Assembly: GCA_000002445.1 (NCBI GenBank)
Contig: CM000208.1
Coordinates: forward strand, 1,888,001-1,952,000
DNA length: 64,000 nucleotides
Reading direction: 5' to 3'
Origin: Trypanosoma brucei
Lineage: Eukaryota
The translations under genes were made by a program, and so were the position numbers. Positions 1 through 64,000 of this stretch are shown piece after piece; positions within the stretch are counted from its first letter, which is position 1; each line of letters starts with the position of its first letter. The notes beneath the pieces were generated by a model, which saw only the letters and a program-made list of their open reading frames with translations, did no database searches and had not been told where the DNA came from.

Positions 1-251
1 ATCAGGCGGAAATAGGAGGTGCAAGAACGAAAACTTTTTCCACGGGTAGCTAAAAACACTGAAAAAAATGATAATATGACGCAAACACAGTACGAAAAAA
101 TATTTGGTCCACGGGACACTCATCGCGCCGCGGAATGCGTGCAAACGGTGGCAGTAGCTCTAGGAAACCACCAACTTAGAGGTGAAGATACATTTCTGAA
201 CCGGCTTTTCAGGTCAGCGGGAACCATACATACTAACCGTTAACAGAGACC

Positions 252-1091
252 TCACTTGACCCACGGTGGGTGCTCGCGCGGTCGAAGAGACAACCCTCTC
301 TCCCCTCCCTGTTCCCTCACTACGCGGCAGTCACCCACGGCTCCCTCTCCGAACGGCACCCAGTTGAGGCGCCGGCAACACTCCCAGCCGACAGGCTCGA
401 CGACCGTTGTTTGGCTGTCATACGTCCACCCGCTCATATCACACATGGTGAAAGTGCAGCGGTAAAATGTTGCCCCGCGAACGTCCCACCCACTCATGCT
501 AGCACGGCAGAATGTGCAATGCGAAAAACGACCACAGCGGGCATCGACACCAACCGCATCGGTAGCCAAAAATGTGCACGAGTGAAACTGTGCCCCTATA
601 AAGCTGGACCGCCTGATATCAGTCAGGTTGAAGGTACTGTGGCTCACGAAAGCGCCACCGAGGGAGGCAGAAACGAGAGCACATCTGTTGAAACTGGCCG
701 AAAGGTTAGTGCAAGCAAAGTCGAGGGAACTAAAACACCGGCCCTCTAGGATGCTACCAATTTCAATCTCCTTTGACCTAACACTTTCTACCCTCCTACA
801 ACCACCATCCGCAGCTCTCTGCCCTCCAGTGCTCTCGCCTAAGGCTTCCAACACCGCCCCGCGCACAAGCGGCTGCACCTCCATCTCCGCCTCCAATGGA
901 AAACTTAACAACTTCGCATATGGTACCGCCGGAGATGGTGAAGCGGAGGAGGAAACACGATGCGAATCGAGATTTTTTCCAACCCTTATCATTGACGTTT
1001 CAAACGGTAGAGAAAGCAAAGCTACCTTGCGCCGAAGGTTGAGAGCGTCCAAGAGCCGGCTGATTACACCGAGAGAGAGACAACGCTCCAT
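252..1091 (-). CDS. Hypothetical protein with a pentapeptide-repeat region (F/L/I/M at every fifth residue over about 80 aa, e.g. STFNL/TDIRR/SSFIG/AQFHS/CTFLA). First gene seen of the left minus-strand array.
   Basis: 279-aa ORF. Regular 5-residue periodicity of hydrophobic residues seen directly in the translation. The overlapping plus-strand ORFs look low-complexity or antisense. No homolog recognised. Confidence 0.35.
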   Translation of the reverse strand: MERCLSLGVISRLLDALNLRRKVALLSLPFETSMIRVGKNLDSHRVSSSASPSPAVPYAKLLSFPLEAEMEVQPLVRGAVLEALGESTGGQRAADGGCRRVESVRSKEIEIGSILEGRCFSSLDFACTNLSASFNRCALVSASLGGAFVSHSTFNLTDIRRSSFIGAQFHSCTFLATDAVGVDARCGRFSHCTFCRASMSGWDVRGATFYRCTFTMCDMSGWTYDSQTTVVEPVGWECCRRLNWVPFGEGAVGDCRVVREQGGERGLSLRPREHPPWVK

Positions 1092-1783
1092 GCAACACGA
1101 CGAAAAAAATATATAGAGCTTCTCAGGACGAAGTGTACAACACTCACTCCGAAAGGAGCGGCCCGTTGGCCTAACGCTATCAAACCTTGGTAGAAAAGGG
1201 AAGGATGAAGAAGGAAGAGTGGTCTGGTGGGTAGTTCAGCTACTTAAAAGCCTCATATGTGCGGTCGCACAATTAAACTGGGATAACTAAGTCTCCACCG
1301 GAGTTACAAACGTGCTGACATACGAGAAAACTGCGAAAGAGTGCGCTTTTGGCCAACAGTATCATCGTCACCCCTACATCTCCGCTAGTTTCACTACCGA
1401 GTCCGCATCCGCAGGCTCCAACTACTTCAGCACCTAGCACCTAACACTGCAACTCCCCGTGTGTAAATAGTGGGGGGCGCATAAGAAATAAAATGGGGAA
1501 GTGTGCTAACTTAATGTTTCGACTTGGCCCATGGGTTGGTGGGAGACATGAGTACTATGTGGAGGCAAACCGTACAGCACGCCTTAGGAACCCTTCTTTG
1601 ACAATCTGTTATTGTTAATCCCTTCTCGAACGGCCCACTTCCTGTACCTAAAATCTGTCCTCTCATCCTTGCATTGTGGAAAATACAATAACCACACCCA
1701 GATACAGATAGGCATGTGCACTTTCACTGACCCGTTTCATGGTAGCCGCACTTTCCGTTCTATATAAGGAAAGAGAGTATGGG

Positions 1784-2932
1784 TTAACGAGTAGAACGCG
1801 AGCCAAAGCCCATGGGGGGTCTGCGTGCTACATAGGGTGGCTTTTTGGAGGCCGGTACATCGCCATAACTGCGAACTGCAGCGGGATCAACAGAAACGAC
1901 GAAAGGCTGATGGGGGAGTGTCCTCGCGCTGTACGCACAGGTAGCAGGCGCATAACAGGCGTGGTGTCGTGGGGGAGTGACCCTCGCGGGGGTAGTCTTC
2001 GTGGGGGTGGGTGAGCAATCCCTAATTTCTGGAAGGAACTGCCCCGTAAGCGGGGTCGCGTCCTCGGCATCTGCTGTCCGCCCCGCCGTCATGGTTGTCC
2101 CTGCACCGGTATGAAACGTAGACCCGTCAAATATATTACTAACGCCACGTGTTGCACCGTACCGTGGAGGTGAGGTGCGAGTTGCCCGCATGCCGCCCGG
2201 GCACAAGGGAGACGCTTGTGGATCGGCCAGTTGCGCTCCCTTGAGTACCTGCACCGCCTCCTTATTCAACGCACAAACCCCACGGACAAACGCTGTCCTC
2301 ATTTTCTCCTCTAAGTTCTCGCTGTGGCGCCGTTCCTCCTCTATTACCTTATTCAAAACCTCTAATTGCCCAACCAACTCAGCCTCACTACACTTCCATT
2401 GCGACTGCTCAGCCACTGCGAGTCGGTGATGCCGCCGTGCAGCCGCGAGAAGACGCCATTGCGTGTAAACATGGTAAGCACGAATGCCATTGATATGGCA
2501 TTCAATGGTTTTATACAGTTTCTTACGGTGGCGTTTCCTCAGCACCCACAATTCCCAATCGTGAAACCGCTTCTGCATCCACATCCGCCGATTCGCATTA
2601 CCCAAGCCCCCAACAAGACGAGACATAGTTTCTTTTTGTCTCTCGACTTCCCTTAATGCGCCTACAGCCGTCACCTCTATCTTGCGCCTTTCGTCGAGTA
2701 TCGCATTTTCACGGCGGACAGCCTCAGCGTGTAAAGACTCCTTGATGCTTTGGTGCTGTTGATTTACGTAACGGCCCAACATGGTTAAGATGTCCTCCCG
2801 CATTCTAGAGGTATAAACGTCAACGTTGCAGCCAACATCGTGGAGAAATCCCTCATGCTGGCCAATAGCTCCGTCCGGCATCCTCCACTGCACTGAAAAC
2901 TTAGGTGTCAGCAAAAAAAAAAAATGAGTCAA
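1784..2932 (-). CDS. Hypothetical coiled-coil protein. The true start may be the internal Met near 2881 (MPDGAIGQ...).
   Basis: 382-aa ORF on the same strand as its neighbours. Central heptad-like charged segment (EERRHSENLEEKMRTAF...). The C-terminal third is Pro/Thr/Ala-rich low complexity, so the 3' boundary is uncertain. Confidence 0.3.
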   Translation of the reverse strand: MTHFFFLLTPKFSVQWRMPDGAIGQHEGFLHDVGCNVDVYTSRMREDILTMLGRYVNQQHQSIKESLHAEAVRRENAILDERRKIEVTAVGALREVERQKETMSRLVGGLGNANRRMWMQKRFHDWELWVLRKRHRKKLYKTIECHINGIRAYHVYTQWRLLAAARRHHRLAVAEQSQWKCSEAELVGQLEVLNKVIEEERRHSENLEEKMRTAFVRGVCALNKEAVQVLKGAQLADPQASPLCPGGMRATRTSPPRYGATRGVSNIFDGSTFHTGAGTTMTAGRTADAEDATPLTGQFLPEIRDCSPTPTKTTPARVTPPRHHACYAPATCAYSARTLPHQPFVVSVDPAAVRSYGDVPASKKPPYVARRPPMGFGSRSTR

Positions 2933-3730
2933 TACGCATACAACGAAGATTAGGAAACAGTATTGGGCTGAGGAATGGAGAACAGTAGAAGGTCATCTCA
3001 ATTAACAAATGAGCGGATAAACCCACCCTTCGAGCGAGCGAGTAGAAAACAGAGGATGAAGCTAAATAGCTCCCGTCGTTCTCCACACGGATTTACACGC
3101 TAAGTGAAGCATTGCCAATGACACGCAGTTTCTACACCTACAACACCAAATATTGTAATGGTGCATACCAACCCTTTCATTCGCTCTTTTTTTTTTAACG
3201 TTCATTATTGTGTGAAAATACCCGTGGTGGTCATCAACCACCAACGGCACACCATAACCACGCATCCGACTACCTGCCTTACCGAGAATTACCCCACACC
3301 ATTTCCCCAAATCATTCCGGCCGTAGGGGGGTGCAAGACTCAATTTTTCGTGTGTGCGCTTGTTATTATTGATACCACTGCAGAGGCGCAATTTTTTTTC
3401 CGATATTATTATGCGTCACAAACAACACATAAGCTATTCTAAGCGTAATTCACGAATGTTATACCGTTTGTCGTGTGCTCCCGTCAAGAATAGGTGCGTT
3501 GGTCCTACTAACTACCACAGTGTCCGAAGGCCCGTGGGGTACGCCCGCAGAACACAAAGACACCCCGACACGTCGTCCCTCACCAGTGTCGTTCATCGTT
3601 GAAAATACCATTTTCTTGCACACCAACCCCAGTGCATGCACTCACACTGCGAAACGCCAGCCCAAACAACACTCCCATTATAGAGAGTTACCTCCAAGGG
3701 AAGGGTGGCACATGCCTGAAAATGGTGGCT

Positions 3731-6700
3731 CTACTTTGTTTCGAATAGTTCCTTTGTAGAGGGGTCTGGTTTCAACCCAATAGCCTCCTCATCCACCAGC
3801 ATAGTGCAACCTTGCTGCTCCTGCAGCTTAGCTGCTTGTTGTGGATTTAGCGAGCTTCCCTGCGTCTGAAGAGACGCCTTCCGTTGCTTCAATTCCGCAT
3901 AGTCTCGAGCGGCTAGATCTGCTCGAAGGCTTGGGTTGTTCGCTATCCGCTCGTGTGTCAGAGCTTCACGGTACAGAAGAGAGGTGCCGTAACAGAATGT
4001 CTGCCGTGACGGATCGGCAAGATGAGATTCCAGTGCGTGAATAGTTTGGTCCAATTCCCGCCTGTGCACCAGGTGCGACAACTTCTCCCGCACTTTCACC
4101 AGTTCTCGGAGAAGAACCTTCTTTTGTTTTTCATCACCTGGCAAGAGAATTTGGCAAACCCGGCGTAGTGCATCATTGATTAGTTTTTGCCCACGGTTGC
4201 GGGACGCAAGTGCGCCCTGAGTATATATGTATAGATAGGCAGGCTCATACATATCCCACATTTTCGCAACTTCCTCACAACTTTTCGGGTGGACACGGAA
4301 TGCGAAGTAAAGGTGGGTCCAGAAAAGATAAGGATCGGATCCCTCGCACTCCTGAGATCGCCACCGTAGTATTCGCTTCCGAAACACCTCATCAGCAACC
4401 CTGTCCACAGCCGCGAAGTATTCCTCCGTCTCAGGCAACTGTGCGCCTCCACGGGAACGTTGCTCCATGTTTTTCAAGAGTAACTCATTACCAGGCGAAT
4501 TTTTAACACACGACTTCACTCTGGCGGTAATGCACTCCCCAAAGGCAGGCAGATTTGCATGCACTACCGCGAGCCTGTAGGGTAACTCAGAAAAAGGCTC
4601 GATCCAATGTGGTGGCTCCTTTTCCGCAAAAAGTCTGTCAACAACGCGCTCCACATCTTTTATATGCTCTTCCACGCCGGAGCCAGGCTCATAAACCCGC
4701 ATCAGATACTTTGCCCTCGTTAGCAGAGGCGCTTTCCATGATGGCGGAAGCCGCTCAGCTGCAGTTCGGGTTGCCAAGTGGTAGAGGTTCAGACACTTTT
4801 CCCGATAGATGCGAGCGGTCTGGAAGCGACCGTTCCGGAACATTAGCTCACTGTGTTCGTAGTATAGGTCACCCAGGTGCCGCATCCAGAGATGTTCTGC
4901 AGTTTCTTGTGTCAGTGGTGCCCCTTCCAAGAAAAGCCGGGCCCGTTCAGGAAAGGGATGCACTGACGGATGTGTCTTCTTGTTCACGTTCTCCAGGCAG
5001 CGATCCGAGATGTCAAGCGCAAGAGTTATGCGGCCGCGCCGCTCATTGTACCATATGTACTCCGTTTCATCGATAACCGGATACCACCTCCTAGAGGTTC
5101 CAGAATGCCAAAGGCCCTCAGCCTTGTCCAAATGCCCAGAGATCTCCTCATAAATAGCGTTTTCACCATCAAGAAAGTCCTTCTCCTCATACTCATACGG
5201 AGGATCGGAGTCAGGAATAGGTATCTGCACAATCCCATTAGATGCTTTAGCATAGTTAGAAAACCATTCGATAGAGTCCTCAAACAGTTCTTCGGCCCTC
5301 GTACGAAAACGAGTATCAGCAAAGTCAATACACAGGCGCTGCAAATGTTTCCCCGCGTAAAAACAAAGGGCACCACGACACCACTGATAAAAGGCTTCGA
5401 CAGTAGCATCGCGTGCTGAATCACGGACCCCTTCCAGACGCATTGGACATTTAGCTCTGGCGTCGTTCACGTGTCGTTTGAGAAACTCCATATGGGTCTC
5501 GAGCTGCTCGATGCCTTGAAATTCATTCACAATGAATTCACTAAGTTCACTGTTTATCCAGTTAATAAATGGCTTTCCCAGAGGTTCGTACGCCCGGTCA
5601 CGGACCATGATGGCGTAACGCTGAGCGGGGTTGTTGCGAACCGAATCAAGCTCCAAAGAAGTCATTTCCTGTATGAAGTTCATGAAGTTGGGACCCAGAA
5701 GCTTGCATTTTGCAGAAGCACGACGAAGGATTTCGTCAGCCTCCGCCTTCACGGTCTTTCCCTCAGTTACACGGTTACCCTTGAATCTGTAGAAATCCGA
5801 CAGAAAATGTTTAGTGTGTGCTTCAAATATCATGCGGAAAATAGCCTCCAACTCCTCCGGAATCTGAGGATGATCCCCAACGTCTCCGCGACGGAAGCGG
5901 TCCATCACATCCATCAACATCCGCTCACACTTGTCCTCAGTTGTTACTTGCGTAAGGTTGCCGAACTCTGTCATGCTTTGCCGAAACGTATCACGATATG
6001 CCCTCCACGTTTTCTCCAGGTCCGCTTTGTTGAAGTCTATTGCATCCCCCTTCGCCACTCCACGGTACGGATCGGCAATAGAGTCCGATTCCCATGGAAG
6101 CGAAGGAAGAAGGATGTCCGGGTCATAGTGTACCTTCGCCTTTCGCACCCGATCCTGTCTTTCTTTGCGTAGTAAATCAGATCTTTTTGCTGATCCACCA
6201 GAAACACTATTGTCTTGTGGGCCCGCATCACCTTTTCCTGATGCCACCTCCCGGTAGAGTGGGAGGGGCTTGTAGCCCTCCACTAATTCAGGTAATGACT
6301 TCATTTTTCTCATTTTGAGCTCGTCAAAAGACGAAACACCGGCAACAGCGTCATCATTTGTAATACGAGTGTCTTCAGTCAGTTGCGGTGGATCGTAGTA
6401 TTCGTGGGTGTCAACAATCCGCCTTTCAAGGGGATCATGTGTCAAACCATATGATTGAATCATCGGCTCAGTTTCCACGAGGGTTCTGCGGTACCACTCG
6501 GGCATACCTTCCGTTTCACGACCACAGGGAACATGATACAGTTCCGTTGGGATGTCCGGTTCGGCGCCTTGCGGACGTTTTTTCACCTCAATGAACCCCG
6601 CTGGGGTTCCTTTGTGTGGCTTCCCTTCTTTAGATGCCTGTCGCTCCGTTTCGCTGCTCGTGCAAGAGGCTTCCGAGAGCTTCTCAGATTCATTGAGTTT

Positions 6701-8029
6701 ACACCCAATGACAGGAACTGCCGAACTTTCAATCTGCTCCACAATCCTTCCTGCATCACCTAACTTGGAGTCAGATGTTGTCTCCAGAGTTCTTGTGGTC
6801 CTTTCAATTTTTTCCTCCACGAGGGAGCGAAGTGCCGGACGATCATCGTACTGCTTTGAAGCCTTGTAGTGAGCTTTCATTAAAGCAGGAACAGGATCCT
6901 GTCCAGCCTGTCTTGCGATATCAGCTGTTTGCTCCAGCATTTCATTTTTGATGTTCGCATGGGCAGCAATAGCAACGCCCTGTTCCACAGTGACCCCCGT
7001 TGGGAGTGGGGCCATGTCGGCTTTCGGTAGGCCTGAAATAGGATCTAATCGCGGTGAATCAATTCCCTTGGCACACTCTAACGCTTGCCTTGCACCGTAT
7101 GCTTGAAGTTTCATTTTGGTACGAGCAACTTCCAGTGGGTCCGCGGTGCCCGAAAGGGCTTGGTAGGTCTGCTCAGGATCAAGATCAACTACCCCAGAAA
7201 CGATCCCGTTGTATACGTCAGCCATTTCCAGCTGCCGCTGCTCCTCCTCCCCCAACAGTTCATGTTCGGCCTTGAGGCTTTGGTGCACAGCATTTCGCTC
7301 TTCACCCTCGATAAGCCACATTCGATCTTTATATTTTGTATCAGCTAAATGCTTCCAAGAGGTATCGGACCAACGCTGATCCGATGGAAGAACACGACGC
7401 CTGCCGTGAGCATCATAGTGATCAAGGTAGTCCGTGTATCCCTGGGGCCAAATCATACGATCCTTCTGAATTTTAAAAGAACGATCCTTCCAATGCAGAT
7501 ACCATTCTTGCTCACGGTCAATGGGATCCTGAATGTATAAATCGAAACGATCACGGACATCTTGAACCATCTCCTCCGGTGTCGGTATTACCGTTTTCCT
7601 CCAACGTACCTCCCATGGGAGACCATCCACATCCTGTTGTCCTTGCAACATGTCACGGCGAACCTGCTGTGAACTCTTATTGGTGCGCTCACCCGGCCCG
7701 CCTTCACCAAACCGCTTTTGCATGTCACGCTCTTTTTCCATATCGGTTCGCGTGCGATCCGCCTCTGAGACGTCGGGCAAAGTAACATACTCTAGGTTGT
7801 TCAAACCAAACTGGATATGGTGAGTTAAATCAGGAGGCTCAACAACAGAAATTTGATGCCCGGTAGTAGGGTCTGCGTTCGGTTGACTTCGCCGCTGCTC
7901 ACGTGACAATCCCGCTGTGTCCCGACGTTGCACGCGGATAGTAAAAGACGGCCAGCTGTTGTCTGTTGTTGAGATCAAAAGTTCTCCAGAAGAAAAGGGC
8001 AATGATGCCCGAATTTGTAGGCGACGCAT
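3731..8029 (-). CDS. Large hypothetical protein (1432 aa), no recognisable domain. Probably kinetoplastid-specific.
   Basis: Uninterrupted 4.3 kb ORF with coding-like composition. Every plus-strand ORF inside it is short. No motif I can assign. Confidence 0.6.
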   Translation of the reverse strand: MRRLQIRASLPFSSGELLISTTDNSWPSFTIRVQRRDTAGLSREQRRSQPNADPTTGHQISVVEPPDLTHHIQFGLNNLEYVTLPDVSEADRTRTDMEKERDMQKRFGEGGPGERTNKSSQQVRRDMLQGQQDVDGLPWEVRWRKTVIPTPEEMVQDVRDRFDLYIQDPIDREQEWYLHWKDRSFKIQKDRMIWPQGYTDYLDHYDAHGRRRVLPSDQRWSDTSWKHLADTKYKDRMWLIEGEERNAVHQSLKAEHELLGEEEQRQLEMADVYNGIVSGVVDLDPEQTYQALSGTADPLEVARTKMKLQAYGARQALECAKGIDSPRLDPISGLPKADMAPLPTGVTVEQGVAIAAHANIKNEMLEQTADIARQAGQDPVPALMKAHYKASKQYDDRPALRSLVEEKIERTTRTLETTSDSKLGDAGRIVEQIESSAVPVIGCKLNESEKLSEASCTSSETERQASKEGKPHKGTPAGFIEVKKRPQGAEPDIPTELYHVPCGRETEGMPEWYRRTLVETEPMIQSYGLTHDPLERRIVDTHEYYDPPQLTEDTRITNDDAVAGVSSFDELKMRKMKSLPELVEGYKPLPLYREVASGKGDAGPQDNSVSGGSAKRSDLLRKERQDRVRKAKVHYDPDILLPSLPWESDSIADPYRGVAKGDAIDFNKADLEKTWRAYRDTFRQSMTEFGNLTQVTTEDKCERMLMDVMDRFRRGDVGDHPQIPEELEAIFRMIFEAHTKHFLSDFYRFKGNRVTEGKTVKAEADEILRRASAKCKLLGPNFMNFIQEMTSLELDSVRNNPAQRYAIMVRDRAYEPLGKPFINWINSELSEFIVNEFQGIEQLETHMEFLKRHVNDARAKCPMRLEGVRDSARDATVEAFYQWCRGALCFYAGKHLQRLCIDFADTRFRTRAEELFEDSIEWFSNYAKASNGIVQIPIPDSDPPYEYEEKDFLDGENAIYEEISGHLDKAEGLWHSGTSRRWYPVIDETEYIWYNERRGRITLALDISDRCLENVNKKTHPSVHPFPERARLFLEGAPLTQETAEHLWMRHLGDLYYEHSELMFRNGRFQTARIYREKCLNLYHLATRTAAERLPPSWKAPLLTRAKYLMRVYEPGSGVEEHIKDVERVVDRLFAEKEPPHWIEPFSELPYRLAVVHANLPAFGECITARVKSCVKNSPGNELLLKNMEQRSRGGAQLPETEEYFAAVDRVADEVFRKRILRWRSQECEGSDPYLFWTHLYFAFRVHPKSCEEVAKMWDMYEPAYLYIYTQGALASRNRGQKLINDALRRVCQILLPGDEKQKKVLLRELVKVREKLSHLVHRRELDQTIHALESHLADPSRQTFCYGTSLLYREALTHERIANNPSLRADLAARDYAELKQRKASLQTQGSSLNPQQAAKLQEQQGCTMLVDEEAIGLKPDPSTKELFETK

Positions 8030-8803
8030 TTGGGGTCTATCTGTGGAACCTTCGATCTACAATATGCTCTCCGCACCGTGTGGCCCAGCAGCACGTCTGT
8101 TCCCTCCAAGTGAAAAAATGGGGCGTAAGCGAAAGATATGAATAGGTCAAGTTGCTAAACAGAGGTATTGCTGCAATTTTCCCTTTCACTGTGGATACAG
8201 AATATTGTCTACTTGCCGACTGCCACAACTGCCTTGAAGGGGGGTGGGTATCACTGAGTCTCCAAAATGGTCCTCAACTCACTCAGTGCGCGAGTACCGA
8301 GTTTCTACATTTAATGAAATAAAGTCTGGAGTAGAGAGAATGGGTAGAGGAAGTCAATACTTCCCTACATTTTAACAAACAGCCTTAGAGGAACGATCGC
8401 ATAGGAAAAATTAATGGTAGAAGTAATAGGGAATGTGTGAGTGAGTCTGTGTAAACAGAAAATCTGCAGAAGCACAAAGAACAACACGATCCATACACCC
8501 CATCACGGTAGTGATACCTGACACGGAAAAATATATATGTAACAACAACCCGTGCCACCAGTCGTTTCGCAGAGACTCAACAACTGCAAAATCCCAACGA
8601 CAACGATGAGGGGATAAAACAAACAATTGAGTGCAGCAATACCATGCCTAACCCCACACCGAACCTGATACAGACACACACACCTTTAACAACACCGCCA
8701 TGTGGATACAGCAACCGATAGCCCGTGTGCATGCTGCTTAGCGGCGCATATACATACGCATGCACTAAGAGGAAGTCACCAATGATACACTGATTGGTAT
8801 TTG

Positions 8804-10777
8804 TTACGTTATGGAAACGGGGCGTTGTTTCCCTTTCATACTTTCTGTTCCAGCTGGTGGCATTTTCGAGCAATGATGGTGAATGCTCACCTTCTCCTTC
8901 CTAGCCGGAATTGTTTCACCGTTTACTATGCGTTTCAGCTCATCTCCTGACAACGTCTCGTGCTGCATGAGGTGCTTGGCGATAGACTCAAGTTCCTCGC
9001 GATGACTCAGCAACATCTGCTTTATTTCAGTGTACGAATTCTGCAAGAGAGTTGAAACCTCTTTCTCAATTTTGCCCTTCGTTTCATCGGACATATAGGC
9101 GCCCTCGGGGGTATCGGAAGACTCATAATCAACAAAACCGAGGTCGCCACTAAAACCGAACCGCCGCACCATATTCCTCGCAATTTTTGTAGCTTGATGG
9201 AAGTCCGAACTGGCACCCGTGGTGACGTCATCTGAGCCGAGTAGTATTTCCTCACCCACTCTTCCTGCGAGACAGACCTTCAAGCGCGCTAGGCATTGTC
9301 TCTTACTTTGGCTGTATTTGTCTTTCTCAGGTAACTGCTGCACAAGGCCCATTATGCCGTTTCCCCTTGGTACAATTGTTGCCTTGTGCACGGGCTCCGC
9401 TCCCTCTTTCTCAAGAAGTAGCGCCGCGAGTGCATGGCCCCCCTCATGGTATGCGGTCACTTTGCGCTCATCTTCTGGGATGACCTTTGCACTTTCCGCC
9501 CCCATCATCACCCGATCCTTTGCGTATTCAATATCGTTCATCGTCACAACCTGATTGTTTAGCGTGGCAGCGCGGATGGCAGCGATGTTGACCAAATTGC
9601 TCAACTCCGCCCCAGTGAATCCCGTAGTTCCTCGTGCGATGGCAGCTGCGCTAACAGAAGATTCAGCTTTAATTTTGCTAAGGTAAATTTGTAAAACTTC
9701 TTCGCGCCCTTTCATGTCTGGGGGATCAACTGATACCACAACGTCAAATCGACCTGGACGGGTGAGGGCTTTATCCAATGAATCGGGGGTGTTCGTCGCA
9801 GCGATGACGATGACAGAGTCTTTGGAATCGAACCCATCCATTTCTGCCAGAAGCTGATTCAGGGTCATTCGAGAATAAGCATGATCCGTTCCCGACCGTT
9901 TACCCCCCAATGCGTCGATTTCGTCTATAAAAATAAGCGATGGGGCACGAGCTTTGGCAGCGGCAAAAAGCTCGCGGACACGTCGAGACCCAACACCAAC
10001 AAACATTTCGTCAAACTCACTCCCCGCTGAGTAAAAAAAGCTTACATCGGCTTCCTTGGCAATAGCCTTCGCAAGCATTGTTTTCCCGCAACCAGGGGGG
10101 CCAACTAACAGCGCACCTTTAGGAAGTCTCCCCCCTAGTTTGTGGAACTTCTCAGGTTCTTTTAGAAACTCGACAATTTCCTTAAGCTCTTTTTTCGCCT
10201 CATCACACCCACGAATCGTGTCAAAAGTTACATCGAGACCGGTCAAATCCACTGGCTTGACATCAGGAGAACCAAACATCCCGATTTGCTGACCCCGAGA
10301 TATCCCTCCTATTTTCGTCACCGAATTGCCGTCTTGCATTCTCGACATCAATTCTTCGATGAGGCTTAGGGTGCAACTGGCTCCAATTCCAAATAACAAC
10401 AATAACCACAGTCGGGTTGTCCAAGTCGTTTTTTGTGGAGCCGAAACTACGACAACGGGCCGTTCCTTTGTTCCCAACTCAGGTACTCCAACACCGACGT
10501 AACCCGATGCGCCCATCCCTGAATTGAAGGGCGGGGGTACTTGTGAAACTCCTTGATGCGCATGTGGGTGGTAAAATGATTGATATCCCGAAGCGTAGGG
10601 TGGATATGGAGGCAACGGGTTCACCGGCGGTTGCGGGTACACGCTGCTATGGCGTTTCTGAGTAAAGCCACCAGGAAACACAGTCAACGCACCTGTCCCA
10701 CCACATGATGGTAATAAAGGCAGCGGCGTTGTGCGGCCACTTGGGAAAGCTGGTATGATGGGACAGCGCCGGTGCAT
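8804..10777 (-). CDS. ATP-dependent zinc metalloprotease of the FtsH family. The single predicted TM segment suggests a mitochondrial i-AAA (YME1-like) type.
   Basis: Walker A GPPGCGKT, Walker B IFIDEIDAL, SRH region (ATNTPDSLDKALTRPGRFD) and zinc-binding HEGGHA (HExxH) are all visible. One hydrophobic segment (LWLLLLFGIGASCTLSLI) sits N-terminal to the AAA module. The N-terminal extension is Pro/Tyr-rich. Confidence 0.85.
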   Translation of the reverse strand: MHRRCPIIPAFPSGRTTPLPLLPSCGGTGALTVFPGGFTQKRHSSVYPQPPVNPLPPYPPYASGYQSFYHPHAHQGVSQVPPPFNSGMGASGYVGVGVPELGTKERPVVVVSAPQKTTWTTRLWLLLLFGIGASCTLSLIEELMSRMQDGNSVTKIGGISRGQQIGMFGSPDVKPVDLTGLDVTFDTIRGCDEAKKELKEIVEFLKEPEKFHKLGGRLPKGALLVGPPGCGKTMLAKAIAKEADVSFFYSAGSEFDEMFVGVGSRRVRELFAAAKARAPSLIFIDEIDALGGKRSGTDHAYSRMTLNQLLAEMDGFDSKDSVIVIAATNTPDSLDKALTRPGRFDVVVSVDPPDMKGREEVLQIYLSKIKAESSVSAAAIARGTTGFTGAELSNLVNIAAIRAATLNNQVVTMNDIEYAKDRVMMGAESAKVIPEDERKVTAYHEGGHALAALLLEKEGAEPVHKATIVPRGNGIMGLVQQLPEKDKYSQSKRQCLARLKVCLAGRVGEEILLGSDDVTTGASSDFHQATKIARNMVRRFGFSGDLGFVDYESSDTPEGAYMSDETKGKIEKEVSTLLQNSYTEIKQMLLSHREELESIAKHLMQHETLSGDELKRIVNGETIPARKEKVSIHHHCSKMPPAGTESMKGKQRPVSIT

Positions 10778-11287
10778 AATCTTGGTTTTACAGTTATTAC
10801 TATTTTTGAAACTCTTAAAAATAAGCGGCTTTAAAAAAAGGGGGGTGCTGCGTTCTCCTCTTCGTATTATCCCTCAAAACGATCTTTTATGGAAAAGAGC
10901 GGTTATATTAAAACAAAATGGAGAAAAGGAGACAGTGAAGGAACAAACGCGAAAGTGTGGAAACAAGGGGAAAAGGAAGCGTAATCGATTTTAGAGAATA
11001 AATAACATCACTGCACCGCACAACTGCCGCTTTGATGGGAACTTTATTTCCACAACTACGTATTCCTTTTGAACCTTTGGGCACATACCCTGGTGTAAAG
11101 GGATAAAAGCCAATGCCTAATGTATGTCAGCGGACAAAGACAGCATCATAGACACTTTTAGGGGAAAAAAAAGTGCGTTACACCCTGGAAAATATCTGTG
11201 TCCTTGCATAACTTACTCAGCCCCTTCCTCCTCCCTCTTTTTGAAGGGAGCAGGAGCGCAGCCTTCTACGACTCCGCACTTCTGTGG

Positions 11288-14113
11288 TCAACAAATGAGT
11301 CCATATGAAGATATCACCATTTCACGAATATTAGAATCCACGAGTCCCAGCTGCTCCCTTAGCAAAGATGAGTGCTTGTTGCTATAAAATGAGAGCAATA
11401 ATTTGATGCTCTCGTGTGTTCCCGGGAAGTTACAAGCCGACTGCCTCCAGCTGTAAACAAGCCTCATGACGTCGGGCAGGATATCACGCGCGACATCTTC
11501 CACTGCTAAAAGAACATTTACTAGATGTATCGTTGCAACAGACTTATCGTATGCGTTTTCGCACTCCGTTATAATTCGGGTAATAACATCTGGTCGCGCA
11601 TGCACTACAAGACCAGGTGCCGCTTCCAGGGCACTACATACTTCGAACGCCATCTGGGAGAACAGCAACTGAGATTCACTAAAGGCGTCGCTTCGAAGCA
11701 CATCAACAGCCGCCTTAAATGCGCAGAATACACCGTTTGGGGATTCGTGCGAATACGACTTCACCATCAGCATAATTAAGTATACAAATTCTAGCTTATT
11801 TTGTAGGTCACCAGCTGTAATTACGGAAGACGTCAGTTTTCCTAGAAGCTCCTCTACTATTCCCTGAGGAAAAGCACAAGTGCCGGCATTTTTTAATAGT
11901 CGATGAAGAAGGGTGACAGCAGCCACCTGAACTGCTAACTCCTCCGATGGATTAAAAAGTTGAAATGCCAGTACGGCAATGCATCCCTGAGTACGAGAAC
12001 ACCAACCAGCAAGGGAACTCGATGGAGTTACATTGGCGCAATTCGCAGCGATAAAAAGGACGTTGAGTAGCAGGCTGATATCGTCCCTAATATTCCTCTC
12101 AATGATGTCCCTTAATACTACACTCCACGCATCAAGCAGCTCAAGAGAAACTGCAGGATCAGGAAATCTCGTTAACATTCCGATAATAGCCCGATCAACT
12201 GAAAAAACATCCTTATCGACAAACACGTTTGGCGTTTCATTAATATAGTAAGCTACATACGTAGTCTCAAACCCCTTGGTGCGCTCAATTCTGTTCGCCC
12301 TGAATGCAGCACTCAAAAGCGCCACGGTATTCTGATCCTCTGATAGCGCAGCTAGGTGCATGGCCAAATCACAAAGAATGAAAAGATTACCATCGTTATA
12401 GAACGGCAGGCAACTGATAACCATCTCGATCAAAGACGGGAGATCACCTGTAACTTTTTCGGTAGTGCCCATAGTATGGGCTGTCATGAATGCGGTGTTG
12501 ATAGCGGTGACAGCGGCATGACGGACACGTTTGCTCCTGCTTTGCAGGCGAGACGCAAATGCATTGATAATTTTGCTGATGGTGCTGTCATCCTGTGCGT
12601 ATGTCCATTCCAAAACCCGTGACAATGACCACAGCGACATGCTCACAACAAAAATATTTTCAGATGGAGATAAAACGGCGGATATCAACTGCTCAACAAC
12701 AGCCGGAAGTGTATCACCAATCTCGTCGTAGCAACCGTTAGCCATTGCACCGACAAGAACGATAGCTGCCTCCTTGTACTGCCATTCGCCATCCCACAAG
12801 GCTTTAACTTTTTCGATCAGGTGCGGGAATGTTTGCTTGCTCGAAAGAACGCAAAGAGCATCTATGCAACGGAGTGCTGTTGAACGCAACGTTGCAGTTC
12901 CATGGTTATCGTCGAGCGCAGAATCCTCAGATATATCATACTTTTGCTCGTTTAGATGGAAATCAACGGCTGCCGGGTCCCTCATGCTGCAGTCGTCCTC
13001 AGATAGAATATTCTCCACATCTTCCCTTGTCATGGGTACATAAGTTACCAAAGCAGACACAAGACTCGGCAGTGACTCAATTAGAGGTTGAATGAGAGCA
13101 CATATGTAACCCTCACCTCCCATCTTGTCGTACATCTCCATTGTTAGCGTTAAGAGGTCTATTGCGGAAATTTTTAACTGGACGTCGTGTTCAGTTACAA
13201 TTCCAGCCGACACACTAGTGCAAATAGTATCCCTGCTCCAGCATTTAATGAACCTAGCCATGTCGGATTCTGGCATAGGGGTAAAGTATTCCAAGTAGTC
13301 GAGCATCACACCACAAGAGCGGAATACTTGTATTTTTAGCTCAACGTCACCTCCACAATTCTGTTCAGAAAGCAGGCAACAAAGGTTAGTGAAAGTACGA
13401 CTGCCGCTCGTCAGTCCGATTTGTAGAGGTGACAAGCTCTCTACGTTCCAGTCAAGGGATTGTGCTTGTTCATACATATTCGAACACATACGAAAAGCAG
13501 CCTTTCGGACACCCCATTGGGCGTTTGGGTCCAAGACAAGTACTGCGACACGCTCAATAATATCCTTACTTGCAAGACCTACCTCTTCTGGAAGGTCCTC
13601 CACAAGGTACTGAAGGGTATATAAAGCCGAAAAGGTCTTCACCTCTCCCGCCATCAGCAGGTCGTTTAGAAGTGTGTTAGGGAGATTACCCAGCCCACAC
13701 TCCTCCCACCAGCTAAATGAGGTTAATACTGTTATCTTTACAACAATTTGAGCAGCTACGCGGGCGATTCGAACATCTGTCGGGTTAACAAGAACAGCTA
13801 GTGAACAGCCAGCCGCCTCCCTTATAGCCGCTTCACCCAAAGCAAGCTTACACCGCTCCAAGTTGTTCTTTAGGGTAATCCCAGCCAACCGCCTGTACTG
13901 TACCCAGTTGCCGCCGAGGTCAACGTCAACCGGGCATGTTTCCGCACCGAACAAATATGATAACAACACGAAGAACGTTGAGTCCGATTGATACCGTTGC
14001 AATTCTTCGTATGCCTTTTTTGAGTTGTGAACGTTAACACCATTATCGCGAAGAAGGTGTAGCACTTTCACAACATCACCTGATGTTATGGAATAACCTC
14101 CCGCAAAACTCAT
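11288..14113 (-). CDS. Importin-beta family karyopherin (transportin-like), HEAT-repeat protein.
   Basis: 941 aa. The N-terminus resembles the importin-beta N-terminal domain (LHLLRDNG...AYEELQRYQSDSTFFVLLSYLFG). The rest has helical-repeat character throughout. Confidence 0.7.
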   Translation of the reverse strand: MSFAGGYSITSGDVVKVLHLLRDNGVNVHNSKKAYEELQRYQSDSTFFVLLSYLFGAETCPVDVDLGGNWVQYRRLAGITLKNNLERCKLALGEAAIREAAGCSLAVLVNPTDVRIARVAAQIVVKITVLTSFSWWEECGLGNLPNTLLNDLLMAGEVKTFSALYTLQYLVEDLPEEVGLASKDIIERVAVLVLDPNAQWGVRKAAFRMCSNMYEQAQSLDWNVESLSPLQIGLTSGSRTFTNLCCLLSEQNCGGDVELKIQVFRSCGVMLDYLEYFTPMPESDMARFIKCWSRDTICTSVSAGIVTEHDVQLKISAIDLLTLTMEMYDKMGGEGYICALIQPLIESLPSLVSALVTYVPMTREDVENILSEDDCSMRDPAAVDFHLNEQKYDISEDSALDDNHGTATLRSTALRCIDALCVLSSKQTFPHLIEKVKALWDGEWQYKEAAIVLVGAMANGCYDEIGDTLPAVVEQLISAVLSPSENIFVVSMSLWSLSRVLEWTYAQDDSTISKIINAFASRLQSRSKRVRHAAVTAINTAFMTAHTMGTTEKVTGDLPSLIEMVISCLPFYNDGNLFILCDLAMHLAALSEDQNTVALLSAAFRANRIERTKGFETTYVAYYINETPNVFVDKDVFSVDRAIIGMLTRFPDPAVSLELLDAWSVVLRDIIERNIRDDISLLLNVLFIAANCANVTPSSSLAGWCSRTQGCIAVLAFQLFNPSEELAVQVAAVTLLHRLLKNAGTCAFPQGIVEELLGKLTSSVITAGDLQNKLEFVYLIMLMVKSYSHESPNGVFCAFKAAVDVLRSDAFSESQLLFSQMAFEVCSALEAAPGLVVHARPDVITRIITECENAYDKSVATIHLVNVLLAVEDVARDILPDVMRLVYSWRQSACNFPGTHESIKLLLSFYSNKHSSLLREQLGLVDSNIREMVISSYGLIC

Positions 14114-14189
14114 TGAAAACTTTACTTTACCTCATGGGGGAAAGTGGAGCAGAAGCAACGGTAGTAATGTCAAAATGAAAACCAGCAGT

Positions 14190-14225
14190 TACCATTATTC
14201 AACGGCTTAAAAAAAAAAACTAAAG
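14190..14225 (+). promoter_or_regulatory. Purine-rich tract on the plus strand, equal to a polypyrimidine tract on the minus strand, just 5' of the karyopherin CDS. Candidate trans-splice acceptor region.
   Basis: Sequence gcttaaaaaaaaaaactaaag and purine-rich flanks downstream (plus coordinates) of the 14113 start. The same pattern recurs upstream of other minus-strand CDSs, e.g. 44284-44350 and 61261-61330. Confidence 0.4.
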
Positions 14226-15195
14226 TCAATAATGTAAAGTGAACATTTTAATCACATAACCCCAATCTCTCGCCTGGTTCCGTAGTCTTCGAAAGGTCCA
14301 GACGTGTGTGAACGGTGAGAAAAGAGCAGGTGCATAGTGCACCGAGCACCAAGTGAGAACTAGTGATCGCTCACGCGAAGAATCTCTGCACCCATGGAAA
14401 GTCGATGCATTTGCCACGCATTCCTCTACTCACGCCCCCACACAAAGCAGACCCTACCATTAGGAAGGAACATAGTGGAAGCACAGAGTCATAGCAGTGC
14501 TGAATGTAATGACGGTTAAAGGGAACCTGTCCCCGCTATGATTACACCAGCAAAGCTCTACCCAACGAAGCACCCATTGGTGAAAAAGCGGAGAGCCACT
14601 GCTAACAGAGAAGTGCTTGAGCATTGCTCTCAAAAATAAAAAAATGGAAGGTGAACCTTTTCATCACAAAAGCAAAAGAGTTAGTGCAACTGGCAAATGC
14701 ATCCTGGAACTAAGCGCTTGGTGAAGTACACGGACACTCCACGCCCAGAGCGTGTTCAAACGCTTATGCGCCGGATATATCATTTGCTATCCAGGGGGGG
14801 AGGGTCAAAGCACTGTCGCTTGGTCGTCTCCAACATCACCCACAGCCTTACATGCACATACGATCATCAGAGAAAACTTTCCTTGAGGTTGCCGACGACT
14901 CCAACGTGCTTATCCTCCTCTTCCTTTCTTACCTTGGGCTGTCTCGGTAACAGCCCGCGCCGCATACCAGAGTTGGCCAGTACATTCAGGATCCGTCAAG
15001 GCTACCCCAATTCGATTACAAGGTTAGACTGCATCCGAAGCGGTAACGAGGGTGGGCGGGCTTAACCACGGTATGCTTGCCATTGGAGTATCTCTGTGGT
15101 GAAAATTACAACATCCCCCTGGACTTAGTTGCTGCTCACTCCACATCCTAGCGTGGATGCGCGCGGTGTCGAGACAGAAAAACATCGCGGTTGCA

Positions 15196-15230
15196 CCCCC
15201 TCCCCCCCCCCCCCACACACACACACAACA
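15196..15230. repeat. Homopolymer C19 followed by (CA)n on the plus strand. On the minus strand this is G-run plus (GT)n.
   Basis: ccccctcccccccccccccccacacacacacacaaca, read directly. Confidence 0.9.
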
Positions 15231-15530
15231 CCGCCGCACCAAACAATGCCTAGTAACCGCACTTCCCAAGCTGGGTCCCGGCTGCTGTGCCGATGTGGAA
15301 GCAGTAGCATAACAGCACCGACATGGATGCAATATGAGAAAACCCCATGCTGGGAACCGACGACCCCAAACGGCTAGCAGCAGCGCACCCCAACAGAATG
15401 CGCCACTGGCAGCTGTTCAAAGAAGGGAAGCCCGAGGTAATACGGACCAAGAAAACGTAAGCCCTTTTCAACCCTCTGTGATGCCAGCCTCAAACTCCCG
15501 AATACGGACAGGGCAATGGAAGATGGTTGT

Positions 15531-15552
15531 CCCCCCCCCCCCCCCCCCCCCC
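15531..15552. repeat. Poly-C tract of 22 nt, equal to poly-G on the minus strand.
   Basis: Read directly. Confidence 0.9.
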
Positions 15553-16000
15553 GAGGCCCGTCAGATCCATCTTCCCCTAGCGGAATACGCGACCCGGCAA
15601 AACTATGCACTCCAACGGCGCGTCACGCCCCCGTTTCGTCTGTACGGATCGGACGAAACAAGTTCCCCGCATCTCTAGGGTTTTGTTACAGCAATAAACT
15701 GATGATAACTGGAGAGACCTCCTGCGGTGACGCACCTGTTTCTCAAGAAAAGATGGGGGCGCTGCAGCCTCTCTTCCTGCCTGCGGATGTGCTTTCTTTT
15801 TCATTTAAGTTGCTATTTCTCTGTATATATGAAGATGCAGGTCAGACAACCTGTGGAGTGGGACTGGAGACGTGCTCACCGAAGCGCTCTGAGTGTGCGG
15901 TACGGCCCAATCGGGATAGGGAGATGCAGAGACCCTTTCCACCTAACAGGATGAACGTTCTAAAAGTAGAAAAGAAAAATAAAAATTGGGGTGTTCCCGC

Positions 16001-16072
16001 GGCCCAGTGGTCTAGTGGCATGATTCTCCCTTAGGGTGGGAGAGGTCCCGGGTTCAATTCCCGGCTGGGCCC
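16001..16072 (+). tRNA. tRNA-Pro (anticodon AGG).
   Basis: Cloverleaf: acceptor GGCCCAG/CTGGGCC, anticodon stem CTCCC/GGGAG, loop TTAGGGT, T-arm CCCGG-TTCAATT-CCGGG. Near-identical in outline to canonical eukaryotic tRNA-Pro. Followed by TTTT. Confidence 0.9.
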
Positions 16073-16132
16073 TCTTTTCGATTCCTTGTCAGGAATAAGG
16101 CAAACAAGGCGGTGAAGGTCAACGGCATGCGT

Positions 16133-16204
16133 GGCCGCTTAGCTCAATGGCAGAGCGCCGTCCTAGTAAGACGGAGGTCGGGGGTTCGATCCCCCCAGTG
16201 GCCT
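16133..16204 (+). tRNA. tRNA-Thr (anticodon AGU).
   Basis: Acceptor GGCCGCT/AGTGGCC, D-stem GCTC/GAGC, anticodon stem CCGTC/GACGG, loop CTAGTAA, T-arm GGGGG-TTCGATC-CCCCC. Terminator cgttttt follows. Confidence 0.9.
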
Positions 16205-19200
16205 CGTTTTTCACCACTTCACAACGGCCTTTGCTCGTCGGGGAGGCGGGAAACGCAGACACCAAAGGGCCGGTGGCTTAGTCAGATTCGGTTGGCGAAA
16301 ACTGGCAGGGTACTTGTTGCTTGTGCTCCCCTCTTTCCTCTTCTTTTTCTTTGGTACACGTAAGAAGGGAGGGAGTGGTGAACATGAGGAAATGCAAGGT
16401 GCCCTGGGGTCTCCACGAAGAGAAAAGGAATCATCCAACCAGTTCGTAACCATTCGTCTCTTCCCAACTACCGCACAATTTAATGAGCGGCGGAAAACTT
16501 CCCAAGTCAATGTCCATCTCCTTTGTAAATCTATCACAACTTAAAAACACACATGAATGGAACCTCTGAATAGTGCCGTGCAAGTGAGGGTTAGCGTCCC
16601 TCCCCCCTCCCCCACCCTCAAAAGTGGCCAACTTCACTTTTTTATCGGTCAATTTTTTTTTATTCGTTGAGGCGACGCCCATTTTTGGCATCACCACAGC
16701 AAGGAAAACGCTAAAAATTTTTGGTGCAGTGCCATTATGTTTTAGTTTTATTCCTAATTTATCGACCAGTTGCCGTTACCTTTTTCGCAATCCACTGATT
16801 TATCTTTAGCATTGCGTAGGGGAACGAAAGTTTCCCCTCGTATCCACGAGAGATGTAATTTTATCCGGCATTACGTCCTTCTCCGGTATTCACTTTTTTT
16901 CGGAGAAAGGAAAAGGCAAAAGAAACGCCATTTGATCGCGTCCTATGGTTTCTCACCACCACCCTTTCCCATGCCCCCATAACGAGTGGGCGCCCTCGTC
17001 TGCTTCACAAGTTTCTCGTACAAGCGACTTTTCCGCGGAAAGGGAACATTGGAATTTCGTGTAGCCACCGTTTCTACGAGAAGAATGAAATGAGTTATTG
17101 CTTACCCGAAAATAGAGGTCCTAACCAATCGAAAGCTAAAGTAAATAGACAAATCGCGCCGAAAGTACGCGCAGCGATTTTCTAACATTACCCTTGCAAC
17201 TCCCTCACCCTTTCAGCAAGCACGCAGAGGGCCTGGGAACTGACGAGTGGTGGATATACCATAAAAGTGCATCGTTGGGATCTTTTTCTGAGGCTGCAAA
17301 AATGCATGTTTCAGCAAAATCCGCATCTTGATTGCCACAAGCCCGCGTATGTGTTACTCACTTCTCTCTCTTTAACGGTAACTCCCGAAGGAGGCTGTAT
17401 GTCACCCCTTCCGTGGTGGAAGATCGTAACGAATTTACGGATGCCACAGTTGGAGGACATTTTAACGTTTGACCGAAGTATCGAGGAAGACACACTCACC
17501 CCTATAAATCCCTGCACCATCGGAAAATAGAAACCCATAAGTTGGTGGAAGCAATAGCTTCTGCGCCCCCAATCGCCTCCCTAAGGTGACGATATTCGCT
17601 TGATCCAAATAAACCCTTCGATAAGTTCACCACCTCTTCCCGGTCCCCTTTGTGGGTGTTATAACTGACATATTGGGTTCCCTGTGCATAATTCGCAGTC
17701 GACCGCAGAGAGCGAGGCAAGACGCATACCACGGCGTGGAGGTGGAATAGCGAGTGGTGCAGCTGCAAGCTTTCCGGCTTCGAACTTTCTTTCCTTAAAA
17801 AAGATACTGGGCCTTTGCAAGGCGGTGAAACGGCCGGTATCACGCTCTTTCCCCTTCCTACTACCCGCGCGTTTCACGACTCTCCCCAATGGTCGAGTCA
17901 AATGAGAAATGCAGCAGCGTTAGCGGATTTTTTGTGCAACGCAATCGACTATACTACTCGTACCATTTAAATCCCATCTCCATCCTCATTTCCCAAGACC
18001 CCTTTGTTGCCTCTATGCAATCGCAAAAGGTAATTATGAAGGTCATACGTACTTCAATTGCCTATCTGGATCGGCGCGAGCTGTACATTTATGGGAGGAA
18101 TCTTCCTGTATACCTTCGGTTATGCGTGCAGGTGCTATTTGGATTTGTCTTGTGTCTATATTTCCGCTGCGTTAAAATTCTCTTAGTTGCAAATATTTAC
18201 TTGTAAAAGTTACATTTTAGATCCTTAGTGGATGCGAGAAGGCTGACAGTGTTTGGTACTAGATTTTTGGGATTGTGAATCCTGTGAACACCCGTTTGTT
18301 GTATGGGGAACCCTGTTTTCTGTTTGCAGCCGGCCGTGGCCTCACTGCATTTGGTTCGATACTGGCCGCTGTGGCTGAGTACTCTCTTCTTCCGAGTCGC
18401 ACCCTTCAGCGCAGCATTTTCCTCCAGCGTACGCGCCCGCAATTTTCATGTCGGCAAATATATGCTCAGTGTTAAAAGTAAAGGACCTCAATATTCCGAT
18501 TCCACCCGGGATATTATAACCAACTGAACTGTTCATAACCCGATAGACCTTACTTTAATTATTTAATACCTCTCCACTGGGACTCGCTCTTTTAGCGGCG
18601 CGTGACTGATGCTGTTTAGTGCTGCGCCTTAATAGCGACGCTCGTTGTTTCCTCAGTTCTGGAAAACACAAGCGCTCCGTGGTGAGTGTGCCATGGCGGC
18701 TCTGACCGATTTGCTGGGATGAATTACCCGGTCGTTGCGTGTTAACTCCGCGGGTCTAGCCGAGATTTTTTGCCTCCCTCTGGACAAGCTAAACTGAATG
18801 GGGACCTTCTTTTGGAGCAGTTAGTATGGAGTGGCCATCCCTTGGAACAGGTAGCATGCTTTACTCCAAATTTGCCCCCGACAAAATCGATTGGACTAGA
18901 GCTAGCCGGATCGCAGACAAGCCCGCTTCCCGGCCACATGGGACTGATGCACAATCGATGTTGATCCTCCTGGTCGAAGCACCTGAGAGTGATGAATTGG
19001 CTGTCACAGGTACAGCGGACGACGTGGGTGACGACGCGGCTTCACCAGTGACCAGTATCAGGTGGCAAGGACTATGGCATCTTATTTCGTTTCTGTCGGG
19101 CAGACTCTTAGTTAGCAGAAATGTGCTCGCCGCCCGTGGGATTTTGTTCGTAGTTTGCTGTTGGACGAAGCGCGACGGCAGTCGGTTGCTGGACTCAACT

Positions 19201-19489
19201 TTATGTCTCTTATTAGGGTCTCTGGCCACTTTGGCACAGAAGGCAGTCGCGAAGCCGAGTTCCAGCGGACCCAATTGCTACCTTTCCTTCCGTGGGAAAA
19301 GCGAAAAAAATATTGACACCGGACGGAAACAACCGCCGACACCCCAAAGTTTAAACGCTAATCGGCTGCGCCGCCTAGTAAAAGTCGAGACGGCGATGCC
19401 AGCCAGTGCTCAACACTGACTTACTTGTTACAAAAACTAACCATCACTTTAAATAAATATTTTGTTACAATAAACACCATGACCACCGC

Positions 19490-19567
19490 CGCCTGGCGCT
19501 GCTTGTTCAGCCGCTTCCATACCACGTGGTTTTTCGTCTGTCGAGGGTTCGAATCCACGGCTGGCTG
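19490..19567 (+). other. tRNA-like element or tRNA pseudogene. It has an intact B-box/T-loop (GGTTCGAATCC) but no clean cloverleaf, and a T-run follows.
   Basis: GGTTCGAATCC lies at 19546-19556. The 3' end ggctggctg is followed by tttt. I could not pair an acceptor or T-stem without at least two mismatches, and an internal ttttt sits at 19530-19534. Confidence 0.3.
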
Positions 19568-19649
19568 TTTTCTTCCCAGGACGTGCTTAAAATGATAACG
19601 ATCTGCTCATTGCGGTGTGTCGATGTTTTGTGCTGTAGCGGTGTCCCGT

Positions 19650-19731
19650 GGCGAGATGGTCGAGTGGTCTAAGACGTTGGATTAAGGTTCCAATCCTTCC
19701 GAGGGCGTGGGTTCAAACCCCACTCTCGTCA
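19650..19731 (+). tRNA. tRNA-Leu (anticodon AAG), class II with a long variable arm.
   Basis: Acceptor GGCGAGA/TCTCGTC, anticodon stem TTGGA/TCCAA, loop TTAAGGT, variable arm about 13 nt, T-arm GTGGG-TTCAAAC-CCCAC. Followed by ctttttg. Confidence 0.85.
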
Positions 19732-19792
19732 ACTTTTTGCGAACCGGCGACCTTTATTTTCCTTTGGAGAAAAAAGGGTGGATGTGAAAACT

Positions 19793-19864
19793 TAGCACCG
19801 GTTGGTTTCGATCCAACGTCCTATGGGTTATGAGCCCATCGCGCTTCCCCTGCGCCACGGTGCT
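19793..19864 (-). tRNA. Initiator tRNA-Met (anticodon CAU).
   Basis: Reverse complement reads AGCACCG-TG-GCGC-AGGGGAA-GCGC-G-ATGGG-CTCATAA-CCCAT-AGGAC-GTTGG-ATCGAAA-CCAAC-CGGTGCT-A. It has the eukaryotic initiator hallmarks A54/A60 (GATCGAAACC) and three G-C pairs in the anticodon stem. T-run downstream on the minus strand. Confidence 0.9.
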
Positions 19865-19936
19865 TCGGGGACCCGGCGCTATCTCCAATCTACTCCAGCA
19901 TAGGTGCATAAGTTGGACCTGGTGCCCCGCCGGTGT

Positions 19937-20008
19937 GGCCGTTTGGTCTAGTGGTATGATTCCTGCTTTGGGTGCAGGAGGTCACGGGTTCAATTCCCGT
20001 AACGGCCC
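19937..20008 (+). tRNA. tRNA-Pro (anticodon UGG).
   Basis: Acceptor GGCCGTT/AACGGCC, anticodon stem CCTGC/GCAGG, loop TTTGGGT, T-arm CACGG-TTCAATT-CCGTA-like. Followed by ttttctgg. Confidence 0.9.
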
Positions 20009-21646
20009 TTTTCTGGGCGCCCAATTTCCTTACCCACCGGCTTCACCGAAACGGGAAAAAGGCACGTGTGGTGGATGGGTGTTTTGTCCACCTTCCTTCC
20101 AATGTGGCGAAAAAAGCTGTCGTTCTGCGTGGGAAGGGAGGGTCGCATTTTGGACCGACTGATATGCATGTGGAGGTGGATGGCGAGTCGTGACGCCCGA
20201 AAAGCGGTGATGGTTCTTCGGGAGTTGGAGAAGCGGCGTTTGGGGAACGCTGGGGTCTCCACCCGTTGCGGGAACGGATGGTTTGTGGCCTTCCTAAAGT
20301 GAACAAGCGGAGACCCTCATTGAGGGAATTCCTCTTGTGGCGGTAAAGCGCCTGGAGCGAGGCCGCGGCACAGAGGATATAGGATGATATAGGTTGGTTC
20401 ATTCGGTTGGAGGCCGCTGGTTCCCCCCTAAACTTGGAACTGCAGTTGTACATTTAAAAAGGAGGTCCCTGTCAAGCTTCACCGTGTCGAAAAGAGTTGC
20501 ATCAACACTGGAAGAGAAAAATGGTTTACGGCGCGCCGCCGCCGTCCTCGTTCGAGCCCTCAGCAAATGGACGAATGGGCAGGGAGAAAAGAATCAGGTT
20601 TACTAGTAGAAGGCGGTGCGGCCCACTAAGGCACCTTTTATCATCCGTACTCCGTTTCTTAGCGGTCGCCTGCTCATGAGAATCTCTTCTTTGGTGCAGC
20701 TTGTCCCTTCCTTCCCGCTAACAGCGGACTTGCCCACCTGGTGTATTCCGGCCTTTTATTGCTCACCCCCCTTTGCACCACATGAGGGGACAGTGTGAAA
20801 TCCTTACCCTTCGTTGGGGGCTCATGGATAAGGCACCAGCAGGCGAACGCGCGATGTAGATTCCAATTGTCAGTAAAACCGCACAGACCTACCAACGCGC
20901 GTCGGCTATTTGTCTGGGTCCGTGACATAAGCAACCCCTGAAGGGATGCAGCCCCACAATTGTCGACAATCGCATTTTTAGTCTTTGAAAGAAGAGAAAA
21001 CACTGAGGAGGGAAGTTGCAGTTTCAGCGACGGAAGCGACACCTCCCCAAGGGGAGATAAATACATCAAGTAAAGTGTTACTGTGTCGTCTATTTTATTT
21101 TTTTTACTCTGCCCCATGGCGATGCCTGCCACCTCAACGTGGTGCCAGGGTTCAGTACCCCGTCTCATCGGGGAAGCCAAGAGCCAGCAGCGTTCCTTTC
21201 ATCGGGAACAATGCTTTGCTCCGGCTACGGCATCATACAGCACAGGGATCAGCAGCGCCTTGCTGGGACACCGTTTTTCATTTGTCGGTCCCTGGGCACG
21301 TGCCATCAGCAGTATCAACCGCACTAAGATGCTGCTGTCCGGTGATGTGGAACTCCAAAAAAAAGGATTGCTAATTGACATCTTTGGGAGAGTCCGGGGT
21401 GAGGGGGGCTTCTCTCCCCATCTGCTGTATTCCGTTCAACTGAGGAGCTACAACAAAAAATTATAGAGGGTGTGTTAGGGTGAATAAAAAAAAGGGAGAC
21501 TCTGCCACAGTCGCCAGACCGATAGCACCTCAGGGCTCTACGGTGATGGCTGATGGCCGCGCCAGTGGGGGGAAACTCTCACGAAGGAACGAAGAAAATT
21601 CCGATTTTTTTTTTACTCTGCTGATGATTTTGCTCCGTCATTGCAC

Positions 21647-22396
21647 TTAATTGGCCCTTCGCGTCTTCAGCACGGCCTCCCGTCCCTGCCGCAACCTTTT
21701 TGCTTGGAGGTCTACTCCCCGCTTTTTGGACCTCAACCAAACGTCCTCTGCAGTAGGTGTTTTCTTAACTGACTGGACTCTCTTCATCGTTTGGAACTTC
21801 CGCGCCTTCCTTGACGTGAAGTCGATGGACCTCTCACGTACCTCATCAATGGTTAACAGTTTTCCCTCCAGCTCGGTTACCGCGGGTGCTGCGGGGGATA
21901 CGCCAGTGCGTGTCAATCCCACTCGCCGAACGACACCGGCTGTGTCCGCTCGTCCATCCCATATGCTCGTCAGAATCTCTAGATTATCGCTGTTGGTGAT
22001 GTCTGGTATGACGATTCCTTTGGAGGAGTTGAAATCATCTGCCTCACTTGTTTTCATGGCCTCGAGTATTTTGATACGCCCCGCAGTGGGATTGCGCATG
22101 GATTTCAGAGCCACAATTTCCTCGTCGTTCCGTTTTAGATATTGTTCCGTTAGCACCTGTGCCTCCTCGCGGGAGAACGCCAGTTTAGTCCGCCCCAAGG
22201 CCAAACATTGCTCGCGAAACCAGAAGAAGCGAGCCGCCTCCAGAGCTGCCTTTGCGTTCCGCTTTCCCTTCTGTTCACTAATTCGTTTCTCCCGCCGCGA
22301 CTGCCGCTGCAGTTGCCGCACCTTCCGACTCTTCGGATGCGTCACAACCACTTTGGCATTTCCTTTTCCCGCCATGAGAGCCGTCTGCACACACAA
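21647..22396 (-). CDS. TMA16: Translation machinery-associated protein 16 (TMA16) family protein. Last gene of the right-hand minus-strand array.
   Basis: 249 aa, basic. Remembered TMA16 blocks align: [14 protein letters not shown] ~ [40 protein letters not shown] ~ [44 protein letters not shown] ~ GLEIPDILNASNLKTF. The 253-aa ORF on the opposite strand is Ser/Arg/Phe-rich and reads as an antisense artefact. Confidence 0.65.
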   Translation of the reverse strand: [249 protein letters not shown]

Positions 22397-22517
22397 CCAC
22401 GGTGTTGCTTAATGAGAAATGAGGGGGAGGAGCCGCTGACGGCGTTTAAAAATTGTAAGGTCACTTAGGGCAAGAAAAGAGGGGTTGAGAAAGAGTCTGG
22501 TGCGGGTCACAGGGGGT

Positions 22518-22542
22518 TGTGTATGTGTATGTGTGTGTGTGC
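22518..22542. repeat. (GT)n microsatellite on the plus strand.
   Basis: gtgtatgtgtatgtgtgtgtgtgcg, read directly. Confidence 0.9.
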
Positions 22543-23571
22543 GCGTCAAATTGACAAATGCGTGTAACGATCAGACGGCCACTACGGGCGGGAAACGTGT
22601 GCAAATGGCCATAGCAAACACACACACAAAAAATTACCGCCTCCGATTTTGTATCAAAGGGGTGATAGCGATGACATACTATTAAAAAGCACGAAGGTCG
22701 AAGCCAGAAATTGGCCGCTCCTTGAACGTGTCTTTCACTTCCCCCTCCTTTGCGCCAACTGCATGGGTGAATGAACCCATAACGTAGAACTTTAAGTCTG
22801 CATCGGGAACCGGAGTGGTAATAGAGATGAAGAACACTTCCGCAGCCAGTCAACATGGACACGTTATTTTGCGCTTGTAGGAGCGGCGTTACACCAGCGT
22901 ACGCATCGCAACTTCAGTAGCTGGCTGCTCTCCCAAACGCCTCAGCGCTGTGTTTGAGGGTCGTATCAAAAGTCTTACGCAGATTCCAGCATTTCCTTTC
23001 CCCCTTTTTTCATTTAGTCTGCACCACCTTCCGCGGTGGAATATGGGCCGGACATGCGTAGGAAAGTTAACGCACCTCCCTACACACGGAGTTCAGTAGC
23101 TTGTACAACTGGCAGTGCATTTCGTTCGGCCCCAGTTCGTAGCAAGGCTACAACATCACCATCAGGGCACAGTAGCGGCACAAGGGGTGGACGTAATAGC
23201 GGAAAAACGATTAATACGCCACGGCGACTTCAGTAACATATGTACTACAGCTAGTAACGCTGAGGGTACTGGCGATCAGCGAAGATGATGCACATGCGAA
23301 AAGCGGGAGCATACATCTGGAAACCAACCAGCAGTAGCAGCACAAGGAAAGAGATCGAATAGAGAATGTACATACCTACGGAGGAACAACGCCTCCGGCA
23401 CAATGATCTTCTTATTTCAACATCAACTCTTCCTCCCATGCGTTGGATGCTTAGCTACCCTTTGTTTTGTATGCGCCTTCAACCTGTCAATCCACGTACA
23501 ACACCACCAGGTCAACTTATTTTCTTCCCTCGACCCCCCCTCCCCAAATCCTCTGTAGTATTTCTTTAATT

Positions 23572-25164
23572 TTAGTATTTAGTGTAAGTTAACCCTGGCG
23601 CCGCCTCCTTGCACTCGGTGCAGACAGCACCAATATCTTCGTTCCACCACTTTGGTTTCCGCTCATTGCACACTTCGCAAGGTTCAAACGCCTCTGTCTT
23701 CGGGGCCCGTTGCAGCCGGGGGGCTACGTGCTCGTCAAACGCTTTCGACCGCAAAACGTCAATGGAAAGTTCCTCATCGCCTAATTCCATAAGTCGGGCC
23801 CGTTGAAGGATCTCCTTGATGTCGTTGGAGTCTGTCACCTTCGAGTCGAGGCGCATGATCTCGTACAATGTGTTAGCATCATTTGCCGACTTGACTCGGA
23901 GAATCGAGCTACGGAAGCGCTCAACAACCGCAAGACAGAACTTTATGAGAAAATTGATGCCGCCATCAATAAATAAGTCCAAAAATACGAACAGATCCTT
24001 GAAACTCAGAACGTGGACGCACAGACCGGTGAGGATCTTTTGGAGATAGGTGTCTGGCCAGAACTTAAGGTCTTCAAGATGTTTTGCTACATCGGGGAAC
24101 TTTCTCTTCATAAAATGCTCAACGACCCAGGCACTGGTTGCAAAACCCACGGCCTCGGCTGCCCAATGCCCGGGAATGTATTCCTTTGAAACAAACCGGA
24201 GCACTGCCGCTGTCTCCTCCTCATTTAGCACCAAAAGGCAGATGCCGGCGAGGTAACTCATCGCCTGGCCATACGCCTTAAATTCATGAGACATGGCATT
24301 GAGGAAAGAAACAAACTTCTTCCGGTGATCGGGGTGGAAGAAGGTTCTGTCCGCATCCTTAATGATTACACGAACTGTCTCCTCATCTTCGTCATCGATT
24401 TCAATATACTGAACCGGTTGTCGGTAGAAGGACGCCTTCGTTACCCACCTCTCCAGCCTCCCACGCAGCCCACCTCGGTTCTCCTCAAGAAATCCACCGT
24501 TGAGATTCAACAGTGGACAAAGTGCTTCCACCTCCTCCTCCCAGAAAAGCGGCATGTCGAAGAACGGACCAGTAAAGTACTTGGGTTTACAGTATTTGAC
24601 CTGCTCAGTACGGGGCTTGTCGTTCGTTTTCTCTACGGGTTTTGCCGCCTGGCCGAACCCTTGGAAATTAGGTTTACCAGATGTCTGGCTTCCGGTCGAG
24701 TTCACAGGCGCTTCCCCAAACCCAAAGTTGACGGTGGCGGGGGATTGAGTCGGGAAGGCGGCACTGCAGAAACCAAATATGGACTTTGGTGGCTCTGTGG
24801 GCTGCGGTGGAGCGCTGGGCGGCTGTTTCTCCTGCTGTTTCGGCGCCAAGGTGGCTAAATGCTTGTAGTACGAACCCCAAACATCCTTATCGCCTTCGCC
24901 TGACCGCTCTTTAATTTCTCGCGCCCTTTTGTAGATGAGCTTCAACTCAGCATTGATGACGGCAGCGTTCTTCACTGCCCTTTCCTTGTCTTCGAAGAAG
25001 TTATCCGGTAGTGTCGTGTAGGATTGTGCGAATGATGCGAGCGCTGGGGCATAGCCCCCAAAGCCGTCAAAACACTTTTTCGCCTGTTCCATTTTGAGAC
25101 CAGTGGTTTCCGCGAACTCCTTAAGTGTCCGCGGTTTGTCGGCCTCTAAACCGTTGTTGATCAT
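23572..25164 (-). CDS. TBC-domain Rab GTPase-activating protein with an FG/Pro-rich linker.
   Basis: Arginine-finger-like IIKDADRTF and glutamine-finger-like YGQAMSYLAG motifs. The C-terminal helices (WPDTYLQKILTGLCVHVLSFKDLFVFLDLFIDGG) resemble the TBC core. 530 aa. Confidence 0.55.
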   Translation of the reverse strand: MINNGLEADKPRTLKEFAETTGLKMEQAKKCFDGFGGYAPALASFAQSYTTLPDNFFEDKERAVKNAAVINAELKLIYKRAREIKERSGEGDKDVWGSYYKHLATLAPKQQEKQPPSAPPQPTEPPKSIFGFCSAAFPTQSPATVNFGFGEAPVNSTGSQTSGKPNFQGFGQAAKPVEKTNDKPRTEQVKYCKPKYFTGPFFDMPLFWEEEVEALCPLLNLNGGFLEENRGGLRGRLERWVTKASFYRQPVQYIEIDDEDEETVRVIIKDADRTFFHPDHRKKFVSFLNAMSHEFKAYGQAMSYLAGICLLVLNEEETAAVLRFVSKEYIPGHWAAEAVGFATSAWVVEHFMKRKFPDVAKHLEDLKFWPDTYLQKILTGLCVHVLSFKDLFVFLDLFIDGGINFLIKFCLAVVERFRSSILRVKSANDANTLYEIMRLDSKVTDSNDIKEILQRARLMELGDEELSIDVLRSKAFDEHVAPRLQRAPKTEAFEPCEVCNERKPKWWNEDIGAVCTECKEAAPGLTYTKY

Positions 25165-25688
25165 CTTTGTCTTACGTGTGGCCCCATTGATTACGTTTCG
25201 TGGGACGTGCCGCGGCGACAGGGGTCATGGAAAAAACAAACAAACAAACGGCAAATAGGATGTAGGTGGAGAATAATATTAGGTAAAAGAGACAGCAAGG
25301 AGTTTTTTTTTGTTCTTTCAGCTGGGGAGCCAGATCAATAGGTTGTTCCAGATGGTAAACGGTATGCATACCAAAACATCCCGGGATCCTTCTCTCTCTT
25401 TAATGTTCCCATCTATCCAATGGCAAGCTATGTAACATACACAGTGTGTTTCCCACAGTGAGAAGGGGTGGCTTGCATAGGAGCTGGGGGAAGGGTCGCA
25501 CAGACATATATACGTATATACATATGCACGATATGTGCACCCAGCTCTCCGTGCACATTCCTTCTTTCATCTACTCTTCCTTTCCCTTCCGTCCTCCAAC
25601 ACAGGTCCCTACAGCAGTCAAAGACGTGGTGCAACACAACCGAGGAGAACACGCACACGACACACAGCGTCGCTCAATCCCAACAACT

Positions 25689-27863
25689 TTAAAACATAAT
25701 GAGCCGTTTTATTTCTTTCAGTGGAAGCCGCCGACGCGACCAATCCGTGGTCCCCGGGACACTGTAGAACTTAAAGATAAGTGAATCCATCTGCTTATCG
25801 GTGAACGTCAACCCCATTCGTTCAGTCAGAGCCCTTTTGAAATCTTCCATGGCAAGGTTGCCATCATAACTGGCGTTTGCTTCTTGCTGAAATGCGCGGA
25901 TGAGAAGTGTTCGACGTGCCTCGACGCACGAGATGAGGTTCCTCAGTGCCTCATGCGCTTCCTTCTCCCGATTCTTGTACGCTTCAAGGTCTTGTTGCGA
26001 TCGAAGGGGCCCACTAACGTTGGGGAGACCGTTATCTTTAGTTTGGGAGAAGTCCGAGAGGAACTGCTGGCAGAGGAGATTCTCACAAAACTCTGTCATG
26101 GAAATTATTTGATCATTATCCTTATCCACACTCGCCATCACGCGGTCGAACTCGGCGGCATCCAACCGTCTGCCGCACTCTAAAAACAACCGTTTAAGAT
26201 CCTCACCAGTTAGTCCTTCTTCCCTCGATTTGAAGTGGCGAAAGGCGTCAGTGACGTTCGAGAACCGCTGAAAGATGACGTTCTTCACGTGCCCAATAAG
26301 TTCCTGTGTGGAAAAGTACGATTCATCCATGTGAGGGAAGCCCATTTCAATGTAGCGCTTTGTGCGCTCATCCATATCGATCAACTCGTATTCCGCACCC
26401 GCCAGTTTGACCTTCGCACCCACATATAACTTGCTGGGCTCGGGGATTTCAGCGACGGGGGAACGGGCAAAGCACTTGCCGCCGAGGTGGCCGCTGTTGT
26501 GAACAGGGATTTCATACATCCCCACAGTGTCATCTGCCAGGTAATAGCAAAAGAGAAACTTTCGACCTTCGTCTTCGTAACGATCGCTGACAAGGCGAGC
26601 CGCGAAGCGAAACACGTCGTTGCAGTAATGAATGAGTTTGAGACGATCTTTTTCTACCACTGTATCTTCAAAGGTCATGGTGGAGACTCCACGCGCTTCT
26701 TTCCGTGCTGTTGGTTTTGTTGGCTGCTTCGACGGTTTGACGGTGGGCATAAGGCTGTCCGACTCCGTTTTGGGCTTTGGAAAGGATGGCTGACCAACAC
26801 CTTTTGCTGCGTAGTAATCTCGCGTGAACTTATCGCAATCATATATATAAAACTCTCTAGTCATTAAGTTGATCGTCTGTCCTGTTTGCAAATCATCTTC
26901 CGTAATGTACTCAACTGGTCGTGTGAGCGGGACGTTCAGTGTCTCTGTCTCCTTTACTCTAGTAACGGGGTACTTGGGTATTTTTGTGCGGCGAATGAAC
27001 ACAGGGTTCGGGTCACGACCGTCGTTGCGGACACTCTCCACCATGACAGACATGGTCTTATCCGCGATATAGTACAGAAGTTTGAAAGCCCTCTGCTCCC
27101 AAGTTGCAGCAAAGCGCAACACTTCCCGGTCGTGTTCAAAGAAGTTTCGAGCGGTCTCCCGCTCCTCCGGTGTAAGGAGTGATACGTGAGTTCCCGCCGC
27201 GGTGGCAGCCATGACTTCCACATTGTGCCGTAGGTCCACATGCAGCTCATCCTTAGGGTTCCTTTGCACCAAAACACTCTGCTCGAAGGTGTCACTCGGA
27301 TAGTCAAGGGGCTCCGCCTGCGGTATGCCCATCGCCTCGCAGAATTCACGTGTGGCGCCGTCGCAGTCCACGATGTGATATTGCAAACCTCGTATGTTGA
27401 CCACAGAGCCTACGAACAGGGAACGAACACCGACACCATCAATTATGGTACGAGAGACTGTCAGTCCGCGACGGAGGCCGCTGTTCACAACGGCCGGTGT
27501 TTCATATACACTGATGGACCCATCCGAGAGATGGAGATACATCTTGACCTTTCGCACGCGCATTTTCTCTATCGAGCTCTCGTCCACACGCTCCACGTAA
27601 TATCCAAAGAAACGTAGAGCCTTATCGTCCAGTGACTTCCAATCCGGAAACTTGGCAAATATCTGCGCGGGCTGAAGCCCACCGCAACCATCACCTCCCT
27701 GCTTCTCGCTCCTTTTGCTGGACCCACTGGGGTCGAAAACTGTTCTTATGCCTTTTCGTATGGTGCATAACTGCGGGATCCCATTAGTTGGGGGTGGGTT
27801 AAGCTCAGGGAAACTAAACCCCGGAAGCTTGGGGAGTGCATCATAAATGGTCCGGTCCGTCAT
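25689..27863 (-). CDS. EFHC1/Rib72-like protein with DM10 repeats and a C-terminal EF-hand. Candidate axonemal microtubule inner protein.
   Basis: Three DM10-like blocks (e.g. RFFGYYVERVDES...YLHLSDGSISVYETPAVVNSGLRRG; KFLFCYYLADDTVGMYEIPVHNSGHLGGK). EF-hand loop DKDNDQIISMTEF near the C-terminus. 724 aa. Confidence 0.6.
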   Translation of the reverse strand: MTDRTIYDALPKLPGFSFPELNPPPTNGIPQLCTIRKGIRTVFDPSGSSKRSEKQGGDGCGGLQPAQIFAKFPDWKSLDDKALRFFGYYVERVDESSIEKMRVRKVKMYLHLSDGSISVYETPAVVNSGLRRGLTVSRTIIDGVGVRSLFVGSVVNIRGLQYHIVDCDGATREFCEAMGIPQAEPLDYPSDTFEQSVLVQRNPKDELHVDLRHNVEVMAATAAGTHVSLLTPEERETARNFFEHDREVLRFAATWEQRAFKLLYYIADKTMSVMVESVRNDGRDPNPVFIRRTKIPKYPVTRVKETETLNVPLTRPVEYITEDDLQTGQTINLMTREFYIYDCDKFTRDYYAAKGVGQPSFPKPKTESDSLMPTVKPSKQPTKPTARKEARGVSTMTFEDTVVEKDRLKLIHYCNDVFRFAARLVSDRYEDEGRKFLFCYYLADDTVGMYEIPVHNSGHLGGKCFARSPVAEIPEPSKLYVGAKVKLAGAEYELIDMDERTKRYIEMGFPHMDESYFSTQELIGHVKNVIFQRFSNVTDAFRHFKSREEGLTGEDLKRLFLECGRRLDAAEFDRVMASVDKDNDQIISMTEFCENLLCQQFLSDFSQTKDNGLPNVSGPLRSQQDLEAYKNREKEAHEALRNLISCVEARRTLLIRAFQQEANASYDGNLAMEDFKRALTERMGLTFTDKQMDSLIFKFYSVPGTTDWSRRRLPLKEIKRLIMF

Positions 27864-28035
27864 TAGTGTGGAAGCGCGCCGTTGCTCCTGCCGTCACTCA
27901 GCCCTTATAAATGCAGCATTGGGACAAAGCAAAATAAAGTGCAGACGATATAGGGGGTAAAATGGCACCGCTGGCACCATCAGTGAATTTGACAGCATGA
28001 CAAGAATTTATTGTGCATTACATGGGAGGGCGTCT

Positions 28036-28056
28036 TGTGTGTGTGTGTGTGTGTGT
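28036..28056. repeat. (GT)n microsatellite.
   Basis: gtgtgtgtgtgtgtgtgtgtc, read directly. Confidence 0.9.
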
Positions 28057-28216
28057 CGTACGTTAAGCGCGCCTGCGTTAAAACAGACGCACCCCACAGG
28101 TTGACTCACGATTGGACAGGTGTGGGAATATAAGAACACTTGTGCCTCATTTCCGAAGCCTCAGCTGTGAATGCCGGGGGTGGAAAAAAAAAAAGAAGAG
28201 GAAGCGATCGGGGTTT

Positions 28217-28232
28217 GGGGGGGGGGGGGGGG
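28217..28232. repeat. Poly-G tract of 16 nt on the plus strand.
   Basis: Read directly. Confidence 0.9.
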
Positions 28233-29289
28233 AACGGGACCGCAATCTGACAAATAATAATAGTAATAATAAATTGAAATAAACGATAATTGCAATATAC
28301 ATATGTAGCCGCGTGTCCTTTGGAGGGGGTGAAGCCGCTTCTCAAATAAATAAATGGTACTGTACCTCAATATAATGGCTCCCAGAATAAAAGTAAGGAC
28401 GAACTGGTGCTACCTCCCCTAATTCTTAAGGTCACAAACACCCAAAGTAGAAAAAGAGGAACGAGTGACACAGCGGAAAATTGCCCGCCCCATCCCGGTC
28501 GCACCAATGAATAAATAAGTAGAACAAGTAAATAAATAAAAAAAAATAAATAGATATGTATACGTGCCCATGCGCGTTCGTGAACGTTCGAATTGCGGCC
28601 TCACTGTCCGCATCCCGAACACAAGTTGCGAATTGACGCGCCACTGAGGTGCACACCACTCACACGAACACCGCTTACGGGATGTTGGGGTGGAGAACGG
28701 AAAAAAAAAAAGGGACCCCCCCGTTGTGCTCCACGGGCTCTGCGGAAACCAAATTAACTTAGCATCCGAATCAATAAGGAAAAGAAATATGACAAAACAC
28801 GTAAGTCCTTTGCAAGCCACCAAAGTAAATGATAAAGGAGTGGAACTCTCACCATATTGTATTGTAACGTTCCCGGAGAATAAATCTGTTGGCTCCTTCA
28901 GAAGGAAATGCCCCATTGATTGCGTCCCCCCTGCCTCTCCATATACCGCAGCGTGACGTTTATACGCCATCGAGTAATACTTACGTCAAAAAATAAAATA
29001 AAATAATAACGAACAAACGAACTCAAATATAATAGAACAAAACCAAACTAACAATACGCTTATGTACCCTCCTCTTAGACACACCCTGTCACACTGGTCC
29101 TCTCGAACTTGCCACATATTTGCATACTCCCGCAAACAAGGAGAAAACATAACCTGTTCTTGAAAAGTAGGAAGTAAAGCGTGCCAGAGGGAGGGGCATA
29201 AAAGGCAGAATAGGATCTCGCGCCCCCAACCCAAAGAAACCCTTCATCCCGCATTTTTTTCTACCTTCTTTTTCCTTTCTCCTTCTCAA

Positions 29290-29308
29290 ATTATTATTAT
29301 TATTATTA
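29290..29308. repeat. (ATT)6 microsatellite.
   Basis: attattattattattatt, read directly. Confidence 0.9.
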
Positions 29309-29549
29309 TGTGCATGTACATCTTATGCATGTATGTTTTTTTTCTCTTTCAACTCTTATTGTCCGCACGTGTACCTGCTCGTGTCCCCACGCTACGGAAC
29401 GTGCGGAATGTGCACGGGACCAGCCCATTTGTTTTGTAAGCCCTGCCAAACCCTCCTTCCAAATATTCGCACGATTGCCGTCTTTCCCTTTTTTTTTAAA
29501 AAAATTCTATCCCCATGTTGCATTTCTCAGGTCCATTACCCGATTTTGT

Positions 29550-31580
29550 TTATAGTTTGTGTCGCGCCGCCTTGTACAACGCACCCAATATTCCAGTGCG
29601 CAGCAGAACATAGAAGAGCACCAAGCACAACCACATGATCCAGTTTTCAGACTGCCCATCCTCCAGCCCATTCAGTTCCAGAACCTCTTTTCCGTTCGCT
29701 GGGATGTATCCGCAAAGACCGGAGGCATTAGTCTTCTCGTCACACTCAATCTCGTCAATGTGCTTCATTTCATTGCGAAGAACAAGAATATAAGCATGTC
29801 GAAAGAAGGAGAGCTTCTCCAAGAAGTACCAGTAAGGGCGCATGCGATCGGTGGTGGCGTACAGTCCTCCAACGAGAGTAAGCGGCAACAATACGATAGG
29901 GGCAAAGCCCGTAGCGCCGACGGAAGTACTGCAGGTCGCACTAAGTAAAAATCCCAAACTGGCCGCAACCTCGCTGAGGAGCGCAATGGCGGCATAGAAA
30001 GTGAAGAAGGCGCCCGCGCTTGCATAGAGGCCCACCATCCAATAAACAACTGCGCATTCGACAAGACAAAACAATAACCGATAGGGAGTTTCCACGATCG
30101 TCTTGGACAGCAAGTAGAGGAGTGGCGGGTATGAGCCAACTTGCTGTTCACGTATATATAACGCCTTGAAGTCATAAAAGCGGTGCATCATGGTATAGGT
30201 TTGTCCCATCGCACGGTTTATAACAACCATAAAAAGAACGCCTTCACGGTCCTGAATCCCCGTCATATCTGAACTGACACCGAAGAAAATAAGGCCAGCC
30301 ACCAATGAGAAGATCAATGATTGGAAAAGAGATGTGATAATGAAAGTGCGATTACGTATGAGTTCCGTGAAGTCACGGCGAACAAGCTCCGAAAACTGGC
30401 TCACAGCACTTCCCTTGAACCGTTGAATATACCCGTGGAGAAACTTGGCTGTGTCCGATGTCCATGGTTGATGATTCAGCTCTACAACCCTCGTGTGGAG
30501 CGTTCTCTTCCTTTTTACGTGCCTTTTCCACTGTTTGATGAGAACCTTCGCCTGCACTGAGTCCTGCATTAGTGTCATATAAAAGTCGGTTGGGGTATAT
30601 GTCTCAGGACAGACGTAACCAATCGATTCGAAGTATGCCACTGAATCTTCCATAGTCCCGTGGTACACGCACCGTCCAAGGACGAGCAGCATCAGATCAT
30701 CAAAGTGGTTGAGCACTCCTGCGGAGGGCTGATGAATGGTGTATATCACTGTGCGCCCTTTGCGGGCAATAGTGTTTAGAAGTTGCACTACCTTCGCTGA
30801 CGTGACATGATCCAACCCGGAAGTGGGTTCGTCCAGAAGCAGGATTTTCGGGTCACAAATAAGGTCCACTCCCATGCTACAACGTTTGCGTTCGCCCCCA
30901 GAAAGGCCAGCCACAAGACCTGGTGTCCCGACAGTCGTATCGCGGCAATGCTGAAGACCAAGCTCGTCCATTACGTCTGACACTTGTTGTTTGGTGGTTT
31001 CTGGATCTGGGTTACGCCTCACGCGGACAGAAAAGCGGAGGGACCGTTTCGGCGTTGAGATGTTTGAAAGCACATCATCTTGACCCACAAAACCCATCAC
31101 CTTGCGGTACTGATGCCTGTACTCCACATCCCCAAGCTGAATTTTCCCCTCAAGCTTACGGTCCTTGGAGGTTGCAAGATGGTCGGACAACGCGTGGAGG
31201 AACGTTGACTTCCCCGCACCGCTGGCACCCATAATAGCAAGGCAACGCGACGGGAGCGCGGTGCCGGTGAGATTGTGAAGGATTACCCTACCCTGCAGCG
31301 AGTAGGTTAGATTATGCCATGAAACCGGGACGGGAAATGGTGTTGTGCAGAAACTGTTGCCCACCATCGAAGCGTTGGGTTGTACGAACGATCCAAAGAA
31401 CTGAGTTATGTCACCTGTCTCCGGCACTTGCTCTTGCGGGTCGGCATTTCCGTACGGTTTGCCATCGTTGCAAATGTCTCCCTGGAGTTCCTCACTCACG
31501 CTGCTGGTTAGGGTGAATTCTTCTTCATCACGCACCTTTTTTCGAAAGCAGCGCATTCTTTCTTTTTGCGACAATGCCAA
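29550..31580 (-). CDS. ABC transporter of the ABCG (white/half-transporter) family, NBD then TMD.
   Basis: Walker A GASGAGKST, ABC signature LSGGERKRCSMG, Walker B ILLLDEPTSGLD. The nucleotide-binding domain is N-terminal and about six hydrophobic segments sit in the C-terminal half. This reverse topology is typical of ABCG. 676 aa. Confidence 0.85.
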   Translation of the reverse strand: MALSQKERMRCFRKKVRDEEEFTLTSSVSEELQGDICNDGKPYGNADPQEQVPETGDITQFFGSFVQPNASMVGNSFCTTPFPVPVSWHNLTYSLQGRVILHNLTGTALPSRCLAIMGASGAGKSTFLHALSDHLATSKDRKLEGKIQLGDVEYRHQYRKVMGFVGQDDVLSNISTPKRSLRFSVRVRRNPDPETTKQQVSDVMDELGLQHCRDTTVGTPGLVAGLSGGERKRCSMGVDLICDPKILLLDEPTSGLDHVTSAKVVQLLNTIARKGRTVIYTIHQPSAGVLNHFDDLMLLVLGRCVYHGTMEDSVAYFESIGYVCPETYTPTDFYMTLMQDSVQAKVLIKQWKRHVKRKRTLHTRVVELNHQPWTSDTAKFLHGYIQRFKGSAVSQFSELVRRDFTELIRNRTFIITSLFQSLIFSLVAGLIFFGVSSDMTGIQDREGVLFMVVINRAMGQTYTMMHRFYDFKALYIREQQVGSYPPLLYLLSKTIVETPYRLLFCLVECAVVYWMVGLYASAGAFFTFYAAIALLSEVAASLGFLLSATCSTSVGATGFAPIVLLPLTLVGGLYATTDRMRPYWYFLEKLSFFRHAYILVLRNEMKHIDEIECDEKTNASGLCGYIPANGKEVLELNGLEDGQSENWIMWLCLVLFYVLLRTGILGALYKAARHKL

Positions 31581-32138
31581 CGTTAACTCTTATTGTTTTC
31601 TTTTCCCTTACTAGCTGTTGCCACACTTCATGCGCCGTCACACAAAACCATATAGATAAAGAAGAGCGGTAGTTAAAAGGACACAACTGTGTGTGTGTAT
31701 GTGTGGAAGGATTGTGAGTTATGTAGCATCAAGCAGAAGGACAAGCCCGACAAGTACGTTATCGACGCTTACATGGATGTAAATGTCAGCATGCGCGCAT
31801 GTGGGATATGATTAAGCGAAAATACTGCGCCACAGCAGCTACCACTCACGCGACGGATTGCGTAGGTGGGGGAGGGAGAAGAGACGTCCGCATGCGATGG
31901 AATTCGCCATTGAGTTCCGTGACGGACTGATCACACAAAAACAACAGTAACAACAACAAATATTAATCTACAGATGACTTCCGCGTAACCAATTTACTCC
32001 AGCTTACCACTTGCGTTCGTTGTCTTTTACACTTACAGTACGCCGTCTCTCTTTCCTTCTTTCCCTTGCTACCACTACTTTATTTTGTTTACCTCTCCTT
32101 ACCCACGTCGTGTTAGGCCACAGACGTATTAAAATACA

Positions 32139-32921
32139 CTACACCAATAACACAGCGTTGATACACCCGTCATTCTCTGGGTTGTTGGTGACTTGCGCAT
32201 ACTTCCCCCACACCACCTTTCCGGAGGGTGTCACCAACCCGAGGTCCGATACGTTCACTTCAATGACAGTACCTTTTGTAATGACTCCCAAACCGGTGTA
32301 CATTTTCCCCTGTGGGTTTTTCTTTACTCCAATGATGGGCAACTGAAAAGTTGCCTTCAGCTCGGGATGCGTTACGTGTGCCTTCTTGAAACGGAGGGCC
32401 ATGGGGCGAATGAAGCGCTCGTACTTTGGAAGTCGTCGGGTGAAGGTCTCACCAACAAACGTAACCTTATTCACCATACGCTTCCACGACTTCTTACCTC
32501 GCTTACCAGATGTCACCGCCCGCAGCATTTCATCCTCGCTGACTGGCTTCACCTTCTCGATCGGCACCGCCCACTTCCCAGCCTTCTCCTTGCGCTTCTG
32601 TTTCAGAGAGTTGGAAAGAACCTTTGCGCGATCGGCCTCACTACGGTCCATGAGAAAGCTAGGCAATGCATTCTTTGGCCCTTTCTCTTTTACCCGTTCA
32701 GTAGTCTGCTTTTCCTCATGCTCGCGAATTTTCTTGCGAATCTCCGCCTTCTCCGCGTAACGCTCCTTAGCTGCTATCTTTGCTTTTATGCCCCGCACTG
32801 TCCGAAGCCTTTTCGCCTCCGTGTGAACCTTACGGGCGTTGCGCTTTCTCATTCGCTCTGCATGGTCGAGGCGGCGCCCGTAACGCTTCTGCGCGAGTTC
32901 GATATACTCATTTTGCGGCAT
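32139..32921 (-). CDS. NSA2: Ribosome biogenesis protein NSA2 (TINP1) homolog.
   Basis: 260 aa. The N-terminus [33 protein letters not shown] matches the NSA2 N-terminus (MPQNEYIE...HGRRLD). C-terminal ribosomal S8e-like region. Confidence 0.9.
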
Positions 32922-34172
32922 TTTCTACAGGAAAAAGAAAACGGAAGGGAAGGACTCAGATCACGTATGCTGCGCCACCCGAAAGAAGGTAGAACCTTTC
33001 CTTACTCCTAGTGTTTGTCTTTCTAAAAGAGATCTGCGCAACGGCGACGATATATTCGTTTGTCAACACAAAGAATGCCAAGGTAAAAGAAACGAAGAAA
33101 AAGGAGAGGGGGAAAAAGGAGGAGGGCAAACAAATGGCAGGAGAAAATGCTTTTTTTGGGGGGGGGAAGGGGGCGAGTTATCATGAAAACGATTGCCACA
33201 CTTTCGCACTGAAAGAAAGTACTCCCTTACCACTGTCACACACCCATCTCCTCGTCCCTCCACTTCTCCCTCTCCGAAAAAAAGAATCCACGTTTCCACG
33301 GGGATCCTTTTGCTCGAAAACTTTCACTGTTTTGAACTAAAGTTTTGTTTTTCCACTCCTTCTGTTCTGTTTTCGTCCCTTTGCATGGCTTCCGCCTTGC
33401 GTTTAACATACACAGAGCCGACGTGGCAATTACTTACTTCCCCCCTAGAACAGCACTGGGGAAGACAATTACATCTGTCAACTCAGCTACAAGCGCTTCT
33501 ATAAGATGTTGCTCGTGTTTAGGGGTGCGCACAAGGTCAAATGTGGGGTATGCGGGGCATGGTGGAGCGATGGCCGGTGGGAGTGGCGGCGTCGGCGGCG
33601 ACATTTGTGTGACGTCCTCATCGTTGCCTTCTGTTCCATCGTATATATGTCGCATGCGGTTGCGCTTTACAATACACAGCCGTTTCTCCACATCGGACAC
33701 TCCCACGCTTTTACTCCGCCGCTCAGCAGGTGCCGAGCGCGCCCGCACTGACGTTGATTGCCCATATTGGCGCCCGCCGTCTCCTATTTCCCCAAGCGAC
33801 CCACCACATTTTCTGGAGCGGAGCCACATGCACTACTGCTGTGTTGTTCGTGTGTCTTTCCCCCGTTGCTCTCCCCACGGGTTCTTTCTACACTTAGCGG
33901 CAACCGCCAGCAGCTACTTTAGTTTACAAGAGCAATGGGGAGTAAAAATAAGGTGATTGACCGAAAATGGTCGACGGTGGCGCTCCCGTGTGTCTCGTTC
34001 CGGACAATCGGGAAGAAAGTCAGTACCCGTGAAGTCGGCAAAACAAGTCTCTCTCCCTTCCCCTACACATCTTCAAAAACAAAGGTTTGCCAAGGCGAAG
34101 AACAGGAGGTGACGAATAAGATTTCAGGGTTGTTCTTTTCTCTCTCTTTCCTTCTCTTTCTTTTAGGGTTCT

Positions 34173-35324
34173 CTATAGGTCTTTCAAAAGTGTGGCCACT
34201 TGGTCAGCATCACGGTTGATGTAACGCCTTCTTCCACATAACATTGGATCTGTTCTTGGCGTCACGCTGCCGTACAGCAAGTCACGAACGGAACTATGGT
34301 CATGGTACGAATGTCGCCCACACACGACGGGGTGCGGGGCCTCCTCCTCGTAAGCTCGCAGGGATGGCAGTTGCTCCGGTACCTCTTCCACCAATTCAAT
34401 CTCCGGCTCCATTGAAGGGGTTTCCATTTCCCAAGGGTCTAACGCGTCAAAAATAGACTCCTTTACGTACCCCACATTTTCATTATAAAGAGGTGATGGT
34501 GAGCAGTTTTCGTCGCCTTTATTCTGCAGCGCGTGCTGTAGCGGAAGCCTGCGCGGCGGATCTTTTTCGATTTCCGCGAAGAGCCGGTTACGCGGTGCGG
34601 CCGGCATAAAGGCAGGGCGCGGTTCTATAGGTTTGGGGGCATTACTCATTCTGCTACTGATGCTGCAGCCAGTTGAGGGTCGACTGATGGAGGAGCGAGT
34701 GACTGGGCGCCGCTGCTCGTCCAGCACAACGCCTGCCGCGGCCTCACGCACTGCAACCGGCCACTTACGCGAATCGACGGCAAATATATCGCGCCGTAAG
34801 CCTTCCTCAACTATCAGCACGGCCTTCTCGCGTTTAATGACGAGGGTAGCAACCCCTGGGAAGTTTATTTTGAACACCTGCTTTTTAAAGATGCCTTCTC
34901 CCACATATGAAAAGAATTCTCGGAGCGCCATCGCTGCAGTTTGCGCCGGGACCCTCGCAATGGCCACTACATCCGCCATATTAACCTTCACATACTCCAG
35001 TTTACTCGGCTCCTGAGGCACCCTAATCGAGTCTATGTTGTATCGGAGGGCAAACTTGCCGTCTATGCCAAAACGAATGCGACGGGCGTGGTACCGTTCC
35101 CTTCCGTCACTGGCTACCGGTCGCGTCTCAAACCAGAAAGAGCCAAAATTGCAGACGCGAACATTACGACCTTCAGTAACGTAGTGACGAATGCAGGTGG
35201 ACACTGCGTCCCACACACGCTCCAGTTCACTAAGGAGGAATACCTCCCTTTTGTAACTGTCCTGGGAAGCGGTGCACTCCATCATAATGGAGCTGTTGCT
35301 TATTGCTCCCTGTACGCTCAACAT
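34173..35324 (-). CDS. Hypothetical protein, possibly with CCDC81/HU-like domains.
   Basis: 383-aa ORF in array orientation. No firm motif. Weak resemblance of the N-terminal half to eukaryotic HU-like (CCDC81) folds. Confidence 0.45.
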   Translation of the reverse strand: MLSVQGAISNSSIMMECTASQDSYKREVFLLSELERVWDAVSTCIRHYVTEGRNVRVCNFGSFWFETRPVASDGRERYHARRIRFGIDGKFALRYNIDSIRVPQEPSKLEYVKVNMADVVAIARVPAQTAAMALREFFSYVGEGIFKKQVFKINFPGVATLVIKREKAVLIVEEGLRRDIFAVDSRKWPVAVREAAAGVVLDEQRRPVTRSSISRPSTGCSISSRMSNAPKPIEPRPAFMPAAPRNRLFAEIEKDPPRRLPLQHALQNKGDENCSPSPLYNENVGYVKESIFDALDPWEMETPSMEPEIELVEEVPEQLPSLRAYEEEAPHPVVCGRHSYHDHSSVRDLLYGSVTPRTDPMLCGRRRYINRDADQVATLLKDL

Positions 35325-36744
35325 GGGGCCGTGCTTTTCTTGTTTTTATTTTTTATGTTCTAGATACTCTATATGGCACCGTAACTTCTCTTCCCTTGTT
35401 ACCACGCTTCCCACGTTGGCCTCACTCCACCCACGCGCGCTAGGCAATGTGGTGGACTCCCGTGGTATACCTAACACGTGATCCCGACAACAACAAAACG
35501 AGAAAATGGAGGGGAAAGGCGGAAAAGTAATGATACCGGAAATAACAGCATCACTTAAACAGTGGGTAGCGAACAAATCATGCGATGAAACCTGCGCAGC
35601 TGTAACGTGGTCCAACACCTTAACATTTTACTTTCCCCCACTCCTCCCTTCCTAACACAACTGCCCGCCCACATGTACTCTAGGCAAAGCAAGCAAGCGC
35701 CGCAACACCATATCATGACGGCGTGGGGATCCCAACCTCAAAACAAAACGATGCTTGACTGCCACGTGCGGTTCTTTTGTCAGCCGCTCGCATCCGCCGC
35801 TATATTACGCGCCTTGCGTTCGGGTTATGTGCAATTCATGTTATGTTCCGAAATGGCGCTTAGGTACCAATTCAATACCTCGCCGCTGCTCGGAAATCGT
35901 TGGTTTATCTTTCTTTTGCCCCGGAGACATTTGATAGTAACTACTTGGTCAGAGGGAGTACCTTATTGTTCGTGCACTCGCTTTTGTTAGGAGTTATTTG
36001 ATATATTTGAACTAGCTCACCACCATCATCACGCAACAGCGCGTCGGTTGAAAATGGCAGTAATAAAAACAACAACTAAAAAGCAAAAAAAAATATCCCA
36101 GTAAGCGGGTGAAGATACAAAAGGTAAGTGAGGACTAAGGTGGGGGGGCGATATGAGTGATCGCATCGCACTTTTAACTGCAGCTGTCCGACAGGCCAAT
36201 GAAAGGAATACGGCTCGTGACGTGACAACAACAGGAAAGTACAACAGACAGACAAAAAAAGAAGGAACCGACATACCAATGGGGAACACGCGCGCGCTGC
36301 GTGGAGGAGGTGGCGGAACCGGTTGGATGAAGGAAGAGAAGAGGGGGATGACAGGGCAAAGGGCCCTAACCGCTGAATTCACTCCCTCCTTCCCACCTTT
36401 TCTTTACCCACTCCTCCCGTTTTCTATTCTTTGAGTTAAATTCATACGCTTTCCTTCATTGTTCAACTCTTTTTTGTTCTCCCCACTCCGTCGTTCTCTC
36501 CATTCCTCCACACCCCGCCTTTGTTGTCCGGCTACTTGCCGCACACTTTTAAAACCACGCTTCTTTTTCTCTTATTGTTGTTTCTTTTTTGAAATAAGAT
36601 GCAATTACATTACGGTAGAGAGGAACCCGATGAAGAGGGTTGGTATTCTTATTCTGCTTAGATCAGAGATGAGAGGCACAGGGCAACAACAGCAACAACA
36701 ATAACTTCACCAACAAAAATATACCCCGAATTGACCCACGGCAT

Positions 36745-38982
36745 CTACTGGGAAACTGCGAGCCTCTTTAGGTGATCAATAAACACACTTAGAGATGCAT
36801 CATCCGTGTACACCAATTCCTCCTCACTACCGCCGTAACCCCGGCCCCCGTCGCTACCGTAAGAACGGCTCGGATTAATTCTATTGCGAAGAATACGTGC
36901 ATCAGGATCATCTTGGCACACGTAAATAAATCGCGGTGTCGGATACCTACCTCCTACAAGCCTCGCTGCGTCATCAACAGGATACTGCAGGAACTCTTTG
37001 AAGTTCGCATATTCTTCCTGCTCAGCATACCCTGCTTTCTTCCACGCGGCAATTGTGGAGCCCAAGTGGACAAGAACTTCAAAGAAGGTATCAAGAAGAA
37101 GTATGTTATCCGGTTGAATCGCAGCACTATCCAGTGAAACGGGCTGAGGTGGGGCATCCATACGGTAGCTGTACAAAGTCGGTTGAATTTGGATGATTGA
37201 ATCTTGCACGGATGACTTTAGCAGCATAAGACGCAGTATGGTGGTTTCATCAGGACTCGAGTTGAAAACGTGCAGATATCCGGACCGGCGGAGATGAAAC
37301 ATAAACGCAGGAAAGAACACAAACTCTTGTGGAAGACTCAACGAGGAAGGCTGATCCTTGATGTAGGTACCGAATCGGTTCACAAGGCGCACAATTGTCC
37401 TGTCAAGCCACCGAAGGACATCAAACAACGGGGCTGTATCTGCCCGGTGCAACGCCTCACGGGCTAATAAGACAGCGGCCGTCTCCTGATCAAATGACGC
37501 TGCCAGCTCCGGCATACTTGTCACTTGCTGCACCACATGCTTTCGCGTGCAAACACGGACACGCGTCTCGCGACCAATTTCATACTTGGTAACGAACTGA
37601 ACATATCGGAACGGCTGTTTTTGTGCTTCAGGTACCGTCATTGTGTCAAAGTAAATCGCAAAATTCGTTGTGGAATCCATCATGCAGGCGGTCCACTGAC
37701 AAGTGCCCCCCATCCCAATTTCTGAGTCAGCCACCGAGGACGACTTCTTACCCGTACCGACGCACTGTCCAATAACGCCCATAACTTTCCACGAAGGGGA
37801 AGTTATAATGTCCATCGTAACGTTGAGAGCCATTTTCAACGAACCGTCTTCCCTACGCTCAAAGAAACGATCGAGGGACTGGCGGAGTGTTTCCTTCCTC
37901 CATGACTCGTCGTTCAGAATAACGCCTCCCGAAGCCTGGATACACAACTTCATCTCCGCCACACCCGTCTGGTCGAGCGATGCAGTGAAACAACTTAGCG
38001 AGTGCCCGTTTTTCACAATACGCTGCATTAACTTGTCGTAGAAAGCACACGAACTATCCCAGAAGGCGGCGGCAGCGGTGCCGTCACGTATATCAGCATG
38101 CTGACGAATAAATTTCTCCCGCGTTGTTTCTACGGCTATGCCAGGCCCTTCCGTGCATATGCCGGAAATGAAGGCGAGAATGCAAGAGCCGGTGTTGGGT
38201 GACACCATTTCAAGAAAGGCAGATGCTACGGAGAGGGCGGCGCCGGTGCAGCGGAGCGGACGATGTGCTTTTCGTACGGGCCACAAGTCCTGCTGTAACT
38301 CTTGGAAAATGGAGTCCATCGTCTGCTGCAGGCTGGCACGGGTGCCGTAGAACCTCTGCGCATCAGTTATCACACCTTTGAGAGTTTCTACAGTCGCCTC
38401 CTGTGATCCCCGAAACACCAACGAACGTGGATAATCTGTAACACCGCTCAACTCGTGAATTTGCACAGTCGCCCCGTAAGTGATGAGGCACACGAATGCT
38501 CCCTCAGGGATCTTGTTAAATGCACACCCCACAAACTCCCTTAATCCAAAAAGCTCCAGTTCTGTGTCTACACACGTATCCACGACAAAGGCGAAGGTGG
38601 GCGGGTTACGGTCCGCAAAACTCACGTATTCTACTGTCTCGTTGCCTCTCAACAGCTCTTGCGGCAAATCATTGCCCGCCATATAGGCGTAATGTGGCGG
38701 GAAGCTATTTTCCTTGCCGCAAAGAGGGCATCCCCACATCTTTGAGCGGAAGTCAATGCTGCAGTAGGGGTTGACGATTCCACCACATACGCAACGCAGC
38801 GGCTCAGATGAGAGTTCGATGCATGGAGTCTCGATGGGGGCGTAGACGCAGCCGAGTGGGACCACCATCCGCGCCGCGTCGATTCGGTTGGATGGGTACA
38901 AACCCCACGACCATCGGATGGGGTCACACTCAAACACCTGCTCTTCCGGCATTTGCTGTGGTATTCCGTATTGGTCCATCAC
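36745..38982 (-). CDS. SEC23: COPII coat protein Sec23.
   Basis: 745 aa. The N-terminus FECDPIRWSWGLYPSNRIDAARMVVPLGCVYAPI matches the Sec23 opening (GVRFSWNVWPSSR...MVVP). Zn-finger CVCGGIVNPYCSIDFRSKMWGCPLCGKEN is present. Trunk and gelsolin-like regions have the expected length. Confidence 0.85.
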   Translation of the reverse strand: MMDQYGIPQQMPEEQVFECDPIRWSWGLYPSNRIDAARMVVPLGCVYAPIETPCIELSSEPLRCVCGGIVNPYCSIDFRSKMWGCPLCGKENSFPPHYAYMAGNDLPQELLRGNETVEYVSFADRNPPTFAFVVDTCVDTELELFGLREFVGCAFNKIPEGAFVCLITYGATVQIHELSGVTDYPRSLVFRGSQEATVETLKGVITDAQRFYGTRASLQQTMDSIFQELQQDLWPVRKAHRPLRCTGAALSVASAFLEMVSPNTGSCILAFISGICTEGPGIAVETTREKFIRQHADIRDGTAAAAFWDSSCAFYDKLMQRIVKNGHSLSCFTASLDQTGVAEMKLCIQASGGVILNDESWRKETLRQSLDRFFERREDGSLKMALNVTMDIITSPSWKVMGVIGQCVGTGKKSSSVADSEIGMGGTCQWTACMMDSTTNFAIYFDTMTVPEAQKQPFRYVQFVTKYEIGRETRVRVCTRKHVVQQVTSMPELAASFDQETAAVLLAREALHRADTAPLFDVLRWLDRTIVRLVNRFGTYIKDQPSSLSLPQEFVFFPAFMFHLRRSGYLHVFNSSPDETTILRLMLLKSSVQDSIIQIQPTLYSYRMDAPPQPVSLDSAAIQPDNILLLDTFFEVLVHLGSTIAAWKKAGYAEQEEYANFKEFLQYPVDDAARLVGGRYPTPRFIYVCQDDPDARILRNRINPSRSYGSDGGRGYGGSEEELVYTDDASLSVFIDHLKRLAVSQ

Positions 38983-39260
38983 TACCCGCCTACTTGTTTC
39001 ACTGGCACTTCTTCCACTAACCCCATGTAGTGAACAGCGGCGTTATACCACCACGCGCCGGACAAACAGAGGTTTGAAAGAATATGTGCATAAGGGCAAT
39101 AAAGAAAGAAAAGCAGAAAACTTTTTTTTTAAAAGCCAATTCCCAAAGGAACAATAACATAAACCACGGAAAACTTGCCTTCCCTTTCGAGGCAAATTAC
39201 ACATTATCCATCCATGAACCACAGCGACAAACACGGGAGTTTTTTTAAATCACTTCCACG

Positions 39261-40016
39261 TCATTTCCCCTTTTGGAAGAACGATCCAAGAACATCGTCC
39301 TCTTCTTCCTTCCCCACGAAAGAACCTCCGGGGTTGGGAGCGCTGCCGGTCAATACGCTTAGTTCAGCGCTTAGCCATGTGGCCAGGGAGCCTCCACCCT
39401 CCAATTTGTTTTCGACCGCTGCCCGCACCGATGCAAGCCATTGTTGGGCCTCTCCCCTCAGAGTGGCAGCGCGTTCGGGAGAGGTTTGAAGCGCACGTAG
39501 CCATTCTTCTTTTGCCTCGTTGTACCGTGACATAAGGCCGGCTATGTACCGCAACTGTGCCGACATCGATGCACCAGCGACCGACTCGCTAGACGGCACT
39601 TCGTCGTTTCTGGCACCGAGTTGATCAATCCACACGCGAGGAAAAATGTTCAGCAATGACCACCACGAGGCCACCTTCGACAACCCCCTTTCGAACTCAT
39701 CACTGTCCGCTGGGCTCAGTGCCCGCACAGCCGTTACCGCTTCAGGTATTACTCTGCTTACCGCCGTCAGTACGCGTCGCTTCCCGGCTTCCGGGACACC
39801 GTTGGCTGCGCATGTGAGGAGGAGCTCGTGTACCACATACAACAACGCGCAGCGTGTGGAGGCACTTGTGGCTGGGTCTTGCATTCGCTCATTTATGGCT
39901 CCCATGATAACGTCTACACTAGAGGCGTGAAGGGCACACCATGTCGCAACACTTATAATGGAACCCGCGGAGCTTCCAACAAGATCCAGCCTGCGATCCA
40001 CCTTTTCCTTGTTCAT
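39261..40016 (-). CDS. Hypothetical protein with a CID/RPR-like (RNA Pol II CTD-interacting) N-terminal helical domain.
   Basis: 251 aa. Pattern WCALHASSVDVIMGAINE...ALLYVVHELLL resembles the CID fold. Weak. Confidence 0.35.
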   Translation of the reverse strand: MNKEKVDRRLDLVGSSAGSIISVATWCALHASSVDVIMGAINERMQDPATSASTRCALLYVVHELLLTCAANGVPEAGKRRVLTAVSRVIPEAVTAVRALSPADSDEFERGLSKVASWWSLLNIFPRVWIDQLGARNDEVPSSESVAGASMSAQLRYIAGLMSRYNEAKEEWLRALQTSPERAATLRGEAQQWLASVRAAVENKLEGGGSLATWLSAELSVLTGSAPNPGGSFVGKEEEDDVLGSFFQKGK

Positions 40017-40382
40017 GCTTACTAGAACTCGCCCCTACCAGCTACTGACACCGGCGGATTGCGCTACGTGTAAATGTTCGCACGTTCGTGCGTAATAATT
40101 GCAGTGAAAAGAACAACACGGTAATGGTCACTTGAGCGGGTTACATCGACGTGAGACTACACCGATTCCCATTTGAAACATTCATTCTCATTTTGTTTAA
40201 TTTTTACAAATGACCGTCTGTTTCCTTGTTCTCTCTTTTTGGCTCCAGTTTCCCCTTGAGACCCCACTCACGTCCCTCAGCGGCCGACTTGCAAAACAAT
40301 GACAAGAGCAACATGACACGGCGCCAACTATGTTGAAAATACGAGCACAAGTACTGCTCCCCAACCGGTGACCATAAGTCGA

Positions 40383-41060
40383 TTAGAAGTCCATCAGCGC
40401 GTAACGAACACGCGCTGTAAACTGTCGGGAGTTTTCAGTAGAGAACGCCCAACGGGGATCTTCCTTCCTTAGCCACGCAATTACGTACGCAACTTGCAAG
40501 TCGCTTGGGAGATCAAACTCCGTTTCCATCCGGTGCTGCCGTATCTCGCCGGTGTGCATCGGCTTCCCGGCAACCTGTAGCCCAACGTCATTTGCTGCGC
40601 GCAGGGAGTTGCGGACATCCATCAAAACATCGCCTGTTGCGGGGTTCTTTTGAACGACATAATATTGCTGCCCGTGGGATTCCAACACGACCCACTCGTG
40701 CTTCTGACGGAAAAGCCGAGCCATACGGTTAGACTCGCATGTCGTATAGAACGTTGACAAGTGCCGAAGTGGATCCTGGGCCTTAAGAAGTACATCCCTG
40801 TGAATGATAACGCGCCCCTCCTTTGAGCAACAGTCGCTAGCGAAGTCTAGTGCAAGTCCACAAGCTGTTGCTGCACCGCAAATGCCAAGGTGGTCAGCCA
40901 ATGTTAGGCGCAGTGGCAGTGCAGTAATTGACAAGGCAGCGCCGGCCATCGCACCGCCCGTGAGGCCTTGGCCCATCGCCGCCGGCTTTAGACACTTGCT
41001 TGATTTGTGTTCCTTCACCACCCCTTTATGGGCCTTCAGACTCTGCACATGAAATGCCAA
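40383..41060 (-). CDS. Hypothetical protein with a Gly/Ala-rich N-terminal segment.
   Basis: 225-aa ORF in array orientation. No motif recognised. Confidence 0.35.
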   Translation of the reverse strand: MAFHVQSLKAHKGVVKEHKSSKCLKPAAMGQGLTGGAMAGAALSITALPLRLTLADHLGICGAATACGLALDFASDCCSKEGRVIIHRDVLLKAQDPLRHLSTFYTTCESNRMARLFRQKHEWVVLESHGQQYYVVQKNPATGDVLMDVRNSLRAANDVGLQVAGKPMHTGEIRQHRMETEFDLPSDLQVAYVIAWLRKEDPRWAFSTENSRQFTARVRYALMDF

Positions 41061-42231
41061 TAGTATTGGTAACTTGTAACGTGACAGATTTGTTTAGCAA
41101 CATTTGGCGGCACCCGTAAAACTGCGCAAGATCTGTTAGAGCGCGACATGTAGTGGGTTAAAAAGGAAATGTCGAAATAACAGGAGAACGATCTGGACGT
41201 AAAACGAAGCAAACGACTCAAGTCAAAATCAAAAAAAAAAAGAGTAAGAGGAACAGATGTATTCAACTAACAAACAACACTATTTGTACCCTCCTAAGTG
41301 AATGGAAAGTTTAGCAAACCAAACGCACAGAGCTTGCATTAGGCAGTCAACTGCAGACGGTGCACATGCGAAAGAAAACAAAACAGTAGATGTGCTGAGT
41401 GTAACTACAGCGTAAGGAAGAAGAGCTTCGGGGTCACCGATGAATATTCCAATATTTCTGTACTTCTTTTCGCCCACGACATCTTCCAGCCCTTTGGGTA
41501 TGTGCCGGAAGAGGCACACATACTCGCATGTGCATATGCATATTTCCACATGTTTTAACTGCCGTCTCCAACCCCCCCTCCCCCCATCCCGGGATGGGGG
41601 GAGGGGGGCGGGGCAGGTGGCGACAAAACGTCTGTACGGGACTTACTCTTCCGGAGAGATGCATGCCATCTCCACGACTGCACAATGCGCAGATGCTCCG
41701 TTATTGTGGTTGTACGAATCTATCAGACAATGCGTACAAAGCAGGGTCTACCACTCAAAAAACTCTATCGTTCACCCCAACATCACGGCTGCGTTAGCAT
41801 TGCGATGACGGCTTCGCGTGCATTGTTACGTGCTGTTGTTTGAACTGAGTGAGCTCGTTCCCACATGTACGCGACGTGTTTCACTTCCCGCACAAGAGCC
41901 CGCACATTACGAACACTCTTGGCAACCACCTAAGAACAATGAAAATCCCACTGACATTGCCGAAGTGCAAAGGCATCTGTCCCTTGCCATCCGTCTCATG
42001 TACAGCATCTAAGTACACCAACTCCGTTCATCACCCACACCAGATCTACGTGGCGAACCCTGCCGCAGGCCCCTGAAAAAAAGGTTTGTGGAGGGCGTTC
42101 CTATTCACAGATGTGCTCCTTGATATCAGGTCTAGTTACATTATAAAATTTCCAAAAATTGCAGAGTTTCGTCGTCCTTTTCTTCGTTCACAAGTCGGAT
42201 GCAGATGCTCTGTTTTGTTCAACGTGGTATG

Positions 42232-42939
42232 CTAATCAGAAGCGGAACTGTAATCACTAGAATCCGAAGAATTTCGCGTAGTACCCTCTGTATCGTTTGT
42301 ATATAGCGTACTTTGTTTTGGAATTGAGCTATACAGAGAGACAGAAGTACCTCGGCTAACGGAAGTGGTCCTCCACTCGGATGACTTCCTGTGGCTCGTA
42401 GAGGAGTACAGAGATGTGCTCGCAAGCGGGGCTGCCTCTGGTGTGCGCATACTGTCATGTGGTCCAACGACACGCTTGCCTTCACGGCCATTATCAGTGC
42501 CTCCTGTCGTCACTGCACCACCTTGCCGATTCCATGCTTTTGTGGCCGACCATCCAGACTTCTGACTCCACCTTTGTTTCCTTTGCCGTTCCGCTTTTAG
42601 TTTATCCCGTCCCCGTTGAATCTTCACCATTTCCTTTTCCTCCATAGCCTGTCGCCACACAAGGCGCGAGTGCTCTGGAGATTTAACCCCCATTTCGCCC
42701 CATTTCAGTATGATCTGCGATGTTCTCTGTTCCCAGTTCTGCAACATAGTGTGAATACGTTGCTGGACCTTTCTACTGATTTCCGGTTCGTCTTCAGCCG
42801 CGCTGGCATCAGGCCGCGGGGTTGAATTAATTTCCCACACTCGGTATGAAAAGCCACCGGCGCCGCGTGGCGGTACCACTACCAAGTCGCGCTTGGTGGG
42901 GGCGACACCCGACTTATATGGCATTGCGGGCGCGAACAA
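42232..42939 (-). CDS. Hypothetical protein, basic with a Ser-rich tail.
   Basis: 235-aa ORF in array orientation. No motif recognised. Confidence 0.35.
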   Translation of the reverse strand: MFAPAMPYKSGVAPTKRDLVVVPPRGAGGFSYRVWEINSTPRPDASAAEDEPEISRKVQQRIHTMLQNWEQRTSQIILKWGEMGVKSPEHSRLVWRQAMEEKEMVKIQRGRDKLKAERQRKQRWSQKSGWSATKAWNRQGGAVTTGGTDNGREGKRVVGPHDSMRTPEAAPLASTSLYSSTSHRKSSEWRTTSVSRGTSVSLYSSIPKQSTLYTNDTEGTTRNSSDSSDYSSASD

Positions 42940-43230
42940 TATCTAAACTGCTACAGAGGGCGGTCAAGATGATAGCGGTGATTGCACTCAAAGAGGCATA
43001 AGGATAAAAAGCATTGCGGTAGCACTAATGAAACAGTTTATGAACATATATCAGGTTCTCCTTCGGAGAACGTCGAAACCTTCTGACCTACCCAAGATAC
43101 GGTGTATATGATGTATATGTGCATGTGGGTGGGAGGTCCCATATGGCTGAGCAACATTTCGTGAGCGACGTGATGGGGGCCATCAAAAACACAGACCCAC
43201 CACAAGCGCTCGCCCGCTGGACAGTCCTGT

Positions 43231-44283
43231 TTACAAGGCTAACTTTTGCTTTCGACGGTTTCCAATAATATCGTATAACGCACTCCTATATTGATCCGCG
43301 GGTCTCTCCTCCTCATCCGGAAATGGGAGTTTGATGGGCACAGCCTTGTCGAGCTCCTCGAAGTCACTCGGGGACGTAAAAGGAGCAAAGTAAGGGTGCT
43401 GCAGAGCCTCCCGCGCCGTTGGCCGCTTGTTGGGATCAAAGACAATACATTTACATATTAAGTCCACGGCGTCTGCGTTGTATTTACTCAGCCGCTCAGG
43501 TAACGGATCTGGGTCAATCGCAGGCAGAGAATCTATGAGTGGCCAAGTTTCTTCGGATTTCAAACTCTCGAGGTCCTCGGCCGATGGCTCGCCAAGGGCG
43601 GCAACAATCAACCCGATTTGGTGCAATGTTGAGTTCCCCGTGAACAAAGGGGAACCGGTAAACAATTCACCCAAAATGCAACCAACGGCCCACATGTCCA
43701 TAGCTGTTGTGTAGCACGTGGACTTCACGAGAACCTCTGGCGATCGATACCAGCGCGTTGCTATGTATTCAGTGAGGTCGTTGTCGCCACCTTGTGTATT
43801 GAAGCAGCGCGCGAGGCCAAAGTCGCCCAGCTTGATGTTGCAGTCTGAGTTCAGAAAAACATTGGCAGGCTTCAAGTCCCGATGAATCACCCCACGGGCG
43901 TGCAAACCGGCAACGGCATAGACAATTTGGTAAGCTACGTATTGCCGCTGTACGGACTCCATGATGTTATGCCGCAGTACAACCGACAAATCAGTTTCGG
44001 CAAGTTCAAATACGAGATAGAGGTCCGTTCCATTGATGGAGCGAATTACATTTAGCAAAGGAACAATGTTGTCGAGCTGCAGAGTGCTAAGGAGCATCAC
44101 CTCGCGGTAGGTTCGTTGCGCGTCTTGTCTATTTCCAAATGCGTCGTATACCTTTTTGATTGCCACTTTCATTTTTGTCACCCTGTCAAGAGCACACCAA
44201 ACGACTCCGTACGCCCCGCTTCCAATGTGGCACAATATTTTGTACCGCTGTTCAATTCGTCCATCGATGCTGAACGACACCAT
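43231..44283 (-). CDS. Mitogen-activated protein kinase (ERK-like, TEY activation-loop motif).
   Basis: GSGAYGVV glycine loop, VAIKK lysine, HRDLKPAN catalytic loop, DFG, activation loop DLTEYIATRWYRSPE (TEY), CD-like C-terminal region. 350 aa. Confidence 0.9.
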   Translation of the reverse strand: MVSFSIDGRIEQRYKILCHIGSGAYGVVWCALDRVTKMKVAIKKVYDAFGNRQDAQRTYREVMLLSTLQLDNIVPLLNVIRSINGTDLYLVFELAETDLSVVLRHNIMESVQRQYVAYQIVYAVAGLHARGVIHRDLKPANVFLNSDCNIKLGDFGLARCFNTQGGDNDLTEYIATRWYRSPEVLVKSTCYTTAMDMWAVGCILGELFTGSPLFTGNSTLHQIGLIVAALGEPSAEDLESLKSEETWPLIDSLPAIDPDPLPERLSKYNADAVDLICKCIVFDPNKRPTAREALQHPYFAPFTSPSDFEELDKAVPIKLPFPDEEERPADQYRSALYDIIGNRRKQKLAL

Positions 44284-44544
44284 CTAGTTTTCCTACTTTG
44301 CTTTTTTATAGAAAAAAGATGAAAAAGCCCAGACAGCAAGAAATGTAATGAAAACTCCTCACAGCTGCACCACCGACAGGGCTCACTCAATAACTATGAA
44401 CCTCGCTCGAGAATACTCAGGCTCAGTGGAGATTAAACAAATAGCATCTGAGCAACGGCTTTGGTGGTATGAAACAGGGCTGCATATTTCTAAACGGAAC
44501 CCCTAAACTTCAATCCTTGCCCTCGCAGAGGTTCTGCCGTTGCT

Positions 44545-45465
44545 TCAGTTTTTTGCTGCGTTGAATCTGCCAAAAGCCTTCAACCGCATTTCTCGTGCCT
44601 CTTGAGCCATTTCCTCCTGCGTCTTTGCAACACGGTGACCACCGGTGTCGCTTTTTTCTTCAACCGTCGATTTCCCGTCGATACGTCGTCCCACTCCCAT
44701 AAATGGAACAAACGCTGCCTTCGCTTCTTCTTTCGGTTGCTTCGTACGCGCTGGTTGAGGTTGATTGCCGATGGTAGGTGGCTGAAGCACAAACGGAGCG
44801 AATTCGACGGCGTCATCGGCTCCAATTATGTTACCTCCCTGTGGCATCTGGCGTTCGCTTTCTGTTGGTGACGGGGGCATATCGAGGGGGCGTTCAAACT
44901 CAACTTTGAGTTCAGTTGCTTGCGTGTCAGCCCGCACTGTGGATATGGCATCGACGCTTTTACCCGTGTCATCCGTGATACTAATAACATCGATAACGAA
45001 GTCCCTGTCAAGATAGTCCAGAACAATGGACGTTCCCTTGGTAAGAACTGGGTAGTCACTCAGCCGCATCTCCAAAACATTCTTTGGGTTGCTCAGCTGG
45101 AGGAAGTTGCTTTCCTGCGGCCGTAACTTGATAAGACCTCCGGGTGGCAGTGTACATGTCTCGATGGCAACGGTGCTGCCCTCGCACAGCCCCATCGCAG
45201 TGAACATCCAGGCTGGCATAACAATATGACCTTCCTCTGCGCTGAATTCAAGCACTCCTGCATAGCACGTCACTCCCCGTTTACCATTGCGCAGTTTGAA
45301 TTGCAGCGGGTAAGCGACCCTCATGGTTGACAATTTCTGCAAGCATGTTGGGGGCAATATGACGCGTGAGCCGCTATTAATTTTGGCGTCCGTACTCGCG
45401 AACACACTGGGAAAGGCTCTCAAAGATCCTCTAAATATCTCTGGGCTCTCCTTTCCAGGATACAT
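44545..45465 (-). CDS. UFD1: Ubiquitin fusion degradation protein UFD1 (Cdc48/p97 cofactor).
   Basis: N-terminal double-psi barrel region (SGSRVILPPTCLQKLSTMRVAYPLQFKLRN...TCYAGVLEFSAEEGHIVMPAWM) tracks UFD1 (IIMPPSALDQLSRLNITYPMLFKL...HCGVLEFVADEG). Confidence 0.85.
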   Translation of the reverse strand: MYPGKESPEIFRGSLRAFPSVFASTDAKINSGSRVILPPTCLQKLSTMRVAYPLQFKLRNGKRGVTCYAGVLEFSAEEGHIVMPAWMFTAMGLCEGSTVAIETCTLPPGGLIKLRPQESNFLQLSNPKNVLEMRLSDYPVLTKGTSIVLDYLDRDFVIDVISITDDTGKSVDAISTVRADTQATELKVEFERPLDMPPSPTESERQMPQGGNIIGADDAVEFAPFVLQPPTIGNQPQPARTKQPKEEAKAAFVPFMGVGRRIDGKSTVEEKSDTGGHRVAKTQEEMAQEAREMRLKAFGRFNAAKN

Positions 45466-46308
45466 GTAGGTGTGGATAAGCCTCAGGTCAATTGCACGGG
45501 GCTACAGGGCGCCTCGTGAACTTCTCGCTCTCAGGGGCAGAAATATGCAAAGAAAGCGAAAGCAAACAAACAAACTCTAACCCCTAGGCGAAAACAGCTA
45601 AGCAGAAATAAGAGCAACTGTACTGTCTATTAGCGTTAGCTTGAAAGAGCTTCTAGAACTGTAAGAAAGCAAAGGAAAGAAGCGAAAGGAAGTAACCTCA
45701 CACATGTTTGCTCAGCACCGCAGTATATTTCGCCTTTTTCTTTTCAGACACTCAAGAACCCATTGATACAACAGATCGTACACATCGACAGTTCAGTGAA
45801 ACCGCCTCCATGTTTCCCCCGCCATTTCTCAAAAAGATGTGCAGGTGACAATATTCTCACGGGGTGGGGTGAACAGCTGTGACTACGTGCTATCACGACC
45901 AAAAAGGGGAAAAACAAGGGGGGCGGGATGAGAGGAACAAACAAAGAGTAAGTGGAGAACATGGACAGTTAAAAGTCCTTTTCCCTTTCCTCCACCCAAA
46001 CACGCGAGGTAAGGAAGATGTTTCCGATGCGGCTACAGCAGACAAACCCACTGACCTCAGCCCCACAGCGCAATGTTACCCTGGCTTGAATTTTCCCCTT
46101 TAGTAGATGACACCAATTCACAAATACGCGGGCCCTGGGGGACTGTTTTCTCACCTCATTGTCCTGCTGAGCCCAATCCGTTCGGCACTGAGGTATAAAG
46201 AAAATCTTGAAGCAAGAGGACTACCGGTAGACAAACGAAGGACATCATTCGATATATGTTCAAACGGTCTGTTAGTGGTCTCCAAGTAGACGGACGCTAT
46301 CGTTGGCA

Positions 46309-47649
46309 TCACAATAGGGGACTTTCACATAGCTCTGGGTAACGACCAGTGATAAGATCCACGGCATGCGACAGCTCCTTAGAGATGATGCTGATCCTCC
46401 CATCCCAGTCCTCTAACACTGAGGTGCGCTTCAGCCGGTTAAATATCACTACCTCGTCCACTTGGTCAAGCCTGGCGTCCAGTCTATGTTCCGAAACCAT
46501 CCGAGACACGAGTCGTTCTACATCGGCAGGGGTAATGCCGATAACAACTCCAAGCCGCTCAAAAGTAGCATTGCAGTACATCTGAGAAACTACCTCGAGA
46601 TTGTGCTGCGCGAAAGCTTCTTTGGCCGCGGCAACGTCATCGTCAGACGACAGCCCTGCCAATTGAAGAAAACACTGCAGTTCGGAGGGCCGCAACAGAT
46701 GCAACTGGGCTGCCCGGTTGAGTATGGCCTGCAAATCACCGAGAAGCAACGCGTTTTCGTCCTTCTGATAAACGCGGAGCCGCCGTGTACGTACTGGACT
46801 AGCATCTGATTGTATGACGGACACAACCGCAAGTTGAAGATGTGTGGCATCTTTGGTCCGTTCATACAGCTCAGCGAAACGCAATGAGGCATCAGTAAAA
46901 CGATGCCATGCCATCAAGACCGTGCCGAGGTAATACAAAAATCCATTTACGGCGGTAGCCGCAGTAGGATCCTCCGAAAGGGCCTTGTAGAGTGAGATTC
47001 CACGCGGGTACTCTGCCTCCGCCACTGCATAATCGCGTGTACGAAGCGCGCTGCTGAGGATTTTTGTCACGATTTCGAGCGATACTACATCATCCTTTGC
47101 TGGGAGCATGGAGCACCATGTCTGTTGCGCTAGACGTTCGTTGCCTGCAAGCACGCACCACTCGGCAACGGCCTCGCGCATCGCAAAAATTGTGGGGCTT
47201 GCTCCAGTACTACAGCGACTGTGTGCACCTAACAACACAATTCCCGCTTCGAGGGCAAAGGGAGCGCAATGTGGCGACGTAATTACCATTTCCTTCAAAA
47301 TATTGAAGGAGCGAGCAGCGACCACCGCCCAAATGTCGGCTCTCGCAGCTCCTTCAAGATGCTGCTGAACGAAAATCCTCCACCCGTCCAGATCCCCGGT
47401 TGCAACAAGGGAAACGGCTTGTGATTCGGCCCATCCGAGACTACCGACCTCATTTCCCCCCTCCTTTATCATGGCCCTTTGGCCACAGGTGTGTATTGTT
47501 ATACCGCCGAGGGGAATAAAAAACGAAAAAAAAGAAGGAGCACATAAGCTCAGCGTGCATACAACTTCAAGAAATAATACACCTAACCTCCATGAAGGAC
47601 AGTGGTGTGGCCTCTCAAGTGTATCCTCGAACGCGTGTACATCCCTCAT
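46309..47649 (-). CDS. PCI-domain protein. Family is proteasome lid, COP9 signalosome or eIF3 subunit.
   Basis: 446 aa. Helical TPR-like body. C-terminal winged-helix PCI signature (...ERLGVVIGITPADVERLVSRMVSEHRLDARLDQVDEVVIFN). Confidence 0.55.
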   Translation of the reverse strand: MRDVHAFEDTLERPHHCPSWRLGVLFLEVVCTLSLCAPSFFSFFIPLGGITIHTCGQRAMIKEGGNEVGSLGWAESQAVSLVATGDLDGWRIFVQQHLEGAARADIWAVVAARSFNILKEMVITSPHCAPFALEAGIVLLGAHSRCSTGASPTIFAMREAVAEWCVLAGNERLAQQTWCSMLPAKDDVVSLEIVTKILSSALRTRDYAVAEAEYPRGISLYKALSEDPTAATAVNGFLYYLGTVLMAWHRFTDASLRFAELYERTKDATHLQLAVVSVIQSDASPVRTRRLRVYQKDENALLLGDLQAILNRAAQLHLLRPSELQCFLQLAGLSSDDDVAAAKEAFAQHNLEVVSQMYCNATFERLGVVIGITPADVERLVSRMVSEHRLDARLDQVDEVVIFNRLKRTSVLEDWDGRISIISKELSHAVDLITGRYPELCESPLL

Positions 47650-47788
47650 GCCCGTAATGTGCTTTATATGTTATATCCCGGCCACCGTTCCTTTTTTGTT
47701 GTTAAAGGGTTGGTTCGGAAACAAAGGAAATTAGTTTATTAACAGCGATTAAATGTCCAGCAGTTGGGTCGAGGTGGATGACCAACCA

Positions 47789-49927
47789 CTACTCCCTTTT
47801 TGCTTTCTTACTCGGTCTGCCTAGAAAATACTCAACTGCCCCGTCATCCCTTGCTTCATTTCGCTCATGCTGCCGCCTCCCCTGCCGAGCGTTCACGACA
47901 GTGGCGGCCAAACCAACGACGTCAGGATTATGTCTTCGGTCTTTTTGAGCAACGTCAAGATGGAAACGTGGATCACTAAGCAACTTACTTTGGAAGCGGG
48001 TGTCGATCGCCTCTGCTGCCGCATCCGAAGCCAGGCGTTGCCGCGCTTCGCGGGTGACACCAAGGTTATTAGAGGCACGCATCTTCTTCTTTTCCGCGCG
48101 TTCGGCAGCCAAGCGTTGCTTCACTGCGCGAGCGTGCTGTTTTCGCTTTTCCTTGCCGCTCAGGTGTATTGCGCCCTCGTCATCAGTGCCGAGAGCGGCC
48201 CGTAGGACCTGCCTCCTTTCTTCACGCTCCGCATGCTGCTTTGCCGTCTCGGCCTCCCGCTCTTGCATGATCATTTCTTTCTTTTTCTTTTTCATTTCGC
48301 TGCGCCGTAGCTTGTACTTGAGCTCGGCTTTACTTCCGAGGTCAGAAGAAGTCATTTGTTGCTTTATGCGCACGTCGCGCTGCAGTTTCACGGCCTTGGA
48401 CTCTGCATCAAGATCAAGTGTTGCCTCAACCTCACCAAAAACTTCAGGCGACCCTTCACACGACCCCTCAGATTTCTCCATTTCAACGTCACTGAAGCGA
48501 TTTAACGAGTCGTCATCACTCTCGTCACTATTTTCTTCGTCAGCTTCGCCGTCCTCACCACTTCCCCCATAATCCTCCGGTAGTCCCCCTATTTCTTCCA
48601 GAAGCGCGGCATACTTTTTGCGAATTCGAACCTTGTCCTTGGCGCGCTTCATTTTTTTGCCGTTCACACGACTGTTTTCCACATTATCGTCCACTTCATC
48701 TTCCTCAGAGGAATCAGGTGGGGCGATATACGCTGCCAGGTCATCATCTGCCGTCTCACCCGTAAAGCTGTCGCGCAGTGAGCGGTGCCGGAACACATCC
48801 TCCTGATCCCAAGATATTCTGAAGCGTGTTTGCGACAGCGCCGCCGCCTTAAATGCCGCAAGCGGTTGATAGTTTGCAGGAATGCGGTCGGCCTTATTCA
48901 CAGGGTTCTCAAAGACTTCACTATCGTCTACGTAACGCAGGTCGAGCACAACGCCGCTTGCCTCGATATCCATGCCATCTAGCTGGTTGTACACGGCCTC
49001 TGCTGTCTCAGGCGAGTCAAAAGTGGCAACTGCGTAGTAGTACTTCATACGGTCTCTCTCGTACTTGCGATGCTTTCCCTCCGAAAACAGTTCCCCATCT
49101 TCGCCTTCTTCTTGCAACATTGCGATGTTGTCATCTTCCCACGGGTCATCATCCATTGTATGCTCTTTTTCTATATTACCTTCTTCAGCCTCATTATCAC
49201 CAACACCGTAGTCCATTCCACTTTCCTTTCCCTTATTCTTTCTATCCTTTTTTTTGCTTCCCTCCTTGATCGGTTTGTCGGCGTCGGCGGGTGGCTTCAC
49301 ACTCACCTCATCCCTCTTTTCCCACAAGTCGGGTCCGTGCATCCGCTCATATTCAAGCATTCGCTTACCAAAGTCACTCATGTACACGGCGACATTCAAA
49401 AGCTGCCCACCAAGTGGCAGCGCGTAGAAGAGGACTGCGTACAGGTCTACTGACCTTATATGATCCCAACTACAGTTCACAATCGCTAGGCGGTGTTTCG
49501 GCTCGACGTATTCGACATCTGAAGGTGACCATGCCCTAACTTCACCATCAAGCTGCTCCGCTTCATCATCCGAGAGGTCCATCCCTCCACCGTTATCGGA
49601 TTTTAGGCTACTAGCTATATCTGAGAGCGCTTCAGCTCCCTCTTCGCCATCCTCCATGTCACTGTATTCGTCACTTTCCTCATCCTCTTCTTCTTTCTCC
49701 GAGTCCCCTTCTCCACCTTGAATCTGACGCAAGTGTTTTGCAAAGCGGGGGTCCTGCCTGGCTGCATCTTGCACTGTACCTCTTCCTCTACCACTGCGGT
49801 GCCCTCCGCGCGTGAGTTGAAAGCGGGGGTCCGTAAAGCGTGAGGCAAACCTTGCGTCACCACCTCGGCCCCGTCCTCGCCCTCTGTGGAGGCCGCGCCC
49901 CCGGGAGGAGCTTTGTAGTGTCTTCAT
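47789..49927 (-). CDS. ESF1: Pre-rRNA processing protein ESF1 (NUC153 domain) homolog.
   Basis: Paired DPRF motifs (RFTDPRFQ, QDPRFAKHL). Block RLAIVNCSWDHIRSVDLYAVLFYALPLGGQLLNVAVYMSDFG matches the ESF1 RLAVVNMDWDH...DL..V..SF core. Long acidic Ser/Asp/Glu tracts and basic tail. 712 aa. Confidence 0.7.
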   Translation of the reverse strand: MKTLQSSSRGRGLHRGRGRGRGGDARFASRFTDPRFQLTRGGHRSGRGRGTVQDAARQDPRFAKHLRQIQGGEGDSEKEEEDEESDEYSDMEDGEEGAEALSDIASSLKSDNGGGMDLSDDEAEQLDGEVRAWSPSDVEYVEPKHRLAIVNCSWDHIRSVDLYAVLFYALPLGGQLLNVAVYMSDFGKRMLEYERMHGPDLWEKRDEVSVKPPADADKPIKEGSKKKDRKNKGKESGMDYGVGDNEAEEGNIEKEHTMDDDPWEDDNIAMLQEEGEDGELFSEGKHRKYERDRMKYYYAVATFDSPETAEAVYNQLDGMDIEASGVVLDLRYVDDSEVFENPVNKADRIPANYQPLAAFKAAALSQTRFRISWDQEDVFRHRSLRDSFTGETADDDLAAYIAPPDSSEEDEVDDNVENSRVNGKKMKRAKDKVRIRKKYAALLEEIGGLPEDYGGSGEDGEADEENSDESDDDSLNRFSDVEMEKSEGSCEGSPEVFGEVEATLDLDAESKAVKLQRDVRIKQQMTSSDLGSKAELKYKLRRSEMKKKKKEMIMQEREAETAKQHAEREERRQVLRAALGTDDEGAIHLSGKEKRKQHARAVKQRLAAERAEKKKMRASNNLGVTREARQRLASDAAAEAIDTRFQSKLLSDPRFHLDVAQKDRRHNPDVVGLAATVVNARQGRRQHERNEARDDGAVEYFLGRPSKKAKRE

Positions 49928-50301
49928 AGCAAGTGGAAGACCTTGTGGTTAAGTATGTACACTATAAATCAGTAATATCAATAGCAATGGCATCAGAAGC
50001 GAAATATACAAAACATTTACATGCGTGAGGGCATGATGCGCGAAGGGAAAACGCAGTGGCAGCAGTGAGTTAAGATACAGTAACCTCAGTATGGCGGTGT
50101 TTGTGGATTCCCGCCCGTAACAAAGTGCAAGAAAATTCCCCGTCTTTTGTCGCTGAGCTGAGCAGGGGTGAATGTCGATTGGGGAAGGTGCGAGGTGCGC
50201 AGCACAACTTGAAGTAAAGGCGGTGCCGAAAAGGTGCAAATAAGCAAGCGAAAAGCACGAACAACAAAGGGGGATGATGATAGTGTTACGTTAACCGAGT
50301 T

Positions 50302-50724
50302 TTACTCTTTCTCCTTCCGAGAAAATGACGGTATGATCGCAACAAGATTGAGGAAAAGTACGAGTGAAACCAGACCCAGGGGAATTGTCCATATGTGAAA
50401 CACTGGCCACACGGCTACGGCCCAAAGGAATCCCCCAGCGCACCATGCGCCCGCGGCAGTGTGCAGTAGTCCCTTATGCGTTTCACTCCAATTAGGGTGC
50501 TTCGGCTTCACGACTAGACCCGTGTAAAACCAGAGAGCGACAAAAATGGCGAACGATGCGTACGAGAGTAGCATGACGGGTTGTATGATTTTACGGGAGC
50601 GTAGCATAACTTCAGCTAACTTTGCCATTTTCAACACATAAACACAAACCGCAATAGTACACAACTTCGTGATATAAAATGCAGCATTCCGCGGTGGTGG
50701 TGGTTTCGTGTTGGTTAGCCTCAT
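50302..50724 (-). CDS. Small hypothetical membrane protein with about four TM helices.
   Basis: 140 aa with four hydrophobic stretches. In array orientation. Confidence 0.35.
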   Translation of the reverse strand: MRLTNTKPPPPRNAAFYITKLCTIAVCVYVLKMAKLAEVMLRSRKIIQPVMLLSYASFAIFVALWFYTGLVVKPKHPNWSETHKGLLHTAAGAWCAGGFLWAVAVWPVFHIWTIPLGLVSLVLFLNLVAIIPSFSRKEKE

Positions 50725-51148
50725 CAGGTTCTATTGTTGTCGAGCCGTTTATTTTTTACTTTTCTTCCTTTCTCCTTTTTTGTTAAAAATTTGAAAGAAG
50801 GGAAAGAGGCTGAAAGTGAAAGCCTTGCATTATCCACCTTTTCGGGGGACAGATGCCTGTGTACAAATGTATGGTCTCTCTTTCCTTTTTTTTTTTGGCT
50901 GGTATGTGCAGCAAAGGATTACATTTTTTTTTTTAAAGTACAACTCCATGAAACAATACCATAAAAGGAAGAATAGGAAAATCAAGGTTTCCTAATTTTG
51001 AAGAGGTAAAGCAGACGAGGGGGAGGAGGAGGGCTGAGAACACAACTGCTTGGGTACATAAAACACTAGAAACAACCAGACACATGGGTCCGCCCTGTGC
51101 ATTTAACCGTACACTCGGTTCCAAAAGAGACGTCGGTTCCGTTCACGT

Positions 51149-52675
51149 TCAAACCTCCTTTTCTGTAATGAAGATTGACGGATCGCCCTTAAGTGCGCGT
51201 AGCTTTTGCGCAGCCGCAATCTCGATTGAATTGAGTTGCTCGGGTTTGATTACAGATCTCGCGTCGTAGAGAGACGGTAGAGCCCCGGTGGAGGGTGAGG
51301 CACACCGTGAGCTGTGTAGACCGTTACTCTCGGATTGAGTGTTCGACGTTTGTTCTAGTGAAGAAGACATACATTGCTGTTTCTTCGGTAAGTCAGTGCG
51401 GAGTGCATTTTCCTCCAACTTATTTATCTTATTTTCCATCTCCGTGATGGTGCCTAAAAGTGCAACCCAGTTTTGCTCCATGGTTGTGGCGTAATGCTGC
51501 AGGTCCTTGACGGAATAAATCTCGGCTCGTCTCTCTGGTCGCCTCGTCATGAGATTTCGAAGCGCCTTCACTTCCTCCCGAATGTCATCCTCAGGCTTAC
51601 GCTCGTTGACGCCGCGGTATATCAATATGGGCGGTGGTGCGAAGTCATCAACAACTTTTTGCGTGCTTCGCATATCCAGTGTGCCCTGATAAGCCGAGGC
51701 ACTAATCAATAATGACGGATCATAAATGCGGTTTGCCCACTCCCCTCCCATTACCTCGTAGTGCGAGGAAACAATAATGGAGAGCGTTGCTGCCGTCTGT
51801 ACTGCCATCTCTTCATTTCGTTGGGTAAAGGGACAAGGAATGACAGGGGTGCCAAGCAAATGCAACACGCCTAAAACCGAGCGCTGTACCTCGCCGTAAC
51901 GCGTGAAGACGGGCACAAGGAGCTGTGCGGCGTTGGATGTTTCGATTAAATCGACAAGCGGAGAGTTTTCCGAGGCTCTAGGATCAAACGCACCCGGCCG
52001 CGGCTTCAGATTCAGCGCAATCCCGGCTTCACTCACTGCACATGGTATGGAGGTCTCACCAACACGATAGGGAGCTGAGTTTCGAAGTCTAGACACGTCA
52101 CGGCCAACTACAAAAGGAGCAACAAGCTCGGCGGATACGGCGCCAGGCGGAGGTATCCACAGTAGTGCGACGGCAGCACGTGTGCGGATTGCCACACTCT
52201 CCAAAACGCAATATATGCTCGCTGACACAAGCTCAAGAGCGGAGTTCATCTTTCGTATCTTATGGCTGGGGACAGTTCCATTAAAAGTGGCCCTCGGTGA
52301 GCACCCACCATATGAATGGCGTGGGATGGTTGGTGTTGTCATTTGCGTAGCCGGTGAGTGTATGTGATTTTCTTGTTTGATATTGGGAAATGACGTGACC
52401 AACTCCCCTTGTTCCTGCAGGTTCCGTCGCTTTGCGGCCTCTTGACCCCCCTTATCTTGCTTTAGAGCCCCAAACTCCTGGTGAATTGCGGAGCACAACT
52501 CACGTAGGGCTCCTCTAAGCTGAAGGACTTGATGAGTCCCTTCAGCCGTTTCCACCTTCATCTCGTTAACGATATTGTGTATTTCGTCGAGACGGTGTGA
52601 AATAATATCACTAAAGGAACATTGACCTAATGAGGAAGGTGGAAATGCGTGTCGACAACTATAACAAAGCTGCAT
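51149..52675 (-). CDS. Hypothetical protein, possibly with a GAF-like central domain and a C-terminal coiled coil.
   Basis: 508-aa ORF in array orientation. No firm motif. Confidence 0.45.
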   Translation of the reverse strand: MQLCYSCRHAFPPSSLGQCSFSDIISHRLDEIHNIVNEMKVETAEGTHQVLQLRGALRELCSAIHQEFGALKQDKGGQEAAKRRNLQEQGELVTSFPNIKQENHIHSPATQMTTPTIPRHSYGGCSPRATFNGTVPSHKIRKMNSALELVSASIYCVLESVAIRTRAAVALLWIPPPGAVSAELVAPFVVGRDVSRLRNSAPYRVGETSIPCAVSEAGIALNLKPRPGAFDPRASENSPLVDLIETSNAAQLLVPVFTRYGEVQRSVLGVLHLLGTPVIPCPFTQRNEEMAVQTAATLSIIVSSHYEVMGGEWANRIYDPSLLISASAYQGTLDMRSTQKVVDDFAPPPILIYRGVNERKPEDDIREEVKALRNLMTRRPERRAEIYSVKDLQHYATTMEQNWVALLGTITEMENKINKLEENALRTDLPKKQQCMSSSLEQTSNTQSESNGLHSSRCASPSTGALPSLYDARSVIKPEQLNSIEIAAAQKLRALKGDPSIFITEKEV

Positions 52676-52897
52676 TCCTTCACTTCTTTTTTCTTTTTTT
52701 TAAAAAAACAACAACAGCATACAAATGAAGAAAGGAAAGAAAAATGCGCAAATGACAAGTCGAGGGCATAAAGGAATTGCAACCAACGCTGGGAATATAG
52801 ATAACGGTAACCCACCGGCACCTTCGGAAACTATTCCGCCCAATGGGAATAAACTCTCCGCTTCTCCGGTTGTCGTGCTAAGAAAATGACAATACTT

Positions 52898-53884
52898 TTA
52901 CCAATCAATAATGAAATCGTCGGTGTACGTTTTTTCTGTTCCCTCAAGTACGTTTTCTGGGGAACCCACCAAACCCTTGTCATCTTCCTTTTCACCAACC
53001 GCTCCTTCAGCAGGTAGTGGCAAACTTTCCACCATATCCGACTTCTGCGCGTGTGACTCCTCCTTGAAATCAAAACTAAACTCAACATCTGCATTCGCGG
53101 TCCCTCCGGGATCTGTTGCCACTTCTGAAGTGGGAAGAAGTTGCAGAGTGCCTGCCTCCAGCTGACGGAGTGTTTCCTCTTCTTCCTTGTCTAACTTACG
53201 GTTCCGCGCCTGTTGTCTTTTCTCCTCCCTTTTCTTCAGGCGGGTGTTGAAGGTTGCGAGATCTATACTCGTCCGCGATGCCAAAGCGGCGCGTACATCA
53301 GCTGGTCGCCTACGAAGTTCGCGGTGGTAAAGCCGCTTAACCTCATCGCGGGATTTGTCCGTGTATAGAACTGCAATGGCATTGAAGTCGGTTCCATACT
53401 GTGAGAGGAATTTATAAAAGTCTACCAACTCTTCTTCTGTCCAACTAAATCGCGATCGCTTTCGCCAACCGAACAATTTTTTTGCGTTTTCTTCCTCCTC
53501 ACTATCTTCGTCCATCTCTTCCTTCTGCTCCCTGTCATCATGATCTCCCTCATTTTTTTTCACGGCAACTGCTCGATGTTGCGTTCTTGCCGTCATCACG
53601 AGCTTTTGATTAGCCTGTATCGCTTGCCGTATGGGTCGCTGCTGGTTTGGTGGTAACGTCGTTGGTGGAAGCTGCTCCACGGGAGTGCTTGACAGCGCTT
53701 GCAGGGGAATATCATTGTTTAGGCACGGAACTGCGCCGTGCTCGTCATTCTCATCAGTAGGATTTGGCGGAAAATCGAAGTCACTGTAATCCATCAGTGT
53801 TTTGCATAATGCGTAAGAGGTGGGTTCTAACAGGTACGCGTGGGGTGTGTTCCGGGATAACAACACTTCTACTGTGGAACGCAA
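52898..53884 (-). CDS. SANT/Myb-like domain protein with acidic and basic tracts. Candidate chromatin or transcription factor, Bdp1-like possibility.
   Basis: SANT consensus visible: FSWTEEELVDFYKFLSQYGTDFNAIAVLYTDKSRDEVKRLY. 328 aa. Confidence 0.5.
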   Translation of the reverse strand: MRSTVEVLLSRNTPHAYLLEPTSYALCKTLMDYSDFDFPPNPTDENDEHGAVPCLNNDIPLQALSSTPVEQLPPTTLPPNQQRPIRQAIQANQKLVMTARTQHRAVAVKKNEGDHDDREQKEEMDEDSEEEENAKKLFGWRKRSRFSWTEEELVDFYKFLSQYGTDFNAIAVLYTDKSRDEVKRLYHRELRRRPADVRAALASRTSIDLATFNTRLKKREEKRQQARNRKLDKEEEETLRQLEAGTLQLLPTSEVATDPGGTANADVEFSFDFKEESHAQKSDMVESLPLPAEGAVGEKEDDKGLVGSPENVLEGTEKTYTDDFIIDW

Positions 53885-54347
53885 TCAATAGACAACAATT
53901 TCTTAACGGACTTAAAGCGGATTTTTTTTCCAATGAAAAATAAGCAAAAAAAAAATAAGCAAAGAAGGGAAGAAATATTGTACCCCGAGGGAAAGGTGGA
54001 ATGACATAGACAGTTATGGAATATATGTATATATTCATGTCACCCCTGCGGAGTTATTGGACACGGGCGACCGATTCCCTGGGACCCAGCTGGTGATAAA
54101 ACATTTCGACAACTGCGCAAAACTGAAAACTTGTACTTAACTCAAATCGTGGAAATCTGCAGACCCCCCTTAATCATGTTTGCCAATATGGGTAGTCGTT
54201 TGTGTAAGCAACAGGTAAGAAAAATCAAAAGAAGGAGGGAGGAGGGAGGGGGTCACTTTGGAAAGAAAGAAGAACAACACTAAGTGAAAGTATGAGCGAA
54301 AAAAAGAAGAAAAGAACAAAAAACGACGACAGCGCAGTTCCAACAAA

Positions 54348-55073
54348 CTAAATACCTCCCCTTTGGTGCTTCGCTGATGTCAGTGGGACAAATCGTACTC
54401 CACCGTGGTTAGTGGAGGAGATGTGACCGTCCATATCCTTCGTGTAAACGCGCAAAGTTTGTGCCTCGCCCTCTCTTCCAACAGGAATAACGAGGCATCC
54501 GCCTGGCTTTAATGCATCAATATAAACCTGCGGCACTGTTGCCGCAGCAGCTCCAACATGAATAACATCAAAGTCAGGCACTTTCTGCCCGAGAAGTCCG
54601 GTTATATTCCTACCATCTCCTTCAATGAACTTAATTCGCCCTTCCTCCACCCACGACCGAAAATGCTTATTCACCACTTCTGTTGATCGAACCACCAGTT
54701 CCGAGATGTGTTCTACTCCGATTACAGTTCCTCCCCTACCACTGCAAAGTTCCGCAAGGACGGCTGTGAGGTATCCGCTTCCGCTACCAACGTCCAACAC
54801 CGTGGCTGGCTTTACGCCCTCTGGGGTTCGGAGGAGAAATGGAGCGATGATCTCCACCATAATGGCGTGCATGTGGGGTGCACTGATGGTTGCGCCGTAT
54901 CCAATGGGAACGGGCTGGTCGCTGTATGCCACTTCGGGTGGCGAATGCGGCAAAAACCAGCCGCGATCAACACGACGAAAGGCCTCGATAACGGCAGGCG
55001 TGACTAACAGCGAAGCCGCTTCTAAACGTTGAATCATACCGGCATTGGTTACACCGGAACATGTCCATGCCAT
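54348..55073 (-). CDS. PCMT: Protein-L-isoaspartate (D-aspartate) O-methyltransferase (PIMT/PCMT).
   Basis: SAM-binding motif I VLDVGSGSGYLTA. PIMT-specific blocks YSDQPVPIGYGATISAPHMHA and FDVIHVGAAA...ALKPGGCLVIPVG. 241 aa. Confidence 0.85.
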   Translation of the reverse strand: MAWTCSGVTNAGMIQRLEAASLLVTPAVIEAFRRVDRGWFLPHSPPEVAYSDQPVPIGYGATISAPHMHAIMVEIIAPFLLRTPEGVKPATVLDVGSGSGYLTAVLAELCSGRGGTVIGVEHISELVVRSTEVVNKHFRSWVEEGRIKFIEGDGRNITGLLGQKVPDFDVIHVGAAAATVPQVYIDALKPGGCLVIPVGREGEAQTLRVYTKDMDGHISSTNHGGVRFVPLTSAKHQRGGI

Positions 55074-56111
55074 AGGATCCCTGAAAGCAAACCTTTGTGA
55101 TGAGAAAAAAAAAAGTGAAACAAAAAAAGGGCAGGGGCAAACAGTAAATGTTCAGAAAAGTTGCGAGGAAGAGCGCTGGCAGAATAGAAACACGAGCCGC
55201 TGAGAGGCAGATAGACAGAAATAGATTATGAACACGGGGGAATAGCTCCATTTCCATTACTACCAATTTCTCTCGTCCAGTAAGCCGAAGCCAGAGATGC
55301 GTTACCCTGAGGGGCCTAAGACGTACCATTGCGTTGAAGAACTGGATCAAGTAACTGCCGTATTCCCCCGCTCCTCCTTTCCTTTCCCCAATGCCAGTAC
55401 ACACCGCATTTGCAATAATATATGTGCGTGTTGGTGTTAGGGAACCGAACGTCCATTCACCGGTTATGTGCAGGCAGGCACACGGAGGCTAGAGCTTTTT
55501 TTTTTTTTTGGGACACCACTCCTGCCCTTCTTCTTTTCATTTTCTTTCCTCTCCACTGGGTACATGTGCAGCTTAGTAGTGAAGTACGTGTGTACGCAAC
55601 TACTTTTTCCTTTTTTTTTTTCAATACAAGTTCTACTTTCATTGCTGCCGCTTGTGCGACGCTTGAAGAGAGGCAGACGTCACCTTCCTATTGATACGTA
55701 CTTTTTTTAAAAGAAACTTGAAGTAATATATGTATATATTTATTTATATTGTACCGTTCACCTTACGCTTTGATGAATTCCCTGCTTTCTTCCACTTGAA
55801 ATCAAACACACAACAAAGAAAGAGTTTTCGTTTCATTTTTCCTGTTACTTCTCACCTTTTTTTTTTTGGAACCTCCCTCCTTTTTTTCCCCTTCTCCTCT
55901 CCTTTCTTCTCTTTCATTTCATTTCTTTCCGTCTCTCTTTCACACTTTTTAAGTTTATCCTCTATCCAACCGACTCGGGCTCGTACTTATGAAGAAACTT
56001 TTTCCACTCCCCCCTTTAAATTATGTCAAGGGCTCGCGCTATTGTCTTTCCTAACGCCTCATCCGCTTCTCGGCTATTTTTCTTTTGATTTTTTTAAAAA
56101 TTATCTTATCT

Positions 56112-56128
56112 TATATATATATATATAT
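56112..56128. repeat. (TA)n microsatellite.
   Basis: Read directly. Confidence 0.9.
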
Positions 56129-56776
56129 TGCCTTTTTTCTCACTGTTGTAACTGATGCTATGCGAGAACAATATTCACCCAACGCGCACGCGTAGGGATG
56201 CAGAGAGAAAATTGCACGATTGGTCATCTCCCCCCTTCTTTCCCCTGAGGAGAGAAAAGGGCGACAGCGGTAGCAATAATGGCAACAAAGAGTAACAACA
56301 ACATGAACAGCAGCAGCAGCAGACAGAGAAGATATGTAACCCTTCACCTGCATGTGTTTTCCTTCTTTCTTTCACACATGCAGGTTCAGTTGCTCTCCAT
56401 TTTATCCCTTCCCTTTTCTACCCATTCCTGTCACTGTACTGTACACCCAAATCCAATCCCGGGAAACAATAAATGTACACGGCGCACCTTTCTTCTTTCC
56501 ACCTGCAAGTTCCCTCCTCTCTTTAATATTTTCTTTGCATCGGAGCATCGTGCCTCCTTAAGGGAAACTGCAGGAGCAAAAAGAAAAAGAGGGGCTTTAA
56601 GACAAAGCACATCAGCTAAACAAACCGACTAGAGACGTACCGGTGACCAAATTGTTTTTTTTGGTTTTTTTCTCTTCAAGAAAAGAAATTGTACTAGCAA
56701 ATTATATGTCAAACTGGTGGAAAGATATTTCTCTTTTTGTTTTTCTTTTGTTTATGTTCAGTGTTGCACAAATTGG

Positions 56777-57427
56777 CTACCGCGATCTGTTGGTTGCTGT
56801 AACCAAATCCGCATAAAGATCAACTTCCCTGGACACTCGCATAGGGGCTCGAACTGATGCTTCTGTCCTCTGCTCTTTTGCCCGTGGCTCACCATTACCC
56901 GCTGCACTTTCGGGTTTCGGCTCGGCTACGGCTACGGCTACGACTACGGCCGCTGCCGCCGGCCCGCTCGATGCCGCAATGACTTCGTGCCGTGCTGTCG
57001 CTGCATCATTCGCCGCATCCGTTTCCTCACGCTGCCTTCGTAATTCCTCCCTTTTGCGTGACATGCGTTCCCTGAGTGCACTGAGAGACAACAGCGGTGC
57101 CGCCTTATCTTCTCTCTTCTCTTCTTTTTCTATTTGCTTCGTCTGTTCCTTCTTTATCGCCTCCATAGCGGCGCGAATGGGGGCAATCACAGTTTCTTCC
57201 GCCCCGCACTCATTGAGAAATTCGACGAGCTGTCTGAGCGTCTTTCTCATGACCTCCTCAGCAGCTACCGGAGGCGGCAGTACATCTGCTGAGGTTTTTG
57301 CAAGCTTTTTGAAGTCCTCTCGGTCAATCACGCCTAACTGGACGTAGTCTTCCAGCACTTCTTTAATGCGATCAAGCACCTCACGCTTGTTTGCATACGT
57401 GCTGGCGGAGGCTTCTGACACGGTCAT
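56777..57427 (-). CDS. Hypothetical protein, coiled-coil and Ala-rich.
   Basis: 216-aa ORF in array orientation. No motif recognised. Confidence 0.35.
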   Translation of the reverse strand: MTVSEASASTYANKREVLDRIKEVLEDYVQLGVIDREDFKKLAKTSADVLPPPVAAEEVMRKTLRQLVEFLNECGAEETVIAPIRAAMEAIKKEQTKQIEKEEKREDKAAPLLSLSALRERMSRKREELRRQREETDAANDAATARHEVIAASSGPAAAAVVVAVAVAEPKPESAAGNGEPRAKEQRTEASVRAPMRVSREVDLYADLVTATNRSR

Positions 57428-58160
57428 AATAACTTTCTCCTCTTTTCCCCCCTAGCGGTCTAAATTGCCACTAAACGGCTTTCTTGACAATACAAAGAAG
57501 AAGAAAATGAACGGAAAAAAAAATAGGGGAAAAGAATACCAGTAAATAATCAAGGGAAAATATTACAGAACAAAAAATAAAGGGTTCACGTGCTCCCATG
57601 TGGAAAGGAGTGCGGGCAGCTGACGTGACGTACCATTCAAGCGCATCAAAAAAATTACCATGGGCAAAGTGCACCTCACTATACGTGTACGTGTGTTGAT
57701 GTTGGTACCAGTGAGAACAATGCGAAAGCATTTTTTTTCGCCCCGAACAAACGCAGAGAAATAAAGTCTGGCACATGTCACCTTCTTTTTCTTTTACTTT
57801 CTTGTGACTTACCCCACTGTGAACCCATGTATATGCTTGAAGATGGGCTTACAAATGCATATAAGACCGCATTTGTGCAACATGCAGCCCTCAAACTAGC
57901 TTCCACTTCCCTTCTACTCCCCGCTCGTTATGCAGTAACCGGGTTCCGCAACTCCTGCCTACAATTCACTACGTTCTTAAACAATGCCACTACTGCTTTA
58001 CTTCCATCGTCCTTTACACTCCTTTCGCCCATTTCCTGCGTTAGCCCGCTTCCAATGCCAAAAAAGCTATTTCGCCTCCCGCTTCTCACCACCTCCCCCG
58101 CTACGCAAACAAACTAATCATCTGCGCCATCGGCCCCTTAGATGTTACACCTGGTGAACT

Positions 58161-58736
58161 CTACGCAAATCTATCGGCAACCTGCCATGCCTTTATGCGA
58201 TACTCTGCCACTGGGTTGTTCACAAACTGTTTCTCATAGAGCGCCTCGCGAACGCGCTGCCTATCACGTTGGTCACGTATTTCATCATAGGAATACAATT
58301 GATTTCGCTGGAAGTCTCGCTGGTAGTATCGCTCCCGTGCGATAAACTTAGTGAAGTTGTTCCATGCAAATACTACAACGTAGCACTTCCAAAACGACCA
58401 CCGAATTGAGGCTGCTGTGCGGTTAAGAAATCGAGTGTAGAAGAAATTAATAAAGCCTGCGCCAGCGAGACTCGTGACGACTACAGGAGTGCAGCGAATG
58501 TTTTGTCCCCAGAAAGTGCGCAAATTCCAATGCGATTCACCTTCCGGCACTTTATAGACCCGCTCCGCTAGTGCTTCGTCAGGCATCGCTTGGGTATCGA
58601 GGAAGAAATCGAAGTGACGGAAGTTGGGCTCAAAATTATTGTCGGCACGTGTGGTTGGGATAGAGCCATGCCAGTTAAATGATGTTGGGCCGAGGCCTTG
58701 TAGTATGGAAAACTGTCCTTGCGCAATGCCAGGCAT
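58161..58736 (-). CDS. Hypothetical protein.
   Basis: 191-aa ORF in array orientation. No motif recognised. Confidence 0.35.
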   Translation of the reverse strand: MPGIAQGQFSILQGLGPTSFNWHGSIPTTRADNNFEPNFRHFDFFLDTQAMPDEALAERVYKVPEGESHWNLRTFWGQNIRCTPVVVTSLAGAGFINFFYTRFLNRTAASIRWSFWKCYVVVFAWNNFTKFIARERYYQRDFQRNQLYSYDEIRDQRDRQRVREALYEKQFVNNPVAEYRIKAWQVADRFA

Positions 58737-59265
58737 ACCGCACTTCTATTTACAACTCCTCAACCCTACTATTAATTGTATTCCTCACTAAACCCTTCCC
58801 TTTCAATTACTAGTGCTCTACACGTCCTTGGCGTGCACCACCGCGCTCTTTTACACGTGCTACACACGAAACGTGTTAACATGCGTAATAAAAACATGTG
58901 ATGGAAGAAGATAGTGTGCATACACGAAGTCAAAAAAAAAAAAAGGGTCAATAGCAAAAACACAGTGGAAAACTACTCTCATGTTGCCCACATCCCTAAT
59001 GACAGCCAGGGTATGTGTCGTCTGAGAGCAATGGAGGCCTGTTTAACATTTATATACACAAGAATTTTGTACATTCTAAACATCCGTAACGTCACCCCGC
59101 TTACCCACCTTGAACACACAGAGTGTGTGCGTGTGTGGGAACAGCGAAATTATTGCTGGTGTGATGACAGACTTCAAATCTGCGGTTTAACTTCCTCCCC
59201 TCTCCACGGACAAACACAAAAATACACAACCACATTTCACTAGGCATGGCACTGTCCAGTTAACC

Positions 59266-61221
59266 TCAGGTATGGGCACGGGTTTCCAACAACAGCTTTG
59301 GTGGCATGTTCAACTGGAAGTTGGCGCCTCGCTGGACGTACTGACCAAGAAGATCACACAGCTCTGCGTTGTGCGCGCGAAGGCTATCCGTTTGTTCAAT
59401 CAAGGCTTTGCGCTGCTTTAACTGTTTAAGGTAACGGTCAAGTCCCTTCTCAAGAAATCCCCAAACCCGTCGGTGATCCACTGGCACGGAGTCGCCCATA
59501 CGTGTCCAATACTCCTTCTCCGCTATGCGCTGCCGTTCCCCTTGCTTTGCCTTCTCTGTCTGCGTGTTTTTCTTGTCAGATTGTTTCTGGCTCTCTAATT
59601 TTTGTGCTTGTTTCTGCGTTCGGGAATTGAGGAACGCCTGGAGCGCACTAACAGCGTCCTGTGGACTGATGAGGGTTGCTTCTCCGTCCTCATCGTCGAC
59701 AATGAAGAACTGTAACATATCTTCCATTTCCTCAGTCGTGCGTATTTGCAGTGTGGAGAGAATGGCCTCAATGTTAGCCCGCTCTTCAGTTATCCCATTA
59801 ACCATTTCAATCGCCTCTAATACATTGTTGTCCGCAATAAACGGTGCCTGTTGTTTCAGGATCCCGAGCAGCATAACGGCTTCCTCGGACAGTTCAATTT
59901 CTTCGTCACTACTAACGGCGTCTTCTTCCTCCACAACATTCGTCAACTGATCTTCGTGCCAGTAGTTCAACTCCGGGGGTTTCCACGGCATGCCGAGAAT
60001 ATCTTCAAATATAACACGATCTGCCTGAAGGCATTTCTGCACCAACTGAGTGTTTTTCTCCTCATGCATTCGCCACAACCGACGGTACTTCTCCCTATCC
60101 GCTTTTTCAAATAACTGAAATTTTCTCTGTAGGTCACGGTACTGTCCTGCAACACGATGCAGCTGGGCAGTGAGGTCCTTGTTAGCGCGTTGGTATCGCT
60201 TCTCAGACTCTGCGTAGCGGGAAACGAGGGAGCTCAACGTGTCCTGCAACCGCGCCAACTTTCTCTTGTTCAGAGTCTGTGTGTTTTTGTTTTCCTTTAT
60301 GCGCTCGCGAAGTACCTGTAGGTTATAGCTCAACCGCTCCCCATTGAGGAGAAACTCCGCCTTACACCGCTCAAGTTCCTCCATTAGGGAATGAATCTCC
60401 TTCAAATGCTCCCGCTTAATCTCGTTGTACTCCTCTCGACTGTCGCAGTGCTTGTCATCCATCTTCTTCTGCGCCTCTAAAATCTTTGCTTCCCTCTTCT
60501 TACGGTACTCCGTCTCGCGTGTGCGGCGTACCTTCATGAGTTGCTGAATCTCCTCATTATATTTTGCGATACGGCCCTGCCGTTCCTGCTCGTACGTGCT
60601 CTCCACTTCCCGAAGCTTGCGCGTGTAGCTGTCTAGATACTTTTCCGTCTGATTGCGCATCTCCTCGATAAGACTTCTTACATCCTCTGCGTTCCGTCGC
60701 AACGCCACTACGAACTCTTCCTCCCGTTCTTCTAACTGTAACCGGAGGGCCTCGATGAGACGATCCTTTACTGCAATCACCTCTTCGCAGCTCTTCTGTT
60801 GGTCGTCGAGGGCGCGCTGCATGTCGTGGGGGACGTCCAGTTTATAAATAGACTCGAACCTTAATTGAATTGCACCGCTCCGGGCTTCGTTTTCCTCCGC
60901 ATCTTCCTCCCGCTTCTTCCGGCGCTCTATCAGTGCAACTTCTTCACGGCTCCGACGATCACTTTCATTTGCACATGCAGCGACATCCCAGTTGGTTAAC
61001 GCGCTGTGCGCTTTATTATAAACCTCCGCCATCTCTTCACGTACCTCTTGAATGCGTTGCCCTCCCAAATCTTTTGGTGCATCATCCTCTTCCACTGTTA
61101 TAGTGTTTTGTATCTCGTCGCCATCTCCGTTCATGCAGCGCATCATCTTTAAGACGCGCTGTCGGCGTGCGGCGATGCGCTGCTCCTGCGACTCATCGGC
61201 TTTGTCGCCTCCCGTCTCCAT
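59266..61221 (-). CDS. Coiled-coil protein. Possibly an axonemal/flagellar structural protein, of the DRC-like class (guess).
   Basis: 651 aa dominated by heptad-like charged repeats. The class assignment is not supported beyond composition. Confidence 0.5.
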   Translation of the reverse strand: METGGDKADESQEQRIAARRQRVLKMMRCMNGDGDEIQNTITVEEDDAPKDLGGQRIQEVREEMAEVYNKAHSALTNWDVAACANESDRRSREEVALIERRKKREEDAEENEARSGAIQLRFESIYKLDVPHDMQRALDDQQKSCEEVIAVKDRLIEALRLQLEEREEEFVVALRRNAEDVRSLIEEMRNQTEKYLDSYTRKLREVESTYEQERQGRIAKYNEEIQQLMKVRRTRETEYRKKREAKILEAQKKMDDKHCDSREEYNEIKREHLKEIHSLMEELERCKAEFLLNGERLSYNLQVLRERIKENKNTQTLNKRKLARLQDTLSSLVSRYAESEKRYQRANKDLTAQLHRVAGQYRDLQRKFQLFEKADREKYRRLWRMHEEKNTQLVQKCLQADRVIFEDILGMPWKPPELNYWHEDQLTNVVEEEDAVSSDEEIELSEEAVMLLGILKQQAPFIADNNVLEAIEMVNGITEERANIEAILSTLQIRTTEEMEDMLQFFIVDDEDGEATLISPQDAVSALQAFLNSRTQKQAQKLESQKQSDKKNTQTEKAKQGERQRIAEKEYWTRMGDSVPVDHRRVWGFLEKGLDRYLKQLKQRKALIEQTDSLRAHNAELCDLLGQYVQRGANFQLNMPPKLLLETRAHT

Positions 61222-61260
61222 CTTCTGTCCCTCTGCCCGTGTGAGGAAAAGATGTATGAC

Positions 61261-61330
61261 GGTAAATATAAAACCTGGCTAAAAAAAAAAAGGAAGAACG
61301 AAAGCAGGGGGGAGGGAAGGAGCAAAAGAG
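61261..61330 (+). promoter_or_regulatory. Purine-rich plus-strand tract, equal to a polypyrimidine tract on the coding strand, 5' of the 59266-61221 CDS. Candidate trans-splice acceptor region.
   Basis: aaaacctggctaaaaaaaaaaaggaagaacgaaagcaggggggagggaaggagcaaaagag, read directly. Confidence 0.4.
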
Positions 61331-61776
61331 TTAAGCGAATTAATTAATTAAGTAATGCTAGAGGAGTGCGAACAAATGTACGTAACGTGACGCCACGCAA
61401 CGGCAGCTTCAAAAGCGTAACAAATGCTCATGATAGCAAGAGTCATATCAGACATACCACCACCAACAGGCTCAAAAACAGAGAAACAAAACAAAAACAG
61501 AAAAAAAAAGAGTAAAAGAAATGGACATAGCGGAACCACGGAAGATTCATTTGGGAGATAGGAAAAATGAACAAAAAAAAATGAAAGAACTATCCAAATT
61601 CGTGAACATCCTCGGGAAGTTCATCAGATAGTCGGAGACCTCTTTCCCCTCTTTTTCATTCCCTCTTTTCCCGTTTTCTCCCCCATCTCTTGGATCTCTA
61701 GAGTGCGTTGCCTGAGTTCGCTACACTCAGCTTCCTCCCACACTCATCCCCTCTCTATGTAACACGGTATGGTCAA

Positions 61777-61802
61777 ATATATATATATATATATATATAT
61801 AT
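61777..61802. repeat. (AT)n microsatellite.
   Basis: Read directly. Confidence 0.9.
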
Positions 61803-63104
61803 TAACAGCACGCACTCCCACAACTTAACTTAACTTTCCTCCCGCCACCAAACCACAGCGCCCCCACCCTTTCATTTTCTTTTTTCCCCTTATTCTCCAC
61901 TTTTCTTTTCTTTTCTTTCCTCCTTCTTTCTTCTGTTTCTTCATTTAACAAAACTTCATTCGCTCACCCGCTCATCTTTTCTTTCATTTTTTCTTTCCTT
62001 CCTTTTTCCTCTGACTACGAGACCAAATTCAAATTTTAGCATATGGAATAAAAGGCAACAGTAAGCTGGATGATGGAAAAAAAAAGCAAAACAAAGCAAC
62101 GTGGAGGCGGATTCTTGTTCAGTTCTTCAGGCGATGAAGCGACAGACACAATTAAAAAAACACAACAACAACAACAACAATAACCAAAAGAACAAAAAAA
62201 GAACAAAAAAAAAAGACTTATTTCCTCCTTGCCTATTTATTGGACTCCTTCTTTTTGTGTGTTCTTACACATGCAACATCTCACCCACGTACGCATGTAT
62301 ATAATAAGAATATGGTTGGAACTGTATAGGTAATGTTGGCGGCTTCAAATTACCTTTTGCTCTCAGCCATTAAAAAATTGGTTTTGAAATTTTGACACCA
62401 CATGAACAAATAAACAAACAAACAGACAACAAACAAATAAATAAATGGAAGACAAAAACAGAAGTGGCACTCTATTACACACGGCCGAAGAGAGAAAAAA
62501 AGGTAGAGGATACTACCTCACGACGTACGAACAAACAAAAACACACATTTACACCCGCACTTGCGCAACAGTTTATATGTGGTTTTGCATGTGCACAATT
62601 TGCATGCATTCTTCTCGCATGCATTCCTTTCGTACGATTGCTTCCCACACAACACTGCAGCAGTCCATGCCGTAGCTCTAAACTCCGAATCGCAACATCT
62701 TCCCTGTACATTTCCCTTCCCTTCCTTCTGAGCTCTTTGTCTCTCTTTTTTTTTTCCCTACCCTTTCCTTCGCTTGCCTTCATACGCATTTTCCCCCTTC
62801 ATTCATTTACGCACGTCACCGGTTCCTGTTTCTTTTGCGTTCACGCTTCCGTTCCTGCTTTTTTTCCTTTTTTGCACTCCACAGACGGTAAGTTGGAGGG
62901 TGAAGGAAAATGTACGACTGCTAAGGACACATAATGAAGGAATGAGCTGTGCGATGCGGGATGAAAAGGAAAGACGAGATGGAGTATTTCTATATGTTTC
63001 ATTTTGTATGTGATGCCTGTTTGTAACACAAGCGTTTGTTTTTTTTTCCATTTTTCCATTCTTCCCTTATTTTCATGCGCTCACCTCTCGCGTTATTGTT
63101 GTCG

Positions 63105-63129
63105 CTCCTCTCTCTCTCTCTCTCTCTTC
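63105..63129. repeat. (CT)n microsatellite.
   Basis: Read directly. Confidence 0.9.
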
Positions 63130-63781
63130 ATTTAACTACAGCACGTTCGCAAAGCACTAAATAACAACTAGCGCGGTAGCTGCAGAAATATCGTCGCTGG
63201 CGGCAAGGACTAAAGTGAGTGCAAGAAAGAATACAAAAACAAAGAAAAAAACTGTGCAAGCGAAAGAGAAAGAAGACTTCTCAAGCGCTTGTCTTCCAGT
63301 CAAAGGGAAAATGCTGCCTAACACCTCGCGGAGATGTCCACGACGGTGCCTCAATTCAATGTCTCGAAGTAGTTAATCAAGATGAAGCGGTAGAGGACCT
63401 ATCAGTGTGAAAAATTGCCGTTTTCAGCTTCCATTCATCCTTCCTCATAGTTTTCTTCAGCACTTCTTCCCCCTTTTTATCTTCTCCTCGACATGTATAC
63501 GCATACGCAGCGCTATGATAAGTAAATTGATGGCTTTATTTCTTCGCGGGGGATTTTTTTTTACTTGTCTTACCTGTGACTTGCCCCATCGCGCGTCTGC
63601 TTCCCATCCATTCAAGGAGACCTTATCCCCCTCTGGAACAAAATATTGTAGGAAATAAACCGTGTCGGTGGGCCAACCAGTGCAGTCTCCCTTCTCCACA
63701 GCCTATCATGAGCTCTTTTCTTCACTTTCCACCTCAAATTTCTGTTTTGGCTCACTTGTATTTTTTGTACGTGTGCGTACG

Positions 63782-63785
63782 TATA

Positions 63786-63821
<36 letters not shown>
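63782..63821. repeat. (TA)n/(AT)n compound microsatellite.
   Basis: Read directly. Confidence 0.9.
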
Positions 63822-63824
<3 letters not shown>

Positions 63825-64000
63825 GTGTATGGGAATATATGAATATATTTATATGCATTATGAGCTTCTCTCCTTGAAGCTGCCGGCAGTTTCCCATTCA
63901 ACTGGCAGCTACTGCCGGTGCTGGATGGACCAAATATCCGAACAAACTCCCCTTTCCTTTTCTATATGGCCACATTCAGGTACCCATTGGGCATAGTAAA

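What the first reader, a model, noticed from the sequence alone, without database searches (positions are those of the whole stretch)
14114..21646. A 7.5 kb ORF-poor boundary carrying two tRNA clusters between two same-strand polycistronic arrays
All credible CDSs on both sides are on the minus strand. Even so, a 7.5 kb stretch has no ORF with protein-like composition, where typical inter-CDS spacers in this window run about 0.3 to 1.5 kb. The stretch holds five tRNA genes and a tRNA-like fragment. In trypanosomatids, Pol III genes often sit at head-to-tail junctions where Pol II transcription terminates (base J, H3.V) and restarts (H2A.Z, H2B.V). So this is probably a termination and re-initiation site inside what looks like a single directional cluster. 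It is also the most likely place for unannotated small RNA genes.
Basis: partly seen in the sequence, partly recalled or inferred. Interest (0 to 1): 0.5.

Follow-up and report, generated by a model that had tools for sequence, protein, structure and literature searches.

The report
Known tRNA/U5 boundary between transcription units

Summary
Window 14114-21646 is a 7,533 bp gap between minus-strand genes; the other 24 spacers have a median of 569 bp and a maximum of 1,703 bp. It holds five tRNA genes and a tRNA-like remnant, and no credible coding sequence.

The window is T. brucei TREU927 chromosome 10, 1,888,001-1,952,000. Published data already cover this locus:
- All five tRNAs lie in the annotated single termination region sTTR_14 and carry Pol III/termination-associated factors (Staneva 2021).
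- A 5'-triphosphate RNA-seq map ends one unit at Tb10.6k15.2950 and starts the next, typed "next to tRNA", at Tb10.6k15.3020 (Kolev 2010).
- The three annotated gap ORFs gave no detectable transcript.

New details from sequence analysis:
- The tRNA-like remnant is the divergent promoter element of the U5 snRNA gene (about 19342-19403, minus strand). Rfam misses this gene. One 2009 table places it 496 bp away.
- A complete RIME retroposon with target-site duplications lies at 21113-21604.
- The strongest sense-strand GT-rich/G-run segment of the window (15.1-15.7 kb) lies where re-initiation is expected.
- In T. vivax the two tRNA clusters sit on different contigs.

Verdict: interpretation supported, already known, low interest.

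The parts
14114..21646 (.). Gene-free boundary region between two minus-strand polycistronic units. Transcription runs from right to left.
   Evidence: The spacer is 7,533 bp; the other 24 spacers have a median of 569 bp and a maximum of 1,703 bp. No ORF has family or cross-species support. Annotated ORFs Tb10.6k15.3010.2990 and .2980 are listed as giving no detectable transcript.
21647..22396 (-). Tma16 gene, the last credible gene of the upstream unit.
   Evidence: Pfam Tma16, E = 1.3e-30. Orthologues in T. vivax, T. grayi, T. theileri and T. melophagium are followed by the same tRNA cluster.
21113..21604 (+). Complete RIME non-autonomous retroposon. It is antisense to the transcription units and lies about 42 nt beyond the Tma16 stop codon.
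   Evidence: Window 21114-21352 is 90% identical to an ingi 5' end and 21351-21600 is 93% identical to the ingi 3' end (L013). The encoded fragment matches 'Tbingi protein' entries, with a decayed 2A-like motif.
21098..21112 (+). Left target-site duplication of the RIME (TTTTTTTTACTCTGC).
   Evidence: Read from the sequence. It matches the right copy.
21605..21621 (+). Right target-site duplication of the RIME (TTTTTTTTTTACTCTGC).
   Evidence: Read from the sequence.
19937..20008 (+). tRNA-Pro (TGG).
   Evidence: Followed by TTTT. Equals Tb10_tRNA_Pro_1 at 1907937..1908008. Lies in sTTR_14.
19793..19864 (-). tRNA-Met (CAT).
19649..19733 (+). tRNA-Leu (AAG).
19546..19573 (+). tRNA-like remnant: B box GGTTCGAATCC, a short tail and TTTT. 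Inferred to be the divergent Pol III promoter element of U5.
   Evidence: The B box lies 147 nt upstream of the U5 core on the opposite strand. Similar B boxes lie 136-169 nt upstream in three other species. The published rule puts box A about 104-106 bp and box B about 150 bp upstream. ARAGORN does not call it a tRNA.
19342..19403 (-). U5 snRNA gene. Invariant core 19365-19399; exact ends not determined.
   Evidence: A 35-nt pattern (33 nt invariant, two positions Y/R) occurs once in each of five Trypanosoma lineages. The stem-loop has loop CGACUUUUACUA and three kept-pair changes on both sides, the two clear ones being G-C to A-U and C-G to U-A. An Sm-like AAACUUUGG follows. Rfam U5 aligns at 17.5 bits, below its threshold. 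U5 is reported in this tRNA locus, antisense to Tb10.6k15.2990.
19304..19310 (-). T7 run downstream of U5, a candidate Pol III terminator.
   Evidence: Sequence.
16133..16205 (+). tRNA-Thr (AGT).
   Evidence: The pair is conserved upstream of the transportin2-like gene in T. vivax.
16001..16072 (+). tRNA-Pro (AGG).
15101..15700 (-). GT-rich segment on the sense strand, with G13(GU)n (15202-15232) and G22 (15531-15552). Inferred Pol II re-initiation element.
   Evidence: It holds the two most AC-rich 500-bp windows of the 64 kb on the plus strand (0.63, +3.2 sd) and the longest A/C-only run. It holds the only two C-runs of 9 or more in the window. GT-rich sense-strand elements drive directional initiation in T. 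brucei.
14206..14219 (-). T11 polypyrimidine tract followed by AG. Predicted first spliced-leader acceptor, about 92 nt upstream of the ATG.
   Evidence: Sequence only. This is an inference and was not mapped.
11288..14113 (-). Transportin2-like gene, the first gene of the downstream unit.
   Evidence: HEAT-repeat matches. Orthologues are named transportin2-like. By gene order it is Tb10.6k15.3020, the first ORF of the unit typed 'next to tRNA'.

Best explanation
This is a head-to-tail boundary between two RNA polymerase II polycistronic units on T. brucei chromosome 10. Pol II travels leftwards and finishes the upstream unit at the Tma16 gene. It then terminates across a zone occupied by Pol III genes. 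The first cluster holds tRNA-Pro(TGG), tRNA-Met, tRNA-Leu, a tRNA-like promoter remnant and the U5 snRNA gene. After 3.1 kb comes the second cluster, tRNA-Thr and tRNA-Pro(AGG). Pol III complexes and termination chromatin are thought to block Pol II there. Pol II starts again in the GT-rich, G-run-bearing segment at about 15.1-15.7 kb. The first mRNA of the new unit is the transportin2-like gene, probably trans-spliced near 14206. Shown here: the anatomy, the identity of the Pol III genes, the absence of coding sequence, and the composition signal. Shown by published experiments on this same locus: the termination-region annotation, factor binding, the start of a new unit next to the tRNAs, and the lack of transcripts from the gap ORFs. 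Inferred: the roadblock mechanism, the exact initiation and splice-acceptor sites, and use of the tRNA-like B box as the U5 promoter.
For: The anatomy is established. The locus is identified as TREU927 chromosome 10 by an exact offset of 1,888,000. Kolev 2010 Table S14 ends one unit at Tb10.6k15.2950 and starts a 'next to tRNA' unit at Tb10.6k15.3020. Its Table S2 lists the three gap ORFs as giving no detectable transcript, and its text describes initiation next to tRNA genes. Staneva 2021 Table S8 puts all five tRNAs in sTTR_14 with RNAPIII/TTR factors. That paper also states that head-to-tail termination regions often coincide with Pol III genes. Aeby 2010 reports that T. brucei tRNA clusters lie in regions of at least 5 kb without protein-coding genes. 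The GT-rich and G-run outlier sits exactly between the last tRNA and the first gene, and Wedel 2017 showed that such elements drive directional initiation. U5 identity rests.
Against: No histone-variant, base-J, RNA-seq or spliced-leader data could be examined directly for these coordinates. The link to Tb10.6k15.3020 and .2950 rests on gene order, not on a coordinate table. Box A of the tRNA-like element could not be identified at the expected 104-106 bp. The GT-rich signal is compositional and other spacers reach 0.61. The roadblock role of Pol III genes is a hypothesis in the literature, not a demonstrated mechanism.
Confidence: 0.9

Rival explanations
1. The gap is a decayed or frameshifted protein-coding gene, or a graveyard of degenerate retroelements, and the tRNAs are incidental.
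For: A genuine RIME occupies 492 bp of the gap. ingi-like fragments also lie upstream of the transportin orthologue in T. grayi and T. theileri. T. vivax and T. melophagium carry a frameshifted conserved ORF of about 3 kb next to the equivalent tRNA cluster.
Against: The RIME is only 6.5% of the gap. tblastn with all ORF pieces of a full ingi element found nothing else in the gap at E < 0.01. The T. vivax/T. melophagium ORF has no trace in T. brucei. There are 81-100 stop codons per frame, and no gap ORF outside the RIME has family or cross-species support.
Confidence: 0.04
2. Pol II reads through and the small RNA genes are embedded in one continuous unit, as with the Pol II-transcribed tRNA-Sec genes of T. 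brucei.
For: Both flanks are on the same strand. tRNA-Sec shows that embedded, Pol II-transcribed tRNAs exist in this organism.
Against: The tRNA-Sec genes sit in ordinary 0.8-1.6 kb spacers, carry no termination-region annotation and bind no factors. Here the spacer is 7.5 kb, every tRNA has its own T-run, all five lie in sTTR_14, and a new unit is mapped next to the tRNAs.
Confidence: 0.04
3. The main role of the region is something other than transcription punctuation, such as a replication origin or a cohesin-bound chromosome-architecture boundary, and termination is secondary.
For: Literature read here reports cohesin (SCC1) enrichment over tRNA genes and contacts among some tRNA clusters. 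From my own knowledge, not checked here, ORC1/CDC6 binds unit boundaries in T. brucei.
Against: This does not exclude the main explanation, and no locus-specific data were seen. About three quarters of tRNA regions showed no Pol III-Pol III contacts.
Confidence: 0.15

Closest known systems
T. brucei single (head-to-tail) termination regions coinciding with Pol III genes, followed by non-divergent start regions (Siegel 2009, Kolev 2010, Muller 2018, Staneva 2021)
   Same: This is that class, and in fact one of its catalogued members: sTTR_14, and the unit typed 'next to tRNA' that starts at Tb10.6k15.3020. It has same-strand flanks, tRNA and snRNA genes, more than 5 kb without genes, and GT-rich sense-strand sequence at the restart.
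   Different: Nothing essential. It has two Pol III clusters 3.4 kb apart inside one termination region, plus a RIME insertion.
Trypanosomatid Pol III snRNA and 7SL genes driven by a divergent upstream tRNA or tRNA-like element (Nakaar 1994; L. major U2, Rojas-Sanchez 2016)
   Same: U5 lies on the opposite strand to a tRNA-like element whose B box is about 147 nt upstream, close to the 150 nt reported for L. major U2. The element ends in a T-run. The arrangement recurs in four of the five species compared.
   Different: Box A at 104-106 bp is not recognisable, and a T5 run lies between the expected box A position and box B. Promoter use was not tested.
L. major chromosome 3 convergent strand-switch region, where Pol II terminates at a tRNA gene
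   Same: A tRNA gene region marks Pol II termination.
   Different: That region is convergent, so both units end there. Here one unit ends and another starts on the same strand.
tRNA genes as chromatin insulators and Pol II barriers in yeast and human
   Same: Pol III complexes at tRNA genes separate neighbouring Pol II domains.
   Different: In trypanosomes the separated domains are multi-gene polycistrons. TFIIIC has not been identified. Histone variants and base J take part.

Membership tests
T. brucei head-to-tail Pol II termination/re-initiation boundary with Pol III genes | Protein-coding arrays on the same strand on both sides | tested here: met
   All supported ORFs are on the minus strand.
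T. brucei head-to-tail Pol II termination/re-initiation boundary with Pol III genes | Pol III-transcribed genes within a region of at least 5 kb without protein-coding genes | tested here: met
   Five tRNAs and U5 lie in 7,533 bp. The criterion comes from Aeby 2010.
T. brucei head-to-tail Pol II termination/re-initiation boundary with Pol III genes | Annotated or experimentally mapped termination region over the Pol III genes | tested here: met
   Checked by look-up of published tables, not by my own data. All five tRNAs are in sTTR_14 and bound by RNAPIII/TTR factors.
T. brucei head-to-tail Pol II termination/re-initiation boundary with Pol III genes | Mapped Pol II initiation (5'-triphosphate ends) at the start of the downstream unit | tested here: met
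   Checked by look-up. Kolev 2010 Table S14 lists a unit from Tb10.6k15.3020 to .3150, minus strand, typed 'next to tRNA'. Assigning the gene ID to the transportin2-like gene is an inference from gene order.
T. brucei head-to-tail Pol II termination/re-initiation boundary with Pol III genes | H3.V, H4.V and base J at the termination side; H2A.Z, H2B.V and H4K10ac at the start side | not testable with these tools
   No ChIP tracks were available. The marks are implied by the sTTR annotation only.
T. brucei head-to-tail Pol II termination/re-initiation boundary with Pol III genes | GT-rich sequence on the sense strand of the start region | tested here: met
   The top two 500-bp windows of the 64 kb lie at 15101-15700. 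The only C-runs of 9 or more are at 15202 and 15531.
U5 spliceosomal snRNA (trypanosomatid form) | 5' stem-loop whose terminal loop carries the invariant GCCUUUUAC | tested here: met
   The loop reads GACUUUUAC, an 8 of 9 match. The stem is supported by changes on both sides that keep the pair. The invariant motif is quoted.
U5 spliceosomal snRNA (trypanosomatid form) | Single-stranded Sm site 3' of the stem-loop | tested here: met
   AAACUUUGG in T. brucei and AAAUUUUGG in the other four species.
U5 spliceosomal snRNA (trypanosomatid form) | Reaches the Rfam RF00020 gathering score | tested here: not met
   17.5 bits against 40, E = 2.1 even on 161 nt, and absent from the wider scans. From my own knowledge, trypanosome U5 is unusually short.
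U5 spliceosomal snRNA (trypanosomatid form) | Divergent tRNA or tRNA-like element, box A about 104-106 bp and box B about 150 bp upstream | tested here: inconclusive
   Box B is present at 147 nt and conserved in position. Box A was not identified.
U5 spliceosomal snRNA (trypanosomatid form) | Position agrees with the published gene annotation | tested here: inconclusive
   Locus, strand and overlap with Tb10.6k15.2990 agree. The tabulated coordinates 1906846..1906907 correspond to window 18846-18907, which is 496 bp away and has no U5 features.
U5 spliceosomal snRNA (trypanosomatid form) | Expressed, Sm-bound, present in the spliceosome | not testable with these tools
   No RNA data.
RIME retroposon (ingi family) | About 500 bp made of the first and last ~250 bp of ingi | tested here: met
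   90% and 93% identity to the two ends of an ingi element in L013.
RIME retroposon (ingi family) | Flanking target-site duplication | tested here: met
   TTTTTTTT(TT)ACTCTGC is present on both sides.
RIME retroposon (ingi family) | 3' poly(A) tail | tested here: not met
   The element ends ...TTCCGA directly before the duplication, whereas the reference ingi has A8.
Pol II-transcribed tRNA embedded in a polycistron (tRNA-Sec type) | Lies in an ordinary short spacer between adjacent genes, outside termination regions | tested here: not met
   The spacer is 7.5 kb and lies in sTTR_14. tRNA-Sec sits in 0.8-1.6 kb spacers with no termination region and no factors.

The most novel reading that the evidence does not exclude
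T. brucei has joined two ancestrally separate Pol III-marked boundaries into one double-cluster termination/restart zone. One is the Tma16 / U5 / Pro-Met-Leu locus and the other is the Pro-Thr / transportin locus. These lie more than 450 kb from contig ends on different contigs in T. vivax, and they have different neighbours in T. grayi and T. melophagium. The join came with a local inversion of U5 and tRNA-Leu. In addition, the true U5 gene lies 496 bp from the coordinates tabulated in 2009 and is missing from the Lister 427 v9 snRNA list. At most this is a lineage-specific rearrangement at a known class of synteny breakpoint, plus an annotation correction.
Probability: 0.5. Interest if true: 0.25.

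Novelty: already known. Interest (0 to 1): 0.15.

Why it matters
The result shows that a reader working from sequence alone can recognise a trypanosome transcription-unit boundary correctly. The boundary itself is already catalogued and teaches nothing new about termination or initiation. Three practical points remain. The T. brucei U5 snRNA gene escapes Rfam-based annotation, so it can be mislocated or left out of genome annotations. A RIME insertion sits in the 3' region of the last gene of the upstream unit. The locus is a rearrangement breakpoint among Trypanosoma species, which fits the known link between structural RNA genes, retroelements and synteny breaks.

Tried and rejected
I scanned the 13 largest ORFs instead, with no hits.
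- tblastn of every ORF piece of a full ingi element against the window found only the RIME, so no degenerate ingi-like element was detected.
- The 240-bp similarity of 21.1-21.35 kb to sequence upstream of the transportin orthologue in T. grayi and T. theileri first looked like a conserved non-coding element. It is the ingi/RIME 5' end, that is, a repeat family.
- A conserved frameshifted ORF in the T. vivax and T. melophagium gaps has no counterpart in T. brucei and no Pfam match.
- No small RNA partner is conserved upstream of tRNA-Pro(AGG); the T. vivax similarity stops at the tRNA.
- ARAGORN pseudogene mode does not call the tRNA-like element.
- The original U5 paper (Xu 1997, PNAS) is not held. 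Three other papers gave no T. brucei U5 sequence.
- The splice-site and poly(A) tables of Kolev 2010 are truncated in the held copy and lack these genes.
- Orthologues from T. congolense and T. cruzi were not returned for Tma16, so close-species footprinting was not possible.

Full report
**Observation.** ARAGORN and Rfam agree on five tRNA genes in two clusters: Pro-AGG and Thr-AGT at 16.0-16.2 kb, and Leu-AAG, Met-CAT and Pro-TGG at 19.65-20.0 kb. Every ORF with protein-family support in the 64 kb is on the minus strand. The gene-free interval lies between the 941-aa transportin2-like gene (11288-14113) and the Tma16 gene (21647-22396). It measures 7,533 bp, against a median of 569 bp and a maximum of 1,703 bp for the other 24 spacers. 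Each frame of the gap has 81-100 stop codons and the longest open stretch is 208 aa. The 13 largest gap ORFs have no Pfam match.

**Identity of the window.** The flanking proteins are identical to T. equiperdum and T. b. gambiense entries. The tRNA coordinates in Additional file 1 of Padilla-Mejia et al. 2009 match the window with an offset of exactly 1,888,000. The window is therefore T. brucei TREU927 chromosome 10, 1,888,001-1,952,000, and the gap is that paper's tRNA locus carrying U5 (chr10-II).

**Published data on this locus.**
- Kolev et al. 2010 mapped putative Pol II units with 5'-triphosphate RNA-seq. Their Table S14 ends a minus-strand unit at Tb10.6k15.2950 and starts another, typed "next to tRNA", at Tb10.6k15.3020.
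- Their Table S2 lists the three annotated gap ORFs as giving no detectable transcript. These are Tb10.6k15.3010 (window 14697-15065).2990 (18826-19419) and .2980 (20043-20453).
- Because the IDs run in order, .3020 should be the transportin2-like gene and .2950 should be Tma16. This assignment is my inference.
- Staneva et al. 2021 Table S8 lists the same five tRNAs in Lister 427. Order, anticodons and spacing agree within 2 nt. All overlap the annotated single termination region sTTR_14 and are bound by RNAPIII/TTR-associated factors.
tRNA clusters lie in regions of at least 5 kb without coding genes. Head-to-tail termination regions often coincide with Pol III genes that may block Pol II. 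Initiation occurs next to tRNA genes.

**What else is in the gap.**

*1. A U5 snRNA gene.*
- blastn against the syntenic loci of T. vivax, T. grayi, T. melophagium and T. theileri found, beyond the tRNAs, one block of 35-40 nt at 94-98% identity. The 35-nt core pattern occurs once in each of five Trypanosoma lineages.
- On the minus strand this block forms a stem-loop with loop CGACUUUUACUA. RNAalifold counts three pairs kept through changes on both sides; the two clear cases are G-C to A-U and C-G to U-A.
- An Sm-like AAA(C/U)UUUGG follows, then a species-specific hairpin and a T7 run.
- The Rfam U5 model aligns to it at only 17.5 bits against a threshold of 40, so default scans miss it.
It lies 147 nt upstream of U5 on the opposite strand. 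Comparable B boxes lie 136-169 nt upstream in three other species. This fits the trypanosomatid rule that divergent tRNA or tRNA-like A and B boxes drive snRNA genes, with box B at about 150 bp. Box A was not recognisable.
- Padilla-Mejia et al. state that U5 lies in this locus, antisense to Tb10.6k15.2990. Their table, however, gives 1906846..1906907, which is window 18846-18907. That site has no U5 loop, no Rfam signal, no cross-species conservation, no upstream B box and no T-run. The U5-like sequence lies exactly 496 bp to the right. I cannot tell whether the table or the underlying annotation is wrong.
- In the Lister 427 v9 list only U2 and U6 appear as snRNAs.

*2. A complete RIME.* Window 21114-21352 matches an ingi 5' end (90%) and 21351-21600 matches the ingi 3' end (93%). 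The element is flanked by TTTTTTTT(TT)ACTCTGC duplications and lacks an A tail. It sits about 42 nt beyond the Tma16 stop codon, antisense to it. The T. equiperdum assembly breaks inside it.

*3. A candidate restart signal.* The only two C-runs of 9 or more in the window, C13(AC)n at 15202-15232 and C22 at 15531-15552, lie between the last tRNA and the first gene. So do the two most AC-rich 500-bp windows, at 0.63 or +3.2 sd. On the transcribed strand these are G-runs and GT-rich sequence, the kind of element shown to drive directional initiation and H2A.Z deposition. A T11 tract followed by AG at 14219-14206 is a plausible first spliced-leader acceptor; this is inference only.

**Comparative context.**
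- Tma16 is followed by U5 and the Pro-TGG, Met and Leu-AAG tRNAs in T. vivax, T. grayi and T. melophagium. In T. theileri, U5 and Pro-TGG are within reach of the fetched locus.
- The Pro-AGG/Thr-AGT pair lies 1.2 kb upstream of the transportin orthologue in T. vivax, also at a same-strand junction.
- In T. vivax the two loci lie deep inside different contigs. T. grayi and T. melophagium have other genes after the Tma16 cluster.
- The T. brucei gap therefore looks like two Pol III-marked boundaries brought together. U5 and tRNA-Leu are inverted relative to the other species.
- This agrees with the weak synteny of Pol III clusters reported by Padilla-Mejia et al.. From my own knowledge, El-Sayed 2005 linked synteny breaks with structural RNAs and retroelements.

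**Rival explanations.** A hidden frameshifted gene or a retroelement graveyard is not supported beyond the RIME. Read-through with embedded tRNAs, as for tRNA-Sec, conflicts with the spacer size, the individual T-runs and the published maps. Additional roles in replication or chromosome architecture are possible but were not examined.

**Verdict.** Both the class and this particular locus are already in the literature. The added value is limited to locating U5 precisely, flagging a coordinate discrepancy, identifying the RIME, and noting the rearrangement.

Noticed in passing
window 18846-18907 (-) versus 19342-19403 (-): Additional file 1 of Padilla-Mejia 2009 places the 62-nt U5 snRNA gene at chromosome 10 1906846..1906907, which is window 18846-18907. 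That sequence has no U5 features. The conserved U5-like sequence lies exactly 496 bp to the right. This may be an annotation or table error.
   Followed up: partly
window 21098-21621: A complete RIME with 15-17 bp target-site duplications lies about 42 nt downstream of the Tma16 stop codon, so the Tma16 3' UTR probably runs into antisense RIME sequence. The T. equiperdum OVI assembly breaks inside this element (contig ends in L001 and L002).
   Followed up: yes
L003 14138-17205 (-) and L007 11929-14831 (-): T. vivax and T. melophagium share a minus-strand coding sequence of about 3 kb (about 40% amino-acid identity) broken by frameshifts, next to the Tma16 tRNA cluster. There are partial matches in T. 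grayi and T. theileri. It has no Pfam match and no counterpart in the T. brucei window. It could be an unclassified mobile element or a pseudogene.
   Followed up: partly
window 28035-28056 and 28210-28232: A (GT)n run and a G16 run lie on the plus strand, so they read as C-rich on the transcribed strand, in an otherwise ordinary 0.55 kb spacer. The repeat finder paired them as inverted repeats with the C-runs at 15.2 and 15.5 kb. Their meaning is unknown.
   Followed up: no
window 14534-14591 (+) and 14599-14675 (-): Two weak C/D-box snoRNA-like Rfam matches, both far below threshold (GlsR7 at 28 bits, E = 0.002; SNORD33 at 25.5 bits), lie in the region upstream of the first gene of the new unit. 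The boxes are imperfect and there is no cross-species conservation, so they are probably chance.
   Followed up: no
window 17901-18500 and 19501-20500: These are the most GT-rich stretches on the plus strand in the whole window (A+C 0.41-0.43, about -2.5 to -2.9 sd). This is the mirror image of the 15.1-15.7 kb segment. It could relate to the antisense and bidirectional initiation reported at such sites, or it may simply reflect the plus-strand tRNAs.
   Followed up: no
L010 18-267 and 743-796; L011 279-526: ingi/L1Tc-like 5' fragments with an intact 2A-like motif (NPGP) lie upstream of the transportin2-like orthologue in T. grayi and T. theileri. Retroelements therefore recur at this boundary in several lineages.
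   Followed up: partly
window 19342-19733 versus L003 11332-12265: In T. brucei the U5 gene, its tRNA-like element and tRNA-Leu are inverted and moved to the other side of the Pro-TGG/Met pair, compared with T. vivax, T. grayi and T. melophagium. U5 is therefore co-directional with the flanking units only in T. brucei.
   Followed up: partly
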